DNA from: a virus | Lineage: Duplodnaviria > Heunggongvirae > Uroviricota > Caudoviricetes | DNA length: 64,000 bases | Virus record (IMG/VR): IMGVR_UViG_3300029543_000174 | Span: 50,821-114,820 of that record | Reading direction: 5' to 3' (one strand) | Part shown: one piece after another, positions 1-64,000 of the stretch | How positions within the stretch are numbered: the first letter of the stretch is position 1 | Layout of the letters: each line of letters opens with the position of its first letter | The notes under the pieces: generated by a model | Told to the model about the DNA's origin: nothing | What the model saw: the letters and a program-made list of their open reading frames with translations, nothing else | Databases searched by the model: none | Program-made: the position numbers and the translations under genes

Positions 1-1
1 A

Positions 2-649
2 CCGGTTGAACATTGGTACTTATATAACACTGAGGAAAAAAAGAAATATACAATTACTGAATACAGACAGGCAATCAAAGACGGTAAATATACCGAAAAA
101 GATTTCATCTGGCGTTCAATGACATTTCATGTTTTCCACGAAAGTTGTATTGAAGGTATGCCTGCTGCAGAAAAGCACGAAATGCCTCAAATCACCCGAT
201 TAGATTTCATTGATACATTGATTTCTAACTTGGGCGTAAAGTACAAGGAAGAGGGTAATGATGCTTATTATTCACCTTCAATGGATACGGTAGTTGTACC
301 ACCAATGAAGAATTTTAAGAATGAATATGAGTATTGTACTACTCAACTTCATGAACTTTGCCATTCGACAGGACATTCAAGCAGACTTGCAAGAGATATG
401 AGCACAGGGTTTGGTTCGGAAGAGTATGCAAGAGAAGAATTAAGGGTAGAAATTGCTGCCTCGTTAATTGCTTGCGATTACGGTTTACCGGCTTCTGAAT
501 CAAATACCAACAATCATTTGGCTTATGTTCAATCGTGGATTGAAACACTTAAAAACAAGCCTGATGAACTTTTTAAGGCTATTAAGGATGCTGAACAGAT
601 TGCCGAGTATATCAAAAAAAATTGTGAAGTAAAAGAAAAAGTTGCTTAA
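2..649 (+). CDS. ArdC-like antirestriction protein (ssDNA-binding N-domain plus zincin-like C-domain); 5' end truncated by window edge
   Basis: Frame is open from nt 2 with no upstream stop. The C-terminal part has LHELCHSTGH (HExxH-like), typical of ArdC and DUF1738-type proteins. Confidence 0.6.
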   Translation, partial: PVEHWYLYNTEEKKKYTITEYRQAIKDGKYTEKDFIWRSMTFHVFHESCIEGMPAAEKHEMPQITRLDFIDTLISNLGVKYKEEGNDAYYSPSMDTVVVPPMKNFKNEYEYCTTQLHELCHSTGHSSRLARDMSTGFGSEEYAREELRVEIAASLIACDYGLPASESNTNNHLAYVQSWIETLKNKPDELFKAIKDAEQIAEYIKKNCEVKEKVA

Positions 650-665
650 TTAGGAGGAAAAAGTA

Positions 666-2210
666 ATGACATTACTTGAAAGTAAAATTAGAGCTTTTCT
701 CAAAGATTATGAGGATGTTGTAATTAGAGAAGAAGACGGCAAGTATTATTATGACTTGTATTGTGATATTGATGATGAATTGAGTAACGACCAGATTAAT
801 GAAATTTTAATTTCTGATAATCCGATTGAAACTCTTTACCGTAAAATCAGAGAAGCGTATTATCAAAGTCTTTATGAGGTTGAATTAAATTTAGCTGCTG
901 ATTTTAGAAAAAGCAAATATGGCTATACTGAAAAGATTGATGATGCTTTCGATTGGTTTTACAATAATATAATTCTCGATTATCCGAAATTAGCAGAGCA
1001 TTTTCTCAAACAAAAAGTTTGCACCAATATCTTTCTTGATACCGGTGATAAAGCAAATGGATATGAGGATAATGATATTTATCCATCCGGCTATGGCAGA
1101 TATGATGAATTGTATGACATTTCCGACAAATCATCTGTTCTTTGGCTTGCTAATCAGCAAGGATACAGTAAGGATGACTTTCTTGATGTATTTGAAAGTG
1201 AATGCAGAAATACCAAGTCAGGACTTTTGTACGACCTTTATCATGAATTACTTAATTCTTATAACGGTGGTTGTATTGCTGTATTAACTGAAATGACATT
1301 ACAGCAGATGATTGATATTAATGATGCAAAAAATGATAACATTGCTGGCTTTGTTACTATTGAAAAGAATACATCTGTCGGTCTTTATGATTATGCAAAC
1401 GGCGGTGGAGGCCCTTTTGATATTGAATTGGAAAAAGACCTTGATATTCCGATTGCTTATATTGGTGAGTGTCTTGCTGATTCAACAGTAGGTAGTATTC
1501 AAAATTACACTCTTTCCAGTGTCTATGGTACTTGCGATTCTTTTTGGCAATACGGCAAAAAAGAACCACAAATATTTATCCCTGATATGGATAAACTTGC
1601 AAATCTTGATATTTTTTCTTGGCGTAGTACATCACCAAATAACCGTGTTTTGGAACATGTCTACTTTAACCCTGATGCAAATTCAGGTTTTCAGTTTGTA
1701 TATGACATTATACAAGATAAAGAGGTAGCAAAGGCAATTGAAGAGTCAAGCGACAGCAAAGAGTTCTTTGACATTATCAATAACTGTGAGAGAAAAACAG
1801 AACTTACAGATATTGATGAATTGTCTCTTTTTAAAGAAATATATTTTAAATATTGCTTTGAAAAGAATTCTTCTTGGTACTACGGTACTAACAAAGAAAC
1901 ATATCAGAAACTTTATAAGGTCTTTGTTAAATCACCTGAAGTGGTTATTGACAAATCAGTTCTTCAAACAGATGAAACATTCAGGTATATGCTCCTTGAT
2001 AGGATGAAAATTGATTGTAACTATTATTTAGGTAATGGTGACGGTCATAACAAATTTCTTTGGGGCGGTAATGTGGAAACTCAAATTGCTTATATGAGAG
2101 CACTTTACGATAGTTTCCCTAACGAAAAAAAGCCTGAATGGATTTCTATTGAAGATATTGACAATTACCAAAAAAAAATGATTGAAAAGGAGACAGTAAA
2201 GAATGCCTAA
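666..2210 (+). CDS. hypothetical protein (514 aa)
   Basis: Long ORF with a GGAGG RBS 7 nt upstream of the ATG. No domain recognised. Confidence 0.5.
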   Translation: MTLLESKIRAFLKDYEDVVIREEDGKYYYDLYCDIDDELSNDQINEILISDNPIETLYRKIREAYYQSLYEVELNLAADFRKSKYGYTEKIDDAFDWFYNNIILDYPKLAEHFLKQKVCTNIFLDTGDKANGYEDNDIYPSGYGRYDELYDISDKSSVLWLANQQGYSKDDFLDVFESECRNTKSGLLYDLYHELLNSYNGGCIAVLTEMTLQQMIDINDAKNDNIAGFVTIEKNTSVGLYDYANGGGGPFDIELEKDLDIPIAYIGECLADSTVGSIQNYTLSSVYGTCDSFWQYGKKEPQIFIPDMDKLANLDIFSWRSTSPNNRVLEHVYFNPDANSGFQFVYDIIQDKEVAKAIEESSDSKEFFDIINNCERKTELTDIDELSLFKEIYFKYCFEKNSSWYYGTNKETYQKLYKVFVKSPEVVIDKSVLQTDETFRYMLLDRMKIDCNYYLGNGDGHNKFLWGGNVETQIAYMRALYDSFPNEKKPEWISIEDIDNYQKKMIEKETVKNA

Positions 2211-2847
2211 TTGGTGTGTAACGGATATTGAGGTATCCGGCAAGAAAGACGAATTGTCAAAATTATATGATTTAATTAACACTTGGGGTCAAAAATCATT
2301 AGATGGGGATTCAAATGGAGATTATTTCTTTTTTAGATTTAAAGATGTAGTTGAACTTACAGATATTGTTAAGTATGCAGAAATCTTTACTGAAGATAAA
2401 CTAAATAGTTTATCAATAAGAGGCAATCTTGAAGATATGCAAATTCAAAATGATGGTAGTTTGCTTATTCGTGTTACAACCCCTTGGAATCCAATGTTAT
2501 TAATGTGGGTTAGAATTTTTGATAAATATTTAACCGATTATACGATGTATTATATGTCGGAAGAATCAGGAGAAGGTATTTATATTACAAATAACCCTAA
2601 GTATATTGGTACATATAATTTTGATGTTAAAGATCATGATAGTTTGGAAGAAAAACTTGGCAAAGGCAATGTGCCTGAAACCGAAAGTTATGTTTCCGAA
2701 AAACGAATCATTGAAATTTTGCAGAATCTTCTCAAATCAGAGTTAAATGATATTGATGAGTTAATTACTAAATTTAATTCGTCATATTTTATTGATGATA
2801 TTTCAATAAATAAATTTAATTTTGTTCCAATTGAAGATGTTTTGTAA
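2203..2847 (+). CDS. hypothetical protein (214 aa)
   Basis: ORF with an AAGGAG RBS. Its start overlaps the upstream gene. Confidence 0.45.
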   Translation: MPNWCVTDIEVSGKKDELSKLYDLINTWGQKSLDGDSNGDYFFFRFKDVVELTDIVKYAEIFTEDKLNSLSIRGNLEDMQIQNDGSLLIRVTTPWNPMLLMWVRIFDKYLTDYTMYYMSEESGEGIYITNNPKYIGTYNFDVKDHDSLEEKLGKGNVPETESYVSEKRIIEILQNLLKSELNDIDELITKFNSSYFIDDISINKFNFVPIEDVL

Positions 2848-2899
2848 AAAAGAAATTATTAAGCAGTAGGAACAATCCTGCTGCAAACGGAGGTTTACT

Positions 2900-3964
2900 A
2901 TGAAACTTATAACTAAAGAAATAATCAAATTGTTTGAGAAGTATCCGATTGGAAGTCAAGACGGAAAGGGAGGAGATGCAACAGTAATTGTTAAATTCTT
3001 CTATCCTGCCGGTGCGGCTACATGGTTAATTACCGAAGGCAATTTGATTAAGGATGAAAACGGAAATGTTTCAGATATTGAAATGTTCGGTTTCTGTTGC
3101 CCTATGGGCGTTGAATACGGTGAGTTAGGTTATGTTATGTTATCAAACCTTGAATCAGTTGAAGTAATACCGGGATTAAAAGTTGAAAGAGATTTATATT
3201 TTCCTAATGGAAAAATTAATCTCCGTAATGCTTGTATGAAATGTTTCATGACCATTCCTGAATTGTTTGACTATCCTTTGTATTACTCAATTTATCAACT
3301 TAAAGAAAATGATGATAACCGTCATCTTCGATTTGCAAAATTTAATGAACTTGAAAATGGTTTGGCAGATATTAAAGCTGAAAACTATTATCAAGTTTAT
3401 CGTGACAAATATGAAGATAATATTGATATGACAAAATCATCTGAACAACTTTCCTTGTGCAATTCTTTATATAGCTTGCTTAATAGTGATATGCCTATGC
3501 CACTTGGTTGGTACGGTCACTCTTTATCAGTAAGTGACATCATTACTCTTGAAAAAGGTAATATAAAATCTGCATATTATGTTGATGCTATCGGTTTTAA
3601 ACAGTTACCTGATTCACTTGTTGATGAACTTAAAACTGAGCAAAATAATTATCTTCCAATTCAACTCGTTGCGTTTATAAAGAATATGGACTTTTATGAA
3701 TTTAACGACAATCTTGAAATCGGACAAACAGATGAAGATGCCATTGAAGAGGTGCAAAAACAGCTCAATGATAAAAAAGCCCGTGAGGGTATTTTAAAAA
3801 CATTGAGAGAGTATTTGGAAAATTCGGAGACTATTATTTCAAATACAACCATTAAAAAGCTTAGTCTGATTGAGCTTAGTCTGATTGCTGACAGTTTAAT
3901 AATGGAATATCTTATAAGAATGGTATCTCAATATCAAGAAGAAACGGAGGATAACAATGGCTAA
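2900..3964 (+). CDS. DUF2958-domain protein (family often linked to ArdC on conjugative elements)
   Basis: N-terminus VIVKFFYPAGAATWLITEG...FGFCCPMGVEYGELGYVMLSNLESV...VERDLYFP matches the DUF2958 signature recalled from memory. RBS ACGGAGG. Confidence 0.55.
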   Translation: MKLITKEIIKLFEKYPIGSQDGKGGDATVIVKFFYPAGAATWLITEGNLIKDENGNVSDIEMFGFCCPMGVEYGELGYVMLSNLESVEVIPGLKVERDLYFPNGKINLRNACMKCFMTIPELFDYPLYYSIYQLKENDDNRHLRFAKFNELENGLADIKAENYYQVYRDKYEDNIDMTKSSEQLSLCNSLYSLLNSDMPMPLGWYGHSLSVSDIITLEKGNIKSAYYVDAIGFKQLPDSLVDELKTEQNNYLPIQLVAFIKNMDFYEFNDNLEIGQTDEDAIEEVQKQLNDKKAREGILKTLREYLENSETIISNTTIKKLSLIELSLIADSLIMEYLIRMVSQYQEETEDNNG

Positions 3965-4565
3965 GTTATATTTCAGATATGGCGCAATGGGTAGTTCTAA
4001 AACTGCTAATGCTCTCATGGTTGCTCATAACTATTCTGAAAGAGGGCAAAGGGTTCTTTTAGCAAAGCCTGAGACTGATACAAGAGATGTCGGCGTTTTA
4101 CACAGCAGAATAGGTCTTGAAAAAGAATGCGTTTCTGTTGAAAGACTTTTTTGGCTGTACGAAAACTTTGCTAAATCAATTGATAACCGTTTTCTTAAAG
4201 ACTATGATTGTATTATTGTCGATGAGGCACAGTTTTGTGATAAATCTGAAATTGAATTTTTCACACATATTGTGGATGACTTAAATGTACCGGTTATTTG
4301 CTACGGTTTGCGAACTGATTTTCAAAATAATTTATTTGAGGGTAGTAAGTGGCTGTTAGCTTGGGCTGATGAAATTGAGGAGCTAAAAACCGTATGCTGG
4401 TGTGGTAAAGCTGCTAAGTGCAATGCTCGTATTGACAGTGACGGAAATATTATAAGAGAAGGTGAGCAGGTACTTGTGGGCGCTAATGAAAAATATGTTT
4501 CTCTTTGCAGAAAACATTTTTATCAAGGCAACACAGGTCCAAAATCACATTATCTTGATAAATAG
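3957..4565 (+). CDS. tdk: thymidine kinase
   Basis: P-loop GAMGSSKT, VDEAQF, and a C-terminal CxxC...CxxH zinc ribbon. About 200 aa, as expected for thymidine kinase. Confidence 0.85.
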   Translation: MAKLYFRYGAMGSSKTANALMVAHNYSERGQRVLLAKPETDTRDVGVLHSRIGLEKECVSVERLFWLYENFAKSIDNRFLKDYDCIIVDEAQFCDKSEIEFFTHIVDDLNVPVICYGLRTDFQNNLFEGSKWLLAWADEIEELKTVCWCGKAAKCNARIDSDGNIIREGEQVLVGANEKYVSLCRKHFYQGNTGPKSHYLDK

Positions 4566-4577
4566 GAGGATATTTGT

Positions 4578-5042
4578 ATGTCAAAATACAATCCGGATAA
4601 CATTAAAGATTTAAAGGAATTTATTGGCTTGCTTACAGGTGATGCTGGTTATTTTCCTGATGAACTTTTTGATTTTGATGCAACACTTCTTGGTAAAGCA
4701 ATGGAAAAACCATTAGTAAATCGCTCTGCAAAAACAATTTTTAGCGATGCTTTTCAAATTGCTTGTGATGAATTAACAAGTCAATTTACATGTATGGAAA
4801 TATTCCATTTCCCAGATAATGAAAAAGTAAATACATTTGTTCAAAAATGTATTCAAAAACATTTTTTGTCGGATTTATTTAAAATAAAAGGAGATGCTGT
4901 TTCTTCTTATATTGAATTTATTTGTAAAGACAAAGATGTTATTTCAGTAATGAAATTTCTTGATGAGGAAACCGGATGCTTTTCTTACTTTCAAGAAGAA
5001 GTACCAATAATCGAAAATTTTGATATTGTTTTAAATAATTAA
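4578..5042 (+). CDS. hypothetical protein (154 aa)
   Basis: ORF with a TAGGAGG RBS. Confidence 0.45.
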   Translation: MSKYNPDNIKDLKEFIGLLTGDAGYFPDELFDFDATLLGKAMEKPLVNRSAKTIFSDAFQIACDELTSQFTCMEIFHFPDNEKVNTFVQKCIQKHFLSDLFKIKGDAVSSYIEFICKDKDVISVMKFLDEETGCFSYFQEEVPIIENFDIVLNN

Positions 5043-5057
5043 TAAAAATTAAGATAT

Positions 5058-5087
5058 AAGCAGCAGGCTTATGCTTGCTGCTTATTT
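5058..5087 (+). terminator. hairpin AAGCAGCAGGC-TTAT-GCTTGCTGCTT followed by ATTT
   Basis: Inverted repeat followed by a T-rich tract. One of a family of similar AAGCAGCAGG hairpins. Confidence 0.4.
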
Positions 5088-5100
5088 GGAGGAAAATTTT

Positions 5101-6066
5101 ATGAATGAAGAAAAATTATGTGACTTAGTACAAGATTGTTTTGTATATGATAAATATGGAAAAGTGACCTTTGATCTTTGTGATTTTATACTTCTTTTTG
5201 ATGATTTTTCGGTTAATTCGGTTAAAGCCGTTTTTAAGTGTTTAACAGATAATCAAAAAGAATTTTTAAAAAACAACTTTACAAAGTTTAAAAATTTGCG
5301 TGATGACCTTATTTTGCCTTCAAGTAGTTATATTAGCTTAGAGGTATTAAATGATATGATTACAGGTGAATTTAAAAACGCTAAAATGCGACCGGCAACT
5401 GAGGAAGAACTAAAATCCGTTTCTGACGGAATTAAATCAATCTCAAAACCGGTTGTTGATAACAAAGAAGGAGAAAATATTATGGAAAAGTCAAATATTG
5501 TTTTTACGGATGAGGATATTTTAAGATTGGAAAAATTATACTCTCAGTCAGATTCTCTTTTTTTACAAGAATTATTAAAAATTCTGAACGAAAAGAATTC
5601 GTTTAATTGTGTTGAAAAGGATGTACTGAAAGAATTAATAAAATTAAATGATTTGGCTTATAACGAATATATTAATATATTTAGTCCGGAAACAATTTCA
5701 AAGTTTGATGAAGCTTATGTTGAATCGAGAAATGAATTCTTGAAACACTTGGGCTTAGATTATCTTGTCAATTTTGAAGAAAAATTTAAAGATAAACTTC
5801 GAAAGGAATTTAATGAGTTCATCAAATCGGTTCAGGAAGAACAGAAAACAAATCCAAATTATGCAATTCAACATGCATATGAGATTTGTTGGAAACAAGA
5901 AATTGTTTTTGTTTCTGAAGATGTTTGCTATGATAATTTTGGTATCTTTACAAAGAAAAGTCTTTTGAATACCAATGGCGTTTTGGATATCATTTATAAA
6001 GAATGGCTTGACACAGATTCAAGTGACATCAATGAACAAATTTCAAAAATTATAAGTGAAGTGTAA
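5101..6066 (+). CDS. hypothetical protein
   Basis: Start moved to the ATG at 5101, which has a GGAGGA RBS. The listed 5071 start lies inside the terminator hairpin. Confidence 0.45.
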   Translation: MNEEKLCDLVQDCFVYDKYGKVTFDLCDFILLFDDFSVNSVKAVFKCLTDNQKEFLKNNFTKFKNLRDDLILPSSSYISLEVLNDMITGEFKNAKMRPATEEELKSVSDGIKSISKPVVDNKEGENIMEKSNIVFTDEDILRLEKLYSQSDSLFLQELLKILNEKNSFNCVEKDVLKELIKLNDLAYNEYINIFSPETISKFDEAYVESRNEFLKHLGLDYLVNFEEKFKDKLRKEFNEFIKSVQEEQKTNPNYAIQHAYEICWKQEIVFVSEDVCYDNFGIFTKKSLLNTNGVLDIIYKEWLDTDSSDINEQISKIISEV

Positions 6067-6081
6067 GAAGGAGAAAATTAA

Positions 6082-6720
6082 ATGATTCAATCAGCAGTTT
6101 ATTCTGAATTAAATGCTTTTTTCAACGCAAAAGAAAAAGGTGTTTCATTTCAAGAGTTTATCAAAGGTATCCACAAGTACGAGCTTATGGATGCAGAAGG
6201 TGACAAAGTACGTGATGATGACGAATTAATAAACTTCTTAACCGATAATTCAATTGATTATGAATTTGTTAGTTTGCATAAGTCAACTTACGGTGATGTA
6301 TATATGATTTTTACTTATTTTTACATTTATTTGTTACCACAGTGCAAAAAAGGTTCAAAGTATTATGTGGATTTTTCTAAGCTTACCTGGTATAAGAGTA
6401 ATTACGAATCACAAATCGTACATTGCCCTGAGTGCCAAGAAGAACTCAGCTATGTTAATGCAACAGATTTTATATTTGATAATGGTAAATGGAAAGAAGA
6501 AACATTTCCGACAGCTATTACATCAAATTTAAAATCAGGTTCATCTATGAAACTTGCTTTCTGCAGATTAAAATATGGAAAACTTCCAAAAATTTTATCG
6601 TTAGTTACACTGACTGATGATAAATTAAAAGAAGAACACAAAAAAGAATGTGAAAAGATTGGTGTTTATTGCCCTCATTGTGGTAAAAAAATCAATCTTC
6701 AAGAAAACAGAACTTATTAA
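6082..6720 (+). CDS. zinc-ribbon protein (CPECQ...CPHCGKK)
   Basis: ORF with a GAAGGAG RBS and two CxxC pairs. Confidence 0.45.
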   Translation: MIQSAVYSELNAFFNAKEKGVSFQEFIKGIHKYELMDAEGDKVRDDDELINFLTDNSIDYEFVSLHKSTYGDVYMIFTYFYIYLLPQCKKGSKYYVDFSKLTWYKSNYESQIVHCPECQEELSYVNATDFIFDNGKWKEETFPTAITSNLKSGSSMKLAFCRLKYGKLPKILSLVTLTDDKLKEEHKKECEKIGVYCPHCGKKINLQENRTY

Positions 6721-6762
6721 TAATTATGTTCCGTTTTTTAGTTCTTTAATTTAATTAAAACA

Positions 6763-6788
6763 AAAAGCCACCTTTTGGTGGCTTTTTT
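6763..6788 (+). terminator. rho-independent terminator AAAAGCCACCTTTTGGTGGCTTTTTT
   Basis: Perfect GC-containing hairpin followed by a T-run. Confidence 0.7.
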
Positions 6789-6805
6789 ATTAAAAAATGT
6801 AAATA

Positions 6806-6866
6806 TTTTGTTAAAATCGAGATTTTTTTCAAATTTTTTTGAAATATTTGCGATTTCTATAATGTA
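6806..6866 (+). promoter_or_regulatory. copy 1 of recurrent promoter-like motif (core TTTGCGATTTCTATAATG at 6848-6865)
   Basis: Shares the architecture found in 15 copies in this window. Located upstream of the dnaN-like gene. Confidence 0.5.
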
Positions 6867-6895
6867 CGGACCAAAAGGTCAGAAAGGAAAATTTT

Positions 6896-8023
6896 ATGAA
6901 TTTTAAATGTGATACTCAAATAATCAAAAGTGCTTGTGCCTCGGCTTCAAAGGCATCAAGCGTAAAAGCAACAATCCCAACATTAAAAGGATTACTTCTC
7001 GAAGCAAAGGAAAATTGTCTTACAATTACAGGCTATGATTTACAGCTTGGAATTAAAAAGTCAATTACTGCTGAGGTAAGCGACACCGGAGCAATTATTG
7101 TTGATGCAACAATGCTCAATAATATTCTCTCAAAAGTAAAAGGAAATACGGTTGAATTTGCTCTTGAAAACAATAACCTTGTAAGAATTAAATCAGGTAG
7201 GGCAAGATTTAAAATCAATGGCATTAACGCAGAAGACTTCCCGGAGATTCCGGCAGTGACAGGTGAAAACTTTTCTCTTACTGAAAAAGATTTTCTCAAA
7301 ATGATTTCAGTTCCGATTTTCGCTGCTGCTGATGAATGTCAGCAAAAGCCTATTTCTACAGGATTAAACTTTGAACTTTCGGATGGTTGTCTTACTACAT
7401 ACGCTCTTGACGGCTATCGTTTAGCTTTATACAGATTATTTAATGATTTTGTAGGTTCATACAGCTTCACAGTGCCTAAAAGAACGATTAAATGTATCAG
7501 TAAAGAAATAAGCGATTCAGAAGAAAAAATCGTCAATATAACGCTCTCTGCCAATCATATCCATATTGTAACAGATGAATATGATTTCTTTAGCAGATTG
7601 CTTGAAGGTGAAAGATTTAATTATAAGAATGCCATTCCTAACAAGTTCGTTTTTGAAACAATAATTGATGTTGACAGCACAGCCGAATCAATAAATTGTT
7701 GTGCACCTATAATCGAAAGTTCACAAAAGAATCCGATTCGTTGTGAATTTAACGGTAATCAATTAAATATTAAAACGAAATCCGTACTTGGTGAGGTCGA
7801 AGATACAATTGATATTGAGACAACAATGCAAGAAACACCTGTAACTATCGGTTTTAATGCTAAATATCTTTTAGAGGCATTAAATAATATCCCACCTGAA
7901 CACAGTACGGTTACATACAAGCTTGCAGGACCGGTTTCTCCGAGCGTTATTGTTCCTAATAAGGATGATGATTCAAACGAAAAATTCTTATTTATGGTGC
8001 TTCCTATGAGGTTAAAGAACTAA
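6896..8023 (+). CDS. dnaN: DNA polymerase III beta subunit-like sliding clamp
   Basis: 375 aa. The N-terminus MNFKCDTQ...IPTLKGLLLEAKENCLTITGYDLQLGIKKSITAEV follows the DnaN consensus (ref. tLPiL-L-a--g-L-ltgTDLE). Confidence 0.8.
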   Translation: MNFKCDTQIIKSACASASKASSVKATIPTLKGLLLEAKENCLTITGYDLQLGIKKSITAEVSDTGAIIVDATMLNNILSKVKGNTVEFALENNNLVRIKSGRARFKINGINAEDFPEIPAVTGENFSLTEKDFLKMISVPIFAAADECQQKPISTGLNFELSDGCLTTYALDGYRLALYRLFNDFVGSYSFTVPKRTIKCISKEISDSEEKIVNITLSANHIHIVTDEYDFFSRLLEGERFNYKNAIPNKFVFETIIDVDSTAESINCCAPIIESSQKNPIRCEFNGNQLNIKTKSVLGEVEDTIDIETTMQETPVTIGFNAKYLLEALNNIPPEHSTVTYKLAGPVSPSVIVPNKDDDSNEKFLFMVLPMRLKN

Positions 8024-8065
8024 TATTACCACTTGTATTTCATCACGATTCTAAAAAAATAAAAA

Positions 8066-8084
8066 TTGCGTGATATATATAGTG
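8066..8084 (+). promoter_or_regulatory. short-form promoter-like core TTGCGTGATATATATAGTG
   Basis: Same core as the other 14 copies. Lies directly upstream of the GC-rich island. Confidence 0.4.
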
Positions 8085-8139
8085 TAAGCAGAAAAATTTA
8101 ATACAGTTCCTTTTATGGCTTTTTGGGGAAATAAAATAA

Positions 8140-8550
8140 TCAAAAAGAGTATCACCAAGCTTAACTATAAAATTGGTGGGGCGGGGCGAAAGCGGCTTGA
8201 CCAAGTAACCCTGTCCTGAGCGGTGAAGTTCTTCCATACCGTTGCCTAAGTCAACTAAGTTGATATGGTTAAAAGGAAGAGGATGGAATTCAATAGAGTT
8301 CTGGGAACTGCCGGTGAGTGGAAACACTCAACAATGAGGGATCTGTACCATTGAGGCAGGTTAGATATTGGTCTAACAACTCGTCAAGTGTCCGATCAAG
8401 CGGTTTAGCGACGGCGACGGCATAAGCTGTTTTTGTCATTTTTACTGTAATGAAGAGGGGAAGGAGTTTCTTCAAATGCCCTTGGGGAAACTCTGTCCTC
8501 TCTTCACAGTACGCTCTGGTTCTGGCATCGGTTCTTAGAAGATACATAGG
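8140..8550. ncRNA. candidate structured non-coding RNA (GC-rich island; class and strand unknown)
   Basis: About 400 nt with GC content far above the ~30% GC flanks (GGTGGGGCGGGGCGAAAGCGGC...GGCGACGGCGACGGC...). Only two low-complexity minus-strand ORFs cover it. No RBS, and it sits in a 626-nt intergenic gap. Confidence 0.3.
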
Positions 8551-8649
8551 AAATAAGTAGGAAGATAATAAAGATGGATATTATATATAGTAATTTATAA
8601 TATATAGGACTGAAAAATTTTTAAAAATAAAAATAAAAAGGAGAAAAAT

Positions 8650-9168
8650 ATGTTTAATTTACAAGATGTGGCAAACGAATATCGACGTCTGGACCAAATT
8701 CTTAATGTTGACACAAGCAATATTGATTTAGTGCACTTCGCCGGTGTTTTTCGATGTGGATATTGTTCCGTTTGTGGAGAAAAATCAATTAAAATTGGAA
8801 TTAATGATTTGGTCTTTGAGTGTCCTGAAAATGAGTTTTACAATGTAATAAGACACGAATATGCTCATGCTGTTGATGCAATAAAATACAAAAACAGAGG
8901 ACATAGCCAAACTTGGAAACAAATTTGTAAAATAGTTGGCTGTATTCCATCGACACATATTCCTAAAAATTCAGAATTACAAAAGAAAGTTGAGCAATAC
9001 AATATGCAAACTGCAAAATACAAAATTACTTGTTCACATTGTGGTGAAGTTTATTACTATCAAAGAAAATCTTCTATTGTAAATGCTTATTATGCAGGAG
9101 CAAAACTTAAATGTCCTGTATGCCACAAGAAATTTTCAATTAATACGAACAAGGAAAATATTTCATAA
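8650..9168 (+). CDS. SprT-like zinc metallopeptidase-domain protein with C-terminal zinc ribbons
   Basis: HEYAHAVD (HExxH) plus three CxxC pairs. RBS AAGGAG. Confidence 0.5.
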   Translation: MFNLQDVANEYRRLDQILNVDTSNIDLVHFAGVFRCGYCSVCGEKSIKIGINDLVFECPENEFYNVIRHEYAHAVDAIKYKNRGHSQTWKQICKIVGCIPSTHIPKNSELQKKVEQYNMQTAKYKITCSHCGEVYYYQRKSSIVNAYYAGAKLKCPVCHKKFSINTNKENIS

Positions 9169-9186
9169 AAAATATTAAGCAGTAGG

Positions 9187-9212
9187 ATTATTCCTGCTGC
9201 TTATATGTACAC
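9187..9212 (+). terminator. hairpin AAGCAGTAGGATTATTCCTGCTGCTT
   Basis: Inverted repeat after the gene end, followed by an AT-rich tract. Confidence 0.4.
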
Positions 9213-9253
9213 AAAAAACAATATAATCAATAATTTATAAAGGAGAATTATAC

Positions 9254-9883
9254 ATGGCGTATTATGCTGTAAAAGTTGGCAGAGAACCCGGTGTTTATAA
9301 CACTTGGGATGAATGCAATTCACAGGTGAATGGTTTTCCAAAAGCAATATATAAGAAATTTTCTACTTTAGAGGAAGCTGAAATATTTGCTGACGTGAAA
9401 AACAAATCTTCTGCCAAAAAAGTTAAAACTGAAAAGAAAAAATCAAAAAACAGTAAAATTCCTGATAAAGAAAGAGCAATTGCTTATACAGACGGCTCTG
9501 CAATCGGTAATCATGTGATTGAATGCGGCTCAGGCGCAATTATTATTTGGAAAGAAAATGTTGTTAAAATCTGTTCTAAGCTTTCAGGACCTATTGTTAC
9601 ATCAAAAAATGTAACAGGTGAGATTTATGCTGCAATGTCGGCTATGAGTTTTGCAGTACAAAATAACATCAAAGAGGTTGTTATTTATTACGACTATGAG
9701 GGAATAGCAAAATGGTGTACAGGTGAGTGGGAAGCTAACAAGCAAGTAACTCGTCGGTACAGGGAATTCTTTGATTTCTGTTCGGGCAAAACAAACATTA
9801 AATTCAAGAAAGTCAAAGCTCATTCAGGAGATGTTTATAATGAGATGGCTGATGAATTGGCTAAAAAAAGTATTAATTTGTAA
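9254..9883 (+). CDS. rnhA: ribonuclease H1 with N-terminal hybrid-binding (caulimovirus viroplasmin-like) domain
   Basis: N-terminus MAYYAVKVGREPGVYNTWDECNSQVNGFPKAIYKKFSTLEEAEIF (HBD). The C-terminus has RNase H motifs AYTDGS, E, D and HSGDVYNEMADELAK. Confidence 0.75.
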   Translation: MAYYAVKVGREPGVYNTWDECNSQVNGFPKAIYKKFSTLEEAEIFADVKNKSSAKKVKTEKKKSKNSKIPDKERAIAYTDGSAIGNHVIECGSGAIIIWKENVVKICSKLSGPIVTSKNVTGEIYAAMSAMSFAVQNNIKEVVIYYDYEGIAKWCTGEWEANKQVTRRYREFFDFCSGKTNIKFKKVKAHSGDVYNEMADELAKKSINL

Positions 9884-9900
9884 GAAAGGAATTTTAATTT

Positions 9901-10437
9901 ATGCAAAATAAAATTACATACGAATCAATAATCAATAAAAAGGATATTGAATTTATAGTGACACAAAAGGTATTTATGGATCCGATACTTTGGATTTCAA
10001 GACTTGTATTTGCTTTAGGCGGTATAGGTTTGATGCTATTCTCATTATTTGGTTATATGAAAGATAAAGTTAATCTTCCTCTTGCTCTTGTGTTAGGTAT
10101 TATCGGTTTTTATCTTCTTATTATTGACCCATTCCTCAATCATAAAATTAAGGTTAACGCTCAGTTTAAAAATAAAATGAACAGATTTCCGCATTATATA
10201 GAGGTTGATAATGATTCAATTGATATGGTAATTAAGGACAATTCAAGAAAGCCTTTGACATATAGATATAAACTCAAAAGAATTGATGTTGCTTTTGAAA
10301 AAAATAATAATATTTATATGCACTTGGCAAACAGCAAAATGTTTTTTGTTTTTCATAATGATGAATTTATTTCAGGTAATATTGATGAGCTAAAAAAGAT
10401 TTTAAATTCTAAAAATATTAAACTTATTTCTAAATAA
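9901..10437 (+). CDS. membrane protein (2 TM)
   Basis: ORF with RBS. Hydrophobic N-terminal segments. Confidence 0.45.
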   Translation: MQNKITYESIINKKDIEFIVTQKVFMDPILWISRLVFALGGIGLMLFSLFGYMKDKVNLPLALVLGIIGFYLLIIDPFLNHKIKVNAQFKNKMNRFPHYIEVDNDSIDMVIKDNSRKPLTYRYKLKRIDVAFEKNNNIYMHLANSKMFFVFHNDEFISGNIDELKKILNSKNIKLISK

Positions 10438-10442
10438 TACTA

Positions 10443-10469
10443 AAAAGTCACCTTTTGGTGGCTTTTTTT
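10443..10469 (+). terminator. rho-independent terminator AAAAGTCACCTTTTGGTGGCTTTTTTT
   Basis: Hairpin followed by a T-run. Near-duplicate of the 6763 terminator. Confidence 0.7.
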
Positions 10470-10497
10470 ATTTTTTAAAATACAATTTTGTTAATAT

Positions 10498-10556
10498 TTT
10501 GCGAACTTTATGGAAAATTACAAATTTTTCATAAATATTTGCGATTTATATATTGG
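10498..10556 (+). promoter_or_regulatory. copy of recurrent promoter-like motif (TTGCGA-N17-AAATTTTTCATAAATATTTGCGATTTATATATTG)
   Basis: Full long-form motif. Confidence 0.5.
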
Positions 10557-10570
10557 GTGGTGAAAAAAAT

Positions 10571-10747
10571 ATGTTTTTTGAGATTATTAACAACGAAAAA
10601 AGAACAGTTTTTACAACTGATGATAAGAAGTGTATTCCGATGATTGGAATTTTAAAACTTCAAAATAAAAATGGTTATAAATTCAAATTGGATGGTAAAA
10701 ATATTTCATTAAATAACCTAATTAATTATGTAAATGAGGAGGAATAA
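10571..10747 (+). CDS. small hypothetical protein
   Basis: ATG 14 nt after the motif. The listed TTG start at 10553 is less likely. Confidence 0.3.
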   Translation: MFFEIINNEKRTVFTTDDKKCIPMIGILKLQNKNGYKFKLDGKNISLNNLINYVNEEE

Positions 10748-10749
10748 CA

Positions 10750-11070
10750 TTGGATTACAAGAGTAAATGCAATACCAAAGAAGAACTTGCAGTATTAGAG
10801 TTAATCAGAGAAGACCAATATATTACTTCTACTGAAATAAGTCTGCACACAAGGTTGGGTACGCAGCAAATAAGAGAACAGATTAATCATATGAGAACTA
10901 ACGGTATTCCTATCGTTGCTTGTAATAAAGGTTATAGACTAACTGATAGTGCTCAAGATGTATCCGACCAAATAGAATCACTGCTTGGCAGAATTAACAG
11001 CATATATAATGCAATAGACGGCTTGAAAAAAGCCAAAATCATTTTAAAGGAGAATGAAACAAATGGGTAA
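10750..11070 (+). CDS. putative winged-helix DNA-binding protein
   Basis: TTG start with a GAGGAGG RBS. The pattern ELAVLELIRE...ISLHTRLGTQQIREQINHMRTNGIPIV is wHTH-like. Confidence 0.35.
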   Translation: MDYKSKCNTKEELAVLELIREDQYITSTEISLHTRLGTQQIREQINHMRTNGIPIVACNKGYRLTDSAQDVSDQIESLLGRINSIYNAIDGLKKAKIILKENETNG

Positions 11071-11404
11071 TGAAAACGTTTTAAACGACATTTTAGACGG
11101 TAAGAAGGTAAAGGTTGACAGAAAAACCAAAAAGGCTGCAAAAAAGCTTGTAAAAAATAATTTAGGCGGTATCACTTCTCTTGTGAAGGATCTATCTAAT
11201 TCCGAATTATCGGATGCTGAAATGCAAAATAAATTTAATGACTTTATGTTTGGTATGTTGGGTTCACTAAAAAAAGACGATACCAATGGTGCTGATGAAG
11301 TATCTGAATTTATACCAGATAAAGAAAATAACAGTGATGGTTCAGAGAATGTTGAATTATCGGAAATGGTAGGTGAAGTTCTTGAAGAAGTCAGCAAGAA
11401 TTAA
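11054..11404 (+). CDS. acidic hypothetical protein
   Basis: ORF with an AAGGAG RBS. Confidence 0.4.
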   Translation: MKQMGNENVLNDILDGKKVKVDRKTKKAAKKLVKNNLGGITSLVKDLSNSELSDAEMQNKFNDFMFGMLGSLKKDDTNGADEVSEFIPDKENNSDGSENVELSEMVGEVLEEVSKN

Positions 11405-12458
11405 TTACGCCACACCAATTGTAGCACTGATATTACTTGTCGTAATAGGCTTATTTACTTATTTTGTGTCTTACAATGTAAATATACATAATTATACTTT
11501 TACCTTTGATAAAGCATCTTACGAGTACACAGGGCAACAAATAAAGCCTAAGTTTGTTGCAAAAACAAAAGCCGGTATAAAAATCAATATGGAAAATTAC
11601 ACTGTTGACTATATTGATAATACAGAAGTAGGCACAGGCACGGTAACACTTACTAATAAGAACAAACTCTTTGCTATTGGTAAAGCAAAAGGACAATTTA
11701 AAATTGTGCCTGCTGCAATTAAAAACACACGAATCACTTCATCAAAAGCATATCCAAACGGTAAATATAAATTTGATATTGAATATAACGGAATGAAACT
11801 TGAAGAAGGTAAAGATTATGCTGTGAATTTCAACAAAGATACATTAACACCGGGTGATATTAATATTTTCGAACTTAAAGGTATCGGAAAACATTATCAA
11901 TCAACTACTAAGGTAAATGTTTTAACAGCACCAAATACGATTAATAAAACAGATTTGATTGTATCTACATCATCAACAATTTCTATTCAATGGGATAAAG
12001 ATAACAATAATGTCAAGTATGATATTTTTAGATGCAATAAAAGTGGTAATGATGCTTATTTAATAAGTACGGTTGATAAAAATACGTACACATTTAAAGA
12101 ATTACCTCATTCAACATACATTTACTATTATATCAGACCGTTTATTGAATTAAACGGACAAAAACTCTATGCAGAAGGCAAAAAGGTACTTTCGCAACAT
12201 ACCACTACACCGGAGATAATTATAAAAGGCGTTAGCCGAAGTGGTAGTACAGTTTCAATATATTGGAAAGCAGAAAATTGCAAGTCATATGAAGTTCAGT
12301 ATTCAAATGATAAAAGTTTTTCAAATGCAAGAACTGTAACAACCACTAAAAACAATATTACAATGAAAAATATGTCTAATCCTTGTTATGTAAGGGTTAA
12401 ATGTGTAACAAACGATTCAAAAATTATTGGCTATTGGAGCCAAGCACAAAAAGTATAA
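11373..12458 (+). CDS. membrane-anchored surface protein with Fn3-like modules
   Basis: N-terminal TM segment. Two W/Y-containing beta-sandwich-like modules (ISIQWDKDN...YYYIRPF; VSIYWKAEN...YVRVKCVT) of the type that recurs in other surface proteins here. Confidence 0.45.
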   Translation: MKFLKKSARINYATPIVALILLVVIGLFTYFVSYNVNIHNYTFTFDKASYEYTGQQIKPKFVAKTKAGIKINMENYTVDYIDNTEVGTGTVTLTNKNKLFAIGKAKGQFKIVPAAIKNTRITSSKAYPNGKYKFDIEYNGMKLEEGKDYAVNFNKDTLTPGDINIFELKGIGKHYQSTTKVNVLTAPNTINKTDLIVSTSSTISIQWDKDNNNVKYDIFRCNKSGNDAYLISTVDKNTYTFKELPHSTYIYYYIRPFIELNGQKLYAEGKKVLSQHTTTPEIIIKGVSRSGSTVSIYWKAENCKSYEVQYSNDKSFSNARTVTTTKNNITMKNMSNPCYVRVKCVTNDSKIIGYWSQAQKV

Positions 12459-12472
12459 GGAGAATAAATATT

Positions 12473-12751
12473 ATGGAAATTCCAAACGTAAATGAAAGAA
12501 TCTTACTTTCACAAATTGAACCGGAGGCAATGACAGAATGTGCAATGTATTGCAAAGAAGGAAGAATATCCAGTTGCTTAGCACTTGAAGAACTGGTATG
12601 TAAAAAGAAATTCTGTCCTTTCTTTAAACGTAATATGAATGACAAACCAATGAGTGTTAAAGAACAGAAAAGATACTTACTTGGCAAAAAACTACAAACA
12701 CAGGCAAATGCTAATAACGCAGTTGGTAATCAATCTTCGTTGTTCAAGTAA
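12473..12751 (+). CDS. small Cys-containing hypothetical protein
   Basis: ATG with an AAGGAGAA RBS. The listed 12401 start lies inside the upstream gene. Confidence 0.4.
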   Translation: MEIPNVNERILLSQIEPEAMTECAMYCKEGRISSCLALEELVCKKKFCPFFKRNMNDKPMSVKEQKRYLLGKKLQTQANANNAVGNQSSLFK

Positions 12752-12758
12752 AAAATGT

Positions 12759-12787
12759 AAGGCAGAATTACCTACTCTGCCTTATTA
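12759..12787 (+). terminator. hairpin AAGGCAGA-ATTACCTAC-TCTGCCTT followed by ATT
   Basis: Inverted repeat after the stop codon. Confidence 0.4.
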
Positions 12788-12817
12788 CTTTAATATTATG
12801 TATGTGTGAGGAAAATT

Positions 12818-13279
12818 ATGATAGATATGTTATTTAAAGGAAAGACAACTGATACAAAAAGATGGATATATGGTTCTCTTGTTGTAGCAATCGTACATCA
12901 ATGTAAACATTATTATATTACTTCCGGCAGAACCAATATTAATGACGGTAATATTGATTTTGAAAAATTTGAGGTTATTCCTGAAACTGTAAGTCAGTTT
13001 ACCGGTAAATATATTAATAACACTCGAATCTTTGATGGAGACATTTTAGAGTGGTGTGATGATAGTTGGGGAATCACAAATACTGCTGTAACAAGGACTG
13101 TTGTATCTTGGGATGAAAATGACTGTTGTTGGGTTTTAAAACATGACGGTAAGGACGAATGCATTTGCACATTCACTGAATATGATAAATCTGAGTGGGA
13201 AAATATGAATTTAATCGGAAATATTTATGATAACCCGGAATTGTTATTGGATTATAACAAACAGGTTACTACCGTTTAA
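12818..13279 (+). CDS. YopX-family protein
   Basis: C-terminal IGNIYDNPELL hallmark and an internal IPETV...TGKYI...IFDGDIL motif. Paralog of 13507..14010. Confidence 0.65.
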   Translation: MIDMLFKGKTTDTKRWIYGSLVVAIVHQCKHYYITSGRTNINDGNIDFEKFEVIPETVSQFTGKYINNTRIFDGDILEWCDDSWGITNTAVTRTVVSWDENDCCWVLKHDGKDECICTFTEYDKSEWENMNLIGNIYDNPELLLDYNKQVTTV

Positions 13280-13291
13280 GGAGGCAATAAT

Positions 13292-13468
13292 TTGGAAAAA
13301 TGGTATTACGAAATTATAGATTCAACTAATAATGAAATAGTATTTTATGTATCTATTGATTTACCTATCAAGGAAGAAAAGGTGTGTAGTATTCTTGGTT
13401 TAGACGGTTTTCAAGCAAAAATGATATCAAAAGATGAATATGAAAAAAATACTGACGATGAAACTTAA
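13292..13468 (+). CDS. small hypothetical protein (58 aa, TTG start)
   Basis: AAGGAGG RBS 7 nt upstream of the TTG. Fills the gap between the YopX paralogs. Confidence 0.3.
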   Translation: MEKWYYEIIDSTNNEIVFYVSIDLPIKEEKVCSILGLDGFQAKMISKDEYEKNTDDET

Positions 13469-13506
13469 AAAATTGTTGATGATTTAAAAATTAAGGAGGA
13501 AACGAT

Positions 13507-14010
13507 ATGAGAGTACATTTATATAGAGGTAAACCTCTTCGTAAAAAAGACTATATACTCAATGAAAATATGCAATATAGTGTTGGATACTTTAAAGACG
13601 GATTTGCCTATGGTGCTTTGATTGTAAAACATGATAAATACTTTATCTGTGTAGGCGTTGCAGGTGTTATGATTAATAGTTCAATCAACAATGCAACGGC
13701 AACTCTGATTGAAGTAATACCTGAAACAGTCGGTGAATATACAAATTTAACCGATAAGAACGGCAAAAAGATATTTGAGGGTGATATATTAAAGCCAGAT
13801 TATGATAACAGCTCTTATTATAGAGTTGCTTGGGATAGTGGCAAATTACACTTAAACATAGAAGAATATTGTTTTAACGATTTTGAGGGGAAAGCTTTGT
13901 GGTCGTGGTGCGAAAATATAGCACAATATCAAATTAACGGTTGTGTAGACAATTGTGAAATTATCGGCAACATATACGATAACCCCGAATTGTTGGAGGT
14001 AGACGAATGA
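13507..14010 (+). CDS. YopX-family protein (paralog)
   Basis: IPETVGEYTNLTDKNGKKIFEGDIL and C-terminal IGNIYDNPELL. Confidence 0.65.
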   Translation: MRVHLYRGKPLRKKDYILNENMQYSVGYFKDGFAYGALIVKHDKYFICVGVAGVMINSSINNATATLIEVIPETVGEYTNLTDKNGKKIFEGDILKPDYDNSSYYRVAWDSGKLHLNIEEYCFNDFEGKALWSWCENIAQYQINGCVDNCEIIGNIYDNPELLEVDE

Positions 14011-14354
14011 AAGCGTGGGAAGTAAAAAATAAATATGAAGGCTTTAATACTGAAATCGTTTTTGCAACAACAGCAGGTAAAGCTAAAACACTTGCTTTAA
14101 GTATAAGTGAAGATAATTTTGATGATAGTAACTTCTGTGACCTTGAAGCTCACAGAGCACCGGCACTTGACAAATATTATAGGCAGGGCAAAACACACAT
14201 GGATTGGTGTGAACCAAATGACAGGCTTGTGCTTGTTAAGGAATATGATTACTACTGTAGTGATGATTGTTTTAGCGTAAAAGAATGCTACAAGTGTATG
14301 GCAAACAAATATTGTCAAAGATACAAAGATTATGTAGAAAGGAATAAGGAATAA
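14007..14354 (+). CDS. Cys-rich hypothetical protein
   Basis: ATGA-coupled start. Multiple Cys residues. Confidence 0.45.
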   Translation: MKAWEVKNKYEGFNTEIVFATTAGKAKTLALSISEDNFDDSNFCDLEAHRAPALDKYYRQGKTHMDWCEPNDRLVLVKEYDYYCSDDCFSVKECYKCMANKYCQRYKDYVERNKE

Positions 14355-14355
14355 T

Positions 14356-15156
14356 ATGGATATAAAAAGAGCTGAGAAATGCTTTGAAAACCATAAGGCA
14401 ACATTAACTGATTACGGAAATATTAAAATTTTGGATTTTAAAAACCCACAATCTTCTGAATACAGAATAAGATTTCTTTTTGAAGAAGATTATTGCAGAC
14501 TACATATATCAGGCGATTTAGGTGAACTGATTGCTACTAATTATTACAATATGACTTACGAAAAATTTAATGATATGGTAAGAGATGTAGGCTACTTTGA
14601 AGGAAAGATAAATTGCCACAGCAGACCTCTTTACATTTTTGATGAAGATGCCGTAAAAGAAGATGTCCTTGAACTTATAAAAGAAAAGTATGGAATTGAA
14701 GAATTAATAGAAGATTATAGGGATTGGGATTATGATTTTTATTCTAATGAGGAAGTTTTGAAAGAATTTTATGATGATATTCTGTCTGATTTTTCTGATG
14801 TAACCGGTATAAGTTCTGAGGCTCGTAAAATCTTAGCTAAATACATTGGTGAATATGACGCATACTCGGAGGATATTGGCAAAAGAAAAACAGACATACT
14901 TGATTGGTATATGTTTGCTTTTCAATTGGCACAAAAACAATTAAATGATGACAATGCAGAAATTAAAACATATCCACCAGTTGATACAGAAAAACATGCT
15001 TATTGGATTGATGTTACCACAGAAGATGATGACGAACCACTTTTCAAATGTTCTAATTGCGGTAACAAGGGCGGACAATGGAATTATAACTGTGATTATT
15101 GCCCTGACTGTGGTTACAAAATGGAAAAAGTAAAGGAGAATAACAATATTGAGTAA
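14356..15156 (+). CDS. hypothetical protein with C-terminal zinc ribbon (CSNCG...CPDCG)
   Basis: ORF with RBS. Confidence 0.45.
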   Translation: MDIKRAEKCFENHKATLTDYGNIKILDFKNPQSSEYRIRFLFEEDYCRLHISGDLGELIATNYYNMTYEKFNDMVRDVGYFEGKINCHSRPLYIFDEDAVKEDVLELIKEKYGIEELIEDYRDWDYDFYSNEEVLKEFYDDILSDFSDVTGISSEARKILAKYIGEYDAYSEDIGKRKTDILDWYMFAFQLAQKQLNDDNAEIKTYPPVDTEKHAYWIDVTTEDDDEPLFKCSNCGNKGGQWNYNCDYCPDCGYKMEKVKENNNIE

Positions 15157-16162
15157 AGATTATTATATTTGCAAAGCATTAGAAAGGCATAACAGATTTG
15201 CAACTGAAATTGTTAATAATCCTCAAAATATTATTGGCTGTTTTCTTATCGGTAGTCAAAACTACCATTTAAGTGATGAAGAGTCAGATGTCGATACGGT
15301 TGTTTTAGTTGCGCCAACACTCAAAGAAATTGTTACTAACAAAAAGCCGATAAGCAAGACATATATTCAACCTAACGGCGAACACACCACAATTAAGGAT
15401 ATTCGTCTTTTTGTTGAAGGCATTAAGAAAGGTAGATTGGAATGCCTTGAAATTTTAAATACTGTTCATTTTATAATCAATGATAATTGGCGTAATCATT
15501 TTGCTTTTAATTATTTTTTCTTTTATTTTATTAAACAAAACAGAGAAAAAATTGCTCGTCTTAATGAGAGGGCAGTAATTCAAGCTGCAACCGGAATGAT
15601 TAAAAGTTGTAATCGTAAAAATGCAAAACCTAAAGATCTTTACCATTCTATGAGATTAAAAAGTTTCTTGCAAAAATATATGAATAAAGAACCTTATGAG
15701 GTATGCCTTGTTGGTGAATCTGATATGATTGCTTGTAAAAGAAAATCTAAATTAACAAATGATGATTTAGTGATTCTTGAAAACAATGCAAAAATGGCTC
15801 AGGAAATATTAAACAATTTAGACGATTGTGAATATTCCTTAACAGATAAAGAAAAAAGTGAAATAAAAAAAGAACTTGATGCTTTTGCAATGAATTTTGT
15901 TGAATTTGGCTTAATGGGTGAAAACAGAAAAAAATTTAACATGCCTAAAAAACCTATTACAAAAAATGTTGTTTGTGGTGACGTGAATTACAAAAGATTC
16001 TATTGCCCTCATTGTAAGAAACTTATAGTAACAAAGGTTAATGATGATTTTAATGAAAATTTTATCGGAGAAAATGGTTTTGTTATAGAAGAACTACAAT
16101 GTTATTGTGACAACTGTGGTCAGCATTTAGATTGGAATGGTGAAAGGCAAAGTGAAAGGTAA
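15149..16162 (+). CDS. Pol-beta-superfamily nucleotidyltransferase with C-terminal zinc ribbons
   Basis: GSQNYHLSDEESDVD matches the minimal NTase motif hG[GS]x9-13Dh[DE]h. C-terminal CPHC...CDNCG. TTG start with an AAGGAG RBS. Confidence 0.5.
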   Translation: MSKDYYICKALERHNRFATEIVNNPQNIIGCFLIGSQNYHLSDEESDVDTVVLVAPTLKEIVTNKKPISKTYIQPNGEHTTIKDIRLFVEGIKKGRLECLEILNTVHFIINDNWRNHFAFNYFFFYFIKQNREKIARLNERAVIQAATGMIKSCNRKNAKPKDLYHSMRLKSFLQKYMNKEPYEVCLVGESDMIACKRKSKLTNDDLVILENNAKMAQEILNNLDDCEYSLTDKEKSEIKKELDAFAMNFVEFGLMGENRKKFNMPKKPITKNVVCGDVNYKRFYCPHCKKLIVTKVNDDFNENFIGENGFVIEELQCYCDNCGQHLDWNGERQSER

Positions 16163-16411
16163 TATGATTGCTGCACTGTTCCTGATTTTTAATATTTCAT
16201 CTATTCTCACATTTATATATTATTGCAAATTACCACAGCCTAAAATGTCTGACAATGAGCACAATTTTAACAAGTGCGATTTCAAAGTGATTAATATTAT
16301 AAAAAATCAGCAAGTTACCGGCAAGTAAAATAACAAATAATAAAGCCAAATAGTTGAAAATATATGCTTTTTAGCAAGTTACAAGCAAGTTAAACTGAAA
16401 GGAAAAATAAA

Positions 16412-16987
16412 ATGTTATATGTTCTAATATTGTTAATTATCAATGCATTATTAACGGCTTTTATGTACTTTTTAACCGAAATTCCAATCGTAACAATTAT
16501 GTATATAGTTTTTCTGTTTGTATATGAAGGATTGATATATTTTGCATACAGAGTTGTGAACGGTAACTGTGATGAAAAGTCTATGTGGATTGAAAAATGT
16601 GAACCAAAATGGTTTGAAGTGAAAAATGAAGTTATATACGATCCTATTGATACTAACATTAATGATATTTACAATCTGAAATTGTATGCTAATTATTATC
16701 ATAGAAAACGAAACGGTAAACTGATTCAGAAACATATTAATTTATATAATGAGTCAAAAAATACTTTGGACTTTTCCGAAAAGTACAGTGAACCACACAA
16801 AATCACTTATGTGTGTAGCAATACAAAATTAGCCGTTAAACCTAATTTTTGGACCACATTGCCACACTTATATTTCAAATATCGTGGCACCAAAGTAGGC
16901 TCTTATGTCAATTTCAGTGATGAATACATCAATATTGTGTTACCTATGGAATACAGAAAAAACATTTATAAAACTGAAAGGAATTAA
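16412..16987 (+). CDS. membrane protein
   Basis: Two N-terminal TM segments. RBS GAAAGGAAAA. Confidence 0.45.
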   Translation: MLYVLILLIINALLTAFMYFLTEIPIVTIMYIVFLFVYEGLIYFAYRVVNGNCDEKSMWIEKCEPKWFEVKNEVIYDPIDTNINDIYNLKLYANYYHRKRNGKLIQKHINLYNESKNTLDFSEKYSEPHKITYVCSNTKLAVKPNFWTTLPHLYFKYRGTKVGSYVNFSDEYINIVLPMEYRKNIYKTERN

Positions 16988-16992
16988 AAATT

Positions 16993-17556
16993 ATGGATAA
17001 TAAAAATACAGTACAAATTAATTGGAAAACAATGTTTATTATTTTAGGTATTATAGTAGCTATTGTAGTAGCATTCTTCTTAACAAAACTTTCAATTAAT
17101 ACGACAGCGATAAACAAGGAAGAACAAATCTTTGAATCAGCATCGTCAATTAATGTTCAAATGGATACTCGAAACAGAAAAATCAAACAGGTTGCTCAGG
17201 TTGTTGAAAAATATTCTGATTATGAAAAAGGCATTATGACAGATTTCGCAGAAGCAAGGAAAGAAATCTCCTCCGGCACTGATAAAGCATCTACGATTCT
17301 TAATGCTATTTCAGAACAGTATCCTACACTCAAAGCTGACAAGCAATATGAAAAGCTGAGTAATGAAATTATTTCCTGTGAAAACAAAATATCTGATTAC
17401 AGAGAAGATTATAACCAACAAGTGAAAAGTTATCGAAAATATTGTAGAAATCCGGTAAATAAGTTTTTCCTTGGAAATTATAAAATGATTAATGATTCGG
17501 AATATTTGCAGTTTGATGAAAGTGTATCGGAAGTAGGGGATGTTTTTGAAAAATAA
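16993..17556 (+). CDS. LemA-family protein
   Basis: N-terminal TM, 187 aa. Has ...RNRKIKQVAQVVEKY...ARKEISS...YPTLKADKQYEKLSNEI...ENKISDYREDYN, which is LemA-like. Confidence 0.55.
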   Translation: MDNKNTVQINWKTMFIILGIIVAIVVAFFLTKLSINTTAINKEEQIFESASSINVQMDTRNRKIKQVAQVVEKYSDYEKGIMTDFAEARKEISSGTDKASTILNAISEQYPTLKADKQYEKLSNEIISCENKISDYREDYNQQVKSYRKYCRNPVNKFFLGNYKMINDSEYLQFDESVSEVGDVFEK

Positions 17557-18412
17557 AAACGATAATGTACTGATTGATTGTGATACCTTTACGGTAACAA
17601 AGCGTGAAGCTCTTGTTTCGATAATAATTGTTGTTTTACTAATTGGAATAGGCATATATACAACTTCTTCTATTATCAACAAAGTAGACGAGCATAATTC
17701 CAAGGTTAATCGTATTCAGTGTTGTGATACTCAAGATATGTTCGACCATTTGGTTGATACCAATGCAGGAAAAGTAATTGCAAAGGCAAATGTAGTATGT
17801 ACTAAACCCGTAGCTATGAACGATATAATATCAGGCGAATACTCTTATATTTATTATCAAAGAGAAAAATATGAAATGAAAACAAGAGTGGTTACAGATA
17901 CATATACCGATGCTGACGGCAATACTCATACAAGTTCACATACAGAAACATATTACGAATGGGATACGAAGGATTGGGAATCAAAGTCAAGTGATGAAAT
18001 TACAATTAATAATCATAAGTACAAACCGGAAAATGTATCAAAATATTTCCCATATAAGTATTTAAGTGCTAAAGACTATAAAGGTAAATATTCTTATGAA
18101 AGTGGGAATTATATTTACTTGTCATCACACGAAAGAATATCATTTAAGGTCTATGAATTGACTTCTGCCGGCGTAGTGTATTGTAAACTTGACAATAACA
18201 AAATTGATTATGTTCGTAAATATTACCTTAACAAGACAAGTCCAAAAGAAGTCAAAAAATCAATGTTGAAAAACGCCAATTCTGTTTTAGCTGTATTTTG
18301 GATAATTGATGCTTTGCTTATATTGGGCGTTGTATTTGTATTCGTTTATTTTGACAACGATTGGCTTTATGGTAAAAAGGAGGAGAAAAGTTTTGATGAG
18401 TACGATTGGTAA
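17540..18412 (+). CDS. membrane protein
   Basis: N-terminal and C-terminal TM segments. Confidence 0.45.
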   Translation: MFLKNKNDNVLIDCDTFTVTKREALVSIIIVVLLIGIGIYTTSSIINKVDEHNSKVNRIQCCDTQDMFDHLVDTNAGKVIAKANVVCTKPVAMNDIISGEYSYIYYQREKYEMKTRVVTDTYTDADGNTHTSSHTETYYEWDTKDWESKSSDEITINNHKYKPENVSKYFPYKYLSAKDYKGKYSYESGNYIYLSSHERISFKVYELTSAGVVYCKLDNNKIDYVRKYYLNKTSPKEVKKSMLKNANSVLAVFWIIDALLILGVVFVFVYFDNDWLYGKKEEKSFDEYDW

Positions 18413-18794
18413 AATATTATTTGTGGCAATTATAGTTTTGTTAATTGTAATTGGTATAATTGTTTTTAAATGTGTAAAAAAATCAAACGATTATTTTAAA
18501 AAAAACGGACAAACCGGAACCGCCGTGATTGTTGGATATGATAGTGAATCTACAAGCACAAATGTAAGACTTTCTGTTAAGGTTCTTAACTCTGATGATG
18601 AACATTCATACAATTTAAAAGGCATATATAATGTAAAGAAAATTGACGGCTCGTTAGATGAAAGATATCCGCATTTTTCTATTGGAGATGAAGTTAAAGT
18701 TATTTATGCAAAAAAGAAAACTTTAGGCATCGAAATGCTTGATGTCAGAATTGATCAAAGTCAATATGATTATCCTAAAAAACAGGAGAAATAA
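18396..18794 (+). CDS. membrane protein (DUF3592-like: N-terminal TM plus beta-rich domain)
   Basis: Start moved to the ATG with an AAGGAGGAG RBS. Confidence 0.4.
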   Translation: MSTIGKILFVAIIVLLIVIGIIVFKCVKKSNDYFKKNGQTGTAVIVGYDSESTSTNVRLSVKVLNSDDEHSYNLKGIYNVKKIDGSLDERYPHFSIGDEVKVIYAKKKTLGIEMLDVRIDQSQYDYPKKQEK

Positions 18795-18818
18795 TTAATG
18801 GGTAAAGAATGTCAACTG

Positions 18819-18849
18819 CCACACACCGTAAAGGAATGTGGTTTTACGG
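18819..18849 (+). repeat. conserved box CCACACACCGTAAAGGAATGTGGTTTTACGG (copy 1 of 3)
   Basis: Contains a CCGTAAA/TTTACGG inverted repeat. Exact copy at 21758 and near-exact copy at 37493. Confidence 0.6.
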
Positions 18850-18917
18850 AAAGTTGTTTATATGATTTTCACAATTATATGGTGAAAGATTAATTTCTGT
18901 AACTCTTTTTTAATAAA

Positions 18918-18976
18918 TTGCGAATTTTAAGCAATATTTCAAATTTTTTCAAAATATTTGCGATTAATTATATAGA
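18918..18976 (+). promoter_or_regulatory. copy of recurrent promoter-like motif
   Basis: TTGCGA-N17-AAATTTTTTCAAAATATTTGCGATTAATTATATAG. Confidence 0.5.
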
Positions 18977-19003
18977 AACAAAAAACAAAAGGAGATTTTT
19001 ATT

Positions 19004-19264
19004 ATGACATACGAAGAAGTTTTAGAAAAAGATTTAGAACATTGTACAGGCTGTGAGAATTTTTATAAAGATGATTGTACAAAAACTTGTGCATATGGTA
19101 TTCACAGAAATTCTGTACAAAAACAGATACCGGTACAAGCAACGGTATATAACTTTCCAAAGGCTCAAATTGCATTTTGTCCTGAATGTAATAACTTACT
19201 TGGAAAAGATTCAAAATACTGTGATAAATGCGGTCAGAGGGTGAGAATTAATGCAGATGCTTGA
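19004..19264 (+). CDS. small zinc-ribbon protein
   Basis: CTGC...C..C...CPEC...CDKCG. RBS AAAGGAG. Confidence 0.45.
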   Translation: MTYEEVLEKDLEHCTGCENFYKDDCTKTCAYGIHRNSVQKQIPVQATVYNFPKAQIAFCPECNNLLGKDSKYCDKCGQRVRINADA

Positions 19265-19634
19265 TTCGATAAGGAAGACAATGCTTGTCTTTCCAAAAAG
19301 TTATATTAATTACAATAATGAGCTGATTTTAATTCCAAAATTCAATGTTTATATCTGTTTGGATAATATCATTTCTGACGAAGATTTCTATGTTGAACTT
19401 TGTGAAAACTTTAGTAGGGAATGTTCATCAGCGTTAAGGAGTTCATCAAAACCAACACTTTACAGATATTACAATAATAATACAAGAAATTTTAACAAAA
19501 TTTGCAACACTTCATTTTCAACAAAAGATATGGATACGATTTATGCAAAGTTAGGCAATGGTATTAATCATCAAATGGCTGTAGATTTTGTTAAATCAGG
19601 TTTTGATTTAAGCGTTTTAGGAGAAAATCAATGA
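19251..19634 (+). CDS. hypothetical protein
   Basis: Start overlaps the upstream gene (translational coupling). Confidence 0.4.
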   Translation: MQMLDSIRKTMLVFPKSYINYNNELILIPKFNVYICLDNIISDEDFYVELCENFSRECSSALRSSSKPTLYRYYNNNTRNFNKICNTSFSTKDMDTIYAKLGNGINHQMAVDFVKSGFDLSVLGENQ

Positions 19635-20110
19635 TTAAAGAAGATATGGCAAAACTATGTCCGTTCTATTCTTGTGTTGATAATGGTAATGTTAATTGTT
19701 TTGACCATCCGGTTTACATACAAACTTGTACTAAAACTAATCAAAAAACTTCACTCATTAATTGTAGCCGTTGTAAATGTGGTAATATTTACAGACAATT
19801 AATCGAAAAAGAATTCAAAAAGATACAAAATTTATCTGTCGAGACTTTTGCAGATTGGCTATGCAACAATTTGTTACAATGCAAGAACTGTGGACTCAAA
19901 TACCATAATTGTAAAAAACAATTAGCTTTTAATCTTAGCCAACCTTTGTCTGGTGGCTATGGTAATAAGCATTACAACGAGTTATCAACAGAGTTATTCT
20001 ATGAATTTTTAGAAACACAGTGGCTTTTTAATGACAGCAATAATATTAACAAAAATTTCAGTAAAAAGTTAATTACGATAATCGAAAAGGAGAAAAATAA
20101 TGAAAGTTAA
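19631..20110 (+). CDS. Cys-rich hypothetical protein
   Basis: GGAGAA RBS. Many Cys residues. Confidence 0.4.
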   Translation: MIKEDMAKLCPFYSCVDNGNVNCFDHPVYIQTCTKTNQKTSLINCSRCKCGNIYRQLIEKEFKKIQNLSVETFADWLCNNLLQCKNCGLKYHNCKKQLAFNLSQPLSGGYGNKHYNELSTELFYEFLETQWLFNDSNNINKNFSKKLITIIEKEKNNES

Positions 20111-20792
20111 TAATACTAAAGAATATTGTATTTTTCCGGAAATTAACAATAATTTAGAATTAAAACAAACCTTTAAGGAAATAAAGAAGAACAAAAGACA
20201 AGATTTTTTTTCTGAATTAAAAGAGACATTTAATTCAAAAAAGTTTAAATACATAGTTGTTAATATTATATTGGCAATTATTATAGTTCTTTGTAGCTAT
20301 GCTCGTTTTAATTTTATTGCTCCAATTGATTATGATTCTTTTCCACCTGATAAAAGAATTACACTAAAAATTGCTGTTGGGTTTGTATGTGTTCTTTTTG
20401 TATCATTAGCAGCACTTGTATTGAGATTGGTCGAAGGCAAAATTCAAGATTTAGTAATAGAAAAAAAGTTAAGTAAAATGTCATATAAGAAAATGCAATA
20501 TATACCTTTAACCAAATCTGAATTTATCAAATTAGAAATTCATAACATTACTGATTATGTAACTTTTTTAAATGATTTTTTGAAAGCAAAAATAGAATAT
20601 TTTGATATAAATGTTTTTTCAACTGCTTATAGAGCTGTAACTGCAACACCGCCACAAATGATTTTAGACAAAATCAATGAATCATTGATATATCTTGCAG
20701 AACTACCTGAAAGCGGACAACAAATTGGATTTAATGATGTTAATAAATTCATTGTTAAGAAAGGAGAAAATTATGGAACATTACACGACTAA
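20100..20792 (+). CDS. membrane protein
   Basis: AAAGGAG RBS. Three TM segments. Confidence 0.45.
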   Translation: MKVNNTKEYCIFPEINNNLELKQTFKEIKKNKRQDFFSELKETFNSKKFKYIVVNIILAIIIVLCSYARFNFIAPIDYDSFPPDKRITLKIAVGFVCVLFVSLAALVLRLVEGKIQDLVIEKKLSKMSYKKMQYIPLTKSEFIKLEIHNITDYVTFLNDFLKAKIEYFDINVFSTAYRAVTATPPQMILDKINESLIYLAELPESGQQIGFNDVNKFIVKKGENYGTLHD

Positions 20793-21021
20793 AATTAATA
20801 AGATTAAAGTAAAAAATATACCAAGACTATGTACAATATTAAGAGGCTGTGACCAATTTGTAATTTCGTCCGGTAATTATAGATTGGAAACAGCATCGTT
20901 GCTTATGATGATGTCACTTATCGGTCTTAGAAACGGTTTTAATCTTGATATTTATAATTATGATACTGAACGACAAAAGTTCATTATAAGGGAAATTGAG
21001 GCTCTTAAGAAAATCCTCTAA
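20773..21021 (+). CDS. small hypothetical protein
   Basis: ATG with a GGAGAA RBS. In frame with the listed 20695 ORF. Confidence 0.35.
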   Translation: MEHYTTKINKIKVKNIPRLCTILRGCDQFVISSGNYRLETASLLMMMSLIGLRNGFNLDIYNYDTERQKFIIREIEALKKIL

Positions 21022-21285
21022 CGGCCTTGACAGTTTTAATATATTGCGCTACACTAAGTGTATAGTAATTATTATTTATGATTTAATTTTATATATTTTA
21101 AATTCAAGGAATGTACTTTTTGAGAAAAGTGTGTTCCTTTTTTTTATTATAAATTTAATAAAAGTAAATTTTGAGCAGATACTTTTGGGTATTTGCTTTT
21201 TGTTTTTTCATAATAAAAAATAACAGACATATTAAATTTATGCTCAGTTTGTTATTTTGTTGTGAGCACAACAGGAGGTAGAATT

Positions 21286-21606
21286 ATGAAGAACGTTATT
21301 ACAAAAAATGAGATGCAGTCTATTCAAAATCTTATTTATGCTGTTACAAAAGCTTGTGCAATTGATATTCGTAAATATCGTATTTTTGTTGATAAACATG
21401 GTACGGAATTTATGGATAAGAAAATGCAAAAGGAGTTTGAAAAGTATTTGGAAAATTTTGAAGAATCGAAAGATTGGTTACTTGCTTCTGATATTGGTGT
21501 TGCAATTTTTGATAAACTTATGAATGAGAGCATTCAGGAAGCTAAGAAAAATTTGCATAACATGTATACATCAAAATCAGAAGAATACATTGAGGATGTT
21601 GCATAA
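21286..21606 (+). CDS. hypothetical protein
   Basis: ATG with an AGGAGG RBS. The listed 21262 start is less likely. Confidence 0.45.
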   Translation: MKNVITKNEMQSIQNLIYAVTKACAIDIRKYRIFVDKHGTEFMDKKMQKEFEKYLENFEESKDWLLASDIGVAIFDKLMNESIQEAKKNLHNMYTSKSEEYIEDVA

Positions 21607-21619
21607 TTTAATCAAACTA

Positions 21620-21649
21620 AAAAGAGCCACCGGAAGGGTGGCTTTTTTT
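21620..21649 (+). terminator. rho-independent terminator GAGCCACCGGAAGGGTGGCTTTTTTT
   Basis: Hairpin followed by a T-run. Confidence 0.7.
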
Positions 21650-21678
21650 ATGCCTTGATTTACTCTTTTGTAAACAAT

Positions 21679-21735
21679 TTGCGAAAATTGAGAAAATTTT
21701 CAAATTTTTTTGAAATATTTGCGATTTATATAGTG
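21679..21735 (+). promoter_or_regulatory. copy of recurrent promoter-like motif
   Basis: TTGCGA-N17-AAATTTTTTTTGAAATATTTGCGATTTATATAGTG. Confidence 0.5.
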
Positions 21736-21757
21736 AAGACTGAAAAAGAGTGAACTA

Positions 21758-21788
21758 CCACACACCGTAAAGGAATGTGGTTTTACGG
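21758..21788 (+). repeat. conserved box CCACACACCGTAAAGGAATGTGGTTTTACGG (copy 2)
   Basis: Identical to 18819..18849. Confidence 0.6.
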
Positions 21789-21834
21789 ATAGTTATTTAT
21801 AAATAACTTTTTTGTAATTTTAGGAGGATTTTTT

Positions 21835-23313
21835 ATGAGAACAAGAGGAAAATTAAATTTACACAAAATAATTCAAGATAACTTGAATTTATATATCAAA
21901 AAAATTAACGAAAAATACATATATCCTATTGATTATGCTTCGCCATGTACTATTTTGTTTGACTTAATTATGGATGTTATAAGAAAGGATAAAGATAATT
22001 TCTTGTTTTATAATTCATCACATAGTCTCAACGGAAAATTTACCAGTTTTGAATTTATATATTTTAATAATAATTATGATATTGTAAAACAATTTGCAAA
22101 AACTTATGAAAAAATATATAAAACAGGCAAAAATCCGGGCGATGTGGAATTGGAAATAAGGAATATGCGATTTGAAATAACAATTTCAGATTATATTGCA
22201 ATAACTGTGCAACCTTATCGATGGGTTAAATTGTATTGGGATAGAGCCTTTAAAAAACTTGAAATATCCACAACCACAAAAATTGGTAATAAACAATTAA
22301 TGTTAATATACAATGACGGAAGTATATATTCTCAAAAGAAATATTCAAAACAGTTTTATCCGTCTTCAATACATAAAGTTTTAGATCTTCCACACGAAAT
22401 TGCAGAATTAATATTTCAATTTTGCACATATAAAAATTATTTTTACAAAGATTTTTTGAATGAAAATTATCAATCAACTTTGGCACTAAATAATTTACAA
22501 AAATACCACAGTAAAAGTGAATACATGAATGATGTATTTCCTATCGCTAATTTTCCAAACAAAAGTAACAAACTTGAATTTTCGAATTTGTATATGATAG
22601 GTAGTGCGGCTAAATATGTTTTACCGGAGCAAATATCATTATTATTTGAAGATGCATTTTTGTGTGACGATTATGATCATAAAATTATGCCGGTCAGAAT
22701 TAATCGAGAATGTTGTGCTGAAGAATATTTAAAAGCAATATTTAGAAAGAGGTTTCACGATAAAGGCGATATAGACTGGTATAATTCATACTATTATATA
22801 ATTGATGATTATATAGATATGGCGATAGAACTTGGCGAAAAAATCAATTTAAAGGAAAGAAAAAGAAATATTCTTCAACTTCACGATTATTATTGTGATA
22901 AGATAACTGCCAAAAAAGTAGCTCAAGGCAGAAAAAAATTACAAATTCCTGAAACACCATTAAAGTATTTAGAACTGCCTGATAACTATAAAAAGCTTGA
23001 AAGATATAATGAATTTGTATCAGAAGGCAAAAAACAACACAATTGTGTTGCAAGCTATATAAGCGATGTGGAAGATGGCGAATGCATGATTTTTAGTGCA
23101 ACTGTGAATGATGAACGATTAACAATCGAAATCCGTGAAACAAAGACATCGTTTAAAATTAATCAGTGTTTAAAATCTTGTAATGAAAGATGCTTATCTG
23201 AAACATTTAAAATCGTAAAAACAGATGTAAAAAATGCGACAGAAAACGCCTACAAAAAATATAATGCCGTTCAAAAAAGAAGAAGAAACAAAGAATTAAA
23301 GGCAAAATTATAG
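21835..23313 (+). CDS. hypothetical protein (492 aa)
   Basis: TAGGAGG RBS. No confident domain. A PcfJ-like relationship was considered but is not supported. Confidence 0.5.
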   Translation: MRTRGKLNLHKIIQDNLNLYIKKINEKYIYPIDYASPCTILFDLIMDVIRKDKDNFLFYNSSHSLNGKFTSFEFIYFNNNYDIVKQFAKTYEKIYKTGKNPGDVELEIRNMRFEITISDYIAITVQPYRWVKLYWDRAFKKLEISTTTKIGNKQLMLIYNDGSIYSQKKYSKQFYPSSIHKVLDLPHEIAELIFQFCTYKNYFYKDFLNENYQSTLALNNLQKYHSKSEYMNDVFPIANFPNKSNKLEFSNLYMIGSAAKYVLPEQISLLFEDAFLCDDYDHKIMPVRINRECCAEEYLKAIFRKRFHDKGDIDWYNSYYYIIDDYIDMAIELGEKINLKERKRNILQLHDYYCDKITAKKVAQGRKKLQIPETPLKYLELPDNYKKLERYNEFVSEGKKQHNCVASYISDVEDGECMIFSATVNDERLTIEIRETKTSFKINQCLKSCNERCLSETFKIVKTDVKNATENAYKKYNAVQKRRRNKELKAKL

Positions 23314-23326
23314 AAAGGACTAACTT

Positions 23327-23815
23327 ATGGAAGAATTCAAGGTAGAATTAGAAAATTTAACTGATAAAGAAAAGAAAACTTTTCTTCACTTGGTTAAAAA
23401 AAGTAAAAAAAGTCGCAGAAAACATATGAACGAAATATATTACAGTATTGCTGAAGATGGAAATATTGTCGGCAGTGTTGAAAACGATACGCTTTACGAT
23501 GAAAACTGTTGGAAATTTGGAAATTATTATAACACCAAAGAAGAAGCTGAATTTGTAAAGCAAAAGCAATTAGTATATCAAGAACTGAAAAAATATGCCT
23601 TAGAACATAATACTAAGGATATTGATTGGGAAAATTATTTACAAATCAAATATTTTATTTATTGTAATACAAAGTCTAACGACCTTGGCATTATGGATGT
23701 ATCTAAAAGGAAAATAGCAGGGCAGGTATATTTTACCTCTGAAAAGATTGCAGAAAATGCAATTAAAGATATTGGTGAAGATAGAATTAAGAAGTATTTA
23801 TTTGAAATTAATTAA
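23327..23815 (+). CDS. hypothetical protein
   Basis: ORF. Confidence 0.45.
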   Translation: MEEFKVELENLTDKEKKTFLHLVKKSKKSRRKHMNEIYYSIAEDGNIVGSVENDTLYDENCWKFGNYYNTKEEAEFVKQKQLVYQELKKYALEHNTKDIDWENYLQIKYFIYCNTKSNDLGIMDVSKRKIAGQVYFTSEKIAENAIKDIGEDRIKKYLFEIN

Positions 23816-23830
23816 AAGGAGATAACTACA

Positions 23831-24262
23831 ATGCCTATTAAAAACTATACAACAAAAATTGATTGTTACCAGTCAATTGGAGAAATACAGGGTGCTCTTG
23901 CAAAACACGGTGCAAGACAGATTATGATTGATTATGATGAAAACGGTAAGCCTACCGGAATTGCATTTAAGCTTGTAAACGGTAATCAGTCGCAAGCATT
24001 TATTTTGCCGGCAAATATAGACGGTGTGCTTGAAACATTTAAAAAACAAAGAATTAAAGTTGACAGAGAACAGGCTGAAAAAACAGCTTGGCGCAATGTA
24101 AGAGATTGGATTCTTGCACAAATGGCATTTATTGAATCGGGTAATGTAGAAGTTGACGAAATATTCTTACCTTATCTGACTGACGGTAAAAAAACGCTGT
24201 ATCAAGCATATAAAACAGGACAACTACTATTAAGTGACGGAGGAAATACTTATAGTGCTTGA
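23831..24262 (+). CDS. hypothetical protein
   Basis: AAAGGAGA RBS. Confidence 0.45.
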   Translation: MPIKNYTTKIDCYQSIGEIQGALAKHGARQIMIDYDENGKPTGIAFKLVNGNQSQAFILPANIDGVLETFKKQRIKVDREQAEKTAWRNVRDWILAQMAFIESGNVEVDEIFLPYLTDGKKTLYQAYKTGQLLLSDGGNTYSA

Positions 24263-25136
24263 ATTTAACAAAATTTATGATATGGAAGGCACAGAAGGGC
24301 TATATGCACTTGAACCTCATTCGGTTGACCTGATTGTTGCCGACCTGCCTTACGGAGTCACAAAGAACAAATACGATATACCTATTCCTTTTCACAAAAT
24401 GTGGGAAGCAATTGATTATGCACGAAAACCAAATACAGCTATTCTTCTGTTCGGGCAAGGTAAGTTTTATATTAATTTATGTGCAAGTAATATTGATATG
24501 TTTCGATATGACTATTGCTGGAACAAAATACTTACATCAGGTTTTCTTAATGCATCGAGTATGCCATTACGACAGCATGAAAATATTGCTGTATTTTACG
24601 AACAAAGACCTACATACAATCCGCAATTTACAATAGGTCAACCTTTACATTCAAGAGGTAATTATACTCAAGACAAAGTTAATTCAAACTATTCTGATTT
24701 TAAGCTTAATGATAACAGAAAAGGATGTATGGAAAAATATCCTACTGATATATTAAGCTTTCCGATTGCTGATGAAGATGTCGAATTTTATGTTGACGGC
24801 TTGGATTATGAAAATCAAATATTCTATATTAATGACTTTATAGAATTTCAAAAAGTCCATCCAAGCAAAGCTATTCATCAAACAGAAAAGCCGGCAGGAC
24901 TTATGGATTTTCTTATTCGTACATATTCTAATCCCGGTGATTTAGTAGTTGACTTTACTTGCGGTTCTGCATCTACAAATTTAGCTGCAATAAGAAACAA
25001 AAGAAAAACAATTGGATTTGATTTCGGTAAATGTTTAAATCCAAAAAGTAAATATTATTTACAAAAATGGGCTGACATCGGAAATCAAAGAATTAAAGAG
25101 TTGATGGATATGCCTGAACAGATTACGTTTGTATAA
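24234..25136 (+). CDS. beta-class N6-adenine/N4-cytosine DNA methyltransferase (orphan)
   Basis: DLIVADLPYG (motif IV, DPPY-like) lies before VVDFTCGSASTNLAA (motif I), giving the beta-class order. An alternative GTG start at 24255 has a better GGAGG RBS. Confidence 0.75.
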   Translation: MTEEILIVLEFNKIYDMEGTEGLYALEPHSVDLIVADLPYGVTKNKYDIPIPFHKMWEAIDYARKPNTAILLFGQGKFYINLCASNIDMFRYDYCWNKILTSGFLNASSMPLRQHENIAVFYEQRPTYNPQFTIGQPLHSRGNYTQDKVNSNYSDFKLNDNRKGCMEKYPTDILSFPIADEDVEFYVDGLDYENQIFYINDFIEFQKVHPSKAIHQTEKPAGLMDFLIRTYSNPGDLVVDFTCGSASTNLAAIRNKRKTIGFDFGKCLNPKSKYYLQKWADIGNQRIKELMDMPEQITFV

Positions 25137-25146
25137 GGGAGAGATT

Positions 25147-25434
25147 ATGATAACAAATTATAACAACAAAGTAGCAAATTACATTATTATACCAAATAAT
25201 TTTAAAGAAATTTTAATAGAAAAATTCAAATCGTTAAATATTGAGAGCACCGTTTTAAGTTCAAACGGTATCTATCTCAACAAAGGTCAAACAATGTTTT
25301 TGTCTGTGACTAATTTTACCAAGTCGGATGAAATTAAATCAATTCTTACAGAATTTGAAATTGATAATAATGATAAGTTGAAACAACATATTATTTTCTT
25401 TACCGTACCGGTACTTGATTTTAATGTATTTTAA
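25147..25434 (+). CDS. small hypothetical protein
   Basis: ATG with an AAGGGAGAG RBS. Confidence 0.4.
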   Translation: MITNYNNKVANYIIIPNNFKEILIEKFKSLNIESTVLSSNGIYLNKGQTMFLSVTNFTKSDEIKSILTEFEIDNNDKLKQHIIFFTVPVLDFNVF

Positions 25435-25443
25435 TAAGGTGGC

Positions 25444-25842
25444 GTGACAATATTGACTTTTGAACACATGACTGCTGAGGAATATCAAAAAGAAATACTT
25501 GGCAAATGTAATAATAAAAGTGCTAAATATAAAAACAAATGTATTTGGTATGATGGCTTATATTTTCAATCGCAGAAAGAACTTGATGATTATTTGGACC
25601 ACAAAAGAATGCTTATGGCAGGTGAAATCGCAGGCTTTTTATGGCAGGGAACACTTGTACTTGTTGAAGGTGGAAGTACCTCAAAAGAACGTGCGGTGAC
25701 TTATAAACCTGATGTTGTAACACTGTTTAATGATGGTACATACGAAATGAGAGAAGATAAAGGAAAGAAAACAAAGGACTATATCATCAAAAAGAAATTA
25801 ATATTAAAAAAATATCCAAGAATTAATTTTAAGGAGGTTTAA
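25444..25842 (+). CDS. DUF1064-like phage protein
   Basis: The pattern YFQSQKE...GEI..F..Q....L...G....VTYKPD.....DGT....E.KG..T....IKKKL....YP matches the DUF1064 signature recalled from memory. Confidence 0.4.
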   Translation: MTILTFEHMTAEEYQKEILGKCNNKSAKYKNKCIWYDGLYFQSQKELDDYLDHKRMLMAGEIAGFLWQGTLVLVEGGSTSKERAVTYKPDVVTLFNDGTYEMREDKGKKTKDYIIKKKLILKKYPRINFKEV

Positions 25843-25845
25843 AAA

Positions 25846-26094
25846 GTGTCTGAATTATTTGTAGGATTGTTTATGATTGGTTTAATTTTATTTGGAGCTG
25901 TTATGTTTGTATTGTTTGTTTTGTTTGGACCTACAAAAAAAGGAATAATATGTTTTGCCGTAATGATGTTTTCTTTAATTAGTTTTATTGCTTTTGTTAT
26001 GTTTGTTGCAAAAATATCAATTATCGTGACCTTGCTTGTTAATGCATTCTTAATAGCAATTGTTTTAATAGGCTGTTATATGATGAGCTATTAG
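25846..26094 (+). CDS. small membrane protein (3 TM)
   Basis: GTG start with an AAGGAGG RBS. Strongly hydrophobic. Confidence 0.45.
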   Translation: MSELFVGLFMIGLILFGAVMFVLFVLFGPTKKGIICFAVMMFSLISFIAFVMFVAKISIIVTLLVNAFLIAIVLIGCYMMSY

Positions 26095-26142
26095 TGTAAA
26101 AATTATTATTTTAATTATAATTAAAAAAGGAGGAAATAGTTA

Positions 26143-28119
26143 ATGTTTATAGAACATGAAAATGTAATTGATGTTTTAAAATATTCTATGAAAAGGTTGC
26201 CAAAAGAAGCAGACGATGATGATATTATAAGTTTCTTTCCTAAAAAATATATTGATTATACGAAATTTCGATATGCAAAACCTGAATGTGTGAATAAAGA
26301 AGTTTGCTTAAAATTGCATCTTAAAGATTTTGATATTGGTAGAGCCTCTACCTATGTTCAATATTCTTTGGGTCGTTGTGTTGATGAATTTACAAAAAGA
26401 AGAGTAAATGTTATGTGGTTCGATCAAGAAGATATAATAGATTTTCTTCGTAATAGATGCGGAAAAACAATATATGTATGTGGAACTTTGAACTATAGTG
26501 AAGAATATAACATTTATTCTATAACAAATCCTAATATAACAACTGAATATGAAAATACGGCTTTGACTATTTTTCCGGCGTATGTCGGAGTACCAAGCAC
26601 GGACTATTTCAATTACAAAGATTACAGAAAAAATTTAAGAGAAATTCTTGATGTTTATTATTTTGATGAATGGATTCCTGAGTACATAAGAAAAGAATGT
26701 AACCTTATGACTTTGGAAGAAGCATATAAGGAAATTCATTTTCCTACAACTTTTAGAAGATTAAAAAGAGCACTTTCAACAGTAGACTTCAATAAAATGT
26801 TGAAGTATTCTATTAATCTTGCAAAACAAAAAGATAGAAATTGTACAACTACAGCATTTATTCCTAAAAATTTAAAAATTGTAAGTGAAATTGCTGAAAA
26901 ACTGCCGTATGAATTAACTAACGACCAAAAGCAAACGATTAATTCTATTCTTTCAAATATGAAAACCGGTAATTGTGAAACAGCATTGGTCCAAGGTGAT
27001 GTCGGTTCAGGCAAAACTATTGTAGCTGTTATGCTTATGGCAACAATGGCAAAATCAGGCTATCAATCTGTTTTAGTTGCTCCTACTACTGTATTAGCAG
27101 AACAACATTATAAAAACATAAAAGAATTATGTGAACCATTTGGAATTAAAACCGTTTTCTTAACATCAAGCATTAAAGCTACTGAAAAAAGAAAAATTAC
27201 GAAAGAAATCAATGAAGGCAAATACGATATTATAGTTGGAACTCATTCAGTTCTTAATGATGATATTGAATATAACAATTTGGCTTTAATTGTAACGGAT
27301 GAAGAACATAAATTTGGCGTAGCTCAAAGAGAAAAGTTGAGAAATAAATCAACAGAAAATGTTCATTCAATTTCTATGACTGCCACACCTATCCCAAGAA
27401 CCCTTGCAACAACACTTTACGGTGATTGGATAAATGTATATACGATAAAAGAAAAGCCTAAAGGAAGATCTCCTGTAAAAACAATAATTGATAATGATTA
27501 TGAAAGTAGCTTTGAATTTTTAAACGAGGAAATAAAAAAAGGTCATCAATGTTATGTCGTTGCTCCTAAAATTGAAAAGGATACCAAAAGAAAAAGCAGC
27601 GTTCTTTCCGTAAAACAATTAACAGAAAAACTTGAAGATTTTTTTGATGAAGTAAATCCTTCTGTTAAGATTCAAAGTTTAACCGGAAAAACAAGTGCTG
27701 AAAGCAAATCAAATATTTTGAATGATTTTTCAGATAATAAAATTCAAATTTTGGTTTCAACAACTGTTATTGAGGTTGGCGTTAATATTCCTAATGCAAC
27801 TGTAATTGCTATTTCAAATGCTGAAATGTTTGGCTTGGCTTCTTTACATCAGCTTAGAGGCAGGGTAGGCAGAAGCAACTTGCAGTCATATTGTTTGTTG
27901 ATTTCAGATAAAGGCAATAATGAGCGACTTAATGCTCTTGTTTCAACAAATGACGGCTTTGAAATTGCAAAGCAAGATTTCTATCAGCGTGGCTCAGGTG
28001 ATTTGGTAGGTGTTACGCAATCCGGTTTTACGGAAGAAATTGCAATTATGCTCAATCGACCAAAAATGTTTGAATTTGCACAAAGGTATGCTAAAAATTT
28101 AAAGCATTTGTCTGTTTAA
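26143..28119 (+). CDS. recG: RecG-like ATP-dependent DNA helicase
   Basis: Walker A GDVGSGKT, DEEH box (TDEEHKFGV), TATPIPRTL and QLRGRVGR. 658 aa. Confidence 0.8.
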   Translation: MFIEHENVIDVLKYSMKRLPKEADDDDIISFFPKKYIDYTKFRYAKPECVNKEVCLKLHLKDFDIGRASTYVQYSLGRCVDEFTKRRVNVMWFDQEDIIDFLRNRCGKTIYVCGTLNYSEEYNIYSITNPNITTEYENTALTIFPAYVGVPSTDYFNYKDYRKNLREILDVYYFDEWIPEYIRKECNLMTLEEAYKEIHFPTTFRRLKRALSTVDFNKMLKYSINLAKQKDRNCTTTAFIPKNLKIVSEIAEKLPYELTNDQKQTINSILSNMKTGNCETALVQGDVGSGKTIVAVMLMATMAKSGYQSVLVAPTTVLAEQHYKNIKELCEPFGIKTVFLTSSIKATEKRKITKEINEGKYDIIVGTHSVLNDDIEYNNLALIVTDEEHKFGVAQREKLRNKSTENVHSISMTATPIPRTLATTLYGDWINVYTIKEKPKGRSPVKTIIDNDYESSFEFLNEEIKKGHQCYVVAPKIEKDTKRKSSVLSVKQLTEKLEDFFDEVNPSVKIQSLTGKTSAESKSNILNDFSDNKIQILVSTTVIEVGVNIPNATVIAISNAEMFGLASLHQLRGRVGRSNLQSYCLLISDKGNNERLNALVSTNDGFEIAKQDFYQRGSGDLVGVTQSGFTEEIAIMLNRPKMFEFAQRYAKNLKHLSV

Positions 28120-28136
28120 TGAAAAGGAGAAAAATA

Positions 28137-28871
28137 ATGAAACCGATTTACGAACCTAAAGGTGCCGCAAAAGAATATGGCGATTATGCCATTAATATCT
28201 ACACAGGCTGTCCTCATAACTGTTTTTACTGCTTCGCACCAAATGTGTTGCATAAGAAAAAAGATGATTTTCACAGCCTTGTAGAACCTCGTAAAGACAT
28301 TGTGAACGAAGTAAAAAAGCAAATAGAAAGAGAAAAAATAACAGGTAAAACTATTCATTTATGCTTCACTTGTGACCCTTATCCACTTGGATATGATTCA
28401 ACACCAACAAGAGAAATTATTAAAATTATTAAAAATTCCGGCAATCATGTTCAAATTCTTACTAAAAACGGCAAGGATGCAATGAGAGATTTTGATTTGC
28501 TTGATAGTAATGATTGGTTTGGTGTAACCTACGCAGGTTATTCTGTTCAGGCAAATTTAGATGTTTCTCCTGATGAACCTAATGCCGGTAAGATTTCGGA
28601 TAGATTAACAGCTTTAAAAACAGCTTATTCAAAAGGTATTAAAACATGGGTATCTGCTGAACCGGTACTTAATGCAGAAAGTGTATTAAATTTATTTAAA
28701 AACGCCGATTATGTTGATTTGTTTAAAGTGGGTAAGCTTAATTATCATAAGTCTGATATTGATTGGAAATCTTTTGGTGAAAGTGCAGTTGAGTTATTGG
28801 AACTTAACAAGAAGTTATATGGTTCTGATTACTATATCAAAGATAGCTTAAGAAAAGAAATGGAAAAATAA
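28137..28871 (+). CDS. radical SAM protein, SplB/COG1533-like
   Basis: NIYTGCPHNCFYCFAP has the CxxxCxxC radical-SAM cysteine triad in the context typical of SplB-like proteins (ref. NPYxGCxHGCxYCYA). RBS AAAGGAG 7 nt upstream. Confidence 0.6.
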   Translation: MKPIYEPKGAAKEYGDYAINIYTGCPHNCFYCFAPNVLHKKKDDFHSLVEPRKDIVNEVKKQIEREKITGKTIHLCFTCDPYPLGYDSTPTREIIKIIKNSGNHVQILTKNGKDAMRDFDLLDSNDWFGVTYAGYSVQANLDVSPDEPNAGKISDRLTALKTAYSKGIKTWVSAEPVLNAESVLNLFKNADYVDLFKVGKLNYHKSDIDWKSFGESAVELLELNKKLYGSDYYIKDSLRKEMEK

Positions 28872-28874
28872 CTT

Positions 28875-29429
28875 ATGGAAACAGAACTTACAAAAACGCT
28901 GAAAAAATTAACACATTATTTTAAGCCTATAATGCATACTCAAATGAGAACTTTGAGATATGCTGACGAGGTTTGGACTCCTACCGGCATTGTTGATAGC
29001 ATTCGTTTTGAGGATATTCCAACTAAAGAATTAAACGATTGCAGAAAACTAAAACATAACGAGCCTTGTAAATTAGGACAAAAAGAAGTCGGCAAATATT
29101 GCAAAGGGTGTGTATTTTATCAACATGCCGTTTTAGAAACAGGTATTTGTGTTACTTGCTTTGAAGTAAAAATTACATTTGAAGATTTTAAAAGCCCACA
29201 CGGACATAATTTTTGTGGTAACAGAAATTATTATGTTGTACCTAAAGAATTAGCTACTAAAATAGTGGATTTAGTACCAGATGATATTGGTATTATTACA
29301 TATCATGGTCATAACTATATGAGGGTTTATAAGGAATGTAAATTTAAGGAAATTACTGAAGAATTAAAATGCCGATTGCTATATGACGGACTGAAAAAAT
29401 GGTGTGATGGAAGCCAAAGCATTAAGTGA
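28875..29429 (+). CDS. Cys-rich hypothetical protein
   Basis: ORF directly after the radical-SAM gene. Confidence 0.45.
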   Translation: METELTKTLKKLTHYFKPIMHTQMRTLRYADEVWTPTGIVDSIRFEDIPTKELNDCRKLKHNEPCKLGQKEVGKYCKGCVFYQHAVLETGICVTCFEVKITFEDFKSPHGHNFCGNRNYYVVPKELATKIVDLVPDDIGIITYHGHNYMRVYKECKFKEITEELKCRLLYDGLKKWCDGSQSIK

Positions 29430-29442
29430 GGAGTTAAGAATT

Positions 29443-29535
29443 ATGCCTTTAATTACGTCTATTGCAGTATGCTGTACTGGAATTATTCTGTTTACTGTAA
29501 CAGTATATGTAACTAAAATTTTATTAAATTTATAA
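29443..29535 (+). CDS. small hydrophobic peptide (30 aa)
   Basis: GAGGAG RBS. Sequence MPLITSIAVCCTGIILFTVTVYVTKILLNL. Confidence 0.3.
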   Translation: MPLITSIAVCCTGIILFTVTVYVTKILLNL

Positions 29536-29556
29536 ATAATTAAGGAGAAAATTAAT

Positions 29557-29748
29557 ATGACAAATACCAAAACAGTTTCACCAAGTGTAAAATCCGGCTA
29601 TTCAGATGATTATAAAAGAATTAGAAACGATGCTGAGTGCAATTGGCCAGAATGGAAAATTGCTGCATACAATGAAAGCTTTGCAGTTTCTATATATGCA
29701 AAAAAACTAACACCAATTAAAGAAATGTTGACGGTTGCGAAGGAATAA
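29557..29748 (+). CDS. small hypothetical protein
   Basis: AAGGAGAA RBS. Confidence 0.4.
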   Translation: MTNTKTVSPSVKSGYSDDYKRIRNDAECNWPEWKIAAYNESFAVSIYAKKLTPIKEMLTVAKE

Positions 29749-29900
29749 TAGTAAATACTCTTCTTGGCAGTAGTCATTCTAAAATGATGATATTCCTGCT
29801 GCACAGAATATTTACGTTGAACGGACTGATATTTATAAAGAAAGAAAAATTCCTTTTATCGGAACTGAAAAATTATACGATTGTTTGGAGGTATAAAAAT

Positions 29901-30530
29901 ATGAGTTATACTGAACTTTGGGGCATTAAAAAAGATTGGTACGGTGAAGAAATCAAATCATATCAAAACAGTTATATATTTGTGCCTGTTATTTGTGACA
30001 AACTACTTTGTGAATACATATCGGAAAGTGAAAGAAGAAAAATGATCGGCTTCGATTCGGAAGCTATTAATTCTTATTTGTTCTTTTGTTTTATCGGTAT
30101 TGGTAATTGGGAAAAGCTTAACAATAAGATTAATGATTCTGATTGTTTCACTAACCGTATTATGTGGGATTTATGTAATTCAGGTATTTTTTCTGCAAAA
30201 GACAAAGAAAAAGTGGCTGATTGTATTATCAAATTTTCTGAAAAATATTTTTCTGATGAAGAATATGCCATTACTGCCAAAAGACTTCAAGAAGTTGCAG
30301 AAGATATACAAAATCTTGACAAAAAATATAAATATTTTTGTATTCATGGAACTTCTTGTGATGATAATGTTGAGCGTTGGTTTTACGACTTGGAAGGAGA
30401 AGCAGCACCACTATCTGATTGCTGTGACCCCGAATGTTGTTTTGTGACAATTTCAGATAATAATGAAATTTCATATAAGAATTGTTCGGAAGTGACAAAA
30501 AGAATTAAATTAAGGTGCAAAAATATATGA
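29901..30530 (+). CDS. Cys-rich hypothetical protein
   Basis: ATG with a GGAGG RBS. The listed 29784 start is less likely. Confidence 0.4.
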   Translation: MSYTELWGIKKDWYGEEIKSYQNSYIFVPVICDKLLCEYISESERRKMIGFDSEAINSYLFFCFIGIGNWEKLNNKINDSDCFTNRIMWDLCNSGIFSAKDKEKVADCIIKFSEKYFSDEEYAITAKRLQEVAEDIQNLDKKYKYFCIHGTSCDDNVERWFYDLEGEAAPLSDCCDPECCFVTISDNNEISYKNCSEVTKRIKLRCKNI

Positions 30531-30559
30531 GAAAAAAGATAGAATGGAAAATAGATAAA

Positions 30560-30592
30560 AGGCAGCAGGTAAATATATCTGCTGCTTTTTTA
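30560..30592 (+). terminator. rho-independent terminator AGGCAGCAG-GTAAATATAT-CTGCTGCTTTTTTAT
   Basis: Hairpin followed by a T-run. Confidence 0.65.
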
Positions 30593-30604
30593 TTTGTAAA
30601 CAAT

Positions 30605-30672
30605 TTGTGAAGATTTAAGAATATTTCAAATTTTTCCGAAATATTTGCGATTTATATAGTGAAGGCTCAAAA
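30605..30672 (+). promoter_or_regulatory. copy of recurrent promoter-like motif
   Basis: TTGTGA-N17-AAATTTTTCCGAAATATTTGCGATTTATATAGTG. Confidence 0.5.
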
Positions 30673-30710
30673 AAATGGGTCAAAGTTTCATATTATAGGA
30701 GGAATTTTTT

Positions 30711-31025
30711 ATGGAAACTACAATCTTAGAAATCAAAAGAAACAAAGAAACAAATCAAATTACTGACAAAATTGAAATTCGTAATTCTTTCACATTTGGC
30801 ATTCAAGAAATTACATATTTCACAACAAACAAATCAAAGTTTAGAAAAGCTTTGATTATACTTAATGAAATGGCATTGCCTAACTTGATTTGTAAAGAAC
30901 TAAGAACAACTGAAGGATATACAATTATGTGTTATTCAAATGATACAGATATTGAAAAGACTGTGCATTGCGTTTTTTCTGATTGCCTTCAAGGTAAAAA
31001 AGTTAAGATTATTAAAATAGGTTAA
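30711..31025 (+). CDS. hypothetical protein
   Basis: TAGGAGG RBS. Confidence 0.45.
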   Translation: METTILEIKRNKETNQITDKIEIRNSFTFGIQEITYFTTNKSKFRKALIILNEMALPNLICKELRTTEGYTIMCYSNDTDIEKTVHCVFSDCLQGKKVKIIKIG

Positions 31026-31041
31026 AAAAGGAGAAAAAAAT

Positions 31042-31638
31042 ATGAACACATTTTTAATTGGAATAGGAATAGCAATTTCTATTATTATTGGCGTTTTGGC
31101 AATTATTTTTATCATTAGTCAAACGATTGAAAATTATGAATACAACGACTTTGGTACGTATTTATTAGATGGAATGATAATTATATTCATTATTTCTGCG
31201 GTTATTGTGGGTTGTTTAGGCATTTATGAATTAAAAGATGATAATAAAGCTGAAATTACTCCATATTATTCACAAGGTCATATTGTCGGTGGGAAATTTG
31301 TTAGTTCTAATGAATTATTACCGTTTGAGGACGGTTCGTATGTAAAAAAATCAGAAGTTAATGATTTTTCTGAAAATTCTGATACATATTACATTCGTAT
31401 TTATATCAATGACAGTGGTGATTTCGTTGAGCAAACAATAGAAGGTGAACTTACTTATTCTTATACAACGGATAAGCCACATATTGAAAAGTATTTGTCT
31501 AAAGAAAAAACAATTATAAGTGATGAAGAATATTCGTATAAGATTTATATTCCCAAAACTGAAAAATCAACAGAAACAACTCAGAGTACCACTAATACTG
31601 AAACAACTACTGATAATGCAGTAGAAAATAATAATTAA
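31042..31638 (+). CDS. membrane protein
   Basis: AAGGAG RBS. Two TM segments. Confidence 0.45.
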   Translation: MNTFLIGIGIAISIIIGVLAIIFIISQTIENYEYNDFGTYLLDGMIIIFIISAVIVGCLGIYELKDDNKAEITPYYSQGHIVGGKFVSSNELLPFEDGSYVKKSEVNDFSENSDTYYIRIYINDSGDFVEQTIEGELTYSYTTDKPHIEKYLSKEKTIISDEEYSYKIYIPKTEKSTETTQSTTNTETTTDNAVENNN

Positions 31639-31655
31639 AAAAGAAAGGAAAAATT

Positions 31656-32567
31656 ATGAGAAAGATAGAACAAAACAAATATTATAACAATTTTGATGAG
31701 GACAATGATGAGATGTATGTTGTACATAACAACGGAAGTTTTACAAAAAAATGGATAATCATCGGAGTTATTGCGTTTCTTTTTGTTGTTTTAATCGGAA
31801 CAAGTATGACACAAGTAAGAGCCGGTCATACAGGTGTTGTATCAACATTTGGTAAAATTAGTTCAAATGTATTGCAGGAAGGTTTACACTTTAAAGCGCC
31901 TTGGCAAAAGGTAACTAAGGTTGATAACCGTATTGTTAAACTTGAAATTGAAACAGAATCATCTACAAAGGATTTGCAGACTGTATCGGCAAAGTTAGCA
32001 ACAAGTTATCGTATTAATACCAATATGTCATATTCGATTATTAAAAATGTCGGTAAGAACTATGAAGATGTTTTGGTAACACCGGCAGTAAATGAGGTCC
32101 TTAAAGCCGTAACAGCTAAATATACAGCAGAAGAATGTATTTCATCAAGAAGTAACGTATCAAAAGAACTTGTAGATGAAATTAATAAAAAACTTAACGC
32201 TCAAGGTATTTATGTAAATGATGTAAATATTATTAATTTTGATTTCTCTGAGGCATATAATAAGGCAATTGAGGACAAGCAGGTTGCAGAGCAGAAATTA
32301 AAGAAAGCTGAAACAGATAAGCAGTCGGCAGTTGTAAAAGCACAGGCTGAGGCTGAAAAGAAAAAAATTGCTGCTGAGGCAGAAGCCGCGGCTACAAAGG
32401 TTAAAGCAGATGCACAAGCTGAGGCAAACGAAAAACTTAACAAATCAATTAATAAAAGCCTTATTGATTATGAAATTGCTAATAAGTGGAACGGTGAACT
32501 TCCTAAAGTATCAGGTTCAAATGGTACACTTATTAATTCAGACAGCTTGTTAAACGGCAAAAACTAA
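31656..32567 (+). CDS. SPFH/band-7 (stomatin/prohibitin/HflK-like) protein
   Basis: N-terminal TM, then GHTGVVSTFGKIS...GLHFKAPWQKV and an Ala/Glu/Lys-rich coiled-coil tail. Typical SPFH architecture. Confidence 0.7.
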   Translation: MRKIEQNKYYNNFDEDNDEMYVVHNNGSFTKKWIIIGVIAFLFVVLIGTSMTQVRAGHTGVVSTFGKISSNVLQEGLHFKAPWQKVTKVDNRIVKLEIETESSTKDLQTVSAKLATSYRINTNMSYSIIKNVGKNYEDVLVTPAVNEVLKAVTAKYTAEECISSRSNVSKELVDEINKKLNAQGIYVNDVNIINFDFSEAYNKAIEDKQVAEQKLKKAETDKQSAVVKAQAEAEKKKIAAEAEAAATKVKADAQAEANEKLNKSINKSLIDYEIANKWNGELPKVSGSNGTLINSDSLLNGKN

Positions 32568-32616
32568 CAAAAAAACAGCCAAGATATTATTTTTCTTGGC
32601 TGTACGAGGATTTTTT

Positions 32617-33297
32617 ATGTCAAACGATATGTATAAAAATAATTTAAAAAATTGGGTTGATAATTTTGACGAACAAACAAAGATTGAATCAGGCAAAGCT
32701 TTTAATACTTATTATAAGATGAAATCACAAAATGTTATTTATCCAAACAGTGCTGATATTTATAACGCTTTTATGAAAACTTCTTATGATGATGTTAAGG
32801 TTGTAATTTTAGGTCAAGACCCATATCACGAAGAAGGACAGGCAAACGGTTTGGCTTTTTCCGTCAACAACGGTGTGAAAATTCCACCTTCATTAAAGAA
32901 TATTTTTAAAGAACTTCAAGATGATATTGGCGGTGAACTTCGTACTAATACTGATTTGACCGATTGGGCTAAGCAGGGTGTATTTCTTTTGAACTCGTCT
33001 TTAACTGTTATAGAGGGTAGACCTAACTCAATGGCTGATATTTGGAATACTTTTACCGACAGTATCATTAAACTACTGAACAATAAGGAAAAGCCTATTG
33101 TATTTGTTCTTTGGGGCAAAAATGCAAGAGATAAGAAAAAGTTAATTGATACAAATAAACATTTTATTATTGAATCTGCACATCCAAGTCCATTATCGGC
33201 ATACAGAGGTTTCTTTGGTTCAAAGCCGTTTTCAAAAGTAAATGAATATCTTATTTCTACCGGTCAAGTACCGATTGATTGGGTAGGTGAATGCTAA
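32617..33297 (+). CDS. ung: uracil-DNA glycosylase, family 1
   Basis: GQDPYH, LLLNSSLTV and HPSPLSA motifs. ATG start at 32617; the listed 32596 is a TTG. Confidence 0.8.
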   Translation: MSNDMYKNNLKNWVDNFDEQTKIESGKAFNTYYKMKSQNVIYPNSADIYNAFMKTSYDDVKVVILGQDPYHEEGQANGLAFSVNNGVKIPPSLKNIFKELQDDIGGELRTNTDLTDWAKQGVFLLNSSLTVIEGRPNSMADIWNTFTDSIIKLLNNKEKPIVFVLWGKNARDKKKLIDTNKHFIIESAHPSPLSAYRGFFGSKPFSKVNEYLISTGQVPIDWVGEC

Positions 33298-33967
33298 AAT
33301 GGATTTGCGTTTACAATTGTTCATTTTGGGTATTGGTATTGGCTTGTTACTAAATTTTAGTATTAAGAGCCTTTATAATTTGCTGAAATATAAGCCTGAA
33401 AATAATAAGAAAGCAAGTGCAAAAATCATTGATAGTTCATACGACTATGTTTACATACACGAAGCAGGGCATGCGTTTCTTGCACACATGTTTTGCAATG
33501 AATATTTCGTTGAGGCTGATATATCTAAAGATAAAAGTCCTTGTGTTACAACATATAGCAAAGAAATTTGTACAAAAGATGATGTTAAAAATCTAATTCT
33601 TATATGTTATGCAGGGGCGGCGGCAGAAGAAGTTATTTTAGGTGAATTTAGTGCCGGTTCTATAATCAGTAACAAATATAATGATAGTGATTTTGTAAAG
33701 TGTGTTGATTTCTTAAAAGCATATATTCTTTTAGAAGAAAATAATTCTTCACACCCTAAAGAATCAAGACACAGTAAAACAATGCTTGACAGTGATTTTA
33801 ACGATTTAATAGTTGAAAAAAGCAAGCTATTTTATAATGAAACACTTAAAATCATTGAACAGAACAAAAAAGTGATTATAGAATTTGCTAATTTGATTAA
33901 AAAGAAAAGACAATTGTCAAAGGATGAAATTGATGAATTTCTTATCAAAAAGGATTTGAACTTATGA
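33287..33967 (+). CDS. HExxH zinc-metalloprotease-like membrane protein (FtsH/ImmA-like motif HEAGHA)
   Basis: N-terminal TM, then YIHEAGHAFLAH. Confidence 0.4.
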   Translation: MNAKMDLRLQLFILGIGIGLLLNFSIKSLYNLLKYKPENNKKASAKIIDSSYDYVYIHEAGHAFLAHMFCNEYFVEADISKDKSPCVTTYSKEICTKDDVKNLILICYAGAAAEEVILGEFSAGSIISNKYNDSDFVKCVDFLKAYILLEENNSSHPKESRHSKTMLDSDFNDLIVEKSKLFYNETLKIIEQNKKVIIEFANLIKKKRQLSKDEIDEFLIKKDLNL

Positions 33968-34126
33968 TATATTTTGTGATTATAATTTTTGTAATCGTAG
34001 TTGTTTGTTCAGCATGGTTTTTGATTGAAGATTATAAACTAACTAAAGAATTTAACAATGAAATACAAAAATTAAGTGATAATTTAGATTCTGTTATAGA
34101 AAAATTAACTAAAGGAGAAAATAATT

Positions 34127-34912
34127 ATGAAGAATAACACATACAATTTTGAGAAAAAACAATCTGTTTTTGGATTGTTGAAAATGATAATTAGCATATA
34201 TAAGGTATTTGATGCCGGAATGATTATCATAAGTTTTGCTTTATCTGTACTGTTTAATATATTCCTTAATAATCAATACTTTAAGGAAAGTGAGACTTGG
34301 ACTAATACATTAAAATATGAACGACTATTTACTAACATTATATATTCTTTTATATTTGTAGTAAGTTTTTTCATTATCTTATTTGCTTTGTCTTGGATTG
34401 TAAGAGGCATTACATACGGCTGCGCAAAAATTAAGTCATTCTTAAAAATGAGATACTTACCATTATCAAGTAAGGAAATCGAAGAAACTCTTGGTGAAAA
34501 ATCTAAATATTATGACTATATTAATTTTATCAATGATTTTCTTAAGGTGAAATTATTCTATTTTGACTCATCTGTAATCTCTACTTTTACTTTTATAAAT
34601 GAATGGAGCAAAAAATATTGTATAATTAAAATCCCAAGTGAATTATTTGATCAAATTGCGGAAAGTGCAGTTAAATATTACAATTGTACTAAAGACGAAT
34701 TTATTGATTCTTTTGAATATGAGAAAGCAAAATATGAGATGATAGATGATAGTAAGGACCTTTATATTGGCAAAATTTCTTTTGCAAAAAACGGCGAAAC
34801 AATAACCCTTATCGAGTATAATAGCTGTAATGATATTAAAGTGAAATTTAAGGATGGAACTATTGTTAGCACAACATATTATAACTTTATTACTGGAAAT
34901 ATTGACAAATAA
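34127..34912 (+). CDS. membrane protein with C-terminal 48-aa repeat-family module
   Basis: Three TM segments. The C-terminus GETITLIEYNSCNDIKVKFKDGTIVSTTYYNFITGNI matches the repeat unit of 37664..38425. Confidence 0.45.
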   Translation: MKNNTYNFEKKQSVFGLLKMIISIYKVFDAGMIIISFALSVLFNIFLNNQYFKESETWTNTLKYERLFTNIIYSFIFVVSFFIILFALSWIVRGITYGCAKIKSFLKMRYLPLSSKEIEETLGEKSKYYDYINFINDFLKVKLFYFDSSVISTFTFINEWSKKYCIIKIPSELFDQIAESAVKYYNCTKDEFIDSFEYEKAKYEMIDDSKDLYIGKISFAKNGETITLIEYNSCNDIKVKFKDGTIVSTTYYNFITGNIDK

Positions 34913-34926
34913 TACAGGAGAAAAAT

Positions 34927-35688
34927 ATGATTTATGTAACAGGTGATTGTCACGGCGATTGGAGAAGATTTCAACCAAACTGTTTTCCAGAACAGAAAAA
35001 TATGAACCGTGACGATTACGTAATTGTGTGCGGCGATTTTGGTATATGGCATGATACATATGGCAAAGAAACAGAAGAACTTAACAAACTTACAAAGTTG
35101 CCATTCACTATTCTTTTTGTGGATGGCAACCACGAAAATTATGACCGTCTTGAAAGTGAATTCCCTGAAGTCAATTTTCATGGCGGTAAAGCACATAAGA
35201 TAAGAGAAAATGTATATCATCTTGAAAGAGGATATGTGTTTGAATTACAAGGAAAAAAATTCTTCTGTTTTGGTGGTGCTTCTTCACACGATATAAGCGA
35301 TGGTATTCTTGACCCAAATGATTATAAATCAGAAAAGAATTTCGTTAAGGTATATAACGAATATAATTTATCCGGTAAAATGTTTAGGGTAAAAAATATA
35401 TCTTGGTGGAAAAGAGAATTACCAAATGAAGAAGAAATGCAACGAGGGTTAGATAATCTGAAAGAAAATAACAATAAGGTCGATTTCATAATATCTCATT
35501 GTGCTCCAGAATCTATTGCAGATATTATAGGCTGTGGACTGTATCAAGAAGATATACTTACAGATTATTTTGAAAAAATCAAAAATACGGTCCATTTTAC
35601 AAAATGGATATTTGGTCACTACCATGATGATATTAAATTTTTAGATGATTATATCTTATTGTATTATCAATTTGTGAGAATTGTATGA
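34927..35688 (+). CDS. calcineurin-like metallophosphoesterase
   Basis: GDCHGD, CGDFG, DGNHEN, ISHCAP and GHYHDD motifs. Confidence 0.7.
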   Translation: MIYVTGDCHGDWRRFQPNCFPEQKNMNRDDYVIVCGDFGIWHDTYGKETEELNKLTKLPFTILFVDGNHENYDRLESEFPEVNFHGGKAHKIRENVYHLERGYVFELQGKKFFCFGGASSHDISDGILDPNDYKSEKNFVKVYNEYNLSGKMFRVKNISWWKRELPNEEEMQRGLDNLKENNNKVDFIISHCAPESIADIIGCGLYQEDILTDYFEKIKNTVHFTKWIFGHYHDDIKFLDDYILLYYQFVRIV

Positions 35689-35902
35689 CGGAAAGAAGGT
35701 GGATATATTGACGATTGTTCACTACAAAGGTTATTCAGGAGAAATTCATTTTTCTAAAGAAGATAATCTGTTTGTAGGTCAAATAATTAATATTGTCGAT
35801 TCAATCAATTTCCACGGAAAAACAATCGAAGAATGCATTGAGTATTTCCACAAATCTGTTGATGAGTATATATTAATTCAGAAAGATTGTGCACAACGGT
35901 AA
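35681..35902 (+). CDS. HicB-family antitoxin-like protein (orphan)
   Basis: YKGYSGEIHFSKEDNLFVGQII...GKTIEECIEYFHKSVDEY resembles the HicB/UPF0150 N-terminal domain. TTG start. No HicA partner is seen. Confidence 0.4.
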   Translation: MYDGKKVDILTIVHYKGYSGEIHFSKEDNLFVGQIINIVDSINFHGKTIEECIEYFHKSVDEYILIQKDCAQR

Positions 35903-35968
35903 AAACAAATATTTACTTTTTTATAAAAACAGTGTAATATAAACACAAGAAAATATAAGAGGAAAATT

Positions 35969-36292
35969 ATGGAACAGAAAAACATCAAAGAAAAATTACA
36001 TAATCATATTAAGCCATTAGGCACCGGTGATTTGTATTTTTTGTATTATAAAATATATGGGCTTAGTGAGGTATCAACTACAGCGTTTCTTAATGACATA
36101 TATAATCATTTTACTATTTTTGCAAAAAAATATGATTGCACTTGTAAAAAATCGAATCTTTTAAAGCCCCAAAAAAATGAAATTGGTTTTGCGGTAAAAG
36201 TAGAAGGCGCTCCTGAGAAGATTAACAAATTAGCATATGCTATTGCTGATATTTTGCAACAAAACTCAATTGAGGATTTTAGCAATGTGTAA
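35969..36292 (+). CDS. hypothetical protein
   Basis: ORF. Confidence 0.4.
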   Translation: MEQKNIKEKLHNHIKPLGTGDLYFLYYKIYGLSEVSTTAFLNDIYNHFTIFAKKYDCTCKKSNLLKPQKNEIGFAVKVEGAPEKINKLAYAIADILQQNSIEDFSNV

Positions 36293-37244
36293 AAAATTAA
36301 CATTCAAAATACTTGTGATTTTAACTTCATTCCTGCTGCTGTTTGGTTGTTCAGCTAATGTAGTTAATAATACAACACAGCAAAGTATATCTAATACTGT
36401 ATCAACTACAAACAGTCAAAAAAGTAGCAAAAATAACATTACAAGTAGCACGACAACAGAACAGACTTTTGATATTTCTTCGATACCTGAATACAATGGT
36501 TCACCTTATGTTGAAATTAACGATAACGTACCACAATTCACAAAGAGTGAGATTACTACATCATCATTTGAGATATATGGTGGTTTAGACGGTCTTGGAC
36601 GGTGTACAACGGCTTTTTCTTGTATAGGTAAAGACTTAATGCCAACAGAAAAAAGAGGGGAGATAGGCTCAGTAAAACCGACAGGCTGGCATCTTGCTAA
36701 ATATGATTTTATTGACGGCAAATATCTTTACAACAGGTGTCATTTGATAGGTTATCAACTTACAGGTGAGAATGCTAATGAAAAGAATCTGATTACAGGC
36801 ACGAGATACCTTAATATTCAAGGTATGCTGCCTTTTGAGAACGAAGTAGCTGAATATATTAAAAACACAAACAACCATGTTATGTACCGTGTAACACCTA
36901 TATTTGAGGAAGATAATCTTCTTGCCGATGGTGTGCAAATGGAAGGATATTCAGTTGAAGATAATGGCAGAAGTATTTCATTCAATGTATTCTGTTACAA
37001 TGTTCAACCCGGCGTGAATATTAATTATGCAACCGGCGATAACTCTACATCAGGAGAATATACAACAACAACTGATGAAGATATAACGGACACATATATT
37101 GTAAATCTCAATACAAAAAAATTCCACAAACCAAGTTGTAGTTCAATATCTCAAATGAGTAAGAAAAATAAAAAACAATACAAAGGAAAAAGAAGCAGTT
37201 TGATTAACAATGGTTACGAGCCTTGTAAAAACTGCAATCCGTAA
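36285..37244 (+). CDS. lipoprotein, EndA/NucA-like secreted DNA nuclease
   Basis: Lipoprotein signal MCKKLTFKILVILTSFLLLFGC. NRCHLIGYQLTGENANEKNLITG resembles the DRGH-type DNA-entry nuclease core. Cys-rich C-terminus. Confidence 0.5.
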   Translation: MCKKLTFKILVILTSFLLLFGCSANVVNNTTQQSISNTVSTTNSQKSSKNNITSSTTTEQTFDISSIPEYNGSPYVEINDNVPQFTKSEITTSSFEIYGGLDGLGRCTTAFSCIGKDLMPTEKRGEIGSVKPTGWHLAKYDFIDGKYLYNRCHLIGYQLTGENANEKNLITGTRYLNIQGMLPFENEVAEYIKNTNNHVMYRVTPIFEEDNLLADGVQMEGYSVEDNGRSISFNVFCYNVQPGVNINYATGDNSTSGEYTTTTDEDITDTYIVNLNTKKFHKPSCSSISQMSKKNKKQYKGKRSSLINNGYEPCKNCNP

Positions 37245-37247
37245 GAT

Positions 37248-37487
37248 ATGACAAATTATACATCATCTAATAAAACAAAAAGTACAGAATATACATATTT
37301 TGTTGCAACAACAGTTAATAGTAAGGATAATTCTACAAGCAAACAGTTATTCAGAGAACACTTTGCTACTGTTGAGGTATATAATATATATAACGGTCAT
37401 TTTGTAGAAAATACTAATTATGTTCCTATTAGAACACATTTCATTTCTTCTTCATTTGATTCTGCTTTATCATATCACTTACGGTAA
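37248..37487 (+). CDS. hypothetical protein (no RBS)
   Basis: ORF only. Confidence 0.25.
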   Translation: MTNYTSSNKTKSTEYTYFVATTVNSKDNSTSKQLFREHFATVEVYNIYNGHFVENTNYVPIRTHFISSSFDSALSYHLR

Positions 37488-37492
37488 ATTAC

Positions 37493-37521
37493 CACACACC
37501 TAAAGGAATGTGGTTTTACGA
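37493..37521 (+). repeat. conserved box CCACACACC-TAAAGGAATGTGGTTTTACG (copy 3, 1-nt deletion)
   Basis: Near-identical to copies at 18819 and 21758. Confidence 0.55.
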
Positions 37522-37591
37522 ATAGATATTTATATTTTTTTAGAGTAACCTTTATGGTTGCTCTTTTTTTATGCCTTTTTTTGTTAATAAT

Positions 37592-37648
37592 TTGCGAATT
37601 ATGAGAAGAATTTCAAATTTTTCTGAAATATTTGCGATTTATATATTG
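37592..37648 (+). promoter_or_regulatory. copy of recurrent promoter-like motif
   Basis: TTGCGA-N17-AAATTTTTCTGAAATATTTGCGATTTATATATTG, immediately followed by AAGGAG and an ATG. Confidence 0.5.
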
Positions 37649-37663
37649 AAAGGAGCGTTTATA

Positions 37664-38425
37664 ATGCCTTATCCAAATAGACTTTATGAAACAAATATTT
37701 CTAATCGAGGTCAAAAAATGAGAATTGTTGCATATCGAAGTGCAACTGATATTGACGTAGAATTTGAAGATGGTACTGTTGTTGAACATCGAACATACAG
37801 AAGATTTAAAGAAGGCCATATTTCTAACCCTAATTATAGCGACTACGACAAGGTGGGAGAGGAAAATATATCAAATTACGGTCAGAAAATGAAAGTAATT
37901 GCCTGCCATAATCTTAACAACATTGATATTCAATTTGAGGACGGCACTATAGTTACCGGAAGAAGATATTCTTCATTTAAAAAAGGAAGCATTTTTAATC
38001 CAAATTTGAAAAGATTATATTTGAATCAAAGCCAAAAAGCAAATAACGGTCAGTTGATGAAAATAATTGAATACAAAAATGCTAATGATATTGTCGTTGA
38101 GTTTGAAGATGGCACTATAACAAAAACATCATATCGTGCTTTTAGGAAAGGCAGTGTTGCAAATCCTAATGTTAAAACAAAATATAATAGAAGCTTTTGG
38201 AACAATATGGCAAAAAGCAGAATCGGCGAAACAAACATTGCTTCTTGTGGTATGGAAATGACAATTGTTGAATATAACGGAGCAAATGATATTATCGTTG
38301 AATTTAAAGACGGCGCAAGAACTCATACCACATACAGTAATTTTAAAAACGGTATAGTAAAAAATGAGAATATCAGTAAAACTAATTATGCAAAAAAAAG
38401 ATATTCTTCTTGCTTTATAAAATAA
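37664..38425 (+). CDS. tandem-repeat protein (four ~48-aa repeats)
   Basis: The unit NISNxGQKMxIVxYxxxxDIxVEFEDGTxVxxxxYxxFKKGxIxNPN repeats four times. ATG with an AAGGAG RBS; the listed 37571 start is inside the promoter motif. Confidence 0.5.
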   Translation: MPYPNRLYETNISNRGQKMRIVAYRSATDIDVEFEDGTVVEHRTYRRFKEGHISNPNYSDYDKVGEENISNYGQKMKVIACHNLNNIDIQFEDGTIVTGRRYSSFKKGSIFNPNLKRLYLNQSQKANNGQLMKIIEYKNANDIVVEFEDGTITKTSYRAFRKGSVANPNVKTKYNRSFWNNMAKSRIGETNIASCGMEMTIVEYNGANDIIVEFKDGARTHTTYSNFKNGIVKNENISKTNYAKKRYSSCFIK

Positions 38426-38444
38426 TAGAAAGGAGTTTTGTTTT

Positions 38445-39560
38445 TTGAAAAAAATATTATCAATTATTATATCAATCATGTGTTTTACAGCTTTATGTAC
38501 CATTGCTGCTGTATCTTATGCAGATGAAATAGAGCCGTTGTTGAATATTACAAATTATTCAAGTGAAAGCAAAGAAAATCAAAATTTATCACCAACCTCA
38601 AATGATTATTCATTACAATGTTATTATTTAAACAACAGTATTAAAGTTAATGTATCGTCAATTTATGATAATCAAATATTAACTTGCAGTTTGTATGAGG
38701 ATGATTTTGATACAGATATTAATATGGATTCACTTGTAGTTAAACCGGCAATTGATAGCACACAAATAACTACAAATTGCTGTTTTGAATTTAATCTCGA
38801 TAAATTACACAGTGAATATACAGTTATTCTTACCAAGTTAATAAATAATCAGGAAACTATTGTTGCACAGTCAACTGTAAAAGTAAATATAGAAACACCT
38901 AAAATTGAAATAAAAGAAATAAGTGGTAAATCAGTAGTGCTTCAGTTCTCTAATGAAAATACCGAAGGCTATGAGTTATATAGAAATGATAAATTAGTTG
39001 CAAACTTTAATCAAAATACTTATGACGATACTGATTTACAGCCTGAAACTTCTTATACATATAAAGTAAGAAGTTACAAAAAAATTGATAATAAAAAGGT
39101 ATATTCTGACTTTTCTAAAGAAGTTGAAGTAAGAACATTAAGCCAGTATGGTTTACCTGATGTATCAGGTGAATGTAAAACTTATGCATATTACACAGCC
39201 GTAACAGCAACAGGAAGCCCACAGTATAAACTACTTAACGGACCGAATTGCTATACAGATACCAAAACAGGTATTCGTATGGTTGATGATTGTTATTGTA
39301 TTGCTCTTGGTTCGTATTATGGTTCTACAATCGGCACTAAATATAAAATAAGACTTTCATCAGGACAGTCGTTCAATGCAATTCTATGTGACCAAAAGTC
39401 TAATAGACACACAGATGACAATCATCAATACGCTGTGAAAAATAAAGATATTATTGAATTCTATGTTCAGGGAGGATATATACCTTCATCAGTAAACGGT
39501 TCATATAATACTATATTTAGTGGTTCTGTTGTAAGCATTGAGCAGTTATCAATTATGTAG
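38445..39560 (+). CDS. secreted protein with Fn3-like module
   Basis: TTG start with an AAGGAG RBS. Signal peptide. Middle module VVLQFSNENTEGYELYRNDK...SYTYKVRSYKK. Confidence 0.5.
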   Translation: MKKILSIIISIMCFTALCTIAAVSYADEIEPLLNITNYSSESKENQNLSPTSNDYSLQCYYLNNSIKVNVSSIYDNQILTCSLYEDDFDTDINMDSLVVKPAIDSTQITTNCCFEFNLDKLHSEYTVILTKLINNQETIVAQSTVKVNIETPKIEIKEISGKSVVLQFSNENTEGYELYRNDKLVANFNQNTYDDTDLQPETSYTYKVRSYKKIDNKKVYSDFSKEVEVRTLSQYGLPDVSGECKTYAYYTAVTATGSPQYKLLNGPNCYTDTKTGIRMVDDCYCIALGSYYGSTIGTKYKIRLSSGQSFNAILCDQKSNRHTDDNHQYAVKNKDIIEFYVQGGYIPSSVNGSYNTIFSGSVVSIEQLSIM

Positions 39561-39589
39561 TTTTTATTTACAAAAATATTTTAAATTTT

Positions 39590-39608
39590 CTTGCGCGATA
39601 AATATATA
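39590..39608 (+). promoter_or_regulatory. short-form promoter-like core TTGCGCGATAAATATATAG
   Basis: Same core as the other copies. Confidence 0.45.
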
Positions 39609-39661
39609 GAAAGACTTTTTTTAAAAACAAGTCAAATATTAAAGAAAAGGAGGAAAATTAT

Positions 39662-39997
39662 ATGGACTTAGATAATAAGGTCGGTGAAACCGTTGAAAAT
39701 GCATCTGTAGAAGCAGACGGAAAAGATGTTACTAATACATATGTCACAGAATCAGCACAATACACCGAGGAGCAAGATGCTTCAAAAGAAAAAATGGCAA
39801 ATATGGCACTTGGTTTTGGCATCGCTTCGTTGTTTATTGTTTTATTTGCTATTCCAAGTCTGATTTATGGATACGAGTATAAGAAACAATCTGCAATAAC
39901 GGAAAATGGTCTAAAAAAAGCAAAAGCCGGTATTATTATCAGCTATGTTGCCATTGGCATTGTCTTGCTCACTCAACTTGCTAAACTTTTGGTTTAA
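39662..39997 (+). CDS. small membrane protein (paralog of 44420..44860)
   Basis: Shared pattern GYEYKKQSAITENGLKKAKAGIIISYVAIG matches GYLYKNKPITSTQGRKYAKAGIICSWISFG. Confidence 0.45.
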   Translation: MDLDNKVGETVENASVEADGKDVTNTYVTESAQYTEEQDASKEKMANMALGFGIASLFIVLFAIPSLIYGYEYKKQSAITENGLKKAKAGIIISYVAIGIVLLTQLAKLLV

Positions 39998-40108
39998 ACA
40001 ACAAATACGTTTCACAATGTACGGCAAAAAAACATTGTTTAGAAAATAAGGTAAACATTATTGTTTGCCTTATTTTCATACAAAAATATTTAGAAAGGAT
40101 GATTTATA

Positions 40109-42907
40109 TTGAAAAAAATATTATCAATTGTACTTGCAATAGCAGTAATGCTTAGCACTGTTGTTATAAGCAGAACTGCATTTGCGGAAGAAAGTACAGA
40201 AAAAATCTACACTATGGTGTCAGGTAGACTAAATATTAAAACCGGAGTCGAAACAATACCTTCAAATTTTTTGGATAAAGACGATGTTAATAATGTTATA
40301 AGTATTACAATGCCTGATACTGTTACCAATATTGGTTCAAGAGCCTTTAAAAACTGTGCTAATTTGTCTTATGTTAAATTATCAAAAAACATTACGCAAA
40401 TTAATGACAGTACGTTTTATGGATGCTCACGATTAACAGACATTACAATTCCGGCAAAAGTAGAATGTATTGATAAATATGCATTTTATGGTTGCACCAA
40501 TTTATCAAATATGAATTTTGAATCAAATACAACACTAACACAAATTTTATCATACGCATTTTATAATTGTATCTCTTTATCTAACTTTAGTATACCTGAT
40601 TCGGTTACAACATTGGGTACATATGCTTTTTATAACTGCTCTTCGCTTACTAATATAACGATTCCTAACAGTGTAAGCGTAGTGCCGGAAAAATGTTTTT
40701 ACGGTTGTATTAACGCAACTGATTTAAAATTGTCAAAAACATTAACAGAAATAGGTAATAATGCATTTGAAAATTGTAAAACAATTAAAAGTATAAATAT
40801 GCCTAATACTGTTGAAAAAGTAGGTGTGGCCGCATTTAACGGATGTAAGAATGTTAGAAATATTCATATTTCAACGAATCTTGGAAGTTTATCTAAGTCA
40901 GTATTTAAAAGTTGTTCAAGTCTAACTTCGTTAACAATTCCAAATAATATTTACGTAATTAACAGCAATGCATTTACTGATTGCAAATCACTCTTAAATA
41001 TTATCGTTCCGGAAAATGTTTATATACTTGACAATGAAGCTTTTAAAGGATGTACAAATCTTAAAACTTGCCAGTTGCCAACGAAACTCACTTCGATACC
41101 GTCAGGATTATTTAGCGGTTGTACTTCACTTGAAGCTATAACAATTCCTAAAACTGTTAAGTCAATTTCGGCATCAGCATTTTATAATTGTCAATCACTT
41201 AAAAATATTGATATTCCTGATACCGTTAAAACAATCGGTTCAAGTGCATTTTCAGGTTGCAAAAATATTGAAACATTAAAATTATCAAATAATTGTGAGA
41301 CAATAGGTGCAAATGCTTTTTACAATTGTTCAAAAATTCAAAATGTTGAATTGCCTGAGACTGTTAATACAATCGGCGAAAGTGCATTTGCTTATTGCTC
41401 TTCACTTTCTGATGTTACTGTAAAATCAAACCTTGATGCTATAGGTAATAACGCATTTAGCAAAATTAATCGAAATTGTGTATTTCATTGTTATTCAAAC
41501 GGATATTCGTTTAATTATTTCAAATCTCTTGGCTATAACGTTGAATGTATAAATCATGACAAAGGCTCATATCAAGTTATAAAGGCGACTCCAAATACAA
41601 ATGGCTCTTATGGTATTAGATGTAATGCTTGTGGTGCCGTTCTTGAAGATAATAAAGTGATTTTAAGACCTTCATCAATTCATCTATCAACCAATTCTAC
41701 ACCGTATACAGGTAATGAGATAAAACCTGATGTAATTGTATATGATGCAAAAGGTAATGCTATCAGTAAATCTAATTATGAAGTTGTTTACAATAATAAT
41801 GTTCATCCCGGTAATGCAACAGTAACAGTTAATTTTAAGGGAAAATATTATGAGGGTTCAATGACCTCTGAATTTACAATTAGAACAACTGCAAATATTA
41901 ATAATCCAATTTATGATTGGGATAATGCTACAGTAGTTGATTTTTCAAAATCAAAAACATACAAATATACAATTACAAATGATAATTCACTTTCTTATTT
42001 TAAAATTAATTCAGCAGATGCAGGATATTATGAAGTAAGAATATCAGGATATTATCCGGCAACTCCGGATTACAGTTGCTCTATGTTTATTAATAATACT
42101 CCTTTTGCAAACAATGCATCATATATTACAAACAACGGAATTATAAATGTAAATTCAGCTAATTCAAACGGTGTACTTAAAAGTATTATGCGGTTAGAGC
42201 AGGGAAACAACTATGGTGTAATTAATGTTCAATATGCTGCTAACCAAAATGCAGGGAAAACTATAACAGTTTCATTTACAAAACATACTTCACATTCAAC
42301 AGTTGAAAATATAATACCGGCAAGTACAAGCACTAACGGTGCAATAGTTAAAAAGTGTAAGGTATGTGGTGAAACAATATCGACTACCGTAATACCCCGA
42401 ATAAGAAATGTTTCTTTAACTAAAACGAAATTTGTATATAACGGTAATTCAAGAACACCATATGTAACTGTTTATAATACAAACGGTAATAAAATTTCAT
42501 CAGGTTACTATGATGTTACATATAAAAATAATAAAAATGTGGGTAAAGGTACAGTAATTATCACTTTAAAAGGTAATTATTCCGGTACTATTACAAAAAC
42601 ATTTAAAATTGTACCAGCAAGCATCAATATTTCAAGACTTTCGGTCAAAGGAAAGACAGTTACCGTTAAATGGAAAAAGCAGAAAAAACAAATCACAGGC
42701 TATCAAATTAGGTATTCAACTAAATCTAATATGAAGTCTTCAAAAACAATTACAATATCTAAAAAATCTACGTCTTCTAAAAAAATTTCTAAATTAAAAA
42801 AGAAAAAGAAATACTATATCCAAATAAGAACATACAAAAAGGTTGGTAAAACTAAGTATTATTCTAATTGGTCTAAAAAAGGCGTAGCTAAAATCGGTAA
42901 AAAATAA
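40109..42907 (+). CDS. BspA-type leucine-rich-repeat surface protein with Ig/Fn3-like C-terminal modules (932 aa)
   Basis: Signal peptide. More than 15 repeats of about 23 aa of the form IP.SV..IG..AF..C..L..I. (LRR_5-like). Lys-rich Fn3-like tail. Confidence 0.7.
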   Translation: MKKILSIVLAIAVMLSTVVISRTAFAEESTEKIYTMVSGRLNIKTGVETIPSNFLDKDDVNNVISITMPDTVTNIGSRAFKNCANLSYVKLSKNITQINDSTFYGCSRLTDITIPAKVECIDKYAFYGCTNLSNMNFESNTTLTQILSYAFYNCISLSNFSIPDSVTTLGTYAFYNCSSLTNITIPNSVSVVPEKCFYGCINATDLKLSKTLTEIGNNAFENCKTIKSINMPNTVEKVGVAAFNGCKNVRNIHISTNLGSLSKSVFKSCSSLTSLTIPNNIYVINSNAFTDCKSLLNIIVPENVYILDNEAFKGCTNLKTCQLPTKLTSIPSGLFSGCTSLEAITIPKTVKSISASAFYNCQSLKNIDIPDTVKTIGSSAFSGCKNIETLKLSNNCETIGANAFYNCSKIQNVELPETVNTIGESAFAYCSSLSDVTVKSNLDAIGNNAFSKINRNCVFHCYSNGYSFNYFKSLGYNVECINHDKGSYQVIKATPNTNGSYGIRCNACGAVLEDNKVILRPSSIHLSTNSTPYTGNEIKPDVIVYDAKGNAISKSNYEVVYNNNVHPGNATVTVNFKGKYYEGSMTSEFTIRTTANINNPIYDWDNATVVDFSKSKTYKYTITNDNSLSYFKINSADAGYYEVRISGYYPATPDYSCSMFINNTPFANNASYITNNGIINVNSANSNGVLKSIMRLEQGNNYGVINVQYAANQNAGKTITVSFTKHTSHSTVENIIPASTSTNGAIVKKCKVCGETISTTVIPRIRNVSLTKTKFVYNGNSRTPYVTVYNTNGNKISSGYYDVTYKNNKNVGKGTVIITLKGNYSGTITKTFKIVPASINISRLSVKGKTVTVKWKKQKKQITGYQIRYSTKSNMKSSKTITISKKSTSSKKISKLKKKKKYYIQIRTYKKVGKTKYYSNWSKKGVAKIGKK

Positions 42908-42957
42908 CCAGTTCGTCCTCCGGATTGCTTCGGCACCGGGGGCTTTTTATTAACATT

Positions 42958-43015
42958 TTGCGAATTTTGGCAAAAACAGCAAATTTTTTTGAAATATTCG
43001 CGATTAATAATATAG
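42958..43015 (+). promoter_or_regulatory. copy of recurrent promoter-like motif
   Basis: TTGCGA-N17-AAATTTTTTTGAAATATTCGCGATTAATAATATAG. Confidence 0.5.
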
Positions 43016-43060
43016 AACGACTGAAAAAAGTCTGATTTTTAATATGAAGGGTGGAATTAA

Positions 43061-44398
43061 GTGGACTACAAAATCGCAAAACCGGTAAGACTAATTGAGC
43101 TTTTTGCAGGTATTGGAAGTCAAGCTAAGGCTCTTGAATTACTTGGCGTTGATTTTGAACATTGGAAAGTTTGTGAATTTGATGATTATGCTATGAAAAG
43201 CTATAACGCAGTTCATAATACAAATTTTAAAACATCAGATATTCAAAATCTTACCGCATCCGACTTGGAAATAAAAGATAAAGATAAATATGAATATATA
43301 ATGACTTATTCATATCCCTGTACTGATATTTCCATTGCAGGTAAGAGGGAAGGCATGGAAAGAAACAGCGGTACTCGTTCAAGTCTATTATGGGAAGTCG
43401 AAAGACTTTTGAAAGAATGTGGCAATAACAAACCTCAAATTCTATTGATGGAGAATGTAAGAGAATGCCATAACGGAAAAAATGCTCCATTGTTTTTTGA
43501 ATGGACTTCCTTTCTTCGCTCTATAGGATACAAAAATTTTTACACAGATATGGATGCTAAAAATTATGGTATTCCACAAACAAGAAAAAGATGTTTTATG
43601 TTATCTATTCTTGATGAAAATGCTTATTATGAATTTCCACAAGCTTGTGGTTTAAACTATTCAGTAAAAGAATTTCTCGAAGATAAAGTTGATAAAAAAT
43701 ACTATGTAAAAGAAGAAACGGCATTACCACTTATAAAAAAGATGGAAAAAGAGTGCCCCAGTGCAACTATCATTGATGATACATACGGTTTTGATAACAG
43801 TGAGGTAAGATATTTTCCTGATGTTTGCCCGACACTTAGAGCTGCAAAGGCTAACTTAAAATGTATTGTTGCTATGAGAGGAAGAAATTCTGATAGCCTA
43901 AATCAAACACCCGGCACTTCTACTGAACAACGGCTTGAAAAAAATAAAACCAATTGCAGTAACGCAATTACAACCGTACCTAAAGATAATCTTGTGCTTG
44001 TTTATGATGATTATAACGGTCACATAAGAGATGGCCAAGATACAATTGGTACGATAACAACAAATATTGGTAATCAAGCACTCAGAAACGCTACAAAACT
44101 TATCGTAAACAAACGATTAAGGACTCTTACACCAAAAGAAGTATGGAGATTGTTCGGTTTTGAGGATAAAGACGTAGAAAATGCATCTGAATTTGTTCCT
44201 GATACACAATTATATAAGCAGGGAGGTAATTGTATTGTTGTCAATTGTCTTGTTGCCATATTAGGACAGCTATTTAAAGGTAAAGAAAGCGTATATCGTG
44301 AAATTGCCAAAAAGCCTTTATTTGATGTTGATTCTCAGAGTCAACTGACTTTTTCAAATGATTCTGATGACATAAATTTATTTAATTTAACAGCTTAA
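43061..44398 (+). CDS. dcm: DNA (cytosine-5)-methyltransferase (orphan)
   Basis: Motif I LFAGIGSQ, motif IV SYPCTDIS, ENV, and QGGNCIVV near the C-terminus. GTG start with an AAGGGTGG RBS. Confidence 0.8.
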   Translation: MDYKIAKPVRLIELFAGIGSQAKALELLGVDFEHWKVCEFDDYAMKSYNAVHNTNFKTSDIQNLTASDLEIKDKDKYEYIMTYSYPCTDISIAGKREGMERNSGTRSSLLWEVERLLKECGNNKPQILLMENVRECHNGKNAPLFFEWTSFLRSIGYKNFYTDMDAKNYGIPQTRKRCFMLSILDENAYYEFPQACGLNYSVKEFLEDKVDKKYYVKEETALPLIKKMEKECPSATIIDDTYGFDNSEVRYFPDVCPTLRAAKANLKCIVAMRGRNSDSLNQTPGTSTEQRLEKNKTNCSNAITTVPKDNLVLVYDDYNGHIRDGQDTIGTITTNIGNQALRNATKLIVNKRLRTLTPKEVWRLFGFEDKDVENASEFVPDTQLYKQGGNCIVVNCLVAILGQLFKGKESVYREIAKKPLFDVDSQSQLTFSNDSDDINLFNLTA

Positions 44399-44419
44399 CA
44401 AGAAAGGAGGAAAAACATA

Positions 44420-44860
44420 ATGGATGTTGAAAAAAATGCTCAAATTAACAGCCAAAACAGCGTAAATAACGAAAATCAAGGTAACGTTTACTATTCACCA
44501 CCTCAACAAAATAGTGGTATGAATAATGCTCAATATGTCGAAGTAAAAGGAAGTGCTGTTAATAACAACTCACAAAGCACATGTTCTGTTTCGGACAATG
44601 AAAATACATCTAATGACGGCTTGTCAATCACTTCATTGGTATGTGGTATTCTATCGCTCTTTTTTGTACTTTTAGCAGTACCCGGTCTTATTACAGGTTA
44701 CTTATATAAGAATAAGCCAATTACTTCTACTCAAGGAAGAAAATATGCAAAAGCAGGAATTATTTGCAGTTGGATTTCTTTTGGAATCTATATTCTATTA
44801 TATATTTTGTTGCTAATATGCTTTCTTTTTCCATTGTTCCATGATGAGGTGATATTTTGA
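44420..44860 (+). CDS. membrane protein (paralog of 39662..39997)
   Basis: Gln/Asn-rich N-terminus followed by TM segments. Confidence 0.45.
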   Translation: MDVEKNAQINSQNSVNNENQGNVYYSPPQQNSGMNNAQYVEVKGSAVNNNSQSTCSVSDNENTSNDGLSITSLVCGILSLFFVLLAVPGLITGYLYKNKPITSTQGRKYAKAGIICSWISFGIYILLYILLLICFLFPLFHDEVIF

Positions 44861-45186
44861 CTGAACTCGAAAAAAATAATTTAGATATTGCAGTAGACAA
44901 TATTATCAGTTTGTGCGACAAAGAAAGATGGAATTATTTCTTTTTTGGTTACACGTTTTTTGTGTTTACACCATTCTCCGGTTGGAAGTTTGACCTTGAT
45001 GCAAACAAAATTGAGCTTTACCATAAAAATTCTCGTATTGAGCCGAATGCTGAAAAGCATAAACAAGAATATCATAACCAAAATAAATCTTTTTCCATTA
45101 ATGATTTAGATGATATGTTCAGCTATATCAAAAATCATGATAATGTCTATTTACATAAGAAAAAAAGAGGTTTTGGTGCAATATGA
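44857..45186 (+). CDS. hypothetical protein
   Basis: TTG-coupled start. Confidence 0.35.
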   Translation: MTELEKNNLDIAVDNIISLCDKERWNYFFFGYTFFVFTPFSGWKFDLDANKIELYHKNSRIEPNAEKHKQEYHNQNKSFSINDLDDMFSYIKNHDNVYLHKKKRGFGAI

Positions 45187-45974
45187 AAAGCAAAAAGTTT
45201 AAAATTGCAATTGTGATACTCATTATATCTATATTAATAGGTATAGTAAGCGGAAGTTATTTGGTATACAAACATAATCGGTTAAATGATTACAACACAA
45301 CAATTTCTCAAATTAAGGATAAAACTACTGACGAAGATAAAAAGTCTATTTCAAAGAAAAAACTGAATTTTAAATCTTTAAAGAAAATTAATTCTGATGT
45401 AAAAGGATGGCTTTCAATTCCTAATACATATATTGATACACCGGTTACACAAACTAAAAACAATACATTTTATCTTAAACATAATTTTTATAAAAATTAT
45501 AGTTTTTACGGAAATGCATTTCTTGACTACCAATGTAATGATAAATCTCATTTGAAAATCATTTACGGCCATAATATGAGAGATAATGCACAATTTGGAA
45601 CTTTACATGATTTATACAAAAATCCTAATAAAGCAAAAAGTAATTCTATGATTACTTATGAAACTTCATCCGGAAAATCAGAATGGATTGTTGTCGGTGC
45701 TTATTATACAAACGGCACTGAGTTTGCACAAACCAGTGAACAATTACGTAATGCTCTTGATAGCAATAGTGTTAATTCTATTGAAAACAAAACGAAACAA
45801 CTTGATAAGCTTAAAAATAAATTTATTTATACTTCAGATGTTATATTTGATGAATATGACAACTATATGGAGCTATACACTTGCTCTTATCAGGTTAAAG
45901 GTCAGCGCTTTGTCGTTGTTGCAAGAGAAAAACGTGAAAATGAACTTATAACAAACATTGATTACAAAAAATAA
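45183..45974 (+). CDS. sortase-like transpeptidase
   Basis: N-terminal TM. IIYGHNM (His motif), ELYTCSY (TLxTC-like Cys motif) and a following RFVVVAR (Arg). Confidence 0.45.
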   Translation: MKSKKFKIAIVILIISILIGIVSGSYLVYKHNRLNDYNTTISQIKDKTTDEDKKSISKKKLNFKSLKKINSDVKGWLSIPNTYIDTPVTQTKNNTFYLKHNFYKNYSFYGNAFLDYQCNDKSHLKIIYGHNMRDNAQFGTLHDLYKNPNKAKSNSMITYETSSGKSEWIVVGAYYTNGTEFAQTSEQLRNALDSNSVNSIENKTKQLDKLKNKFIYTSDVIFDEYDNYMELYTCSYQVKGQRFVVVAREKRENELITNIDYKK

Positions 45975-45987
45975 GGAGATTGTTACT

Positions 45988-46152
45988 ATGGAAAAAAATG
46001 AAATTATTGAACAAATCGAAAAAATGTCGGATAAACAAAAGGCTAAGGTTTTAAGTATAGTTTTGGATGAATATCAACATTCAAACTCTAATGATGATTT
46101 TGGTCAAAAAGCTGCTGCCGCATTTGAATCGGCTGTAAGATGGTTACTCTAA
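45988..46152 (+). CDS. small hypothetical protein
   Basis: ATG with an AAGGAGA RBS. Confidence 0.35.
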   Translation: MEKNEIIEQIEKMSDKQKAKVLSIVLDEYQHSNSNDDFGQKAAAAFESAVRWLL

Positions 46153-46221
46153 TATAGCTTTGAGGGCAGTAATTTATATTACTGCCTTTTTTATTGTTTT
46201 TTTCTTCATTCTGCGAACTTT

Positions 46222-46277
46222 TTGCGAATATTGACGATTTTTTCAAATTTTTCTGAAATATTTGCGATTATATAATG
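46222..46277 (+). promoter_or_regulatory. copy of recurrent promoter-like motif
   Basis: TTGCGA-N17-AAATTTTTCTGAAATATTTGCGATTATATAATG. Confidence 0.5.
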
Positions 46278-46293
46278 TAAGGAGAAAAAAGCA

Positions 46294-46479
46294 ATGGGAT
46301 CAAGCTTTAATAAGTTCAAAATTGTTGATAAAGAAACAACAATAGTTTACACACAAGATGTAAATGGAAACATCAATGGTAAATTCTATATTGATACTGA
46401 AGATTTGTCAAAAGTCCTTATGGGGTTATTGCCAAGGTTGTGCTCCTCCAAACTGCCTGAAATTGTTAATGTTTTGTAA
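46294..46479 (+). CDS. small hypothetical protein
   Basis: AAGGAGAAAAAA RBS. Confidence 0.35.
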   Translation: MGSSFNKFKIVDKETTIVYTQDVNGNINGKFYIDTEDLSKVLMGLLPRLCSSKLPEIVNVL

Positions 46480-46530
46480 ACACTGAGAAAAATCACAAAT
46501 TTTTTTGAAATATTCGCGATTTATATAATG
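46474..46530 (+). promoter_or_regulatory. copy of recurrent promoter-like motif (upstream of TnpB-like gene)
   Basis: TTGTAA-N17-AAATTTTTTTGAAATATTCGCGATTTATATAATG. Confidence 0.5.
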
Positions 46531-46556
46531 TAAGGCGGTAAAAAGGAGGAATTACT

Positions 46557-48353
46557 GTGCCGGAAAAAGAAAAAAAGAATCAATATATTTTATCAATGGG
46601 CTTAGAAATTAATGCTGATGATAAAATTTATCTTGATAAGTATTTTGAATTTGTAAGAAAAATGCAAAATTATTTTATTTCTTATCAGCTAAAAAAATAT
46701 AACAAAATGGTAAGAGAAACAAATTATCAAGAATTAAAAATTCAAATTGATAATATTGATAAAGCTATTTCTAATTTCAACAGACAAATTATAAACCGTC
46801 AAAAAGTTATTGATGAAGGTGAAATATCTAAATGTGAAATCACTTCATACAAGAATGAAATTGCAGAATTGAAAAAAGATATTTCTTCTTTGAAAAAAGA
46901 AAAATCAAAATATCAAAAGCAAATTTATGAACTTTTGAAAGAATACAGGTTTAGTGATTTAAGTTTTAAATCCGATGTAGCTATATTTGACAAAATTGAT
47001 TATTTCACAAAACCTTGTTACAAAACAAAGAATGGTAAGCTTGCAAGAGATAAAAATGGTAACAAAATTCCTATTCTCGATGAAAACGGAAATGTAAAAA
47101 GAAAATGTTTTGTCTCTTCATTAGTGAGAAAATATTCTATTGCTGCACCGATTTGGTCAGCATTTGATAAAAAGTTCAAGGAAAACGGTGCAGTCCATTT
47201 TAAAAGCTTTTTAAATAAAAAATCAGTCAGCTCTATTGCATTCCCAGTTGGTAATTCTTTCAAAGGTAACAATGCTTTTGTTATTCCTTCTGTAGGCAAA
47301 ATAATTAAATATAAAATACCAAGAACCCAATACGAAAAGGAAGTATTTAACAAAGAAAATGTTAATGTTATCCGAATTAAAAGGATTTGGAAGAATACAA
47401 AATACAGCTATTCGGTTCAGTTTACTATAACAGGTGAACCTGTGTTAAGGAAAGACAAAGATAATTGTGTCAAACATCCACTTGGCACTGGTGTAGCAGG
47501 TGTAGGTATAAGTTTAAATGAATGTTGGATTTGCACTGAGAACACATTAAAAAGAGTTTCTTTAGTTCCACCTGATGCTTATGAGTTTGATAATGAAATA
47601 AAACAAATTGAAAGAGCAATGGATAGAAGTAAGCGTGCTACTAATCCAAATAATTTTGATGAAAAGGGTAGGGCAAAGAGCTTTTACGAAACGCCTGACC
47701 CTGATAACCCAGACAAAATCATCAAGTCAAAGCTCCGTTGGAGATTTTCAAAGCATTACAGAAAACTAAGTCAAAGAAAAGCTTATTTGGAAGGTATTAA
47801 TGCCAGAAAGCGTAAGCTTTATGACGAAAACCTTGTGAATGAATTATTGCTGTATTTCAATGAAATCAATATTCAAAAGAATGATTTCAAGAGAACTCAA
47901 ATGAGTAAACAAAAAGTCGGTGACAGCGCCGATGAAAAGAAAAAGGCTGGTTTACATATTAAAGAAGCATCACCTTCACAGTTCGTTGAAATTCTTAAAA
48001 GAAAAGTCATCAGCCACGGTGGTAAAGTAAATATCATTACTAAAAAGGAATGTCAAGCAACAGAATTCAATCATATAGACGGTAAGTTCTATGATATGCC
48101 TGTTTCTAACAGGTGGTTTGGTATGAGTGATGGTAATGTTCTTCAAAGAGATGCTCATACGGCTTTTAATCTATTGACACTTAATGATATAGAAAAAAGC
48201 AACAAACTTTATGATGACTTTTTAAAACAACATTCTGCCGAACTTGAAAAGTTTAATGTTGTTGCACCTGAACAGGTAAATATGGTTACTTGCAGTCAGG
48301 CAAAAGAAAAAAGAAAGTCAGCAAGAAAAACAAAAAAGAAAAATATTGCATGA
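46557..48353 (+). CDS. TnpB/Cas12-like RuvC-fold protein (598 aa), RuvC-I Asp apparently replaced by Ser
   Basis: GTG start with an AAGGAGG RBS. Region GTGVAGVGISLNE aligns with the TnpB RuvC-I block (ref. vGIDLG) with S in the D position. KLRWRFSKHYRKLSQRKAYL...LLLYFNEINIQKNDF aligns with the RuvC-II block (ref. vvvEdLnvkgm). SQFVEILKRKVISHGGKVNIITKKECQATEF aligns with the TnpB block FxxLxYKAxxxGxxVxxV with a degenerate zinc finger. QRDAHTAFNLL aligns with RuvC-III (ref. DRDxNAAxNIL). Confidence 0.55.
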   Translation: MPEKEKKNQYILSMGLEINADDKIYLDKYFEFVRKMQNYFISYQLKKYNKMVRETNYQELKIQIDNIDKAISNFNRQIINRQKVIDEGEISKCEITSYKNEIAELKKDISSLKKEKSKYQKQIYELLKEYRFSDLSFKSDVAIFDKIDYFTKPCYKTKNGKLARDKNGNKIPILDENGNVKRKCFVSSLVRKYSIAAPIWSAFDKKFKENGAVHFKSFLNKKSVSSIAFPVGNSFKGNNAFVIPSVGKIIKYKIPRTQYEKEVFNKENVNVIRIKRIWKNTKYSYSVQFTITGEPVLRKDKDNCVKHPLGTGVAGVGISLNECWICTENTLKRVSLVPPDAYEFDNEIKQIERAMDRSKRATNPNNFDEKGRAKSFYETPDPDNPDKIIKSKLRWRFSKHYRKLSQRKAYLEGINARKRKLYDENLVNELLLYFNEINIQKNDFKRTQMSKQKVGDSADEKKKAGLHIKEASPSQFVEILKRKVISHGGKVNIITKKECQATEFNHIDGKFYDMPVSNRWFGMSDGNVLQRDAHTAFNLLTLNDIEKSNKLYDDFLKQHSAELEKFNVVAPEQVNMVTCSQAKEKRKSARKTKKKNIA

Positions 48354-48365
48354 CAGCAATGTTGA

Positions 48366-48516
48366 TATAGGTAGACTTAGCTACCTAAAACTACCGGTAA
48401 ACGCATTTTTGTGTTTGGTAGTAATGAAATAATTAAGGTTAAGCAGTTAGTTGGTTTGCGTTTGTCAGAACTTAATAGAGCTGTTTGACAAGATTATACA
48501 GTGTAATTAATTTGAG
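48366..48516 (+). other. conserved array leader, copy 1 (about 150 bp; contains TTGACA-N17-TAATTT)
   Basis: About 90% identical to 49690..49825 and 50502..50652. Confidence 0.5.
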
Positions 48517-48618
48517 GTTTTGGTACTGTAGTAGATTACACTACTCTAAAAGAAATATATTGGGAGTGTCTGAAAAATCCATGTTTTGGTACTGTAGTAA
48601 ATTACACTACTCTAATTA
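48517..48618 (+). CRISPR. CRISPR-like mini-array 1 (2 repeats of 36 nt, 1 spacer of 30 nt)
   Basis: Repeat GTTTTGGTACTGTAGTA(A/G)ATTACACTACTCTAAAAG. Spacer AAATATATTGGGAGTGTCTGAAAAATCCAT. The second repeat has a degenerate 3' end. A terminator hairpin follows at 48618-48638. Confidence 0.5.
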
Positions 48619-48638
48619 CACCATTTGGTGTGTTTTAT
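48618..48638 (+). terminator. hairpin ACACCATTTGGTGTG followed by TTTTAT
   Basis: Inverted repeat with a T-run after array 1. Confidence 0.5.
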
Positions 48639-48668
48639 ATAAAAAATAATTTAGGAGGAAAAAATATA

Positions 48669-48769
48669 TGTCATTCAATATGGTTATGGTTATTATTTGT
48701 GCTGTAATTCTTGTTGCTTGCATTATTGCTCTTATTGTAAGAGGCATTAAGAGTAAGCGCAATAAGTAA
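48669..48769 (+). CDS. small hydrophobic peptide (33 aa)
   Basis: GGAGGAAAAAA RBS. Sequence MSFNMVMVIICAVILVACIIALIVRGIKSKRNK. Similar in shape to the peptide at 52312. Confidence 0.3.
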
Positions 48770-48824
48770 TTAAGTACAAATACAGCATCCCCGGATACGC
48801 TGATTAAACATTATCCGGGAATGT

Positions 48825-48911
48825 GACAATGTAGTTTAACGGTAAAACACAAAAGTTGTTTTTTTGATCCTCCTTCGACTTTTGGATGTAAGTTCAAATC
48901 TTACCATTGCC
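48825..48911 (+). tRNA. atypical tRNA-like gene (possible anticodon UGU; 21-nt variable arm; one acceptor-stem mismatch)
   Basis: Canonical T arm (GTAAG-TTCAAAT-CTTAC) and D arm (GTTT-AACGGTA-AAAC) by eye. The anticodon loop is ambiguous because of a T7 run. Confidence 0.3.
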
Positions 48912-48921
48912 AATAAGATAT

Positions 48922-49007
48922 GCTGATGTGATGGAATGGCAGACAGAAGAGACTTAAAATCTCTTGGTGGAAACATCGTGTGAGTTCGACTCTCACCATC
49001 AGCACCA
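48922..49007 (+). tRNA. tRNA-Leu (UAA), type II with long variable arm, CCA encoded
   Basis: Acceptor GCTGATG/CATCAGC. Anticodon stem AGAGA/TCTCT with loop CTTAAAA. T arm GTGAG-TTCGACT-CTCAC. Confidence 0.7.
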
Positions 49008-49355
49008 CTGCAGGGCCCAAGTGAAAGGTCTAAGAAGTTTCACAACGGTATAAGATATTTCTTGGCTGGTTTTTGCCGTGTGCTGGAATGCACTGAATCA
49101 ATAACCTTACAGACAGTATCAAAAAAGTTAGGACTTTTTGTATTGGAAGGGTTGCTGACCTTTCCGTAGTTTTTCTAATGATTTAAAGGAAGTTAAGCAA
49201 AAGTGTACATATTACTTTACTGAATTTAATCACCGTATTAACACGCTGATAGACAGTATTTCTCCCACAATTCGGGAAGTAAAGAGATCTATTGGTTGAA
49301 AGTAAATGGATACGGCAGAACAGTGCACATCTGCCGTATCACGATTATTAAATAC

Positions 49356-49430
49356 GCAGATATGATGTAATCGGTAGCATACAACTCTTCCACAGTTGGT
49401 GTGCGAGTTCAAACCTCGTTATCTGCTCCA
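49356..49430 (+). tRNA. tRNA-Gly (UCC), CCA encoded
   Basis: Acceptor GCAGATA/TATCTGC. Anticodon stem CAACT/AGTTG with loop CTTCCAC. T arm GCGAG-TTCAAAC-CTCGT. Confidence 0.75.
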
Positions 49431-49436
49431 AAATAT

Positions 49437-49512
49437 TCTCCATTAGTTCAGAAGGTAGAACGGTAGACTGTTAATCTATATGTCATTGGTTCAAATCCAA
49501 TATGGAGAGCCA
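49437..49512 (+). tRNA. tRNA-Asn (GUU), CCA encoded
   Basis: Acceptor TCTCCAT/ATGGAGA. D arm GTTC-AGAAGGTA-GAAC. Anticodon loop CTGTTAA. T arm ATTGG-TTCAAAT-CCAAT. Confidence 0.8.
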
Positions 49513-49515
49513 AAC

Positions 49516-49591
49516 GGACCGTTAGCTTAGTAGGTAAAGCAACCGGCTCATAACCGGTAAACCATGGGTTCAAATCCTATACGGTCCACCA
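49516..49591 (+). tRNA. tRNA-Met (CAU) (elongator-type; Ile2/lysidine alternative not excluded)
   Basis: Acceptor GGACCGT/ACGGTCC with 1-72 paired. D arm GCTT-AGTAGGTA-AAGC. Anticodon stem ACCGG/CCGGT with loop CTCATAA. Confidence 0.8.
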
Positions 49592-49594
49592 TAT

Positions 49595-49670
49595 GTGTCA
49601 TTAGCTCAGTAGGTAGAGCAACAGACTTTTAATTTGCAGGTCAAGGGTTCAATTCCCTTATGACACACCA
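49595..49670 (+). tRNA. tRNA-Lys (UUU), CCA encoded
   Basis: Acceptor GTGTCAT/ATGACAC. D arm GCTC-AGTAGGTA-GAGC. Anticodon loop CTTTTAA, with one A-C mismatch in the anticodon stem. T arm AAGGG-TTCAATT-CCCTT. Confidence 0.7.
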
Positions 49671-49689
49671 CTTAATAGGGCTGAATTAG

Positions 49690-49825
49690 CAGCCTGATGC
49701 TACTGGTAAACACATTTTTGTGTTTGGTAGTAATGAAATAATCAAGGTTAAGCAGTTAGTTGGTTTGCATTTGTCAGAACTCAATAGAGCTGCTTAACAA
49801 GATTATATAGTGTAATTAATTTGAG
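49690..49825 (+). other. conserved array leader, copy 2
   Basis: About 90% identical to leader copies 1 and 3. Confidence 0.5.
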
Positions 49826-49993
49826 GTTTTTGTACTGTAGTAAATTACACTACTCTAAAAGCGCCGCAGAATTGCTTCCACGGTGGTCTTTGTTTTGGTA
49901 CTGTAGTAAATTACACTACTCTAAAAGGACAGCTACAGTTTTAGGCACGGTTTTCTTGTTTTTGTACTGTAGTAAATTACACTACTCTTAACG
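49826..49993 (+). CRISPR. CRISPR-like mini-array 2 (3 repeats of 36 nt, 2 spacers of 30 nt)
   Basis: Repeats GTTTTTGTACTGTAGTAAATTACACTACTCTAAAAG, then the GTTTTGG variant, then a degenerate terminal repeat ending CTTAACG. Spacers CGCCGCAGAATTGCTTCCACGGTGGTCTTT and GACAGCTACAGTTTTAGGCACGGTTTTCTT. Confidence 0.55.
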
Positions 49994-50056
49994 TTGTTTG
50001 TTTTGAGAAATGCAAGACAAAGAGTAGTAAATTTCATTTAAAAGAGGAAAAAATAA

Positions 50057-50497
50057 ATGCATTTAGATACAGCAGTAATATTTTTTATTGGTGTTCCTGT
50101 ATATTTGCTAATGGCATTATTATCAAGAAAATTTGCGTATGTTGAAGCATCAATTGGATTGCTAATATGTTCAATTGTTAGCCTATTTACAGAAAACACA
50201 GGAATAATTTGTTTGGTGATATATTTTGGACCATTCATTGTTTCAGCTATTATGAAACCAATAGAAAATAGGATAAATAAAAAGAAACAAGAAAAAGAAT
50301 TGCATAAATTTGCGGATATGCAAAAAGGAAAGGTGGGTGTTATCCATGAATTAGAAGATGGCAACTTATATTTATTCCTCTCAGGTAGATATTGGCAAAT
50401 ATCCGAACAGTCGAGAATTAAATATAATTGTGAGGAACAAGATGCCGTTAAGGTATTAGATATTAATACAGATAGACTTATCGTTAAGCCTATTTAG
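50057..50497 (+). CDS. NfeD-like membrane protein (short form)
   Basis: N-terminal TM segments. The C-terminus GKVGVIHELEDGNLYLFLSGRYWQISEQ...AVKVLDINTDRLIVKP fits the NfeD OB-fold pattern (ref. G.G.v..G..W.A.s...i..G..V.V....L.V.P). Confidence 0.5.
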   Translation: MHLDTAVIFFIGVPVYLLMALLSRKFAYVEASIGLLICSIVSLFTENTGIICLVIYFGPFIVSAIMKPIENRINKKKQEKELHKFADMQKGKVGVIHELEDGNLYLFLSGRYWQISEQSRIKYNCEEQDAVKVLDINTDRLIVKPI

Positions 50498-50501
50498 TAT
50501 A

Positions 50502-50652
50502 TATGGGTAGACTTAGCTACCTGAAACTACCGGTAAACGCATTTTTGCGCTTGGTAGTAATGAAATAATCGAGATTAAGCAGTTAGTTGGTTTGCATTCG
50601 TCAGAACTTAATAGAGCTGTTTGATAAGATTATGTAGTCGTAATAATTTGAG
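50502..50652 (+). other. conserved array leader, copy 3
   Basis: About 90% identical to leader copies 1 and 2. Confidence 0.5.
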
Positions 50653-50818
50653 GTTTTAGAACCATATATAACTACACTACTCTAAAAGTACCGAAGAAGA
50701 ACGAAGCGGTGCATAAAAGTTTTAGAACCATATATAACTACACTACTCTAAAAGGTCTGAGATAGTTGCAACAATAAAAAACTTTGGAACTGTATTATAT
50801 TACACTATTTTTTAAAAA
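50653..50818 (+). CRISPR. CRISPR-like mini-array 3 (2 clean repeats plus 1 degenerate; spacers of about 30 nt)
   Basis: Repeat variant GTTTTAGAACCATATATAACTACACTACTCTAAAAG appears twice. Spacer TACCGAAGAAGAACGAAGCGGTGCATAAAA. The third unit is degenerate (TGGAACTGTATTATATTACACTATTTTTT). Confidence 0.5.
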
Positions 50819-50833
50819 AAGGAGATAAAAATT

Positions 50834-51238
50834 ATGCTAAAAATTGCAAAACCAAACTTCTTCGTAAATGAAGAAAAGAGAACAATCGTTGGTAAGTTGA
50901 TTATGCCGGATGATAAAGAATTATTTGATGTTGCTCAATTAGTTGACGAGGTTGACGAAGATTTCTGTTATGAAAATCTTAAAAATTCCTATGACTTTAC
51001 TATTTTTGAAGCAAAGGCAAAGTGCTGCCCCGAAGACAAGTGGGATGTAGAAAAAGGAAAGGCCATTGTTAATGAACGATTGGGTAAAATGATTATTCAA
51101 AGAGTTAAACGTCAGGCTAAAGAAGAAAGAACAAAAATTATTAATCGTATCAGTGAACTCGATGAAATCATAAAGCATTGTGATAAAAGCATCGACAATT
51201 CAAACAAACATATTGATAAAATTATCAAGGGGGAATAA
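50834..51238 (+). CDS. hypothetical protein
   Basis: AAAGGAGA RBS. Confidence 0.45.
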   Translation: MLKIAKPNFFVNEEKRTIVGKLIMPDDKELFDVAQLVDEVDEDFCYENLKNSYDFTIFEAKAKCCPEDKWDVEKGKAIVNERLGKMIIQRVKRQAKEERTKIINRISELDEIIKHCDKSIDNSNKHIDKIIKGE

Positions 51239-51240
51239 TT

Positions 51241-52191
51241 ATGAGTTTAGCTAAGAAAGTATTATCGGTTGGTATTGCTTCTATTATGGCAATGTCAGCT
51301 ATTGGAGTTGGCACTACTGCACTTGCCGAACCAATTAATTCTGTTCAGTCGGCTACTTCAATTTCACTAAATGAGAGTAAAACTGTAACCTTGAAATATG
51401 GTGATATTGGTAATTATGATGACATCTCGGAAGATACTGTTTACTATAAGTTTACTGCTCCGACCACTAATTATTATGAATTTACCTTAACAGGTTACAA
51501 GACAAGAATTGATAATAATGACCCAAGTGCTTATATTGATATAACAGATGAATATGGCGTCAATGCATCGTCAAGTGGGGGCTTATTTAATCCGTATTTT
51601 AATGATGTAAAATCAATTGCCTATTTGGAACAAGGAAAGTCATATATAATCAATGTCTTTTACTCACCAATTGGTACTCAAGAGTACAATTCAAAGGACT
51701 ATGCCGAAACAGCAATTACACTAACTGTTTCTCCACATACACATGACATTACAAGTGTCGTTAATGACGGATATACAGACTACACCTGCAAGCGTTGCAA
51801 TTATTCATATACCGAATTTAAACCGTTACCGACATCTCCTTCACAGCCTACACAGGCTCCTACAAGCACTGTTACTCCAATAACAGCAAGTAAGGTATCA
51901 AAGCCAAAAAAGACTAAAATTAAAAAGGTAAAGGCTGCTAAGAAGGCATTGGCAGTTACTTGGAATAAAGTATCCGGCGTAAAAGGTTATCAAGTACAGG
52001 CTGCAACAGACAAAAAGTTCAAAAAGAACAAGAAAACTGTTACAATCAAGAAGCAAAAAACTACTAAGACAACCGTAAAGAAACTTAAAGCTAAGAAAAA
52101 GTATTACGTAAGAGTAAGAACTTACAAGACCATAAATGGAAAAAAGGTTTACTCGGCTTGGTCAAGTGTAAAAAATGTAAAAACTAAATAG
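51241..52191 (+). CDS. secreted protein with shared Lys-rich Fn3-like C-terminal module
   Basis: Signal peptide. The C-terminal ~100 aa are nearly identical to the C-terminus of the 60296 protein. Confidence 0.5.
   Translation: MSLAKKVLSVGIASIMAMSAIGVGTTALAEPINSVQSATSISLNESKTVTLKYGDIGNYDDISEDTVYYKFTAPTTNYYEFTLTGYKTRIDNNDPSAYIDITDEYGVNASSSGGLFNPYFNDVKSIAYLEQGKSYIINVFYSPIGTQEYNSKDYAETAITLTVSPHTHDITSVVNDGYTDYTCKRCNYSYTEFKPLPTSPSQPTQAPTSTVTPITASKVSKPKKTKIKKVKAAKKALAVTWNKVSGVKGYQVQAATDKKFKKNKKTVTIKKQKTTKTTVKKLKAKKKYYVRVRTYKTINGKKVYSAWSSVKNVKTK
51848..52140 (+). repeat. about 290 bp nearly identical to 63724..64000 (shared C-terminal module of two surface-protein genes)
   Basis: Direct comparison of the nucleotide strings gives about 93% identity. 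Confidence 0.7.
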
Positions 52192-52269
52192 ACTTTTTTG
52201 TAAATCTAAAAAGCACCATAGAATTTTGATTTTCTATGGTGCTTTTTTATTTTTCTAAAAATAAAAAAC

Positions 52270-52288
52270 TTGCGCGATATATATATTG
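52270..52288 (+). promoter_or_regulatory. short-form promoter-like core TTGCGCGATATATATATTG
   Basis: First of four tandem copies in 52.2-52.7 kb. Followed by a strong RBS and a 34-aa peptide gene. Confidence 0.5.
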
Positions 52289-52311
52289 AACGAAGCAGTT
52301 AGGAGGAATGT

Positions 52312-52416
52312 TATGACACTTACAGGAAACATAATTTTGCTGATTGTATGTTCAATTACATTTATTGCAAGTTTGACGGCTCTCATTTTGAGAAGTGTCA
52401 AAAAACACAAAAAATG
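52312..52416 (+). CDS. small hydrophobic peptide (34 aa)
   Basis: TTAGGAGGAATG RBS. Sequence MTLTGNIILLIVCSITFIASLTALILRSVKKHKK. Confidence 0.3.
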
Positions 52417-52446
52417 AAAAAATTTAATATTCAAAAATTTTAAAAA

Positions 52447-52465
52447 GTTGCGCGATATATAAAGT
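52447..52465 (+). promoter_or_regulatory. short-form promoter-like core TTGCGCGATATATAAAGTG
   Basis: Tandem copy 2. Confidence 0.45.
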
Positions 52466-52536
52466 GAAAGGTGAATAACACTCATTTGATATTAGAAATT
52501 TGGAGCTTGATTATAACCTTTCTGAAAATAAAAAAA

Positions 52537-52555
52537 TTGCGCGATATAGAAAATG
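52537..52555 (+). promoter_or_regulatory. short-form promoter-like core TTGCGCGATATAGAAAATG
   Basis: Tandem copy 3. Confidence 0.45.
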
Positions 52556-52673
52556 GTGAGGTTAAACCGCACTGGCGTAAATATCGTATTGAAAATTATA
52601 AAAAATCAAATAGAACCTGCTTTGAGTGTATATTTTGAGGATTTGTATTTGATTTTATGAAAAAAAATTTTCT

Positions 52674-52692
52674 TGCGCGATATCTTAAGTGA
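52674..52692 (+). promoter_or_regulatory. short-form promoter-like core TTGCGCGATATCTTAAGTG
   Basis: Tandem copy 4. Confidence 0.45.
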
Positions 52693-52932
52693 CAGCACTA
52701 ATAATCGAGCTGTTCAAAAGGCTGGATAAGCCGTTATTATGATTGTTTTAGTCTGAATATTACATAAAAATACTTGAATTAAAGGGTTTATACAAACATT
52801 GTTATTTACTCTTCGGGCAAAAATAATTCACTTTTTTGATGATATCAGGCTTGAACATATATCTATTCAATGCATCTAAACAAAATACTACTTTCCGCAT
52901 TGGAAATCTAATGAAAGGAGAACATATAGTAC

Positions 52933-53100
52933 ATGAAAACTATTTTCGAGGAATACGGTACAGTAATCATCGTTGCAATTGCTATCGTTGCTCTTATTGC
53001 TATCGTAACATTTATCCTTGGCGATGACCAGATTAAGGGCAAGTTCAAGGATCTTGTAACAAGCTTCTTCAATCAGGTTAAGTTTGACGCAGCAGCTTAA
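52933..53100 (+). CDS. Flp-like pilin candidate (55 aa)
   Basis: AAAGGAGAA RBS. MKTIFEEYGTVIIVAIAIVALIAIV has an EY-G motif followed by a hydrophobic helix, as in Flp prepilins (ref. IEYGLIAALIAV). Confidence 0.4.
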   Translation: MKTIFEEYGTVIIVAIAIVALIAIVTFILGDDQIKGKFKDLVTSFFNQVKFDAAA

Positions 53101-53212
53101 TTAAATTGATTTGAAAAGGTTTTAAGTCTTGAACAGACACGTGCCACACCTTGTTTCTTGATGGACGAGGTGTGGCTTTTTCTTTGAAAATGATTTTTGT
53201 GGGTGAATTTAT

Positions 53213-54508
53213 ATGGGAATTTTTAGTAAGAAAAATAATGATTTAGAGAATATAGAAAATACAGAAATCGTTACTCTGATAGAAGAAAAGAAAGAGAAAA
53301 CGGAATCTCAGATTATAAATGAGATGCAAAAGGATTATTTATCTAAAAGAGAAAATCTTGGCGATTGGGATTTAGAGCCTAAAGATTTCGGACCGGTATG
53401 GAGTTATGTTGCAGATGAAAATGTCACAGATATTAACTTGAATATGGACGGTCACGATTTGTGGATTACTGATTTAAACAAGGGTAAATATCGAGTTGAA
53501 CCGGAAACATTTAAACAAAAATGTGATGAATGGTTAGAAACACAGGATGCACTTGAATTTGGAAATACAGAGCAGCAGGATTCAAACAGTTTATTTGTAA
53601 AGCAATTCGTACACAGAGTTGGTAATAAGCAAAGTAGGCAATTTAATAAACAAAAACCGTTACTTGAAGCAGAAACAGGAAATCTTCGTATATCGTGCGT
53701 TCATTCATCTGCGGCAGTATCTGGTATATCAATATGTATAAGAAAAACACCACCTGTAATGAGAATTACACCTAAAAAAGCGTTAGAGCAAAAATATTTT
53801 ACAGAAGATATTTTGTGTTTGCTAACCAATTGCGTTAAGGCAAAAATGAATTTTGTCTTTTGCGGTGAACCGGGTGTAGGTAAAACAGAATGTGCAAAAT
53901 TCTTTTCCCAATTTATTAATGCTGAGGATAGAGTTATTACAATCGAAGATAACCCTGAATTACACTACAGAGAAATTAATCCCGGCAAGGATTGTGTTGA
54001 ATTGAAAGTATTTGAGCCTATGTTTACATACAGTACAGCTATTAAGGCTTGCCTTCGTCAAAACCCTCAATGGATTATGCTTTCTGAGGCACGTTCAACA
54101 GAAGTTAAATATCTTCTTGAATGTTGGTCAACCGGTGTATCAGGTTTTACTACACTTCATACTGATGATGTAAGAAAAATTCCGGACCGTATCCAAAACA
54201 TGATGGGAGATAGCAGAGATGCCGAAAGACTTGAAAATGATATTTTTTCTTTCGTAAATATTGGAATACTACTTCGTAAAAAGAAGGATGAAAACGGCAA
54301 TACATATCGTTATATTGATCAAGTTTGCTTTTTTGATAGAAGTAATGGTAAAAACAATATTGTGATGATGGTTGAAAACGGACAAATGATTAACAACAAT
54401 GGAGAAAAACCAAAAATTCCTGACTATATTTTAAAGCGGTTAAGCTTTGTGGATATAACTGATCCTTATTCGGGATTAAACGAAATTTTGAAGGGAGAAA
54501 AAGATTAA
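53213..54508 (+). CDS. CpaF/TadA (VirB11-family) secretion ATPase
   Basis: Walker A CGEPGVGKTE, RQNPQWIMLSEAR (ref. RxxPDxIxvGEiR), and a His box TLHTDD. Confidence 0.7.
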   Translation: MGIFSKKNNDLENIENTEIVTLIEEKKEKTESQIINEMQKDYLSKRENLGDWDLEPKDFGPVWSYVADENVTDINLNMDGHDLWITDLNKGKYRVEPETFKQKCDEWLETQDALEFGNTEQQDSNSLFVKQFVHRVGNKQSRQFNKQKPLLEAETGNLRISCVHSSAAVSGISICIRKTPPVMRITPKKALEQKYFTEDILCLLTNCVKAKMNFVFCGEPGVGKTECAKFFSQFINAEDRVITIEDNPELHYREINPGKDCVELKVFEPMFTYSTAIKACLRQNPQWIMLSEARSTEVKYLLECWSTGVSGFTTLHTDDVRKIPDRIQNMMGDSRDAERLENDIFSFVNIGILLRKKKDENGNTYRYIDQVCFFDRSNGKNNIVMMVENGQMINNNGEKPKIPDYILKRLSFVDITDPYSGLNEILKGEKD

Positions 54509-56364
54509 TGGATAAACGTGAAAAAATCGAAAAGAAAAAGGAACGTCTTGAAACTAAAATCAAAGATTGTGATGACCAAATTGCAGAAATCGAAAAAGCA
54601 AAAGCTTTAAAAGCAAAAATCGAAAAGATGAAACAAGAGGAACGTCTTGAAAAAGCCGAACAGAAAAAATTAAAGCAACTGCAAAGAGAATATGCAAGAG
54701 AGCAGGATAAAATCCGTAAGAAGAACGAACAAATTGCTCAAAAGAATAAAGTTGTTGAAAAACGTGAAGCTGAAAAAGAAACAAAGGCTAAAAAAGATTT
54801 CAACAAAAGAGAAAAGTATCTTAAATACGGTGTTGATCCTAATATAAAAACATTACCAAAAAAGAAAAAAGTAAATGTTTTTAAAATGCTTGATTACAAT
54901 CAATTGCAGATGGAAGTAAATAAATACGGATATCATTATTCGTTTAAGAAAATTCTTATGCATTACCTTATTGCAGTTATTCTTGCTGTTGCAGTCGGTA
55001 TGGTGTTTAAACTCAAATTCTATCTTATCGGAGTTATTGTCCTTGCCGCAATTATCTTTACGCCGTCAATAATTCTTACTTCTGTAAAAGGAATGTATGA
55101 AGGTAAACGATTTTATGACGTAGCAAATTATATTGAAACTCTCTTATATTCTTTCAGACGTAAGGAAAAAATCCTTGATGCACTTGAAGATACATATACG
55201 TCATATAAAAAAGACAAAGGCAAAATGGGTGACTGTATTGCAAAGGCAATAAATCATATTAAATTTTCCAACTCTGTCGGTGATGTTTCAAAAGAAGCTT
55301 TATCAATCATTGAGGATGAATATGAACATAATGAAAGAATGGTTAATGTTCACAACTTCCTTATTGCTGTTGAAAATAATGGTGGTGATGTTCGTAGACC
55401 GGTTGATTTACTTCTTAAAGAAAGAAATATGTGGGATGAAAGAAACCATTCGTTCCAGAAAGAAAAGACAACTGTAAGAAGAAATATTGCTATTTCAATT
55501 ATATGCTCAGTTGGACTTTGTGTATTCCTTCTTTATATCCTCGGAACAGGACAAATGGCTGAACTTGATATTATTCACAATAATCTTGTTCAAATTACAT
55601 CAACCGTTGCAATTATTGCAAGTATGGCTATGTATGTAATGGCTATAAACAAATTATCTCAGAGCTGGTTGGCTAAAAATACTAAATACAGTGATTATCA
55701 GGTATTAAGAAACTACTTTAATGCAAAAGATTTTGACTTCGTTTCTGAAATGAAATCAAGCTTATTGTTTTCCGTAATTGGTGTATTACTAATTGTCCTT
55801 GGTATTTCAAGAGGAATTAAAGTTACGATTATTCTCGGTGCTGCACTGACAATTTTCTTTATTTGTGCACCTCTTATTGCTCATTCAACAGCAAAGAAAG
55901 TAACAAACAAAGAAATTACAAAAGCGTTCCCTGAATGGCTTATGAACGTTGCACTTCTTATGCAACAAGATAATGTTCAGGTGGCTATTGCTAAGAGTGT
56001 TAATACTGCACCTGCAGTATTAAGACCTGATCTTACAAAACTTGTTAAAGATTTCTACAAAGAGCCTAACAGTATTAAGCCATACCAAAACTTTTTATCG
56101 GATTTTGACTTTCCTGAAATTCAGGGTGCTATGTGTATGCTTTATTCAATAACCGAAACAGGTGACGATGCCGGTGGAGAGCAAATTAACGACCTTATTG
56201 ATAAACAAAATATTCTTATGGATAAGGCAGAAAGAACGGCAAATGAAGATACCATAGCAAGCTATTCGGCATATCAAATGATGCCTATGCTTATATGTAT
56301 ATTCAAAGCTCTCCTTGATATGACAGTCCTTGTAATGGGATTGATGTCATATATGAATAATTAA
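54508..56364 (+). CDS. large polytopic membrane protein, putative TadB/TadC-like platform (618 aa)
   Basis: ATGG-coupled to the ATPase gene. Lys/Glu-rich coiled-coil N-terminus followed by multiple TM segments. Confidence 0.45.
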   Translation: MDKREKIEKKKERLETKIKDCDDQIAEIEKAKALKAKIEKMKQEERLEKAEQKKLKQLQREYAREQDKIRKKNEQIAQKNKVVEKREAEKETKAKKDFNKREKYLKYGVDPNIKTLPKKKKVNVFKMLDYNQLQMEVNKYGYHYSFKKILMHYLIAVILAVAVGMVFKLKFYLIGVIVLAAIIFTPSIILTSVKGMYEGKRFYDVANYIETLLYSFRRKEKILDALEDTYTSYKKDKGKMGDCIAKAINHIKFSNSVGDVSKEALSIIEDEYEHNERMVNVHNFLIAVENNGGDVRRPVDLLLKERNMWDERNHSFQKEKTTVRRNIAISIICSVGLCVFLLYILGTGQMAELDIIHNNLVQITSTVAIIASMAMYVMAINKLSQSWLAKNTKYSDYQVLRNYFNAKDFDFVSEMKSSLLFSVIGVLLIVLGISRGIKVTIILGAALTIFFICAPLIAHSTAKKVTNKEITKAFPEWLMNVALLMQQDNVQVAIAKSVNTAPAVLRPDLTKLVKDFYKEPNSIKPYQNFLSDFDFPEIQGAMCMLYSITETGDDAGGEQINDLIDKQNILMDKAERTANEDTIASYSAYQMMPMLICIFKALLDMTVLVMGLMSYMNN

Positions 56365-56380
56365 TGTGAGGTAAACAACT

Positions 56381-56698
56381 ATGAGTAGTGTTATCAAATC
56401 TTATACTTCAATCATTTTTATCATTATTGCTTTTGTTGTGTCAATTGGTGTTATTTCAATGAGTGTTGATATTCAAAACGCAAGAAATTTTTATAGCACT
56501 GCTGTTACCGAAATCGAAAACAGTGATGCTAACGACAAAGTTATTGAAGCGTTACAAAATGATGCCAAGAAAAATAAGTACAAACTCACAGTCACTAAAA
56601 CAACCGGCGGTACAGCTAAAGTTGTTCTTGAATACAAATATTCCTTCAGATTTTTAAATATATCAAATAATCAAAAAATTGAAGGATATGCCCGATAA
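56381..56698 (+). CDS. pseudopilin/TadE-like small membrane protein
   Basis: N-terminal TM, 105 aa, sited in the pilus locus. Confidence 0.35.
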   Translation: MSSVIKSYTSIIFIIIAFVVSIGVISMSVDIQNARNFYSTAVTEIENSDANDKVIEALQNDAKKNKYKLTVTKTTGGTAKVVLEYKYSFRFLNISNNQKIEGYAR

Positions 56699-56710
56699 GG
56701 AGGTAAAGCA

Positions 56711-56809
56711 ATGCGTTTAATTATTGAAGAATATGGACTTGCTGTTGTTTTTACTATCTTTATCGGGGGATTAATCGGCTTGCTTTTTAAATTAGTGACT
56801 CAATTGTAG
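56711..56809 (+). CDS. Flp-like pilin candidate (32 aa)
   Basis: AAGGAGG RBS. Sequence MRLIIEEYGLAVVFTIFIGGLIGLLFKLVTQL. Confidence 0.35.
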   Translation: MRLIIEEYGLAVVFTIFIGGLIGLLFKLVTQL

Positions 56810-56821
56810 GGGGGATTGTTT

Positions 56822-56965
56822 TTGAAAGATATATTTGAAGAATACGGAGATTTCATATTACAGATTATCGGAGGTTTTGCCGTATTGGGAATTGTATTCT
56901 CACTTTTTTCAAAAAACGGTTTGCTCAACGAAGCACTTGCCTCAGTCTTTAATTCTGTTACATAA
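56822..56965 (+). CDS. Flp-like pilin candidate (47 aa, TTG start)
   Basis: KDIFEEYGDFILQIIGGFAVLGIVFSLF. Confidence 0.35.
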   Translation: MKDIFEEYGDFILQIIGGFAVLGIVFSLFSKNGLLNEALASVFNSVT

Positions 56966-56978
56966 GGAGTGATTTGCT

Positions 56979-57182
56979 TTGAAAATAATTTTTAGTGAAT
57001 CCGGTAAAACAATTATTGCTATTTTGGTAGCACTAATAATGATTGGTACATTTGCTATGGGCGGTTTCTTTGCCGACTTGCTATCTGATTATGGTAATAA
57101 AAATAATAATGTATCATATTCAGATAGTGATAAAGCTTTTGCCGATTATATTCCGGATGAAAGTACAACATCAAATACTTAA
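56979..57182 (+). CDS. small TM protein
   Basis: TTG start with an AAGGAGTG RBS. N-terminal TM. Confidence 0.35.
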   Translation: MKIIFSESGKTIIAILVALIMIGTFAMGGFFADLLSDYGNKNNNVSYSDSDKAFADYIPDESTTSNT

Positions 57183-57198
57183 TAGGGGGTAACTTAAA

Positions 57199-57846
57199 TT
57201 GAAAAACGCAATTATTTCGGTTGGACTTGTTATTATAATGATATTATCCTTATGTGGTATTCTCAGTGTTGTTACAAACATAACAAGGACTAATGAATTG
57301 GAAGAAAATATTAATACAGCAACATATCAAACTATGGATAAATTCTTTATGGATACAACGGTTGAATCAAATCAAGAAAATGAAAATAGATTTGTATCTG
57401 AATTTACGGCAAATTTAATGAATTTAATTGATAGCGATTCTGAAATCAATGTAAAAGTCGTTAAAATTGACCTCTCTAACGGCGTATTTCGTGTAAACGC
57501 TACAGAAAAATACAAAGGTATGTTTAAAATAAAAAAGTCAATTAAAGCTGACAGAACAATGATTTTGGACTTTGGTTCAAGTGATGTATATAAAAAGAAT
57601 AATATTACTGTTACGTTCTATTGGGATAAGGATAAAGTCGTGAAAAAAATAAGAGCAACGGCAGGGGATAGCGTTTCGGCACCAAATGAATACATTTATG
57701 TAGATAATGCCAATTATCCGATTCCTAATGGCTTTCATGATTTTAAAGGTTGGACCAAAAATAAAGAAACAAATGAACTTGTTGAATTTGAAGACGGAAA
57801 AGAAAGAGTAACCGAAGATACGGTTTACTATGCTGTATTTGAGTAA
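57199..57846 (+). CDS. N-terminally anchored protein, pilus-associated?
   Basis: TTG start. N-terminal TM. Confidence 0.4.
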   Translation: MKNAIISVGLVIIMILSLCGILSVVTNITRTNELEENINTATYQTMDKFFMDTTVESNQENENRFVSEFTANLMNLIDSDSEINVKVVKIDLSNGVFRVNATEKYKGMFKIKKSIKADRTMILDFGSSDVYKKNNITVTFYWDKDKVVKKIRATAGDSVSAPNEYIYVDNANYPIPNGFHDFKGWTKNKETNELVEFEDGKERVTEDTVYYAVFE

Positions 57847-57997
57847 GAGCAAGGAGATGTCAAGATGGCATCTCCTTTTTTGACAAATAAATTGTATGAT
57901 TACAATTATAATGTTGATAGACAAATATACAACAATTGTCGAATAATGTAGAAAAAACGTAAAAAATATTGTATTTTGGAAAGGTTTATGGTAAATT

Positions 57998-58834
57998 ATG
58001 GATGTAAAGGTATATATATTTACACACGATGATAGCAAAAACAGGAGAATTAAATTGAATAACCCAATAGCAAAAATTAATAATGATTTATTGAAAGATA
58101 ATAAAAATGACGATTTTGAGAAGTTATACAAGCAATTATTTAATATCTTTGACAGCACTAATTTAACTGTTGATGAATTATGTGCTCTGCTTAATGAACG
58201 CCAAAATAGAGCATCACAAAAAAGCAATAATATTGACGAATCAAAATATTATGTAAAGAAAACAAGTGATATTGACAAGGTATCATTATATGCCAACTAT
58301 GTTGTGGATTTATTTTCATATTTTAAAGATAAGAATGGCATAACTTTTAATTGTCCGGAAATTAAAATTCATAAGATGATTTTGATTTTACAAATTGCTC
58401 AAGCTTATAATTACATAGATTTTTTCAATCTGAATTATCAAATCGAAATATGTCCTTGCGGATTTAAAATTCCTAATTTAGCTATACATACAGAAAAATT
58501 TGTTAATAATGACTGTTCTGATAAAGAAGTTGATTTTACCTTTGAGGAAAAATATTTATATATAGAAAATTCAGGATGTTTCAATAACAGCCTAATAACA
58601 AATGAAAACAAAAAGAAACTATTTGTATTGTTTAAAAACTTTGCTAATTCTAATCCGCTTGTGTTAGGACAATTCCTTGATACGATTAAAACAGATACAA
58701 TGAAAGAGGAAATAGGTAAGAAAATATCTTCAAAAGATTTTGAAAAATTAGCTACCGATGGAAAAGAAAAAGTGAAAAATTTTAATGGCTTAAATGTATT
58801 TTCATTCTTTAAGGAATTGGAATCAACAAAGTAA
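57998..58834 (+). CDS. hypothetical protein
   Basis: ORF. Confidence 0.4.
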   Translation: MDVKVYIFTHDDSKNRRIKLNNPIAKINNDLLKDNKNDDFEKLYKQLFNIFDSTNLTVDELCALLNERQNRASQKSNNIDESKYYVKKTSDIDKVSLYANYVVDLFSYFKDKNGITFNCPEIKIHKMILILQIAQAYNYIDFFNLNYQIEICPCGFKIPNLAIHTEKFVNNDCSDKEVDFTFEEKYLYIENSGCFNNSLITNENKKKLFVLFKNFANSNPLVLGQFLDTIKTDTMKEEIGKKISSKDFEKLATDGKEKVKNFNGLNVFSFFKELESTK

Positions 58835-58854
58835 CTAAAATTGGAAAAGAACTT

Positions 58855-60159
58855 ATGAGTAGGATTGATAATAAATATTTACAAAGTTTTATAGATATAA
58901 TCAGTGAAGAAAACAGAGTCTTTTCGGTTTTAAATGACAATGATAAAACATTTTGTAAACGACTTTTTGAAAATTATAGTGAAGTACAGAAAATATCAAG
59001 TGGTGAAGATATTTTTTCTTTTCATTACATATATCTATTAGATGAATTAATAATAAACAAACTAAAATGTAACAATTCACTTTGCATAGATGAATTTGAA
59101 TGCAAATTGTCTGTTGATTATTACAAGTTGCTAAAAGATTATTCAAATACACTTGCTGAAAATAATATAAAAGAGCCAGATAAACCTGCGAATCCTTCAA
59201 ATGATACACAGCCTTCAAACCAGACTGGTACAACAAAACCAAGTGAATATTCAGATATTTCAATGACAGAAGAAACTTTTGACTTGGATAATATTCCTTG
59301 GGTATTGGAAACATTAAAATACATTGACATAAAGTGTGAAATGCTTTCTCATGCAAGTTCTTTAACAAATGTATATACCGATGATGCTGTATCTCAAAAT
59401 TTAAAAAACTTAAATGAAGTAAATAAAAAAATCACTGATGTTAATGGCTATATTGATGAAATTGCCAATAATTCTGCTCAAAAGATCACTGAAATTGAAA
59501 AACAATACAATACTCTCGATAATCAAATTAAATTACAGAAAAAATCGTACAAAAAACAAAATGAAAAGTTAAAGCATCAAGAACAAAAAGCAACAGAAAA
59601 TTATATTACTATTTTAGGTATATTTGTTGCAATTGTAACAGTTTTAATTGCTGGTGTGTCATTCACCGGACTTGTTACTAAAGAATTGCTAATGGCAAAC
59701 CCAATAAAATCCTTAATGTTTATTGGAATGATTAGTATTATTTTATATGATGCTTTGCTATCTTTATTTTACTATTTATCAAAATTAACAGGCAAACCGA
59801 TACATAATACAGATTATTGCAATTTTTGCTGTTCAAAAAACAGTTTAAAAAAATTGATTTGTCCGATCGCTCATAATTATAAATTTGCTTTTTGGTCAAA
59901 TGTGATTCTTGGTTTATTTATGTTGTTTTTATTTAATCTTTATTTATTAACCAATAACCATATAAATATAGGCTTTACTTCAAATGGAATTTCGTTTATG
60001 AATGTTTTTATTTCAATGTCAATTCCTGTGTTAATCATAATTTTGTTACTTATTTTTACAAGACCTTGCCAAGAACATATTGATGAATTAAATTCTTCAA
60101 AACAATCAAGTAAAATTCATGTTAAAAAAAGTGAAAAGTCAAATAAAAATGAACAATAG
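58855..60159 (+). CDS. coiled-coil protein with C-terminal TM segments
   Basis: ORF. Central heptad-like region (NLKNLNEVNKKITDVNGYIDEIANNSAQKITEIEKQYNTLDNQIKLQKK) and four C-terminal TM segments. Confidence 0.45.
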   Translation: MSRIDNKYLQSFIDIISEENRVFSVLNDNDKTFCKRLFENYSEVQKISSGEDIFSFHYIYLLDELIINKLKCNNSLCIDEFECKLSVDYYKLLKDYSNTLAENNIKEPDKPANPSNDTQPSNQTGTTKPSEYSDISMTEETFDLDNIPWVLETLKYIDIKCEMLSHASSLTNVYTDDAVSQNLKNLNEVNKKITDVNGYIDEIANNSAQKITEIEKQYNTLDNQIKLQKKSYKKQNEKLKHQEQKATENYITILGIFVAIVTVLIAGVSFTGLVTKELLMANPIKSLMFIGMISIILYDALLSLFYYLSKLTGKPIHNTDYCNFCCSKNSLKKLICPIAHNYKFAFWSNVILGLFMLFLFNLYLLTNNHINIGFTSNGISFMNVFISMSIPVLIIILLLIFTRPCQEHIDELNSSKQSSKIHVKKSEKSNKNEQ

Positions 60160-60167
60160 ACCTTAAA

Positions 60168-60195
60168 CAGCAGCAGGAATTCTGCTGCTTTTTCT
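60168..60195 (+). terminator. rho-independent terminator ACAGCAGCAGG-AATT-CTGCTGCTTTTTC
   Basis: Hairpin followed by a T-run. Confidence 0.65.
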
Positions 60196-60295
60196 TTCTT
60201 TTTTAATTGTAAAACATATGCGAACTTATCCATATCGACATTGACACTATGTACTCCGTGCGGTATAATTTAAGTATAGAAAGGAACGAAAAATT

Positions 60296-63200
60296 ATGAA
60301 GAAAACGTTGAGTTTTTTACTTGCTTTTGCATTGATATTTTCAACTGTAATTGTACCTGTATCTGCTTTTGCTGATACGGATTTTTCAAATTATTCTAAA
60401 TATGTTTATGATTCAAATTCTGATCCTATTGACTACAATAAAGTAGCAGTATTCAAAGATTATGACGAATTGGAAAAATACATTCAATCTCTTAATTTAA
60501 AATTGGAAAATAAGCCTGAATTAATTGATGGATTAGTGTGCTATATTACGTCCGGATATGGTGGATATGGTTCAGATCAAGATTATGATAAACCTTTAGT
60601 AATATCTTTAGGCTATGGTCCGACAAATACTTTCGATGATGGCATTTATGATCAGGCTCTTGCAGGACCGTATTCTGTTAAATTATATCCTATTAAATCA
60701 AATTACATGAGCGATTGTCTTTTTCAAGTTCGTGTTGATAATGGCATTTACACAACCGAACAAATCAATGAATATTATAAAACAATAAAAAGAGCTTTTG
60801 ACGAAATGGACCTTTATGATAAGTCTGATTATGCAAAGGCTACTTCTATTGTTTCTTGGATTGGTAATAATATTAGTTATAACGATGATAATTATCAAAA
60901 TGTTGCAACGGCTATGCTTATCAATAAAGACGGTATCTGTTCTGGATTTTCAAGTTTAGTTAATTATTTTTGTAATATAGTAGGAATTGAAAGTTATGAA
61001 ATGGGTAGTATAGCTCATTCATGGAATGTGTTAAAAATCAACGGTAAATATTATTTCACAGATTGTTCTAATATTATTACTGCAAGGCTTATGTCAGCTA
61101 AAGATTTTGGACGTGTAGATGAAAAGACTTGGGTTGGCGGACAATCAAATGATTATTATATTGAAATGATCAACACAGCTCCATATGTCAAATTGCATAT
61201 CGTAGATGAGGAAACATGGAATGATCCGGGTTGGAAGTCTTTAAAGCAGTTTGTTCTTGACTTTATGGATAATCTTACGTTAGTTGGTATTGATACTATA
61301 GGTCTTGTTGGAGACACTCGTTATCACACACATTCCTCTCCGTATACAATTAGTAAAACTAAAATAAAAAAATCAAATTCATCTTCAAATAATTTAATTT
61401 CTGATGATAATTGCAATCTTAAATATGAAAACATTGACGAGAAATTTACTCAAACCAGTAAATGTAGTGTCAATGGCTATATGACAGGCTATTTTACCGA
61501 TAGAACAGCATATTATACTGACAATGATGTTATAACAGAAAATGCACGTCCTATTAAAGATTGTATCCTTAACGGTAATACCGGCGATAAAGCAGTTAAA
61601 CTTACCACAAAGGAAACTCAGGTTGACCAGTTTGATAACCCAACTGATAAAACTGTTAATTTCACGGAAAACCGTGTAATTGAAACCGGTAAAGTTATAA
61701 AGAACAACAAGACTTCTCATAATTATTACAAGAGGACAATCAAAAATTATACTTGTGATAAAGATACCGTAATTGAATTTGTATGTAAGGATTGTGGTGA
61801 AAGATTTTGTCTTGTAAAATATTGTGATAATCATCAGTTTAAAACTTATGTTGACGTTACACCAAATACATGTACTTCTGACGGCAAAATTAACATTTAT
61901 GATGGAAACGCAACGGATTATGATTTTAAGTCGAAGTCTTTTAAAGGTGTTTCATTGAACAAGCTTAATCATAATATTAAGACTGAGGTTGTTGATAATG
62001 GTACATTAGAAAGAACTTATTGTGATAATACTTCTAATGAAATCACATTAACAACCGATGATATTAAAAATAATCTTATGAATTGCTTGTATTCCAGCGA
62101 TTATGACGGTGTAGACGATTTAAAGTGGAATAAAACTCAAGACCGTAGATTTTGGGAATTTAATTGTGATAATCAAAATGGTCAAACACCGACTATTACA
62201 ATGAAACTCCTCGCTAAAGGTATCAGTGACGGTGTAAGCAATTATGGCACATCTCTTTACTTCACAATTAAAGATGATAAAACGAATGAAGTAAAGACAT
62301 ATAATTTCTGTTATAACGACAAAACGAAAGTAGCAACTCTTACCAATGTAAATGATAAGACTGATGTATTACCGGCTGAAGCAAAAATTGATGGTGTAAC
62401 CATTACTCTCAGTGTTAAGGCTAATTCGGTATATAAGAGATATGGTTATAGTTACTCTTATCTTAACGGAAGATTTTACGAAATAAGAACCAATGGCGCA
62501 TTTTCGGATATGTTTGGTACAAACTGTTATATCAAATTTACATACGATAATTGTAATTATGAAACTACTAAAGAGTTAGATCATTTTTATCAGGAAAGTA
62601 ACAGAACACCTGCTTCTTGTACCAAAGAGGGTACAGTAGAGTATACTTGTAAGCACTGTGGTGCTAAGAAATATGATACTTTACCATTAGCAGAACATAC
62701 TGCTATAATTCAAAATAAAAAGGATTCTACGTGTGCTGAGGAAGGCTATACAGGTGATACTGTTTGTAGTGTATGTGGTAAAACACTCAAAAAGGGAACA
62801 GCAGTTCCTAAAAAGGACCACACGTATAAGATTACAACCGTAAGTGCTAATTGTACTTCTCAGGGTTATGATGAATACACTTGTATTTATTGTGGCTATT
62901 CGTATAAAACAAATTATGTAGAACCTAACGGTAAGCACGTTCCTAAATATGGTGTAAACAAAAAGGAAGCAACTTGTACCGAAAAGGGCTACACCGGTGA
63001 TACGGTTTGTACTGTTTGTAACAAAGTGATTGAAAAGGGTAGTGAAACAAATCCTAAAAATCACAGCTATGTTCTTACAACTGTATCTGCAACGTGTGTA
63101 TCTGAGGGATACGACCTTTATACTTGCTCAAATTGTGGTGATTCATATAAAACAAATATTGTTGCACCAAATAACAAACACACAGTTGTAGTTGACAAGG

Positions 63201-64000
63201 CAGTTCCTGCTACTTGTACTACTGATGGATACACTGCCGGTACCCATTGTTCGGTATGTAATAAAGTTATTTCTGCTCAAAAGGTTATTAAGGCTACAGG
63301 ACATAAGCCTACCAAAATTGCTGCTGTACCTGCTACTTGTTCTTCTACCGGACTAACGGAGGGTTCAGTATGCTCTGTATGTAAAACAGTATTGGTAGAA
63401 CAAAAGGTTGTTCCTGCACTTGACCATAAATGGGATAACGGTACTGTTACCGTTGAACCGACTTGTACAAAGGAAGGTAAAAAGGTTTATCATTGTGTTA
63501 ATTGCAATGAAACTATGATTGAATCAATCGGTAAAACAAATCATTCGTTTGGTAATAATCTTCCTAATTGTTCAGTATGTGGCGCTGCTAATCCAAATTA
63601 TGTAGCGCCAACAAAGCCAACTGAACATACTACAAAGCCTGCTGCTCCTTCACAGCCGCCACAGGCACCGATTCAGCCGAGTGTAATACCAAATGCTCCT
63701 GCTACAACAACACCTGTTCCTGTGCCTACACAGGCTCCTACAAGAGCTGTAGTAAAGGTATCAAAGCCTAAAAAGACTAAAATCAAAAAGGTAAAGGCTG
63801 CTAAGAAAGCATTAGCAGTTACTTGGAACAAAGTATCCGGCGTAAAAGGTTATCAAGTACAGGTTGCAACGGATAAAAAGTTCAAAAAGAACAAGAAAAC
63901 TGTTACAATCAAGAAACAGAAAACAACTAAGACAACCGTAAAGAAGCTTAAAGCTAAGAAAAAGTATTACGTAAGAGTAAGAACTTACAAAACTGTAAAG
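60296..64000 (+). CDS. giant secreted protein: transglutaminase-like cysteine-protease core, at least 8 Cys-rich ~32-aa repeats (ATC..GYTGDTVC.VC.K), Pro-rich linker, shared Fn3-like tail; 3' end beyond window
   Basis: Frame 2 is open from 60296 to the window end; I translated it and found no stop. Signal peptide MKKTLSFLLAFALIFSTVIVPVSAFA. GICSGFS...HSWNV...TDCS forms a Cys/His/Asp triad. Confidence 0.6.
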   Translation, partial: MKKTLSFLLAFALIFSTVIVPVSAFADTDFSNYSKYVYDSNSDPIDYNKVAVFKDYDELEKYIQSLNLKLENKPELIDGLVCYITSGYGGYGSDQDYDKPLVISLGYGPTNTFDDGIYDQALAGPYSVKLYPIKSNYMSDCLFQVRVDNGIYTTEQINEYYKTIKRAFDEMDLYDKSDYAKATSIVSWIGNNISYNDDNYQNVATAMLINKDGICSGFSSLVNYFCNIVGIESYEMGSIAHSWNVLKINGKYYFTDCSNIITARLMSAKDFGRVDEKTWVGGQSNDYYIEMINTAPYVKLHIVDEETWNDPGWKSLKQFVLDFMDNLTLVGIDTIGLVGDTRYHTHSSPYTISKTKIKKSNSSSNNLISDDNCNLKYENIDEKFTQTSKCSVNGYMTGYFTDRTAYYTDNDVITENARPIKDCILNGNTGDKAVKLTTKETQVDQFDNPTDKTVNFTENRVIETGKVIKNNKTSHNYYKRTIKNYTCDKDTVIEFVCKDCGERFCLVKYCDNHQFKTYVDVTPNTCTSDGKINIYDGNATDYDFKSKSFKGVSLNKLNHNIKTEVVDNGTLERTYCDNTSNEITLTTDDIKNNLMNCLYSSDYDGVDDLKWNKTQDRRFWEFNCDNQNGQTPTITMKLLAKGISDGVSNYGTSLYFTIKDDKTNEVKTYNFCYNDKTKVATLTNVNDKTDVLPAEAKIDGVTITLSVKANSVYKRYGYSYSYLNGRFYEIRTNGAFSDMFGTNCYIKFTYDNCNYETTKELDHFYQESNRTPASCTKEGTVEYTCKHCGAKKYDTLPLAEHTAIIQNKKDSTCAEEGYTGDTVCSVCGKTLKKGTAVPKKDHTYKITTVSANCTSQGYDEYTCIYCGYSYKTNYVEPNGKHVPKYGVNKKEATCTEKGYTGDTVCTVCNKVIEKGSETNPKNHSYVLTTVSATCVSEGYDLYTCSNCGDSYKTNIVAPNNKHTVVVDKAVPATCTTDGYTAGTHCSVCNKVISAQKVIKATGHKPTKIAAVPATCSSTGLTEGSVCSVCKTVLVEQKVVPALDHKWDNGTVTVEPTCTKEGKKVYHCVNCNETMIESIGKTNHSFGNNLPNCSVCGAANPNYVAPTKPTEHTTKPAAPSQPPQAPIQPSVIPNAPATTTPVPVPTQAPTRAVVKVSKPKKTKIKKVKAAKKALAVTWNKVSGVKGYQVQVATDKKFKKNKKTVTIKKQKTTKTTVKKLKAKKKYYVRVRTYKTVK

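Follow-up and report, generated by a model that had tools for sequence, protein, structure and literature searches.

In the genome of a tailed phage (Caudoviricetes), a gene encoding a 598-aa protein lies directly upstream of the first of three short CRISPR-like arrays. This arrangement raises the question of whether the phage encodes an RNA-guided protein of its own and, if so, whether that protein cuts DNA or only binds it. We analyzed the locus within a window of 64,000 nt (IMG/VR record IMGVR_UViG_3300029543_000174, positions 50,821 to 114,820), to which all positions below refer.

The gene product is predicted to have a TnpB/Cas12-type fold

The open reading frame begins 7 nt downstream of a ribosome-binding site (AAAGGAGG). 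When the query alone was searched against Pfam, NCBIfam, PHROGs and the PDB (phmmer), no curated model was matched, and the coiled-coil matches returned by these direct searches were discarded as noise. Homology to TnpB surfaced only via metagenomic intermediates. Entries annotated as "RNA-guided endonuclease TnpB family protein" matched the query in phmmer with E-values of 1e-24 to 1e-17, and 677 relatives were collected at E < 1e-3. NCBIfam guided_TnpB was matched by 13 of 19 aligned relatives (best E 2e-26), PF01385 was also matched by relatives, and the family profile matched 9j09 and LaTranC in the PDB. Profile HMMs, proposed earlier as a check, thus recognized the relatives but not the query by itself.

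The AlphaFold model of the protein (pLDDT 82.6, pTM 0.69) fits the WED, REC and split-RuvC fold. Its best 24 Foldseek matches in the PDB were solely TnpB, Cas12f, Cas12m, Cas12p, TranC, Fanzor and CasPhi structures (E 1e-11 to 8e-5), which bears out the structural expectation of a sequence-only reading that had preceded this work. The TnpB/Cas12 order of blocks described in that reading is also real, since phmmer, the guided_TnpB matches of the relatives and Foldseek agree. As judged by homology and by the predicted model, the product of this gene belongs to the TnpB/Cas12 fold. Two insertions are specific to its clade, namely a coiled coil at about residues 55-129 and a segment at about residues 148-185. 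The HMMs of the IS-borne and the array-bearing protein groups scored the query alike (198 versus 190 bits), and we therefore regard it as a member of neither clade.

The RuvC site keeps one of its three carboxylates

The sequence-only reading had proposed that the catalytic Asp of RuvC-I was replaced by Ser. The loss of the Asp was confirmed, but the replacing residue is a different one: the alignment puts Gly317 at the Asp position (A-G-V-G-I-S versus V-G-L-D-I-G) and no Asp there, while Ser319 aligns with a conserved Gly of RuvC-I. A second loss had been overlooked: the position of the RuvC-II Glu is occupied by Q440 ("NIQKN" versus "VETMN"). In RuvC-III, read as QRDAHTAFNLL, Asp532 is indeed retained (QRDAHTAF). 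The query (G317/Q440/D532) thus lacks the intact D-E-D triad of an active nuclease. The G/Q/D triad is shared by its homologues of 55-97% identity, and D/E/D was found in all 83 genomic relatives checked. With two of these carboxylates gone, binding without cleavage is predicted. Taken with the scaffold and the changing spacers described below, this makes it probable that the protein binds DNA under the direction of exchangeable RNA guides and does not cut it. The CxxC zinc finger, previously described as degenerate, is in fact absent, and this is no peculiarity of the phage protein: KASQFNH occupies its place in the whole subfamily, active members included.

Could the protein still be a nuclease, that is, a phage TranC-type effector that cuts array-targeted DNA by means of a rearranged site with other acidic residues? 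Two candidates, E322 and D443, follow the lost Asp and Glu at distances of 5 and 3 residues, Asp532 is kept, and active TranC is known from phages, TranC9 having been reported in a Caudoviricetes genome. Both TnpB and Cas12 provide documented cases of a rearranged RuvC site (PMC10691335). However, the putative substitutes are not conserved, as P0006 has D321/C322 and Asn at the D443 position and P0007 has neither acidic residue. Moreover, Gly and Gln remain constant at the canonical positions over the 55-99% identity range, and the active relatives uniformly keep the canonical triad. We therefore consider a retained nuclease activity quite unlikely.

The leaders resemble the omegaRNA scaffold of the TnpB subfamily

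The window contains three mini-arrays in which repeats of 36 nt alternate with spacers of 30 nt, and a conserved leader of approximately 150 nt precedes each of them (Table 1). Five to six repeat matches were observed where 0.02-0.07 would be expected by chance. The leader of array 1 does lie shortly downstream of the gene, as had been noted, starting 11 nt past the stop codon; the first repeat follows 163 nt past the stop codon, which is the directly downstream position known from TranC and type V-U loci. No terminator was found between the gene and scaffold 1. The motif upstream of the gene, claimed to be a promoter of the element itself, does recur in the window, and its promoter role is putative. 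The terminal repeat of mini-array 1 is degenerate at its 3′ end. Only 3 nt separate the end of tRNA-Lys from scaffold 2, whose 5′ end could be freed by tRNA processing. In and around the arrays, Rfam matched tRNAs only, at both the gathering and the E ≤ 10 thresholds.

Table 1. Features of the locus in window coordinates
Feature	Position	Strand	Remarks
Promoter-like phage motif (…AAATTTTTTTGAAATATTCGCGATTTATATAAT…)	46463-46544	+	Direct-repeat family D5; putative promoter
Second copy of promoter-like motif	42947-43028		72% identity over 82 nt
TnpB/TranC-family protein gene	46557-48353	+	598 aa; GTG start
Scaffold 1 ("leader")	48365-48516	+	3′ end ATTTGAG; R1 match, fold z-score -2.6
Mini-array 1	48517-48618	+	Repeat 48517-48552, spacer 48553-48582, terminal repeat 48583-48618
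Terminator-like hairpin and T-run	48617-48642	+	Immediately 3′ of array 1
tRNA cluster (Gly, Asn, Met, Lys)	49356-49670	+	
Scaffold 2, paralogue of scaffold 1	49674-49825	+	Helix 1 GGCTG/CAGCC instead of GGTAG/CTACC
Mini-array 2	49826-49993	+	Repeats at 49826, 49892 and 49958; two spacers; terminal repeat degenerate
Scaffold 3, paralogue	50501-50652	+	5′ of type-B repeats
Mini-array 3	50653-50754	+	Two type-B repeats (GTTTTAGAACCATATATAACTACACTACTCTAAAAG), one spacer

A covariance model built from 20 IS-borne omegaRNAs only (R1) was searched against the window, and its best three matches were the three leaders: 48358-48468 at scaffold 1 (25.2 bits, E 1.1e-3), 49667-49777 at scaffold 2 (23.6 bits, E 2.5e-3) and 50494-50652 at scaffold 3 (26.4 bits, E 6e-4, the best in the window). 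The next match had an E-value of 0.11. These leader E-values (6e-4 to 2.5e-3) are modest and roughly calibrated, and the three leaders are paralogues and not independent observations. In the alignment, the leader sequence ACUACCGGUAA…UUGGUAGUAA corresponds to the R1 consensus aCUAcCgUUAAU…UuGgUAGugAA. R1 also detected the scaffolds of the array-bearing relatives. In the reciprocal search, a model built from the leaders (R2) matched omegaRNAs at their true positions (L109 with E 3e-3; L099, L092 and L038 more weakly).

Leader helices 1 to 5 are 96-100% paired, with double compensatory changes in three pairs and many G·U pairs that are valid solely on the plus strand. Two segments of the leader, AGTGTAATT and TAGAG, could pair with AATTACACT and CTCTA of the repeat's 3′ half in modules 1 and 2; in module 3, this proposed helix 6 is broken (78.6% paired), and a clean anti-repeat did not emerge. 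Taken together, covariation and model matches show that the leader is a structured RNA and that the omegaRNA/tracr scaffold of this TnpB subfamily is its homologue. Consequently, the association of the gene with the array, previously drawn from proximity, gains a basis in homology, and an omegaRNA-derived scaffold lies between gene and array as in TranC and type V-U loci. A candidate sigma-70 promoter in the leader's 3′-terminal part (TTGACA-17-TAATTT) was rejected: its -35 element sits in a conserved helix and varies in the other copies (TTAACA, TTGATA). It was also not among the promoters listed by a consensus scan.

The relatives share this layout. The P0010 and P0020 relatives adjoin Y1_Tnp and belong to IS200/IS605 elements with TnpA. 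In IS-borne relatives, the omegaRNA starts immediately behind the stop codon and ends with GAGTTTCAG directly before the guide; its length in the transposon TnpB relatives is approximately 170 nt. At about 30 loci of relatives, the scaffold is followed by arrays of 2-15 repeats, as in the TranC/V-U type. These array-bearing relatives (group C) have 33-nt repeats ending in GAGGCAAAG, spacers of 34-35 nt and clear split anti-repeats. What lies directly 3′ of the stop codon in active relatives is thus an omegaRNA in some and a scaffold with a genuine CRISPR array in others, in the same layout as the phage. A second dead clade (P0012, P0016 and P0018), residing on conjugative elements, has a scaffold followed by GTTTTGG-type arrays.

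The phage gene is conserved outside a transposon

The phage locus itself does not have the make-up of an IS200/IS605 transposon: no Y1 TnpA was found near it, and it is syntenic and single-copy across seven phage genomes. The gene has a dN/dS of 0.10-0.25, including the pair with 55% identity, which shows that purifying selection acts on the dead protein, and no frameshift was seen across homologues of 55-99% identity. Variants of the gene were also found. The L001 copy carries an in-frame deletion of residues 182-366, and the L010 homologue is split by an IS200/IS605 element; these two cases suggest that the gene may be dispensable. Neither R1 nor R2 matched a scaffold on the L010 contig, which carries a homologue of 55% identity. 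On its 4.7-kb contig, the L003 homologue (55% identical) is accompanied by neither an array nor a scaffold that R1 or R2 could detect.

Repeats of type II-A appearance and turnover of the spacers

All three leaders end with AATTTGAG immediately before the GTTTT of the repeat. An ATTTGAG|GTTT leader-repeat junction is characteristic of type II-A loci of Group 1 (PMC5382924), and the ATTTGAG|GTTTT junction of the phage, together with its 36/30-nt geometry, therefore upholds the previous description of the repeats as type II-A-like. Nevertheless, the associated type II-A components were absent from the window. We saw no cas9, csn2, cas1 or cas2 in the 64 kb, where the largest ORF encodes a 932-aa LRR protein and none is Cas9-sized; no Cas family was among the Pfam matches listed for 65 ORFs of the window; and a scan of the whole window for a tracrRNA anti-repeat found none. 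The best anti-repeat match (13041-13085) lies inside a YopX-like ORF (12806-13279) and was dismissed as a chance match. The two repeat types, A and B, are identical in their last 16 nt but show 9 differences within the first 20, and such an invariant 3′ half with a variable 5′ half would be expected of a type V crRNA handle, not of type II.

The spacers vary among the seven near-identical phage genomes. The spacer of array 1 is different in L005, L013 and L016, the position of array 2 is occupied in related phages by one spacer of different sequence, and the spacer of array 3 differs in six of six other phage genomes, including L004 (99% identical). Given the II-A junction and geometry and the lack of visible adaptation genes, acquisition probably occurs in trans via a host II-A module, and the data suggest that host machinery supplies the spacers. 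A search for a host array with the pattern TACACTACTCTAAAAG-N28-32-GTTTT returned no match in GTDB genomes and, in JGI metagenomes, only three further phage contigs and chance single matches. No protospacers were found for 16 spacers among INPHARED phages, PLSDB plasmids, all retrieved loci and the phage itself, or for six spacer cores in IMG/VR.

The same junction, geometry and active-array-like turnover would also fit orphan II-A mini-arrays that serve a host Cas9 and tracrRNA, perhaps in defence against competing phages, with the TnpB-like gene being an unrelated, decaying transposon remnant. The array-free L003 homologue and the deleted and IS-disrupted gene variants agree with this explanation. 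However, we consider it unlikely on several grounds. The leader is homologous to the omegaRNA of the TnpB family and has the same start position as in the relatives, and the order of gene, scaffold and array is common to the array-bearing relatives and the second dead clade. The differences between repeat types A and B fall in the 5′ part, precisely where a type II tracrRNA would pair, and neither an anti-repeat in the window nor a host array with such a repeat in the databases named above was found. Furthermore, purifying selection and the lack of frameshifts at 55-99% identity are at odds with a decaying remnant.

The sequences that follow the terminal repeats, on the other hand, are identical in all seven phage genomes. 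This raises the alternative of a TldR-type transcription factor with a fixed guide, for example GTCTGAGATAGTTGCAACAA at 50755, that would repress a host or phage promoter while the variable spacers are incidental. Dead TnpBs of the TldR kind, in some cases carried by phages, have a fixed guide that adjoins the gene. In the phage, however, it is the variable spacers that hold the scaffold-proximal slot, which is the guide position in TnpB and TldR, and in arrays 1 and 2 the terminal repeat has degenerated at its guide-proximal end. Neither the window nor related loci yielded a site of at least 15 nt complementary to the fixed sequences. We therefore regard a fixed-guide regulator as very unlikely.

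A putative model for cleavage-free targeting

Considering these data together, we think it probable, with some reserve, that the protein is a nuclease-dead phage member of a zinc-finger-less IS200/IS605 TnpB subfamily that binds DNA through guides from the triplicated scaffold-array modules without cutting it. In this model, an omegaRNA-derived scaffold would have been triplicated in the phage, with every copy fused to a 36/30-nt mini-array. The gene, scaffold 1 and array 1 would form one transcript from the upstream phage promoter to the terminator-like hairpin, and scaffolds 2 and 3 would be transcribed by read-through (tRNA cluster, ORF 50057-50497). The protein may bind the scaffold-repeat-spacer RNA as a natural single guide, like the reRNA of TnpB, with the invariant 3′ half of the repeat as the guide-proximal handle. 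The putative ribonucleoprotein would then pair with spacer-complementary DNA and, without cutting, block transcription or replication of the target, which would be either a competing mobile element or a gene of the host. The guides would be reprogrammed via spacer acquisition, probably by host II-A Cas1-Cas2-Csn2-Cas9 acting in trans. Mobile-element systems that work without a nuclease have precedents in TldR, Cas12m and others.

Comparison with known systems

The claim that this is not a described arrangement went too far. Among TnpB derivatives, CRISPR-associated forms that lack adaptation genes (TranC, type V-U) have been described, as have the dead regulators TldR, Cas12m, Cas12c, Cas12k and dCas12f-sigmaE. 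It is the combination seen in the phage that appears to be undescribed in the literature searched. Like TranC and type V-U systems, the phage locus has a TnpB-sized or slightly larger effector, an array directly downstream, an omegaRNA-derived scaffold (tracr) between them that is continuous with the first repeat, and no cas1 or cas2 nearby; these systems also share repeats of 32-38 nt, short arrays and, in some cases, residence in phage genomes. The group C relatives match this description as well. In contrast, the characterized TranCs are active and carry D/E/D where the phage protein has G/Q/D. The phage also differs in that its scaffold-array module is present three times, its arrays hold one or two spacers that vary between near-identical genomes, and its junction and 36/30-nt geometry are of the II-A kind, unlike those of group C.

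With TldRs, the phage protein shares a TnpB-derived sequence, a deteriorated RuvC triad, a location outside a transposon and an adjacent putative guide RNA. TldRs are in some cases phage-encoded, and their clades arose repeatedly. However, TldRs are associated with fliC, oppF or csrA and direct one fixed guide at a conserved promoter, whereas the putative phage guides are array spacers that turn over. A fixed guide to a conserved promoter with a TAM was not recognized in the phage, as the searches gave no target for either the spacers or the fixed flanks. Cas12m, Cas12c, Cas12k and dCas12f-sigmaE are likewise guide-linked RuvC-fold proteins that bind DNA without cutting, as predicted for the phage protein. 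Cas12m has gradually lost its catalytic residues and silences plasmids, and Cas12m2 was among the best Foldseek matches to our model. Nevertheless, the sequence kinship with this group is at the superfamily level only. Its members are bacterial, plasmid- or transposon-borne, have repeat types of their own, and none has been reported with triplicated scaffold-array modules or a II-A-type junction.

The arrays resemble type II-A arrays in the ATTTGAG|GTTT junction, the 36-nt repeats starting with GTTTT and the 30-nt spacers, but the window has no cas9, csn2, cas1, cas2 or tracrRNA, the rest of the leader is a TnpB-type scaffold, and it is the 3′ half of the repeat that is conserved. Mini-CRISPR arrays with one or two spacers and conserved leaders are borne by archaeal viruses and huge phages, and they are thought to rely wholly on host effectors with matching repeats. 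In contrast, the phage described here encodes its own putatively dead effector and scaffold. Type IV-A3 systems of conjugative plasmids have an unrelated effector, a multisubunit type IV complex with DinG, and serve as a working analogy only. They are reported to be mobile-element-borne, to lack a nuclease component or adaptation module, to acquire spacers in trans and to take part in inter-plasmid conflicts (bioRxiv 10.1101/2023.06.23.546257). For these systems trans acquisition was demonstrated, whereas for the phage it is only probable.

Since parallel loci occur on Enterococcus plasmids and conjugative elements, silencing systems borne by mobile elements may form a wider class that has been overlooked. 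It is possible, and we offer this only tentatively, that mobile elements of Firmicutes carry dead type V effectors (derived from TnpB, TranC or Cas12f) with scaffold-fused, II-A-compatible mini-arrays, and that these parasitize host II-A adaptation for the cleavage-free silencing of rivals or host genes. Such systems would be a counterpart of type IV-A3 with at least three origins. The carriers in this same tentative reading would be the present phage of approximately 170-195 kb, the conjugative elements of the P0012/P0016 clade and Enterococcus plasmids of the pHT-beta type.

The locus has kept a recognizable omegaRNA scaffold fused to a CRISPR array and thereby documents the splitting of RNA that has been proposed as a step towards type V systems, here in a lineage that later probably lost cleavage. 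In the tentative reading above, the triplicated omegaRNA-array modules would also be a living snapshot of the split of omegaRNA into tracrRNA and crRNA. If our model is true, the TnpB-Cas12 continuum would be extended by a phage-encoded, naturally dead, spacer-reprogrammable effector of approximately 600 aa. Compact natural dCas12-like binders with short guides would be of practical interest for CRISPRi and as platforms for editing fusions. The II-A-type junction, in turn, leads to the testable idea that the effector of one CRISPR type uses the adaptation machinery of another across the phage-host boundary.

Locus organization

Downstream of the TnpB-like gene lie three mini-arrays with 36-nt repeats and 30-nt spacers. 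Each is preceded by a leader of ~150 nt, and the three leader copies are mutually 88% identical. The repeat halves are found 5-6 times where chance alone would give 0.02-0.07 occurrences, and six tRNA genes are found between the arrays. The source phage measures ~169-198 kb, and contigs from IMG/VR, ENA and JGI are 97-99.5% identical at the locus. Judging by the Pfam families of 65 window ORFs, the DNA is consistent with a large phage or phage-like element: they include a sliding clamp, thymidine kinase, RNase H, UDG, helicases, methylases, YopX, polyvalent-protein domains and a T2SSE ATPase, and no Cas family is among those listed.

Coordinates of the TnpB-like locus and of related loci
Feature	Sequence	Position	Strand	Details
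Promoter-like motif	Window	46463-46544		82 nt, upstream of TnpB-like ORF; second copy at 42947-43028
TnpB-like ORF	Window	46557-48353	+	GTG start, 598 aa, RBS AAAGGAGG upstream
Scaffold 1	Window	48358-48468		Position of the R1 match (25.2 bits, E 1.1e-3)
Array 1	Window	48517-48618		Two repeats
Hairpin and T-run	Window	48617-48642		Directly after array 1
Scaffold 2	Window	49667-49777		Position of the R1 match (23.6 bits, E 2.5e-3)
Array 2	Window	49826-49993		Three repeats
Scaffold 3	Window	50494-50652		Position of the R1 match (26.4 bits, E 6e-4)
Array 3	Window	50653-50754		Two repeats, variant type B
HNH_3-type homing-endonuclease gene	L001	9284-9904		
HNH_3-type homing-endonuclease gene	L002	6195-6815		
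HNH_3-type homing-endonuclease gene	L009	1559-2164		
Group C example	L033	2286-2700		GTDB locus
Group C example	L052	3701-4700		GTDB locus
Second dead clade	L115	85-1850		
Second dead clade	L113	4001-5536		
Second dead clade	L114	1788-3308		
Enterococcus plasmid example	L112 (NC_007594.1)	1643-3540		E. faecium pHT-beta

A TnpB-family protein with a degraded RuvC site

Taken alone, the phage protein matched no family in curated libraries or by phmmer against the PDB. A metagenomic protein search returned close homologues (55-97% identity), then a continuum (E 1e-32 to 1e-17) to proteins annotated 'RNA-guided endonuclease TnpB family protein', and finally IS200/IS605 OrfB genes in Clostridium and Geobacillus phages. 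Among 19 aligned sequences, NCBIfam guided_TnpB matched 13 (best E 2e-26), PF01385 six and V_cas_c2c8 five, and the family profile reached PDB 9j09 ('Transposase') and LaTranC. Exhaustive phmmer yielded 677 relatives, among which the protein's own clade has just one further 50%-identity cluster. Its AlphaFold model (pLDDT 82.6, pTM 0.69) best matched ISDra2 TnpB in Foldseek (8h1j, E 1.2e-11), followed by CnCas12f1, Cas12m2, ISFba1 TnpB, Cas12p, AsCas12f, LaTranC and Fanzor2; no unrelated fold scored below E 1e-2. Judged by profile and predicted structure, the protein belongs to the TnpB family. The ORF position and the TnpB/Cas12-like assignment made in the sequence-only reading were thus borne out, the latter by the guided_TnpB matches among relatives and by the Foldseek matches.

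Alignment with active relatives places Gly317 at the RuvC-I Asp position (AGVGISL vs VGLDIGT) and Gln440 at the RuvC-II Glu position (INIQKND vs IRVETMR), while Asp532 of RuvC-III is retained (QRDAHTAF vs QRDLYSAF). The loss of the RuvC-I Asp had been recognized before, but its replacement was taken to be a Ser that actually lies two residues away, and the Glu-to-Gln change at RuvC-II had been overlooked. The G/Q/D triad is kept across homologues from 55% to 99% identity, and 83 of 83 relatives recovered from GTDB genomes carry D/E/D. The CxxC zinc finger, noted earlier as retaining only one Cys, is missing in all these proteins, active or not, and its absence is therefore uninformative on inactivation. 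On this alignment, we regard the RuvC site as degraded. Pairs spanning 97% to 55% identity have dN/dS values of 0.10-0.25; the inactivated protein is therefore being maintained.

Two acidic residues, E322 and D443, lie close to the lost catalytic positions and might conceivably rebuild an active site. Neither is conserved in the homologues P0006 and P0007, and a nuclease with a rearranged active site is less well supported than a nuclease-dead protein.

The gene appears damaged in two relatives. In phage contig L001 (10001-11218), otherwise syntenic, an in-frame deletion of aa 182-366 falls between two similar DE(N/K)G(N/R)VK motifs and takes out the WED/RuvC-I region; this may reflect genuine variation or an error of assembly. 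In L010 (194-3371), the 56%-identical homologue P0008 ends at aa 443, where an IS200/IS605 element with Y1 TnpA and a canonical 443-aa TnpB has inserted on the opposite strand.

The leader as a guide-RNA scaffold

Active relatives fall into two groups of interest. Group W comprises 40 of the 83 GTDB loci and encodes a conserved RNA of ~165-260 nt directly 3′ of the stop codon, ending in …AGAACC-hairpin-GAGTTTCAG. Copies of one such IS within the same genome diverge exactly past the GAGTTTCAG end, identifying that point as the boundary between scaffold and guide in an omegaRNA. The homologues P0010 and P0020 adjoin Y1 TnpA and are therefore true IS200/IS605 elements. Group C comprises ~30 further D/E/D loci (L032-L106 range) from Oscillospiraceae, Ruminococcaceae and other Clostridia. 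Its scaffold of 190-240 nt is homologous to the group W RNA, and the terminal segment of ~33 nt (…GAGGCAAAG) is repeated every 65-69 nt, 2-15 times in all, to give a genuine CRISPR array. The scaffold runs straight into the first repeat and holds split anti-repeats to the repeat. In the TranC/type V-U literature, arrays of 3-20 repeats of 32-38 nt lie downstream of the gene, mimicking the omegaRNA position, without cas1 or cas2, and one clade is reported from a Caudoviricetes genome. In its gene-scaffold-array layout, group C matches this architecture, and it is probably a TranC/V-U clade. The phage protein scored equally against the HMMs of group W (198 bits) and group C (190 bits) and is a long-branch relative of both.

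A covariance model built from 20 group W omegaRNAs only (R1), when run over 114 kb, correctly located group C scaffolds (E 7.5e-6 to 1.7e-3). When R1 was run over both strands of the 64-kb window, the three best matches were the three leaders, the fourth-ranked match having E 0.11; the leaders, which are paralogues of one another, score modest E-values. The alignment pairs leader hairpin 1 with omegaRNA hairpin 1, and also ACUACCGGUAA…UUGGUAGUAA with the consensus aCUAcCgUUAAU…UuGgUAGugAAAG. In L009, a phage variant of 88% identity, CUACCGUUAA equals the consensus and inner-stem changes are compensated. The reciprocal model built from leaders (R2), searched over 350 kb of relatives, matched L109 at the omegaRNA position (E 3e-3) and, more weakly, L099, L092 and L038, each at its own omegaRNA position. 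Despite the modest E-values, chance is unlikely given the position, the strand, the start 11 nt past the stop codon and the reciprocal matches.

Five helices show 96-100% pairing across 13 distinct leader copies, against 28-45% in slid controls. Three pairs show double compensatory changes (GGUAG/CUACC vs GGCUG/CAGCC; G-C vs A-U at columns 74 and 125), and a dozen more changes affect one side only and still allow G·U pairing; the abundance of G·U pairs indicates an RNA on the + strand. A putative pairing of leader with repeat, in which AGTGTAATT and TAGAG would join AATTACACT and CTCTA, fits modules 1 and 2 but not module 3 cleanly. From covariation and homology, we conclude that the leader is a guide-RNA scaffold of this TnpB subfamily. 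L003, carrying a 55%-identical homologue, is without scaffold or array downstream (2477-2620); it has instead a strong TTGACA-17-TATAAT putative promoter, a ~70-nt two-hairpin RNA with terminator and a 49-aa ORF.

No terminator was found between the TnpB-like gene and scaffold 1. Scaffold 2 starts 3 nt past tRNA-Lys and scaffold 3 just past ORF 50057-50497. In the simplest reading, each module would yield a scaffold-repeat-spacer RNA that serves as a natural single guide in the manner of a TnpB reRNA, and further spacers would be served by a scaffold acting in trans.

Arrays and spacers

Leaders, repeats and flanks are common to seven phage genomes, but the spacers differ at all three arrays. 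Even L004, whose protein is 99.5% identical, has a different array-3 spacer, and arrays 1 and 2 each hold one or two spacers. The array-3 spacers of phages L005 (10067-10096) and L013 (7100-7129) have 11 nt in common on opposite strands (…ACTCTTGGTGT and ACACCAAGAGT…), suggesting that one target locus was sampled repeatedly. The terminal repeats are degenerate at the + strand 3′ end, a decay consistent with leader-proximal insertion. Beside these varying spacers, a TldR with a fixed guide is a less well supported account. Sixteen spacers had no match in INPHARED phages, PLSDB plasmids, the window or the fetched loci, and six spacer cores matched only the arrays themselves in IMG/VR.

Type V crRNA retains the 3′ part of the repeat beside the spacer, and type II crRNA the 5′ part. 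Between repeat types A (arrays 1 and 2) and B (array 3), the last 16 nt are invariant and the 5′ half differs at 9 of 20 positions, a pattern that fits use by the TnpB-like protein. The alternative of orphan arrays serving a host Cas9 beside a decaying TnpB gene, to which the II-A-like features of the arrays would belong, is less well supported.

The type II-A-like look of the repeats, already noted from the sequence, holds up: the arrays resemble type II-A arrays in the ATTTGAG|GTTTT junction that ends all three leaders and in the 36/30-nt geometry. In type II-A Group 1 loci this is the leader-anchoring junction; it occurs in 87 of 167 loci, and S. thermophilus CRISPR1 requires it for adaptation (PMC5382924). 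The window holds no Cas9-sized ORF or anti-repeat, and no adaptation genes are among the Pfam families listed; together with the junction and geometry, this leads us to hypothesize that spacers are acquired in trans by a host II-A module. No host array with the phage repeat was found in GTDB or JGI data. Plasmid type IV-A3 systems reportedly acquire spacers in trans.

Overall, the earlier observation is confirmed with corrected residue assignments, and sequence analysis, as far as it can go, supports the interpretation. We favour reading the locus as a phage-encoded, nuclease-dead TranC/TldR-like effector whose own omegaRNA-derived scaffolds are joined to mini-arrays with active spacer turnover. 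The effector would probably act by binding and silencing its targets, and the system may exploit the adaptation machinery of a host type II-A module. The locus falls among known kinds and forms no new category.

Parallel dead lineages on mobile elements

P0012, P0016 and P0018 form a second dead clade within the TnpB subfamily of the phage protein, with RuvC-I D-to-Y and RuvC-II E-to-N changes and a C-terminal truncation before RuvC-III. Its scaffold of ~105 nt follows the stop codon (weak R1 match, E 0.019) and ends in …GTACAGGATTTGAC| (ATTTGAC or ATTTGGG), followed by GTTTTGGATCAG… 36-nt repeats of the GTTTTGG or GTTTCAG type with a period of 66. One member adjoins a TraG/VirD4 T4SS coupling protein, which marks a conjugative element.

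In 116 Enterococcus plasmids, a 390-aa 'hypothetical protein' lies 7 nt upstream of two leader-plus-mini-array modules (36-nt repeats, 30-nt spacers, junction TTGAG|GTTTT). It is a truncated Cas12f/TnpB-like protein without the RuvC-I Asp (CnCas12f1 E 6.7e-20; guided_TnpB E 1e-12), and BLASTP found no similarity to the phage protein or P0012. By manual count, its repeat agrees with phage repeat B at 24 of 36 positions. Conjugative plasmids seem here to carry an independent dead type V system equipped with mini-arrays. Three dead effector lineages thus carry GTTTT(G/A)G-type 36/30 arrays on Firmicute mobile elements, whereas active array-bearing relatives have repeats unlike this type.

Other features of the region

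In related phages, an HNH_3-type homing-endonuclease gene (~201-206 aa) lies just 5′ of the TnpB-like gene; in the window it has shrunk to a 61-aa remnant (46294-46479). Among the tRNA genes, tRNA-Thr(TGT) at 48824-48913 is 90 nt, unusually long for its class, and tRNA-Leu(TAA) is 86 nt. A 46-nt AT-rich motif centred on TTGCGCGATATATA, a relative of the TTCGCGATT-TATA motif that precedes the TnpB-like gene, occurs four times within a 450-bp intergenic stretch (52245-52693); the four copies are probably phage-specific promoters. A 262-nt direct repeat of 91% identity, with copies 11.9 kb apart, lies at the 3′ end of ORF 51241-52191 (51875-52136) and at the window's edge (63738-63999).

Follow-up and report, generated by a model that had tools for sequence, protein, structure and literature searches.

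Three CRISPR-type mini-arrays lie on a gut phage-like element of ~190 kb (~170–200 kb within its family), and the question that they raise is which protein they serve. The window, which is the whole stretch of DNA that we analysed, covers 64 kb of ~195 kb. A sequence-only reading of it had likened the arrays to type II-A and had left two alternatives, either that the element borrows a host type II-A machinery or that the arrays serve the adjacent TnpB/Cas12-like protein. The layout of the locus, the polarity of the repeats and an anti-repeat missing from the window favor the adjacent protein and disfavor a borrowed Cas9. We consider that the locus is probably a nuclease-dead, type V-like (TranC/TldR-like) CRISPR system on a phage-like element, whose guides would serve to bind and silence rival phages rather than to cut them.

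Three Units with Variable Spacers

Each of the three units (48366–48618, 49677–49993, and 50501–50816; table 1) begins with a conserved region of ~145 nt, after which come repeats of 36 nt and spacers of 30 nt, and an nhmmer search finds exactly three copies of the upstream region within the window. The arrays are where the sequence-only reading had placed them, with a period of 66 nt (TRF independently reports array 2), and each ends in a degenerate repeat, as had been described; the upstream regions, said to be about 90% conserved, are 87–91% identical pairwise. Six other contigs carry equivalent units in which the repeats are kept and the spacers differ, a recurrence that is beyond chance. 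Unit 2 starts 7 nt past tRNA-Lys, and tRNA processing could free its 5′ end.

Table 1. Features of the effector locus and its three scaffold–array units (positions within the window)
Feature	Position	Strand	Remark
TnpB/Cas12-fold protein, 598 aa, RuvC site predicted inactivated	46557..48353	+	Putative RNA-guided DNA-binding effector
Scaffold 1, predicted structured ncRNA ending ATTTGAG	48366..48516	+	Begins 13 nt past effector stop codon
Mini-array 1	48517..48618	+	Repeat 48517-48552, spacer 48553-48582, degenerate repeat 48583-48618
Terminator-like hairpin and T run closing unit 1	48617..48640	+	Stem 48617-48632, tail TTTTATATAA
Six clustered tRNA genes (Thr, Leu, Gly, Asn, Met, Lys)	48824..49670	+	
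Scaffold 2	49677..49825	+	Two compensatory changes in stem 1 when set against units 1 and 3
Mini-array 2	49826..49993	+	Repeats 49826-49861, 49892-49927, 49958-49993 (last degenerate)
Mini-array 2 spacers	49862-49891 and 49928-49957	+	
Scaffold 3	50501..50652	+	Variant tail GTAGTCGTAAT, matches variant repeat of array 3
Mini-array 3	50653..50816	+	Variant repeat GTTTTAGAACCATATATAACTACACTACTCTAAAAG twice, at 50653-50688 and 50719-50754
Mini-array 3 spacers	50689-50718 and 50755-50780	+	Second is a 26-nt trailer spacer
Mini-array 3 terminal repeat	50781-50816	+	Strongly degenerate

In general format these are CRISPR arrays, with near-identical direct repeats and unique spacers at a regular period, and they behave as such between genomes. 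Among seven near-identical elements (170–198 kb) there are ~18 distinct spacers of tightly kept length (29–30 nt) between conserved repeats; the sequence-only reading had named spacers that do not vary between related elements as an observation that would tell against it, and the opposite is seen. The variation has a direction: the leader-proximal spacer of array 3 (50689–50718) differs in every related element, and the trailer spacer of the same array is identical in the window, L004, L005, L037, L041, and L042 (it is not resolved in L040). Leader-proximal variation and a decayed terminal repeat are both characteristic of CRISPR arrays, and both are seen here. The spacer of array 1 is replaced in L005, L040, and L041. 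Two spacers found in separate elements share an 11-nt overlap, in opposite orientations, and therefore derive from one target locus. We regard the arrays as confirmed, genuine CRISPR-type arrays with variable spacers. The further claim that the spacers are more GC-rich than the element holds for some only, their GC contents being 0.30, 0.57, 0.43, 0.43, and 0.31 against 0.31 for the whole window.

When the two repeat variants are compared, no change is seen in the GTTTT at the 5′ end or in the last 16 nt (3′) on the spacer side, whereas the middle matches at 7 of 15 positions and differs at 8. Judged by its sequence, a repeat that is invariant at its 3′ end appears to have the polarity of type V rather than that of type II.

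A Foreign Phage Target

Foreign targets had been suggested for the spacers, and for one of them we find such a target: the spacer at 49862–49891 matches 22 unrelated IMG/VR phage contigs of ~50% GC (5.9–74 kb) at 28 of 30 positions. At both mismatches the spacer has T and the target has C, which would give rU:dG wobble pairs if the crRNA is the + strand. On one side of the intergenic hairpin that forms the target site is a weakly sigma-like gene (Sigma70_r4_2, E 0.002, a score short of Pfam's cutoff); on the other is the replication-gene module, with DUF2800/Enc34-SSB genes. The remaining spacers have no match in the collections searched, and since a target is recognizable for only one of ~18 spacers, the target class, the TAM and the mode of action all hang on a single case. 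None of the spacers has a match in the 64-kb window itself.

A Predicted RNA Scaffold Upstream of Each Array

The region upstream of each array had been described as a conserved leader carrying a promoter-like pair (TTGACA-N17-TAATTT). Conserved it is, but instead of a merely promoter-bearing leader it is best modeled as a folded plus-strand RNA scaffold with covarying stems, similar to a tracrRNA or omegaRNA. The predicted fold has 52 pairs with 99.5% of cells paired (26–47% when partners are slid), three compensatory pairs and 12 scaffold positions at which the majority pair is G-U, and its folding energy is −47 to −59 kcal/mol on the forward strand against −32 to −41 on the reverse complement. 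Since the 12 distinct units that supply the covariation are paralogues, 92% identical to one another, its extent is modest. Between the tail of the scaffold and the 3′ half of the repeat a duplex of −9 to −11 kcal/mol is predicted, and the duplex energies do not clearly discriminate cognate from noncognate tail–repeat pairing. This pairing and the invariant 3′ 16 nt of the repeat lend indirect support to a crRNA that would keep the 3′ part of the repeat ahead of the guide. The promoter-like pair is exact in unit 1 and degraded elsewhere (TTAACA in unit 2, TTGATA in unit 3), TAATTT agrees with TATAAT at 3 of 6 positions, and the pair is absent from the consensus scan list. The bases of the pair fall within conserved RNA stems.

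A Putative TnpB-Like Effector with Substituted RuvC Residues

The effector matches TnpB family proteins at 25–29% identity in phmmer searches, and profile searches retrieve the solved chain 9j09 (7.7e-7; deposited as "Transposase" and elsewhere listed as an RdCas12n complex) and LaTranC (0.011), the latter being the sole sequence link to LaTranC. An AF2 model of the protein (pLDDT 80.9) has TnpB (8h1j), Cas12m2 (8hhl, TMq 0.49), Cas12f, Cas12p, and LaTranC as its top Foldseek matches; the best full-length structural match is Cas12m (TMq 0.49–0.50), with 7–8% identity over the structural alignment. Pfam, NCBIfam, and PADLOC, including its Cas12 models, give no match to the effector. On the predicted structure, the protein has the RuvC fold of TnpB and Cas12.

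Its catalytic triad is not intact. With RuvC columns assigned from an alignment at 25–30% identity, G317 stands in place of the RuvC-I Asp and Q440 in place of the RuvC-II Glu, and D532 (RuvC-III) is kept; the D-to-G and E-to-Q substitutions are conserved within the effector clade, and most relatives retain D/E/D. We thus predict that the effector, having lost two of three RuvC catalytic residues, is nuclease-dead. Such a loss is compatible with type V, because the inactivated subtypes V-K and V-M are defined by the same state. The substitutions did not figure in the earlier description of the locus.

Linkage of Effector and Arrays in Two Clades

A related dead clade, with 26–35% identity to the effector, occurs on other, unrelated mobile elements and is arranged in the same way: past the stop codon of the gene comes a scaffold ~105 nt long, and then an array with repeats of 36 nt and spacers of ~30 nt. 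The leader–repeat junction in this clade is ATTTGAC/GTTTTGG in L047 and L045 and ATTTGGG/GTTTCAG in L046, and L047 has 36-nt repeats with a 66/63-nt period. These proteins are C-terminally truncated and also lack the RuvC-III region. Adjacency of effector and array is seen in seven elements of the effector's own clade and in L045–L047 of the related one; the exception is L002, whose 55% homologue is without an array within 2.2 kb. Because the related dead clade shares the layout, the arrays appear to belong to the TnpB/Cas12-like protein and not to a borrowed Cas9.

Resemblance to Type II-A

The II-A-like appearance that had been noted is real. All three units, and those of all related elements, have an ATTTGAG/GTTTT leader–repeat junction, a 36-nt repeat and 30-nt spacers, and ATTTGAG/GTTT with a 36-nt repeat is the definition of group-1 II-A (PMC5382924; junction also PMC4330368), in which the leader end and one repeat suffice for adaptation (PMC4330368). 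The repeat shares 22–23 of 36 bases with the Streptococcus thermophilus CRISPR1 repeat (v1, forward, p ~0.002–0.004), and v3 resembles the reverse complement of the S. pyogenes repeat (~0.0003). However, the repeat begins with G and also ends with G, not with the conserved C of II-A, and its invariant part is the 3′ 16 nt rather than the 5′ end.

The machinery of type II-A was not found here. The longest open reading frame (ORF) in the window has 932 aa, hence there is no Cas9 in it, and among the strongest 25 families listed for its 71 ORFs (Pfam, NCBIfam, PADLOC) none is a Cas family, although a weak Cas2 match could rank below those listed; the absence of Cas9, Cas1, and Cas2 reported earlier agrees with this, and neither cas9, cas1, cas2, nor csn2 appears beside the arrays among the best family matches listed. 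Neither the window nor the examined parts of related elements contain an integrase for spacer acquisition. A search for a tracrRNA anti-repeat, which had been proposed as a check, gave no complementary run of at least 16 nt to repeat nt 1–22 on either strand of the window, the best matches being at chance level. A single 17-nt complementary run sits within a YopX gene. From the junction sequence and repeat geometry, host II-A adaptation machinery may nonetheless service these arrays; against this route, the repeat ends in G, the junction of the sister clade reads GAC or GGG rather than GAG, and no PAM is common to the three 3′ flanks available.

Proposed Mechanism

We hypothesize that each unit is transcribed from the + strand as a folded scaffold of ~145 nt fused to a short repeat–spacer array. 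The scaffold tail would pair with the 3′ half of the repeat in the manner of an anti-repeat, such that scaffold, first repeat, and first spacer would together form a natural single-guide RNA, much like a TnpB omegaRNA whose guide is 30 nt long. With the unit present three times, three or more guides would be available simultaneously, steering onto other mobile elements an effector whose dead RuvC site would be expected to permit DNA binding without cutting; bound at the intergenic hairpin of the ~50% GC phages, it would block the transcription or replication of a competitor. New spacers would enter at the scaffold-proximal repeat, and the inserter to which the ATTTGAG/GTTTT junction and the 36/30 geometry point is a host type II-A Cas1-Cas2-Csn2 complex. 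It is conceivable, though we put it forward only tentatively, that the locus is a cross-type hybrid in which a dead TnpB-derived effector and its omegaRNA scaffold use an array of II-A format that host Cas1-Cas2-Csn2 loads with phage guides. Because the scaffold acts in cis, the hybrid would use only the newest spacer of each unit, which would explain both the one or two spacers per array and the triplication of the unit.

Alternative Explanations

The resemblance to type II-A also permits the reading that these are viral mini-arrays whose repeats mimic those of the host and which are directed against competitors through a host Cas9 and tracrRNA, the TnpB-like neighbor being unrelated. Viral mini-arrays of one or two spacers that rely on host Cas proteins are known (PMC11656645), and the junction, repeat length, spacer length, and repeat similarity (PMC5382924), as well as the failure to find cas genes among the matches listed for the window, are what such arrays would display. 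We nevertheless judge it improbable: the related dead clade repeats the gene–scaffold–array layout on other elements, the 5′ half of the repeat, which a Cas9 crRNA would retain, is the variable one while the 16 nt at its 3′ end do not vary, the repeat closes with G instead of C, the window offers no anti-repeat to repeat nt 1–22, and the covarying scaffold is left unexplained. Still further from our expectation, and very improbable, is an RNA anti-CRISPR decoy whose repeat transcripts titrate host II-A Cas9 or adaptation proteins, as a decoy needs neither changing spacers of a length held at 29–30 nt, nor a conserved 145-nt fold, nor a linked TnpB-like gene.

Other readings keep the effector and differ in what it does. 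An active nuclease of the TranC or V-U type, with a RuvC site that is rearranged rather than dead and that cleaves competitor DNA, is rather unlikely. Asp532 of RuvC-III is retained, the nearest solved relatives are nucleases, and TnpB lineages with relocated catalytic residues and active sites are documented (PMC10691335); however, the candidate replacements, a Glu 4 residues past the lost Asp (GLGIGLD/ELIVGIN) and an Asp 3 residues past the lost Glu (VNIQKPN/VNIKKPN), are not conserved in 55% homologues, and the related clade lacks the C-terminal RuvC-III region as well. Nuclease-dead TnpB derivatives of prophages are RNA-guided repressors (10.1101/2023.11.30.569447; PMC13418256), and 17 of ~18 spacers have no target match in the collections searched, as could be the case if the guides of a TldR-like regulator repressed host genes or the element's own, remodeling host physiology instead of opposing competitors. 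That too seems improbable, given that spacers are replaced rapidly between near-identical elements, contrary to TldRs, whose guides are fixed, and that the one identified target belongs to a foreign phage family and no spacer matches the 64-kb window.

Comparison with Known Systems

The probable nuclease-dead, type V-like system shares features with several known ones. Its architecture fits that of TranC systems (Jin et al., Cell 2025), which are guided by CRISPR RNA and reRNA alike. As these are described in bioRxiv 10.64898/2026.03.27.714800 and PMC13565253, they have a TnpB-lineage effector near IS605 TnpBs (25–35% identity), small arrays with 32–38-nt repeats, and a tracr-like RNA that stems from omega/reRNA; adaptation genes are missing from their vicinity, and some are phage-borne and phage-targeting. 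In these descriptions TranCs are active nucleases, whereas here two RuvC residues are predicted to be lost and every array has its own scaffold joined to it in cis, in three copies. TldRs are likewise TnpB derivatives with a decayed RuvC and an adjacent scaffold RNA (10.1101/2023.11.30.569447; 10.64898/2026.09.22.753285), are phage-encoded in one clade, are expected to bind and, like the related clade here, are in many cases C-terminally truncated. They differ in having one fixed guide of ~9–16 nt, a host promoter as target and a conserved partner (fliC, oppF, csrA; none of these is a neighbor here), whereas the present locus has CRISPR arrays whose 30-nt spacers are exchanged, one of them aimed at a foreign phage.

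Cas12m (V-M) and the other RuvC-impaired type V effectors (V-C, V-K, V-O, V-P, and Cas12b3; PMC11013384, PMC12669027) resemble the present protein in size (~600 aa), in being borne by mobile elements and, as we predict here, in interfering by binding, not cutting. The 7–8% identity and the lack of a PADLOC or NCBIfam Cas12 match place the effector outside the Cas12m family, and Cas12m needs crRNA alone, whereas here a covarying scaffold precedes each array. Duplication of a scaffold-plus-guide unit for several sites is known from omegaRNA arrays of sigma-factor-associated proteins, which are inactivated TnpB/Cas12f derivatives (PMC10691335), but in those each unit carries one guide that does not change, and the repeats are irregular and long (>60 bp), rather than forming regular 36/30 arrays with turnover. 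Viral mini-arrays and huge-phage CRISPR loci (PMC11656645) also combine one or two spacers, a large viral genome, no Cas1/Cas2, and antivirus spacers; the classical ones copy host repeats and need host effectors, whereas this locus has a dedicated, linked effector gene. With group-1 type II-A the arrays share, besides junction, geometry, and 22–23 repeat bases, leader-proximal acquisition and a degenerate terminal repeat; they differ in the terminal G, in a conserved handle at the 3′ rather than the 5′ part of the repeat, and in the absence of a tracrRNA anti-repeat from the window and of Cas9, Cas1, Cas2, and Csn2 among the matches listed.

Implications

So far, the step from TnpB omegaRNA to CRISPR has for the most part been pieced together from TranC systems with nuclease activity. 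In the present locus, which lies on a mobile element, guide and scaffold are still joined, but an array that can be renewed has taken the place of the guide, and the effector lacks nuclease residues. Should binding-only interference be true, the effector would amount to a reprogrammable CRISPRi-type protein of natural origin and compact size (598 aa), used in phage–phage conflict. If host II-A adaptation proteins service the arrays, the memory machinery of one CRISPR type would be parasitized to arm a different, element-encoded effector.

Repeat-Spacer Units and Their Surroundings

Three plus-strand repeat-spacer units lie where the sequence-only reading had placed them, each closed, as it had described, by a degenerate repeat. 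The upstream regions that it called leaders, conserved at about 90%, are 87–91% identical to one another and occur in the window in exactly three copies (nhmmer). The two repeat variants share the 5′ GTTTT and the 3′ 16 nt and match at 7 of 15 positions in the middle. Some of the spacers, but not all, have the elevated GC content ascribed to them (0.30–0.57 vs. 0.31 for the window), and the promoter pair TTGACA-N17-TAATTT is exact in unit 1 only, has a poor −10 and is missing from a consensus scan; we rejected it as a sigma-70 promoter, being weak and not conserved among units.

Features of the TnpB-like locus in the window
Feature	Position	Repeats	Spacers	Closing repeat	Strand
TnpB-like ORF (598 aa)	46557-48353				+
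Unit 1	conserved region 48366-48516	48517-48552	48553-48582	48583-48618 (degenerate)	+
Six tRNA genes	between units 1 and 2				
Unit 2	conserved region 49677-49825	from 49826 and 49892	two, 30 nt each	from 49958 (degenerate)	+
Unit 3	conserved region 50501-50652	from 50653 and 50719 (variant)	30 nt, then 26 nt	50781-50816 (badly decayed)	+

Within the tRNA cluster, tRNA-Thr(TGT) (48824–48913) has an unusual length for a class I tRNA, 90 nt, and may carry an insertion or intron, and a 345-nt noncoding gap (49008–49355) with a terminator-like hairpin at 49144–49166 could hold another small RNA.

A TnpB-Like Protein with Altered RuvC Motifs

The ORF directly 5′ of unit 1 has no match in Pfam, NCBIfam or PADLOC. 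Its relationships emerge from other comparisons: phmmer retrieves IS200/IS605 TnpB proteins at 25–29% identity, one of which adjoins a Y1 transposase; the family profile matches the solved chain 9j09 at 7.7e-7 and LaTranC at 0.011; and Foldseek with the AlphaFold model (pLDDT 80.9) returns TnpB, Cas12m2 (TMq 0.49), Cas12f, Cas12p, LaTranC and Fanzor2, with probabilities of 1.0. In the alignments, most relatives carry the RuvC motifs GxDIG / xxVExM / QRDLYSAF and the clade of the window protein carries GVGISLN / INIQKND / LQRDAHTAF, such that the first Asp is replaced by Gly317 and the Glu by Gln440, with Asp532 kept; acidic residues near the lost positions are not conserved in homologues of 55% identity. 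The clade is rare: of 1.84 billion cluster representatives, a single other cluster exceeds 50% identity, and the next relatives are at 35% or less.

No repeats were found in the two contigs (L002 and L039) that encode the 55% homologues. Downstream of the homologue P0006, L002 2477–2620 holds no array; it has a consensus TTGACA-N17-TATAAT promoter with two hairpins and a terminator after it, and could be a small RNA or a 5′ leader. At L039 1597–3371, the homologue P0008 is interrupted by an IS200/IS605 insertion encoding a Y1 transposase and a TnpB on the opposite strand.

The Conserved Upstream Region Is a Folded RNA

The conserved "leader" is a folded plus-strand RNA, hereafter the scaffold. 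An alignment of twelve distinct copies without internal gaps yielded an RNAalifold structure of 52 pairs in seven helices, in which 99.5% of cells are standard pairs (unpaired cells, 3/624), compared with 26–47% when partners are slid by 1–3 columns. Three pairs are changed on both sides (UA/CG, AU/UA, GC/AU) and thirteen more vary on one side, 11 of which are still paired in every sequence, covariation evidence that is limited by the low diversity of the copies, which are paralogues of 92% mean identity. G-U is the majority pair at 12 positions, and the forward strand folds more stably than its reverse complement (−47 to −59 vs. −32 to −41 kcal/mol), indicating that the structure belongs to a plus-strand transcript. 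The last ~25 nt of the scaffold are predicted to pair with repeat positions ~17–28 (−9 to −11 kcal/mol), leaving the last 9–10 nt of the repeat and the spacer free; cognate specificity between scaffold tail and repeat variant was considered and dropped, as the pairing energies do not discriminate.

Rfam contains no family for the scaffold even at E ≤ 1. We also rejected the idea that the repeat is a copy of the IS605 omegaRNA 3′ end: the two have TAGAACC alone in common, at a similar distance from the guide, which we regard as a lead and not a finding.

Spacer Turnover among Related Elements

Using the protein and the repeat pattern as queries, we retrieved six related contigs, two from IMG/VR (168,962 and 192,275 bp), three from metagenomes (198,492, 197,780 and 10,865 bp) and one from ENA (33,649 bp), in all of which the gene and the three units keep their places. 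The seven variants have conserved repeats and scaffolds but not conserved spacers: within flanks at least 97% identical we count ~18 distinct spacers, which bears out the view that these are real CRISPR-type arrays with variable spacers. In array 3, the trailer spacer GTCTGAGATAGTTGCAACAATAAAAA is identical in all six elements where it is readable (all but L040), and no two elements have the same scaffold-proximal spacer. Acquisition of the Cas1-Cas2 type would be expected to leave such a polarity. Spacers are kept to 29–30 nt, and an 11-nt overlap, on opposite strands, between two spacers of different elements shows that both were taken from one target locus.

Several further differences among relatives were observed. 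In L037 (11484–11513) and L041 (7376–7405), array 1 lacks a closing repeat and terminates in an intact repeat with GTTTAAAAAGGTTAATAGTAATATACTCCG after it; this tail is 20/26 identical to an array-2 spacer of L005 (11306–11335), and the two may derive from homologous targets. A 206-aa HNH_3 homing-endonuclease-like gene lies just upstream of the TnpB-like gene in the relatives L001 (5284–5904) and L037 (9284–9904), and the corresponding site of the window (46152–46557) has only a 61-aa remnant ORF (46294–46479), a presence/absence polymorphism. In the 5,865-bp ENA contig L038 (3880–4050), all three units and the tRNAs are missing, and the reading frame of the TnpB-like gene continues into the 3′-terminal part of the fn3 gene (51241–52191 in the window), as a natural deletion variant or a misassembly.

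The element itself may be a phage-plasmid. The window encodes phage-like (YopX, twice; DUF1064; thymidine kinase; DnaN; UDG; RecG-like helicase) and plasmid-like (MPTase-PolyVal, LPD11, YodL, PcfJ, T2SSE ATPase) genes; its relatives are classed as viral in IMG/VR, and no close relative was found among GenBank phages. The conjugative-plasmid-type genes, DUF2958 among them, lie at 119–649, 53213–56364 and elsewhere, neighboring phage-type replication genes, a sortase and a 932-aa BspA-type LRR protein. The motif TTGCGCGATAT, in A-rich context, recurs exactly on the plus strand at 52270, 52448, 52537 and 52673, in consecutive intergenic gaps ahead of the T2SSE ATPase operon. It also has near-copies at 8066 and 39591 (7 matches at ≤1 mismatch vs. 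0.74 expected), and looks like an element-specific promoter or operator.

Spacer Targets

That the spacers have foreign targets is borne out for one of them. In IMG/VR, 22 other contigs (5.9–74 kb, ~50% GC) have a 28/30 match to the first spacer of array 2. At both mismatches the spacer has T and the target C; with the plus-strand transcript as guide, these would be rU:dG wobbles. The protospacer, preceded by TTTT(T/A)G(A/G)C, is CGCCGCAGAATTGCTTCCACGGCGGCCTTT with 5′ flank TTTTTGAC in the foreign phage contig L029, where it spans a conserved intergenic hairpin. On one side of this gap is a weakly sigma-like gene (Sigma70_r4_2, E 0.002, below Pfam's cutoff), on the other a module with DUF2800 and an Enc34-type ssDNA-binding protein among its members. 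A genome scan located it in two short MAG contigs only, one Oscillospiraceae and one Bacteroidales, and we abandoned host identification by this route.

The other spacers have no significant match in IMG/VR (exact 22–23-mers), INPHARED or PLSDB. Exact 22–23-mers of four further spacers occur in IMG/VR only in the elements themselves; the first nine spacers have no match in INPHARED phages and a later batch has one, at chance level (E = 2); and PLSDB plasmids give chance-level matches (E ≥ 3). A codon-degenerate pattern for the locus common to the two overlapping spacers had no match. Self-targeting was rejected, as at ≤7 mismatches none of the spacers has a second site in the window.

Which Machinery Do the Arrays Serve?

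The sequence-only reading had left the arrays to either a host type II-A system or the adjacent TnpB/Cas12-like protein. ATTTGAG stands at the end of every scaffold, with GTTTT after it. In group-1 type II-A arrays, leader and repeat meet at ATTTGAG/GTTT; the repeats of type II-A have a length of 36 nt, and in Streptococcus thermophilus the leader end plus one repeat is enough for adaptation (PMC5382924, PMC4330368). The repeat has 22–23 of 36 bases in common with the S. thermophilus CRISPR1 repeat and 22–25 of 36 with that of S. pyogenes in reverse complement (internal-shuffle p values of 0.0003–0.006 across these matches). Several features speak against taking the arrays as actual II-A arrays: the window repeat ends in G and not C, the sister-clade junction has GAC or GGG, the three available 3′ flanks have no common PAM and, as the reading had noted of the whole 64 kb, no cas gene is present among the matches listed for the window ORFs. 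Use of a host II-A adaptation complex by the arrays is therefore put forward as a hypothesis and not a finding, and one we consider less likely than not.

The stronger case is for the adjacent protein, and its strongest argument is a layout common to two clades. The closest relatives include a second inactivated clade (P0012, P0016, P0018, P0039, P0042, P0046 and P0063), with Tyr, Phe or Asn in RuvC-I, Asn in RuvC-II and the C-terminus missing. In 3/3 readable contigs a structured stretch of ~105 nt follows the stop codon, ending ATTTGAC|GTTTTGG in L047 and L045 and ATTTGGG|GTTTCAG in L046; L047 goes on with 36-nt repeats at 66- and 63-nt spacing, and the L045 and L046 contigs end within the first repeat. 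The L045 array locus adjoins a conjugative coupling-protein gene, and nhmmer finds no link between these scaffolds and ours. Hence the order is one and the same in two distant clades (26–35% identity, on different mobile elements): a dead TnpB-like gene, followed by a scaffold and then by an array with repeats of 36 nt and spacers of ~30 nt. From this we infer that the arrays probably serve the TnpB-like protein. The repeat, invariant in its 3′ 16 nt and variable in the middle, fits a type V/omegaRNA handle 5′ of the guide and not a Cas9 crRNA, and the window has no Cas9-type anti-repeat. One candidate (13044–13060), a 17-nt run with G-U pairs inside a YopX coding sequence, was discarded as about chance level.

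Relation to Known Systems and Proposed Mechanism

The locus is not a new category, since earlier work (PMC10691335, PMC12669027, PMC11656645, bioRxiv 10.64898/2026.03.27.714800) has documented some 50 independent array captures by TnpB lineages, including the TranC clades, as well as recurrent RuvC inactivation in type V, mini-arrays carried by phages, and CRISPR systems of huge phages that lack adaptation genes. What is unusual is the combination of a dead effector, three cis-fused covarying scaffolds, spacers that turn over rapidly with no local integrase, and a junction in II-A format.

As the likeliest mechanism, we propose that each unit is transcribed together with the upstream gene or tRNA, that scaffold and first repeat would form an sgRNA-like handle with the first spacer as guide, and that the RuvC-dead protein would bind matching DNA of competing elements and so block transcription or replication. 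Such binding-type interference has been shown for Cas12m and Cas12c, and for TldRs (PMC12669027, PMC11013384, 10.1101/2023.11.30.569447). Downstream spacers could still serve if the scaffold also acts in trans, in the manner of a tracrRNA. If it acts mainly in cis, use would be confined to each unit's newest spacer, a logic similar to that proposed for omegaRNA arrays of sigma-associated dead TnpBs (PMC10691335). This would account for arrays as short as these and for the presence of the entire unit in three copies.

What the first reader, a model, noticed from the sequence alone, without database searches (positions are those of the whole stretch)
48825..49670. tRNA island (Leu-UAA, Gly-UCC, Asn-GUU, Met-CAU, Lys-UUU plus one aberrant tRNA-like gene) embedded between the arrays
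Five cloverleaves fold convincingly by eye, each with an encoded CCA. They decode A/U-ending codons, which fits an AT-rich element that is supplementing the host tRNA pool. The sixth candidate (48825-48911) has perfect T and D arms. Its anticodon stem contains a T7 run, and it has a 21-nt variable arm, an acceptor-stem mismatch and a possible UGU anticodon. It could be a suppressor, a degenerate tRNA or a tRNA-like regulatory element. The region 49020-49340 has no ORF and carries a 10-bp inverted repeat (ATACGGCAGA...TCTGCCGTAT). It may hold a further RNA.
Basis: seen in the sequence. Interest (0 to 1): 0.6.

Follow-up and report, generated by a model that had tools for sequence, protein, structure and literature searches.

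The report
tRNA gene cluster between mini-CRISPR arrays
A large AT-rich mobile element from human gut bacteria carries five ordinary tRNA genes and one malformed tRNA-like gene between its small CRISPR arrays; such tRNA clusters are familiar, and only the malformed gene and a conserved stretch of spacer are at all unusual.

Summary
ARAGORN and Rfam both call six tRNA-type genes at 48825-49670. Five are canonical and encode CCA: Leu-UAA, Gly-UCC, Asn-GUU, a CAU tRNA and Lys-UUU. The CAU gene has A3-T70, C4-G69 and C5-G68, so it is probably tRNA-Ile2, which reads AUA, not tRNA-Met. The six genes are in the same order in 13 related contigs (34-817 kb; at least one labelled human gut). The codons they would read are over-used in this 30% GC element, except GGA.

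The sixth gene is tRNA-like but probably not a normal decoder. It has U37, an A2xC71 mismatch and no CCA. A T6/T7 length polymorphism sits in its supposed anticodon arm. Its predicted fold buries "UGU" in a 9-bp helix under a 17-nt loop (U7-GAUCCUCCUU). It shares its exact D-arm and 21-nt variable-region length with a widespread viral long-variable-arm tRNA-Ile(UAU) family. It lacks that family's variable-arm helix and its anticodon.

The 350-nt spacer shows no tracrRNA-like pairing, Rfam match or hidden tRNA. Its first 168 nt are unusually invariant and end in a terminator-like hairpin. That suggests two tRNA sub-operons and possibly a trailer-derived small RNA.

There is no sign of a suppressor tRNA or stop-codon recoding. 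Verdict: an ordinary kind of feature with one odd member.

The parts
48790..48819 (+). Hairpin CCCGGATA-N14-TATCCGGG, 5 nt upstream of the aberrant tRNA-like gene. Role unknown.
   Evidence: Read from the sequence and folded. Across 14 genomes the changes fall in the loop, in the outermost pair and downstream, not in the 7-bp stem core. That pattern is not statistically significant.
48825..48912 (+). Aberrant tRNA-like gene ('tRNA-X'; ARAGORN calls it Thr-UGU). It has tRNA-type acceptor, D and T arms and no encoded CCA. The predicted fold replaces the anticodon arm with a 9-bp helix (48850-48858 pairing with 48876-48884) and a 17-nt loop, U7GAUCCUCCUU.
   Evidence: ARAGORN; Rfam 48.8 bits; T6/T7 polymorphism; fold energies and pair probabilities; D-arm shared with a viral tRNA-Ile(UAU) family.
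48922..49007 (+). tRNA-Leu(UAA), class II, with encoded CCA.
   Evidence: Invariant in 14 genomes.
49008..49175 (+). Conserved trailer after tRNA-Leu, ending in a terminator-like hairpin (49144-49166) followed by GUAGUUUUUCU. Candidate end of the first tRNA sub-operon, and possibly a trailer-derived small RNA.
   Evidence: Terminator-like site. Only 2 variable columns in 168 nt, against 29 in 361 nt of flanking non-coding DNA (Fisher p=0.0006). No significant fold (z=-1.2), no Rfam hit, no anti-repeat.
49176..49355 (+). Second half of the spacer, with a perfect 10-bp hairpin (49310-49319 / 49330-49339) 16 nt upstream of tRNA-Gly. Presumed promoter or 5' leader of the second tRNA sub-operon.
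   Evidence: Fold z=-2.5, driven by the hairpin. The A49338G variant keeps pairing as U.G. No consensus promoter was called on the + strand.
49356..49430 (+). tRNA-Gly(UCC), with encoded CCA.
49437..49512 (+). tRNA-Asn(GUU), with encoded CCA.
49516..49591 (+). tRNA with anticodon CAU, with encoded CCA. Most likely tRNA-Ile2 (lysidine-dependent, reads AUA). Neither elongator nor initiator tRNA-Met.
   Evidence: A3-T70, C4-G69, C5-G68 and C11-G24 read and judged by the criteria in PMC1635315. Scores 46.4 bits on the viral tRNA-Ile model.
49595..49670 (+). tRNA-Lys(UUU), with encoded CCA.
   Evidence: Natural variants U40C (G.U to G-C) and C43U (AxC to A-U) improve the anticodon stem.
46557..48353 (+). 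Context: 598-aa TnpB-like (Cas12-like) nuclease gene directly upstream of the first array.
   Evidence: homologues include annotated TnpB and transposase proteins at about 27% identity. No Pfam hit.
48366..48618 (+). Context: leader-plus-mini-array module 1 (2 repeats, 1 spacer), followed by a terminator-like hairpin at 48617-48632.
49675..49993 (+). Context: leader-plus-mini-array module 2 (3 repeats, 2 spacers). It starts 5 nt after the CCA of tRNA-Lys.
50503..50754 (+). Context: leader-plus-mini-array module 3, with a variant repeat and a degenerate further repeat downstream.

Best explanation
This is a tRNA gene cluster of the kind commonly carried by large phages and other big mobile elements. 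It sits in a roughly 30% GC element found in gut metagenomes, probably of clostridial hosts.

Five genes are ordinary, functional tRNAs with encoded CCA: Leu-UAA, Gly-UCC, Asn-GUU, Ile2-CAU (read as Met by gene finders) and Lys-UUU. They are arranged as two sub-operons:
1. tRNA-X and tRNA-Leu, then a conserved 168-nt trailer and a terminator-like hairpin.
2. A hairpin-containing leader, then Gly, Asn, Ile2 and Lys.

Their most likely role (inferred) is to sustain translation of the element's very A/U-rich genes, mainly AAA, AAU, UUA and AUA codons.

The sixth gene, tRNA-X, keeps the tRNA 'top half' and the D arm, so RNase P and RNase Z should process it like a tRNA (inferred). It has probably lost normal decoding. 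It looks like a diverged relative of a viral long-variable-arm tRNA family. Its anticodon arm and variable region now pair into one long helix with a large loop.

The island's position between the CRISPR mini-arrays appears to be a matter of gene order. Each array has its own conserved leader with a promoter-like element.
For: Shown:
- Six tRNA calls from two independent methods.
- CCA encoded in five of them.
- Same six genes in the same order in 13 related contigs from independent metagenomes.
- The five clean tRNAs vary less than flanking non-coding DNA: 13 of 389 columns against 29 of 361, p=0.004. Variants in tRNA-Lys and tRNA-Ile2 are compatible with the structure or improve it.
- The CAU gene has the Ile(CAT) discriminators A3-T70, C4-G69 and C5-G68, and lacks the fMet discriminator A11-T24.
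- Codon use. AAA, AAT, ACA, TTA and ATA rank 1st, 3rd, 8th, 9th and 15th of 61 codons. They include 4 of the 5 most-used A-ending codons. Random anticodon sets do as well in 1.7-3.3% of trials. Against the proxy, excess-use ranks are AAA 1st, AAT 2nd, TTA 5th, ACA 11th and ATA 15th.
- Terminator-like hairpin at 49144-49166 plus a U-run, and an invariant trailer.

tRNA-X:
- U37 and G32, A2xC71, no CCA.
- The T6 allele occurs in 2 of 14 genomes, from two independent assemblies.
- With the acceptor, D and T stems enforced, the 9-bp helix fold is -13.5 kcal/mol, against -6.0 to -9.7 for the ARAGORN fold. Pair probability is 0.97 against 0.03, in both alleles, and the indel lies in the loop.
- Its body varies less than the flanks: 2 of 88 columns, p=0.04.
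- Its 18-nt D-arm is the hallmark of long viral tRNA-Ile(UAU) genes (51 of 74 unique tRNAs with that motif). Its 21-nt variable region matches their 20-26 nt. Only 2.4% of other class I tRNAs are that long.

Arrays: the three leaders share -35 TTGACA/TTAACA/TTGATA, 17 nt, then TAATTT, just before the first repeat.
Against: - The host is not identified. The array repeat is absent from 185,579 representative genomes, so supplementation is tested only against a proxy.
- Gly-UCC does not fit codon compensation: GGA ranks 30th by use and 57th by excess.
- All relatives that carry the island are about 96-100% identical. Constraint tests therefore have little power, and recombination tracts could mimic them. 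No covariation is available for tRNA-X or the spacer.
- More diverged relatives of the flanking genes have no island at all.
- The fold argument for tRNA-X is thermodynamic only. The helix is A/U-rich and only marginally unusual (z=-2.0, 47 of 1000 shuffles). Real tRNAs are shaped by modifications and tertiary contacts.
- ACA is the third most-used A-ending codon, which would suit a working tRNA-Thr(UGU).
- The viral tRNA-Ile family model scores tRNA-X (47.8 bits) barely above the CAU tRNA (46.4 bits), and all three variable-arm pairs fail.
- No promoter was identified for either sub-operon.
Confidence: 0.7

Rival explanations
1. tRNA-X is a working tRNA-Thr(UGU) that reads ACA, despite its odd anticodon loop and large unpaired variable loop. 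CCA would be added after transcription.
For: ARAGORN assigns Thr(tgt) and Rfam gives 48.8 bits. U33 and the U34-G35-U36 anticodon are present. The anticodon is an identity element for ThrRS (PMC9976931). ACA is the top Thr codon (50%), 8th of all codons and 3rd among A-ending codons. The gene body varies less than its flanks.
Against: Position 37 is U, where a purine is almost universal, and position 32 is G. The 2-71 pair is an A-C mismatch in the acceptor stem, where ThrRS identity elements lie. No CCA is encoded, though all five neighbours encode it. The T6 allele would leave a 6-nt loop, and ARAGORN then assigns no anticodon. The 5-bp A/U anticodon stem is outcompeted by the 9-bp helix, 0.03 against 0.97.
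Confidence: 0.2
2. The tRNAs mainly serve as nuclease-resistant replacements for host tRNAs that are cut by anticodon nucleases during defence, rather than as codon supplements. tRNA-X could be a decoy.
For: Van den Berg et al. 2023 propose this as a general role for phage tRNAs and find no codon-compensation signal in their data set (PMC10264068). Lys-UUU and Asn-GUU belong to classes targeted by PrrC and colicin E5, as cited there. Gly-UCC is not explained by codon use.
Against: Host tRNAs are unknown, so no diagnostic anticodon-loop differences can be shown. The anticodon loops of the five clean tRNAs are canonical. The codon-use match is significant. The two roles are not mutually exclusive.
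Confidence: 0.2
3. tRNA-X is a decaying pseudogene with no function. Its low variation simply reflects the shallow divergence of the available genomes.
For: Multiple defects: U37, A2xC71, no CCA, a length-polymorphic homopolymer, and loss of the variable-arm helix and loop motif of its presumed parent family. All genomes carrying the island are about 96-100% identical.
Against: It has 2 variable columns in 88 nt. At the flank rate of 8% about 7 would be expected (p=0.04). In the divergent haplotype, five substitutions pile up within the 21 nt immediately upstream, while the body carries only a loop indel and one T-loop change. The T, D and acceptor arms are otherwise perfect.
Confidence: 0.3
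4. The tRNAs act as processing punctuation for the CRISPR transcripts, like synthetic tRNA-guide RNA arrays. RNase P and 3' trimming at the tRNAs would release the leader-array RNAs from a long operon transcript.
For: Neither of the element's own promoter-like motif classes occurs between 46.5 kb and the strong terminator at 52208-52247. Leader 2 starts 5 nt after the CCA of tRNA-Lys with no terminator between.
Against: All three leaders share a promoter-like -35/-10 pair just before the first repeat, including leaders 1 and 3, which follow protein genes and not tRNAs. Terminator-like hairpins lie at 48617-48632 and 49144-49166. Only one of the three arrays directly follows a tRNA.
Confidence: 0.1
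5. The 350-nt spacer encodes the tracrRNA or another structured guide-scaffold RNA for the neighbouring TnpB-like nuclease.
For: It is non-coding, lies between arrays next to a compact nuclease gene, and is partly invariant.
Against: No repeat:anti-repeat pairing beyond chance on either strand (z=-0.2 and +1.2 for repeat type 1; +2.2 and +1.1 for type 3). No Rfam match at E up to 5. Fold z=-1.6 for the whole spacer and -0.2 for the conserved part without the terminator. No similarity elsewhere in the window.
Confidence: 0.04
6. tRNA-X, or a hidden gene in the spacer, is a suppressor tRNA that serves an alternative genetic code.
For: At an 80% threshold ARAGORN reports a 'tRNA-Pyl(cta)' at 49136-49225.
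Against: That call is noise: 17 of 200 shuffles give a call at that threshold, none at default, and its arms are full of mismatches. No reading of tRNA-X gives CUA, UCA or UUA. Stop-codon use is normal and the window is 80% coding under table 11.
Confidence: 0.01

Closest known systems
tRNA gene clusters of large phages, for example the phage T4 tRNA region
   Same: Tightly packed tRNA genes separated by a few bases, split into sub-clusters by a few hundred bases of non-coding DNA. [quoted passage not shown] That parallels tRNA-X and the conserved trailer.
   Different: No sequence relationship: the island matches INPHARED phages only through generic tRNA similarity. Whether this element is a phage at all is unsettled. 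IMG/VR lists it as viral, but it also carries a sortase and a VirB11-like ATPase.
Huge phages carrying many tRNAs together with compact CRISPR arrays (Al-Shayeb et al. 2020, PMC7162821)
   Same: Large elements that encode their own tRNAs, distinct from host tRNAs, and short CRISPR arrays (median six repeats). The contigs carrying this element are 169-817 kb.
   Different: Here the arrays are extremely short (1-2 spacers). They are split into three leader-array modules interleaved with the tRNAs, next to a 598-aa TnpB-like gene. I did not find this specific interleaving described, but I did not search for it exhaustively.
Viral long-variable-arm tRNA-Ile(UAU) family
   Same: tRNA-X has the identical 18-nt D-arm TAGTTTAACGGTAAAACA, a 21-nt variable region (the family has 20-26 nt) and the same overall length. 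It aligns without internal gaps to the 91-nt members.
   Different: The family has a covarying variable-arm helix with a CAGAUWA loop, a UAU anticodon with A37, and an encoded ACCA. tRNA-X has none of these, and the family model does not separate it from an ordinary tRNA.
3' external transcribed spacer of the E. coli glyW-cysT-leuZ tRNA operon (3'ETS-leuZ), a small-RNA sponge
   Same: A sequence lying between the last tRNA of an operon, also a tRNA-Leu, and the operon terminator, which is excised during tRNA processing and acts as a regulatory RNA (PMC8166272). The segment 49008-49175 has the same position and shows sequence constraint without strong structure.
   Different: 3'ETS-leuZ is 53 nt; this trailer is about 140-168 nt. 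No expression data, no partner RNAs and no sequence similarity. This is an analogy, not membership.
Non-decoding tRNA-like RNAs used as processing or stability modules, such as gammaherpesvirus MHV68 vtRNAs and mascRNA (from my own knowledge, not checked here)
   Same: Cloverleaf-like RNAs with intact acceptor and T domains but no usable anticodon loop. They are recognised by RNase P, RNase Z and the CCA-adding enzyme but are not aminoacylated.
   Different: Those are eukaryotic or eukaryotic-virus RNAs. No bacterial or phage counterpart with an extended anticodon arm was identified here, apart from one loose analogue in L043, L051 and L083.

Membership tests
tRNA (Rfam RF00005) | Cloverleaf sequence and structure scoring at or above the curated gathering score (29 bits). 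| tested here: met
   All six genes score 48.8-73.5 bits. ARAGORN calls all six.
Decoding-competent elongator tRNA | A 7-nt anticodon loop with U33 and a purine at position 37, closed by a stable 5-bp stem. | tested here: met
   Met for Leu, Gly, Asn, CAU and Lys (alignments; the CAU tRNA's cloverleaf is its minimum-energy fold).
Decoding-competent elongator tRNA (applied to tRNA-X) | A 7-nt anticodon loop with U33 and a purine at position 37, closed by a stable 5-bp stem. | tested here: not met
   The loop is GUUGUUU, with G32 and U37. The stem CAAAA/UUUUG has pair probability 0.03, against 0.97 for the competing 9-bp helix. The T6 allele leaves a 6-nt loop.
tRNA-Ile2 (anticodon CAU, lysidine-modified) | Acceptor-stem discriminators: A3 or G3 with T70 or C70 excludes Met and fMet; C4-G69 and C5-G68 are frequent in Ile(CAT) (Silva et al. 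2006). | tested here: met
   The gene reads G1 G2 A3 C4 C5 G6 U7 ... A66 C67 G68 G69 U70 C71 C72. Criteria quoted.
tRNA-Ile2 (anticodon CAU, lysidine-modified) | Not an initiator: lacks A11-T24 in the D stem. | tested here: met
   The pair is C11-G24; criterion.
tRNA-Ile2 (anticodon CAU, lysidine-modified) | C34 converted to lysidine by host TilS, followed by charging with Ile. | not testable with these tools
   Needs mass spectrometry or an aminoacylation assay. TilS determinants also differ between bacteria.
Class II tRNA (Leu/Ser/Tyr type) | A long variable region that forms a base-paired stem-loop. | tested here: not met
   For tRNA-X, ARAGORN draws the 21 nt as an unpaired loop. Only a 4-bp AUCC/GGAU stem around a 13-nt loop is possible, and it is disfavoured. 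tRNA-Leu(UAA) at 48922-49007 does meet this feature.
Viral long-variable-arm tRNA-Ile(UAU) family | D-arm TAGTTTAACGGTAAAACA together with a 20-26 nt variable region. | tested here: met
   Exact D-arm and a 21-nt variable region. The D-arm was the search key, so only the length is independent evidence.
Viral long-variable-arm tRNA-Ile(UAU) family | A covarying 3-4 bp variable-arm helix capped by a CAGAUWA loop. | tested here: not met
   The family helix covaries, and 51 of 52 members have the AGAT[AT][AG] motif. In tRNA-X all three pairs fail and the motif is absent.
Viral long-variable-arm tRNA-Ile(UAU) family | UAU anticodon with A37, and an encoded CCA. | tested here: not met
   tRNA-X has UGU, U37 and no CCA. 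In the family, 44 of 52 end in ACCA.
Viral long-variable-arm tRNA-Ile(UAU) family | Scores clearly better than unrelated tRNAs on a covariance model of the family. | tested here: inconclusive
   tRNA-X scores 47.8 bits, the top hit, against 46.4 bits for the CAU tRNA.
Suppressor tRNA / recoded genetic code | An anticodon complementary to a stop codon, and in-frame stop codons in genes under the standard code. | tested here: not met
   No CUA, UCA or UUA anticodon. 80% coding and normal stop-codon use under table 11. The relaxed-threshold 'Pyl(cta)' call is noise.
tracrRNA | An anti-repeat segment complementary to the CRISPR repeat. | tested here: not met
   Duplex energies between the repeat and the spacer fall within the shuffle distribution.
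Intrinsic terminator (49144-49175) | A G+C-rich hairpin followed by a U-run. | tested here: met
   GGAAGGG-UUGCUGA-CCUUUCC followed by GUAGUUUUUCU. Whether it actually terminates transcription is not testable here.
tRNA-operon 3' trailer-derived small RNA (3'ETS type) | Lies between the last tRNA and the terminator, accumulates as a stable RNA and has base-pairing partners. | tested here: inconclusive
   Position and sequence constraint are met. Accumulation and partners cannot be tested. No extended complementarity within the window.

The most novel reading that the evidence does not exclude
tRNA-X is not a tRNA remnant but a tRNA-scaffolded regulatory RNA. The acceptor, D and T arms would provide RNase P/Z processing and stability. 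The anticodon arm is rebuilt as a 9-bp stem that displays a 16-17-nt loop, U6-7-GAUCCUCCUU. That loop contains an anti-Shine-Dalgarno-like motif resembling the 3' end of 16S rRNA. TCCTCCT occurs only once on the + strand of the 64-kb window, in this loop. Such an RNA could mask ribosome-binding sites (AGGAGGA) or bind a ribosomal or other RNA-binding protein during the element's life cycle.
Probability: 0.08. Interest if true: 0.7.

Novelty: new member of a known kind. Interest (0 to 1): 0.3.

Why it matters
As a tRNA cluster on a large AT-rich mobile element, this is expected biology. It adds one more case consistent with codon supplementation, since four or five of the six genes match the element's most over-used codons.

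Three smaller points are practical:
1. Gene finders label the CAU gene 'Met'. It is probably the AUA-reading tRNA-Ile2, which changes what the island is inferred to supply.
2. The 'Thr' call for the sixth gene should not be counted as decoding capacity.
3. The work exposed a widespread viral tRNA-Ile(UAU) family with a covarying long variable arm. I could not find it described, and it may deserve its own study.

If tRNA-X or the conserved trailer proved to be regulatory RNAs, they would be rare examples of tRNA-scaffolded or tRNA-operon-derived small RNAs on a mobile element.

Tried and rejected
1. tracrRNA or anti-repeat in the spacer, leaders and other intergenic regions. RNAduplex against shuffles gave no signal. 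The only 'hits' were degenerate terminal repeats on the opposite strand.
2. Known RNA families. A permissive Rfam scan of 48300-51300 returned only the six tRNAs plus sub-threshold noise.
3. A hidden tRNA or suppressor in the spacer. The ARAGORN 'Pyl(cta)' call at the 80% threshold is noise. The spacer has no similarity to about 730 viral tRNAs or to the rest of the window.
4. Intron-containing and organellar modes of ARAGORN gave no alternative reading of tRNA-X. An archaeal-type intron reading would leave a 3-nt variable loop and still U37, so I rejected it by inspection.
5. Covariation analysis of tRNA-X and the spacer was impossible. Every island-bearing relative is at least about 96% identical. 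Homologues of the nuclease at 54-56% identity and 80 homologues of the ATPase at 46-60% identity have no island.
6. Host identification. The array repeat is absent from the representative genomes. ATPase relatives point to Lachnospiraceae and other Clostridia but are not the same element.
7. Other tRNAs with an anti-SD-like variable loop. The pattern scan of the viral collection gave two non-tRNA chance hits. None of about 730 viral tRNAs has CCTCCT in the variable region.
8. An extended target for the tRNA-X loop elsewhere in the window: none.
9. Spacer targets among all held sequences: none.
10. Literature on long-variable-arm tRNA-Ile: nothing found.
11. The element's promoter motifs and sigma-70 consensus upstream of either tRNA group: nothing convincing.
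Full report
**1. Observation**

ARAGORN finds six tRNA genes in the whole 64-kb window. All are on the + strand, between 48824 and 49670:

| Gene (ARAGORN) | Coordinates | Rfam RF00005 bits (threshold 29) |
|---|---|---|
| 'Thr'(tgt) | 48824-48913 | 48.8 |
| Leu(taa) | 48922-49007 | 52.5 |
| Gly(tcc) | 49356-49430 | 59.4 |
| Asn(gtt) | 49437-49512 | 69.9 |
| Met(cat) | 49516-49591 | 73.5 |
| Lys(ttt) | 49595-49670 | 71.5 |

The five clean genes each end in an encoded CCA; the first does not. The inverted repeat lies at 49310-49319 and 49330-49339.

**2. Context**

- The window is about 30% GC, and all substantial ORFs are on the + strand.
- A 598-aa ORF (46557-48353) lies directly upstream. 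Its only recognisable relatives are TnpB-family RNA-guided nucleases, at about 27% identity. Pfam finds nothing.
- Three mini CRISPR-type arrays follow it: 36-nt repeats, 30-nt spacers, 1-2 spacers each. Each is preceded by a roughly 155-nt leader kept in three copies at about 87% identity.
- The tRNA island fills most of the gap between modules 1 and 2.
- The same element is present on IMG/VR contigs of 169 and 192 kb, and on ten metagenome contigs of 200-817 kb, at least one of them labelled human gut. Its ORF146 is indexed in 259 blocks of the collection.
- Other genes include a sliding-clamp-like protein, a helicase, methyltransferases, a sortase, LRR surface proteins and a VirB11-like ATPase.
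- The nearest cultured or deposited relatives are uncultured 'Bacteriophage sp.' records from human faeces, at about 36% protein identity. Whether the element is a phage or another large extrachromosomal element is unsettled.
- Relatives of the ATPase (46-60% identity) occur in Lachnospiraceae, Roseburia, Eubacterium and related genomes, at a median 44% GC. None has a tRNA island, arrays or the nuclease.
- Homologues of the nuclease at 54-56% identity also lack tRNAs and arrays nearby.

So the island is specific to one shallow lineage.

**3. The five clean tRNAs**

All 13 related contigs carry the same six genes in the same order.

Across 14 genomes the five clean tRNAs have 13 variable columns in 389 nt. 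Flanking non-coding DNA has 29 in 361 nt (p=0.004). The variants are compatible with the structure:
- In tRNA-Lys, U40C turns G.U into G-C, and C43U repairs the A27xC43 mismatch.
- In the CAU tRNA, A64G gives a U.G pair.

The CAU gene reads G1 G2 A3 C4 C5 ... G68 G69 U70, with C11-G24. According to Silva et al. 2006 (PMC1635315):
- A3/T70 excludes tRNA-Met and tRNA-fMet and indicates tRNA-Ile(CAT).
- C4-G69 and C5-G68 are typical of tRNA-Ile(CAT).
- A11-T24 marks fMet.

The gene is therefore best typed as tRNA-Ile2, which reads AUA after lysidine modification. That typing rests on sequence discriminators derived from bacterial genomes. The modification itself cannot be tested here.

**4. Function of the set**

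In 67 ORFs (17,093 codons) the cognate codons are heavily used:

| Codon | Rank among 61 codons |
|---|---|
| AAA | 1 |
| AAT | 3 |
| ACA | 8 |
| TTA | 9 |
| ATA | 15 |
| GGA | 30 |

- Random anticodon sets reach the observed summed usage in 1.7-3.3% of trials.
- Among A-ending codons the ranking is AAA, GAA, ACA, TTA, ATA. The island therefore covers four of the top five, if tRNA-X is counted.
- Against a crude host proxy (ORFs of the 80 clostridial loci), the most element-enriched codons are AAA (1st), AAT (2nd), TTA (5th), ACA (11th) and ATA (15th). GGA is depleted, at 57th.

Codon supplementation is thus a reasonable inferred role for Lys, Asn, Leu and Ile2, but not for Gly. The true host remains unknown.

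The anti-defence hypothesis for phage tRNAs (PMC10264068) cannot be excluded, and it is compatible with supplementation.

There is no evidence of recoding. Stop codons are TAA 51, TGA 10 and TAG 6, and the window is 80% coding under table 11.

**5. The aberrant gene (tRNA-X)**

*Arguments against ordinary decoding:*
- G32 and U37 in the loop, an A2xC71 mismatch, and no encoded CCA among five neighbours that all encode it.
- A T6 allele occurs in two independent assemblies (L002 and L131). ARAGORN can no longer assign it an anticodon.
- The fold. The minimum-energy and centroid structures of both alleles pair CAAAAGUUG (48850-48858) with CGACUUUUG (48876-48884). 'UGU' is then inside a 9-bp helix, leaving a 16-17-nt loop, U6-7GAUCCUCCUU.
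- With the acceptor, D and T stems enforced, this architecture is -13.5 kcal/mol. The ARAGORN cloverleaf is -6.0, or -9.7 with a variable-region stem. Pair probabilities are 0.97 against 0.03.
- In this fold the T-run indel lies in the apical loop, which explains why it is tolerated.

*Caveats:* the helix is A/U-rich and only marginally unusual (z=-2.0). No covariation is available.

*Arguments for some retained function:*
- The gene body has 2 variable columns in 88 nt. Five changes crowd into the 21 nt just upstream in the divergent haplotype (p=0.04 against the flanks).
- ACA is a top codon.

**6. Origin of tRNA-X**

Its 18-nt D-arm, used as a search pattern, retrieved more than 119 viral loci.
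- Among 74 unique tRNAs with that motif, 51 are unusually long (89-96 nt) tRNA-Ile(UAU) genes. Their variable region is 20-26 nt.
- In an alignment of 53 unique members the variable arm is a real helix, with many compensatory changes. It is capped by a conserved CAGAUWA loop.
- Only 2.4% of other class I viral tRNAs in the same loci are that long.
- tRNA-X aligns without internal gaps to the 91-nt members.

However, tRNA-X lacks the variable-arm helix, the loop motif, the UAU anticodon, A37 and the CCA. A covariance model of the family scores it 47.8 bits, barely above the unrelated CAU tRNA at 46.4 bits.

I therefore treat 'diverged derivative of this family' as likely but not proven, and I do not file tRNA-X as a member.

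Among 732 unique viral tRNAs, only tRNA-X passes a strict screen for a single extended helix with a large loop. One other gene, in L043, L051 and L083, has the same D-arm and an 11-bp extended arm, but it is not positionally homologous.

**7. The 350-nt spacer**

*Negative results:*
- No Rfam family at E up to 5.
- No anti-repeat.
- No similarity to the rest of the window or to viral tRNAs.
- No unusual global fold (z=-1.6).
- The relaxed-threshold 'tRNA-Pyl(cta)' call is noise.

*Positive results:*
- A terminator-like hairpin at 49144-49166 with a U-run.
- The stretch from the end of tRNA-Leu to that site (49008-49175) has only 2 variable columns in 168 nt (p=0.0006 against the flanks).
- The block from tRNA-X through tRNA-Leu to the end of the trailer has 4 variable columns in 351 nt.
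- The second half (49176-49355) varies more, at 3.9 columns per 100 nt. Its fold signal comes from the perfect hairpin, whose one natural variant keeps pairing.

The simplest reading is two tRNA sub-operons, with a constrained 3' trailer that may itself be a small RNA. That would be analogous to 3'ETS-leuZ in E. coli (PMC8166272) and reminiscent of RNAC and RNAD in the T4 tRNA region (PMC3014915). Expression is untested.

**8. Relation to the arrays**

- Fourteen near-identical genomes hold 30 distinct spacers, while the tRNA island is fixed. The arrays therefore turn over independently of the island.
- Neither of the element's own promoter-like motif classes lies between 46.5 kb and the strong terminator at 52208-52247. 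Leader 2 begins 5 nt after the CCA of tRNA-Lys.
- However, all three leaders share a promoter-like -35/-10 pair immediately before the first repeat.

A role for the tRNAs as processing punctuation for the CRISPR transcripts is therefore possible but not needed.

**9. Verdict**

This is a real and largely ordinary tRNA gene cluster on a large AT-rich gut mobile element.
- One label needs correcting: Met should be Ile2.
- One gene is tRNA-like but probably does not decode.
- One segment of the spacer is constrained, and its role is unknown.

Nothing supports a suppressor tRNA, a recoded genetic code or a tracrRNA. Interest is modest. The most novel reading still open is a tRNA-scaffolded RNA that displays an anti-Shine-Dalgarno-like loop. 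It rests on a post hoc motif observation and a thermodynamic fold, and I give it a low probability.

Noticed in passing
window 46557-48353, with 48366-48618, 49675-49993 and 50503-50820: A 598-aa TnpB-like nuclease gene is followed by three leader-plus-mini-array modules. Repeats are 36 nt and spacers 30 nt, with 1-2 spacers per array. The three leaders of about 155 nt are about 87% identical and share a promoter-like TTGACA-17 nt-TAATTT just before the first repeat. This looks like a very compact element-borne type V-like CRISPR system.
   Followed up: partly
arrays in the window, L001, L002, L005 and L130-L139: Fourteen genomes that are about 96-100% identical hold 30 distinct spacers. Array 3 uses repeat variant GTTTTAGAACCATATATAACTACACTACTCTAAAAG in some genomes and the array 1/2 repeat type in others.
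   Followed up: partly
L006-L124, for example L024:3666-3759 and L021:1403-1493: A widespread viral family of long (89-96 nt) tRNA-Ile(UAU) genes. They have an invariant D-arm, a covarying variable-arm helix, a conserved CAGAUWA variable-arm loop and an encoded ACCA. There are 53 unique sequences from many IMG/VR contigs. Among cultured phages I found it only in Lactobacillus phage LpeD and Levilactobacillus phage ENFP1. I found no paper describing it.
   Followed up: partly
L043:5487-5578, L051:8063-8154, L083:1187-1278 (- strand): A 92-nt tRNA-like gene that ARAGORN calls Leu(caa). It has the same D-arm as tRNA-X and an 11-bp A/U-rich helix with a roughly 14-nt loop in place of a normal anticodon arm, and no CCA. 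It is a loose structural analogue of tRNA-X in an unrelated viral contig.
   Followed up: partly
window 48866-48875 (inside tRNA-X): The loop sequence GAUCCUCCUU resembles the anti-Shine-Dalgarno end of 16S rRNA. TCCTCCT occurs only once on the + strand of the 64-kb window, here. CCTCC occurs 4 times on the + strand, against 31 for GGAGG.
   Followed up: partly
window + strand: 6847, 10538, 18957, 21718, 30644, 37631, 46261 (class A); 8066, 39591, 52270, 52448, 52537, 52673 (class B): Two classes of strand-specific promoter-like motifs recur upstream of gene blocks: AAATATTTGCGATTTATATA, usually with a second TTTGCGAA about 40 nt upstream, and TTGCGCGATATATA. Four class B copies lie within 450 nt at 52245-52693. 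They do not fit a sigma-70 consensus and may be the element's own promoters.
   Followed up: partly
window 48668-48769; also 52286-52417 and 52933-53100: Small ORFs encoding single-pass hydrophobic peptides, two of them with basic C-terminal tails (33, 43 and 55 aa). The first has a strong AGGAGG ribosome-binding site and lies between array 1 and the tRNA island. The 33-aa and 55-aa ORFs are called as genes in the ten relatives L130-L139.
   Followed up: no
L134:1889-3136 and 4652-5878; L138:14723-15949; about 600-bp ORF upstream of the nuclease gene in most relatives: HNH_3-like and RRXRR-domain (PF14239) endonuclease genes are present or absent around the nuclease gene and the ATPase gene in otherwise near-identical genomes. 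That suggests mobile homing-endonuclease insertions.
   Followed up: no
L140-L219: The VirB11/T2SSE-type ATPase (window 53213-54508) has relatives at 46-60% identity in many Lachnospiraceae, Roseburia, Eubacterium and Faecalicatena genomes, including complete chromosomes. This module is therefore shared with integrated elements of gut Clostridia, which is the best clue to host range.
   Followed up: partly
window 51875-52136 and 63738-63999: A 262-nt direct repeat at 91% identity, 11.9 kb apart. One copy lies in the C-terminal Lys/Thr-rich part of ORF 51241-52191, and the other runs to the end of the window. This suggests a shared C-terminal domain in two surface-type proteins.
   Followed up: no
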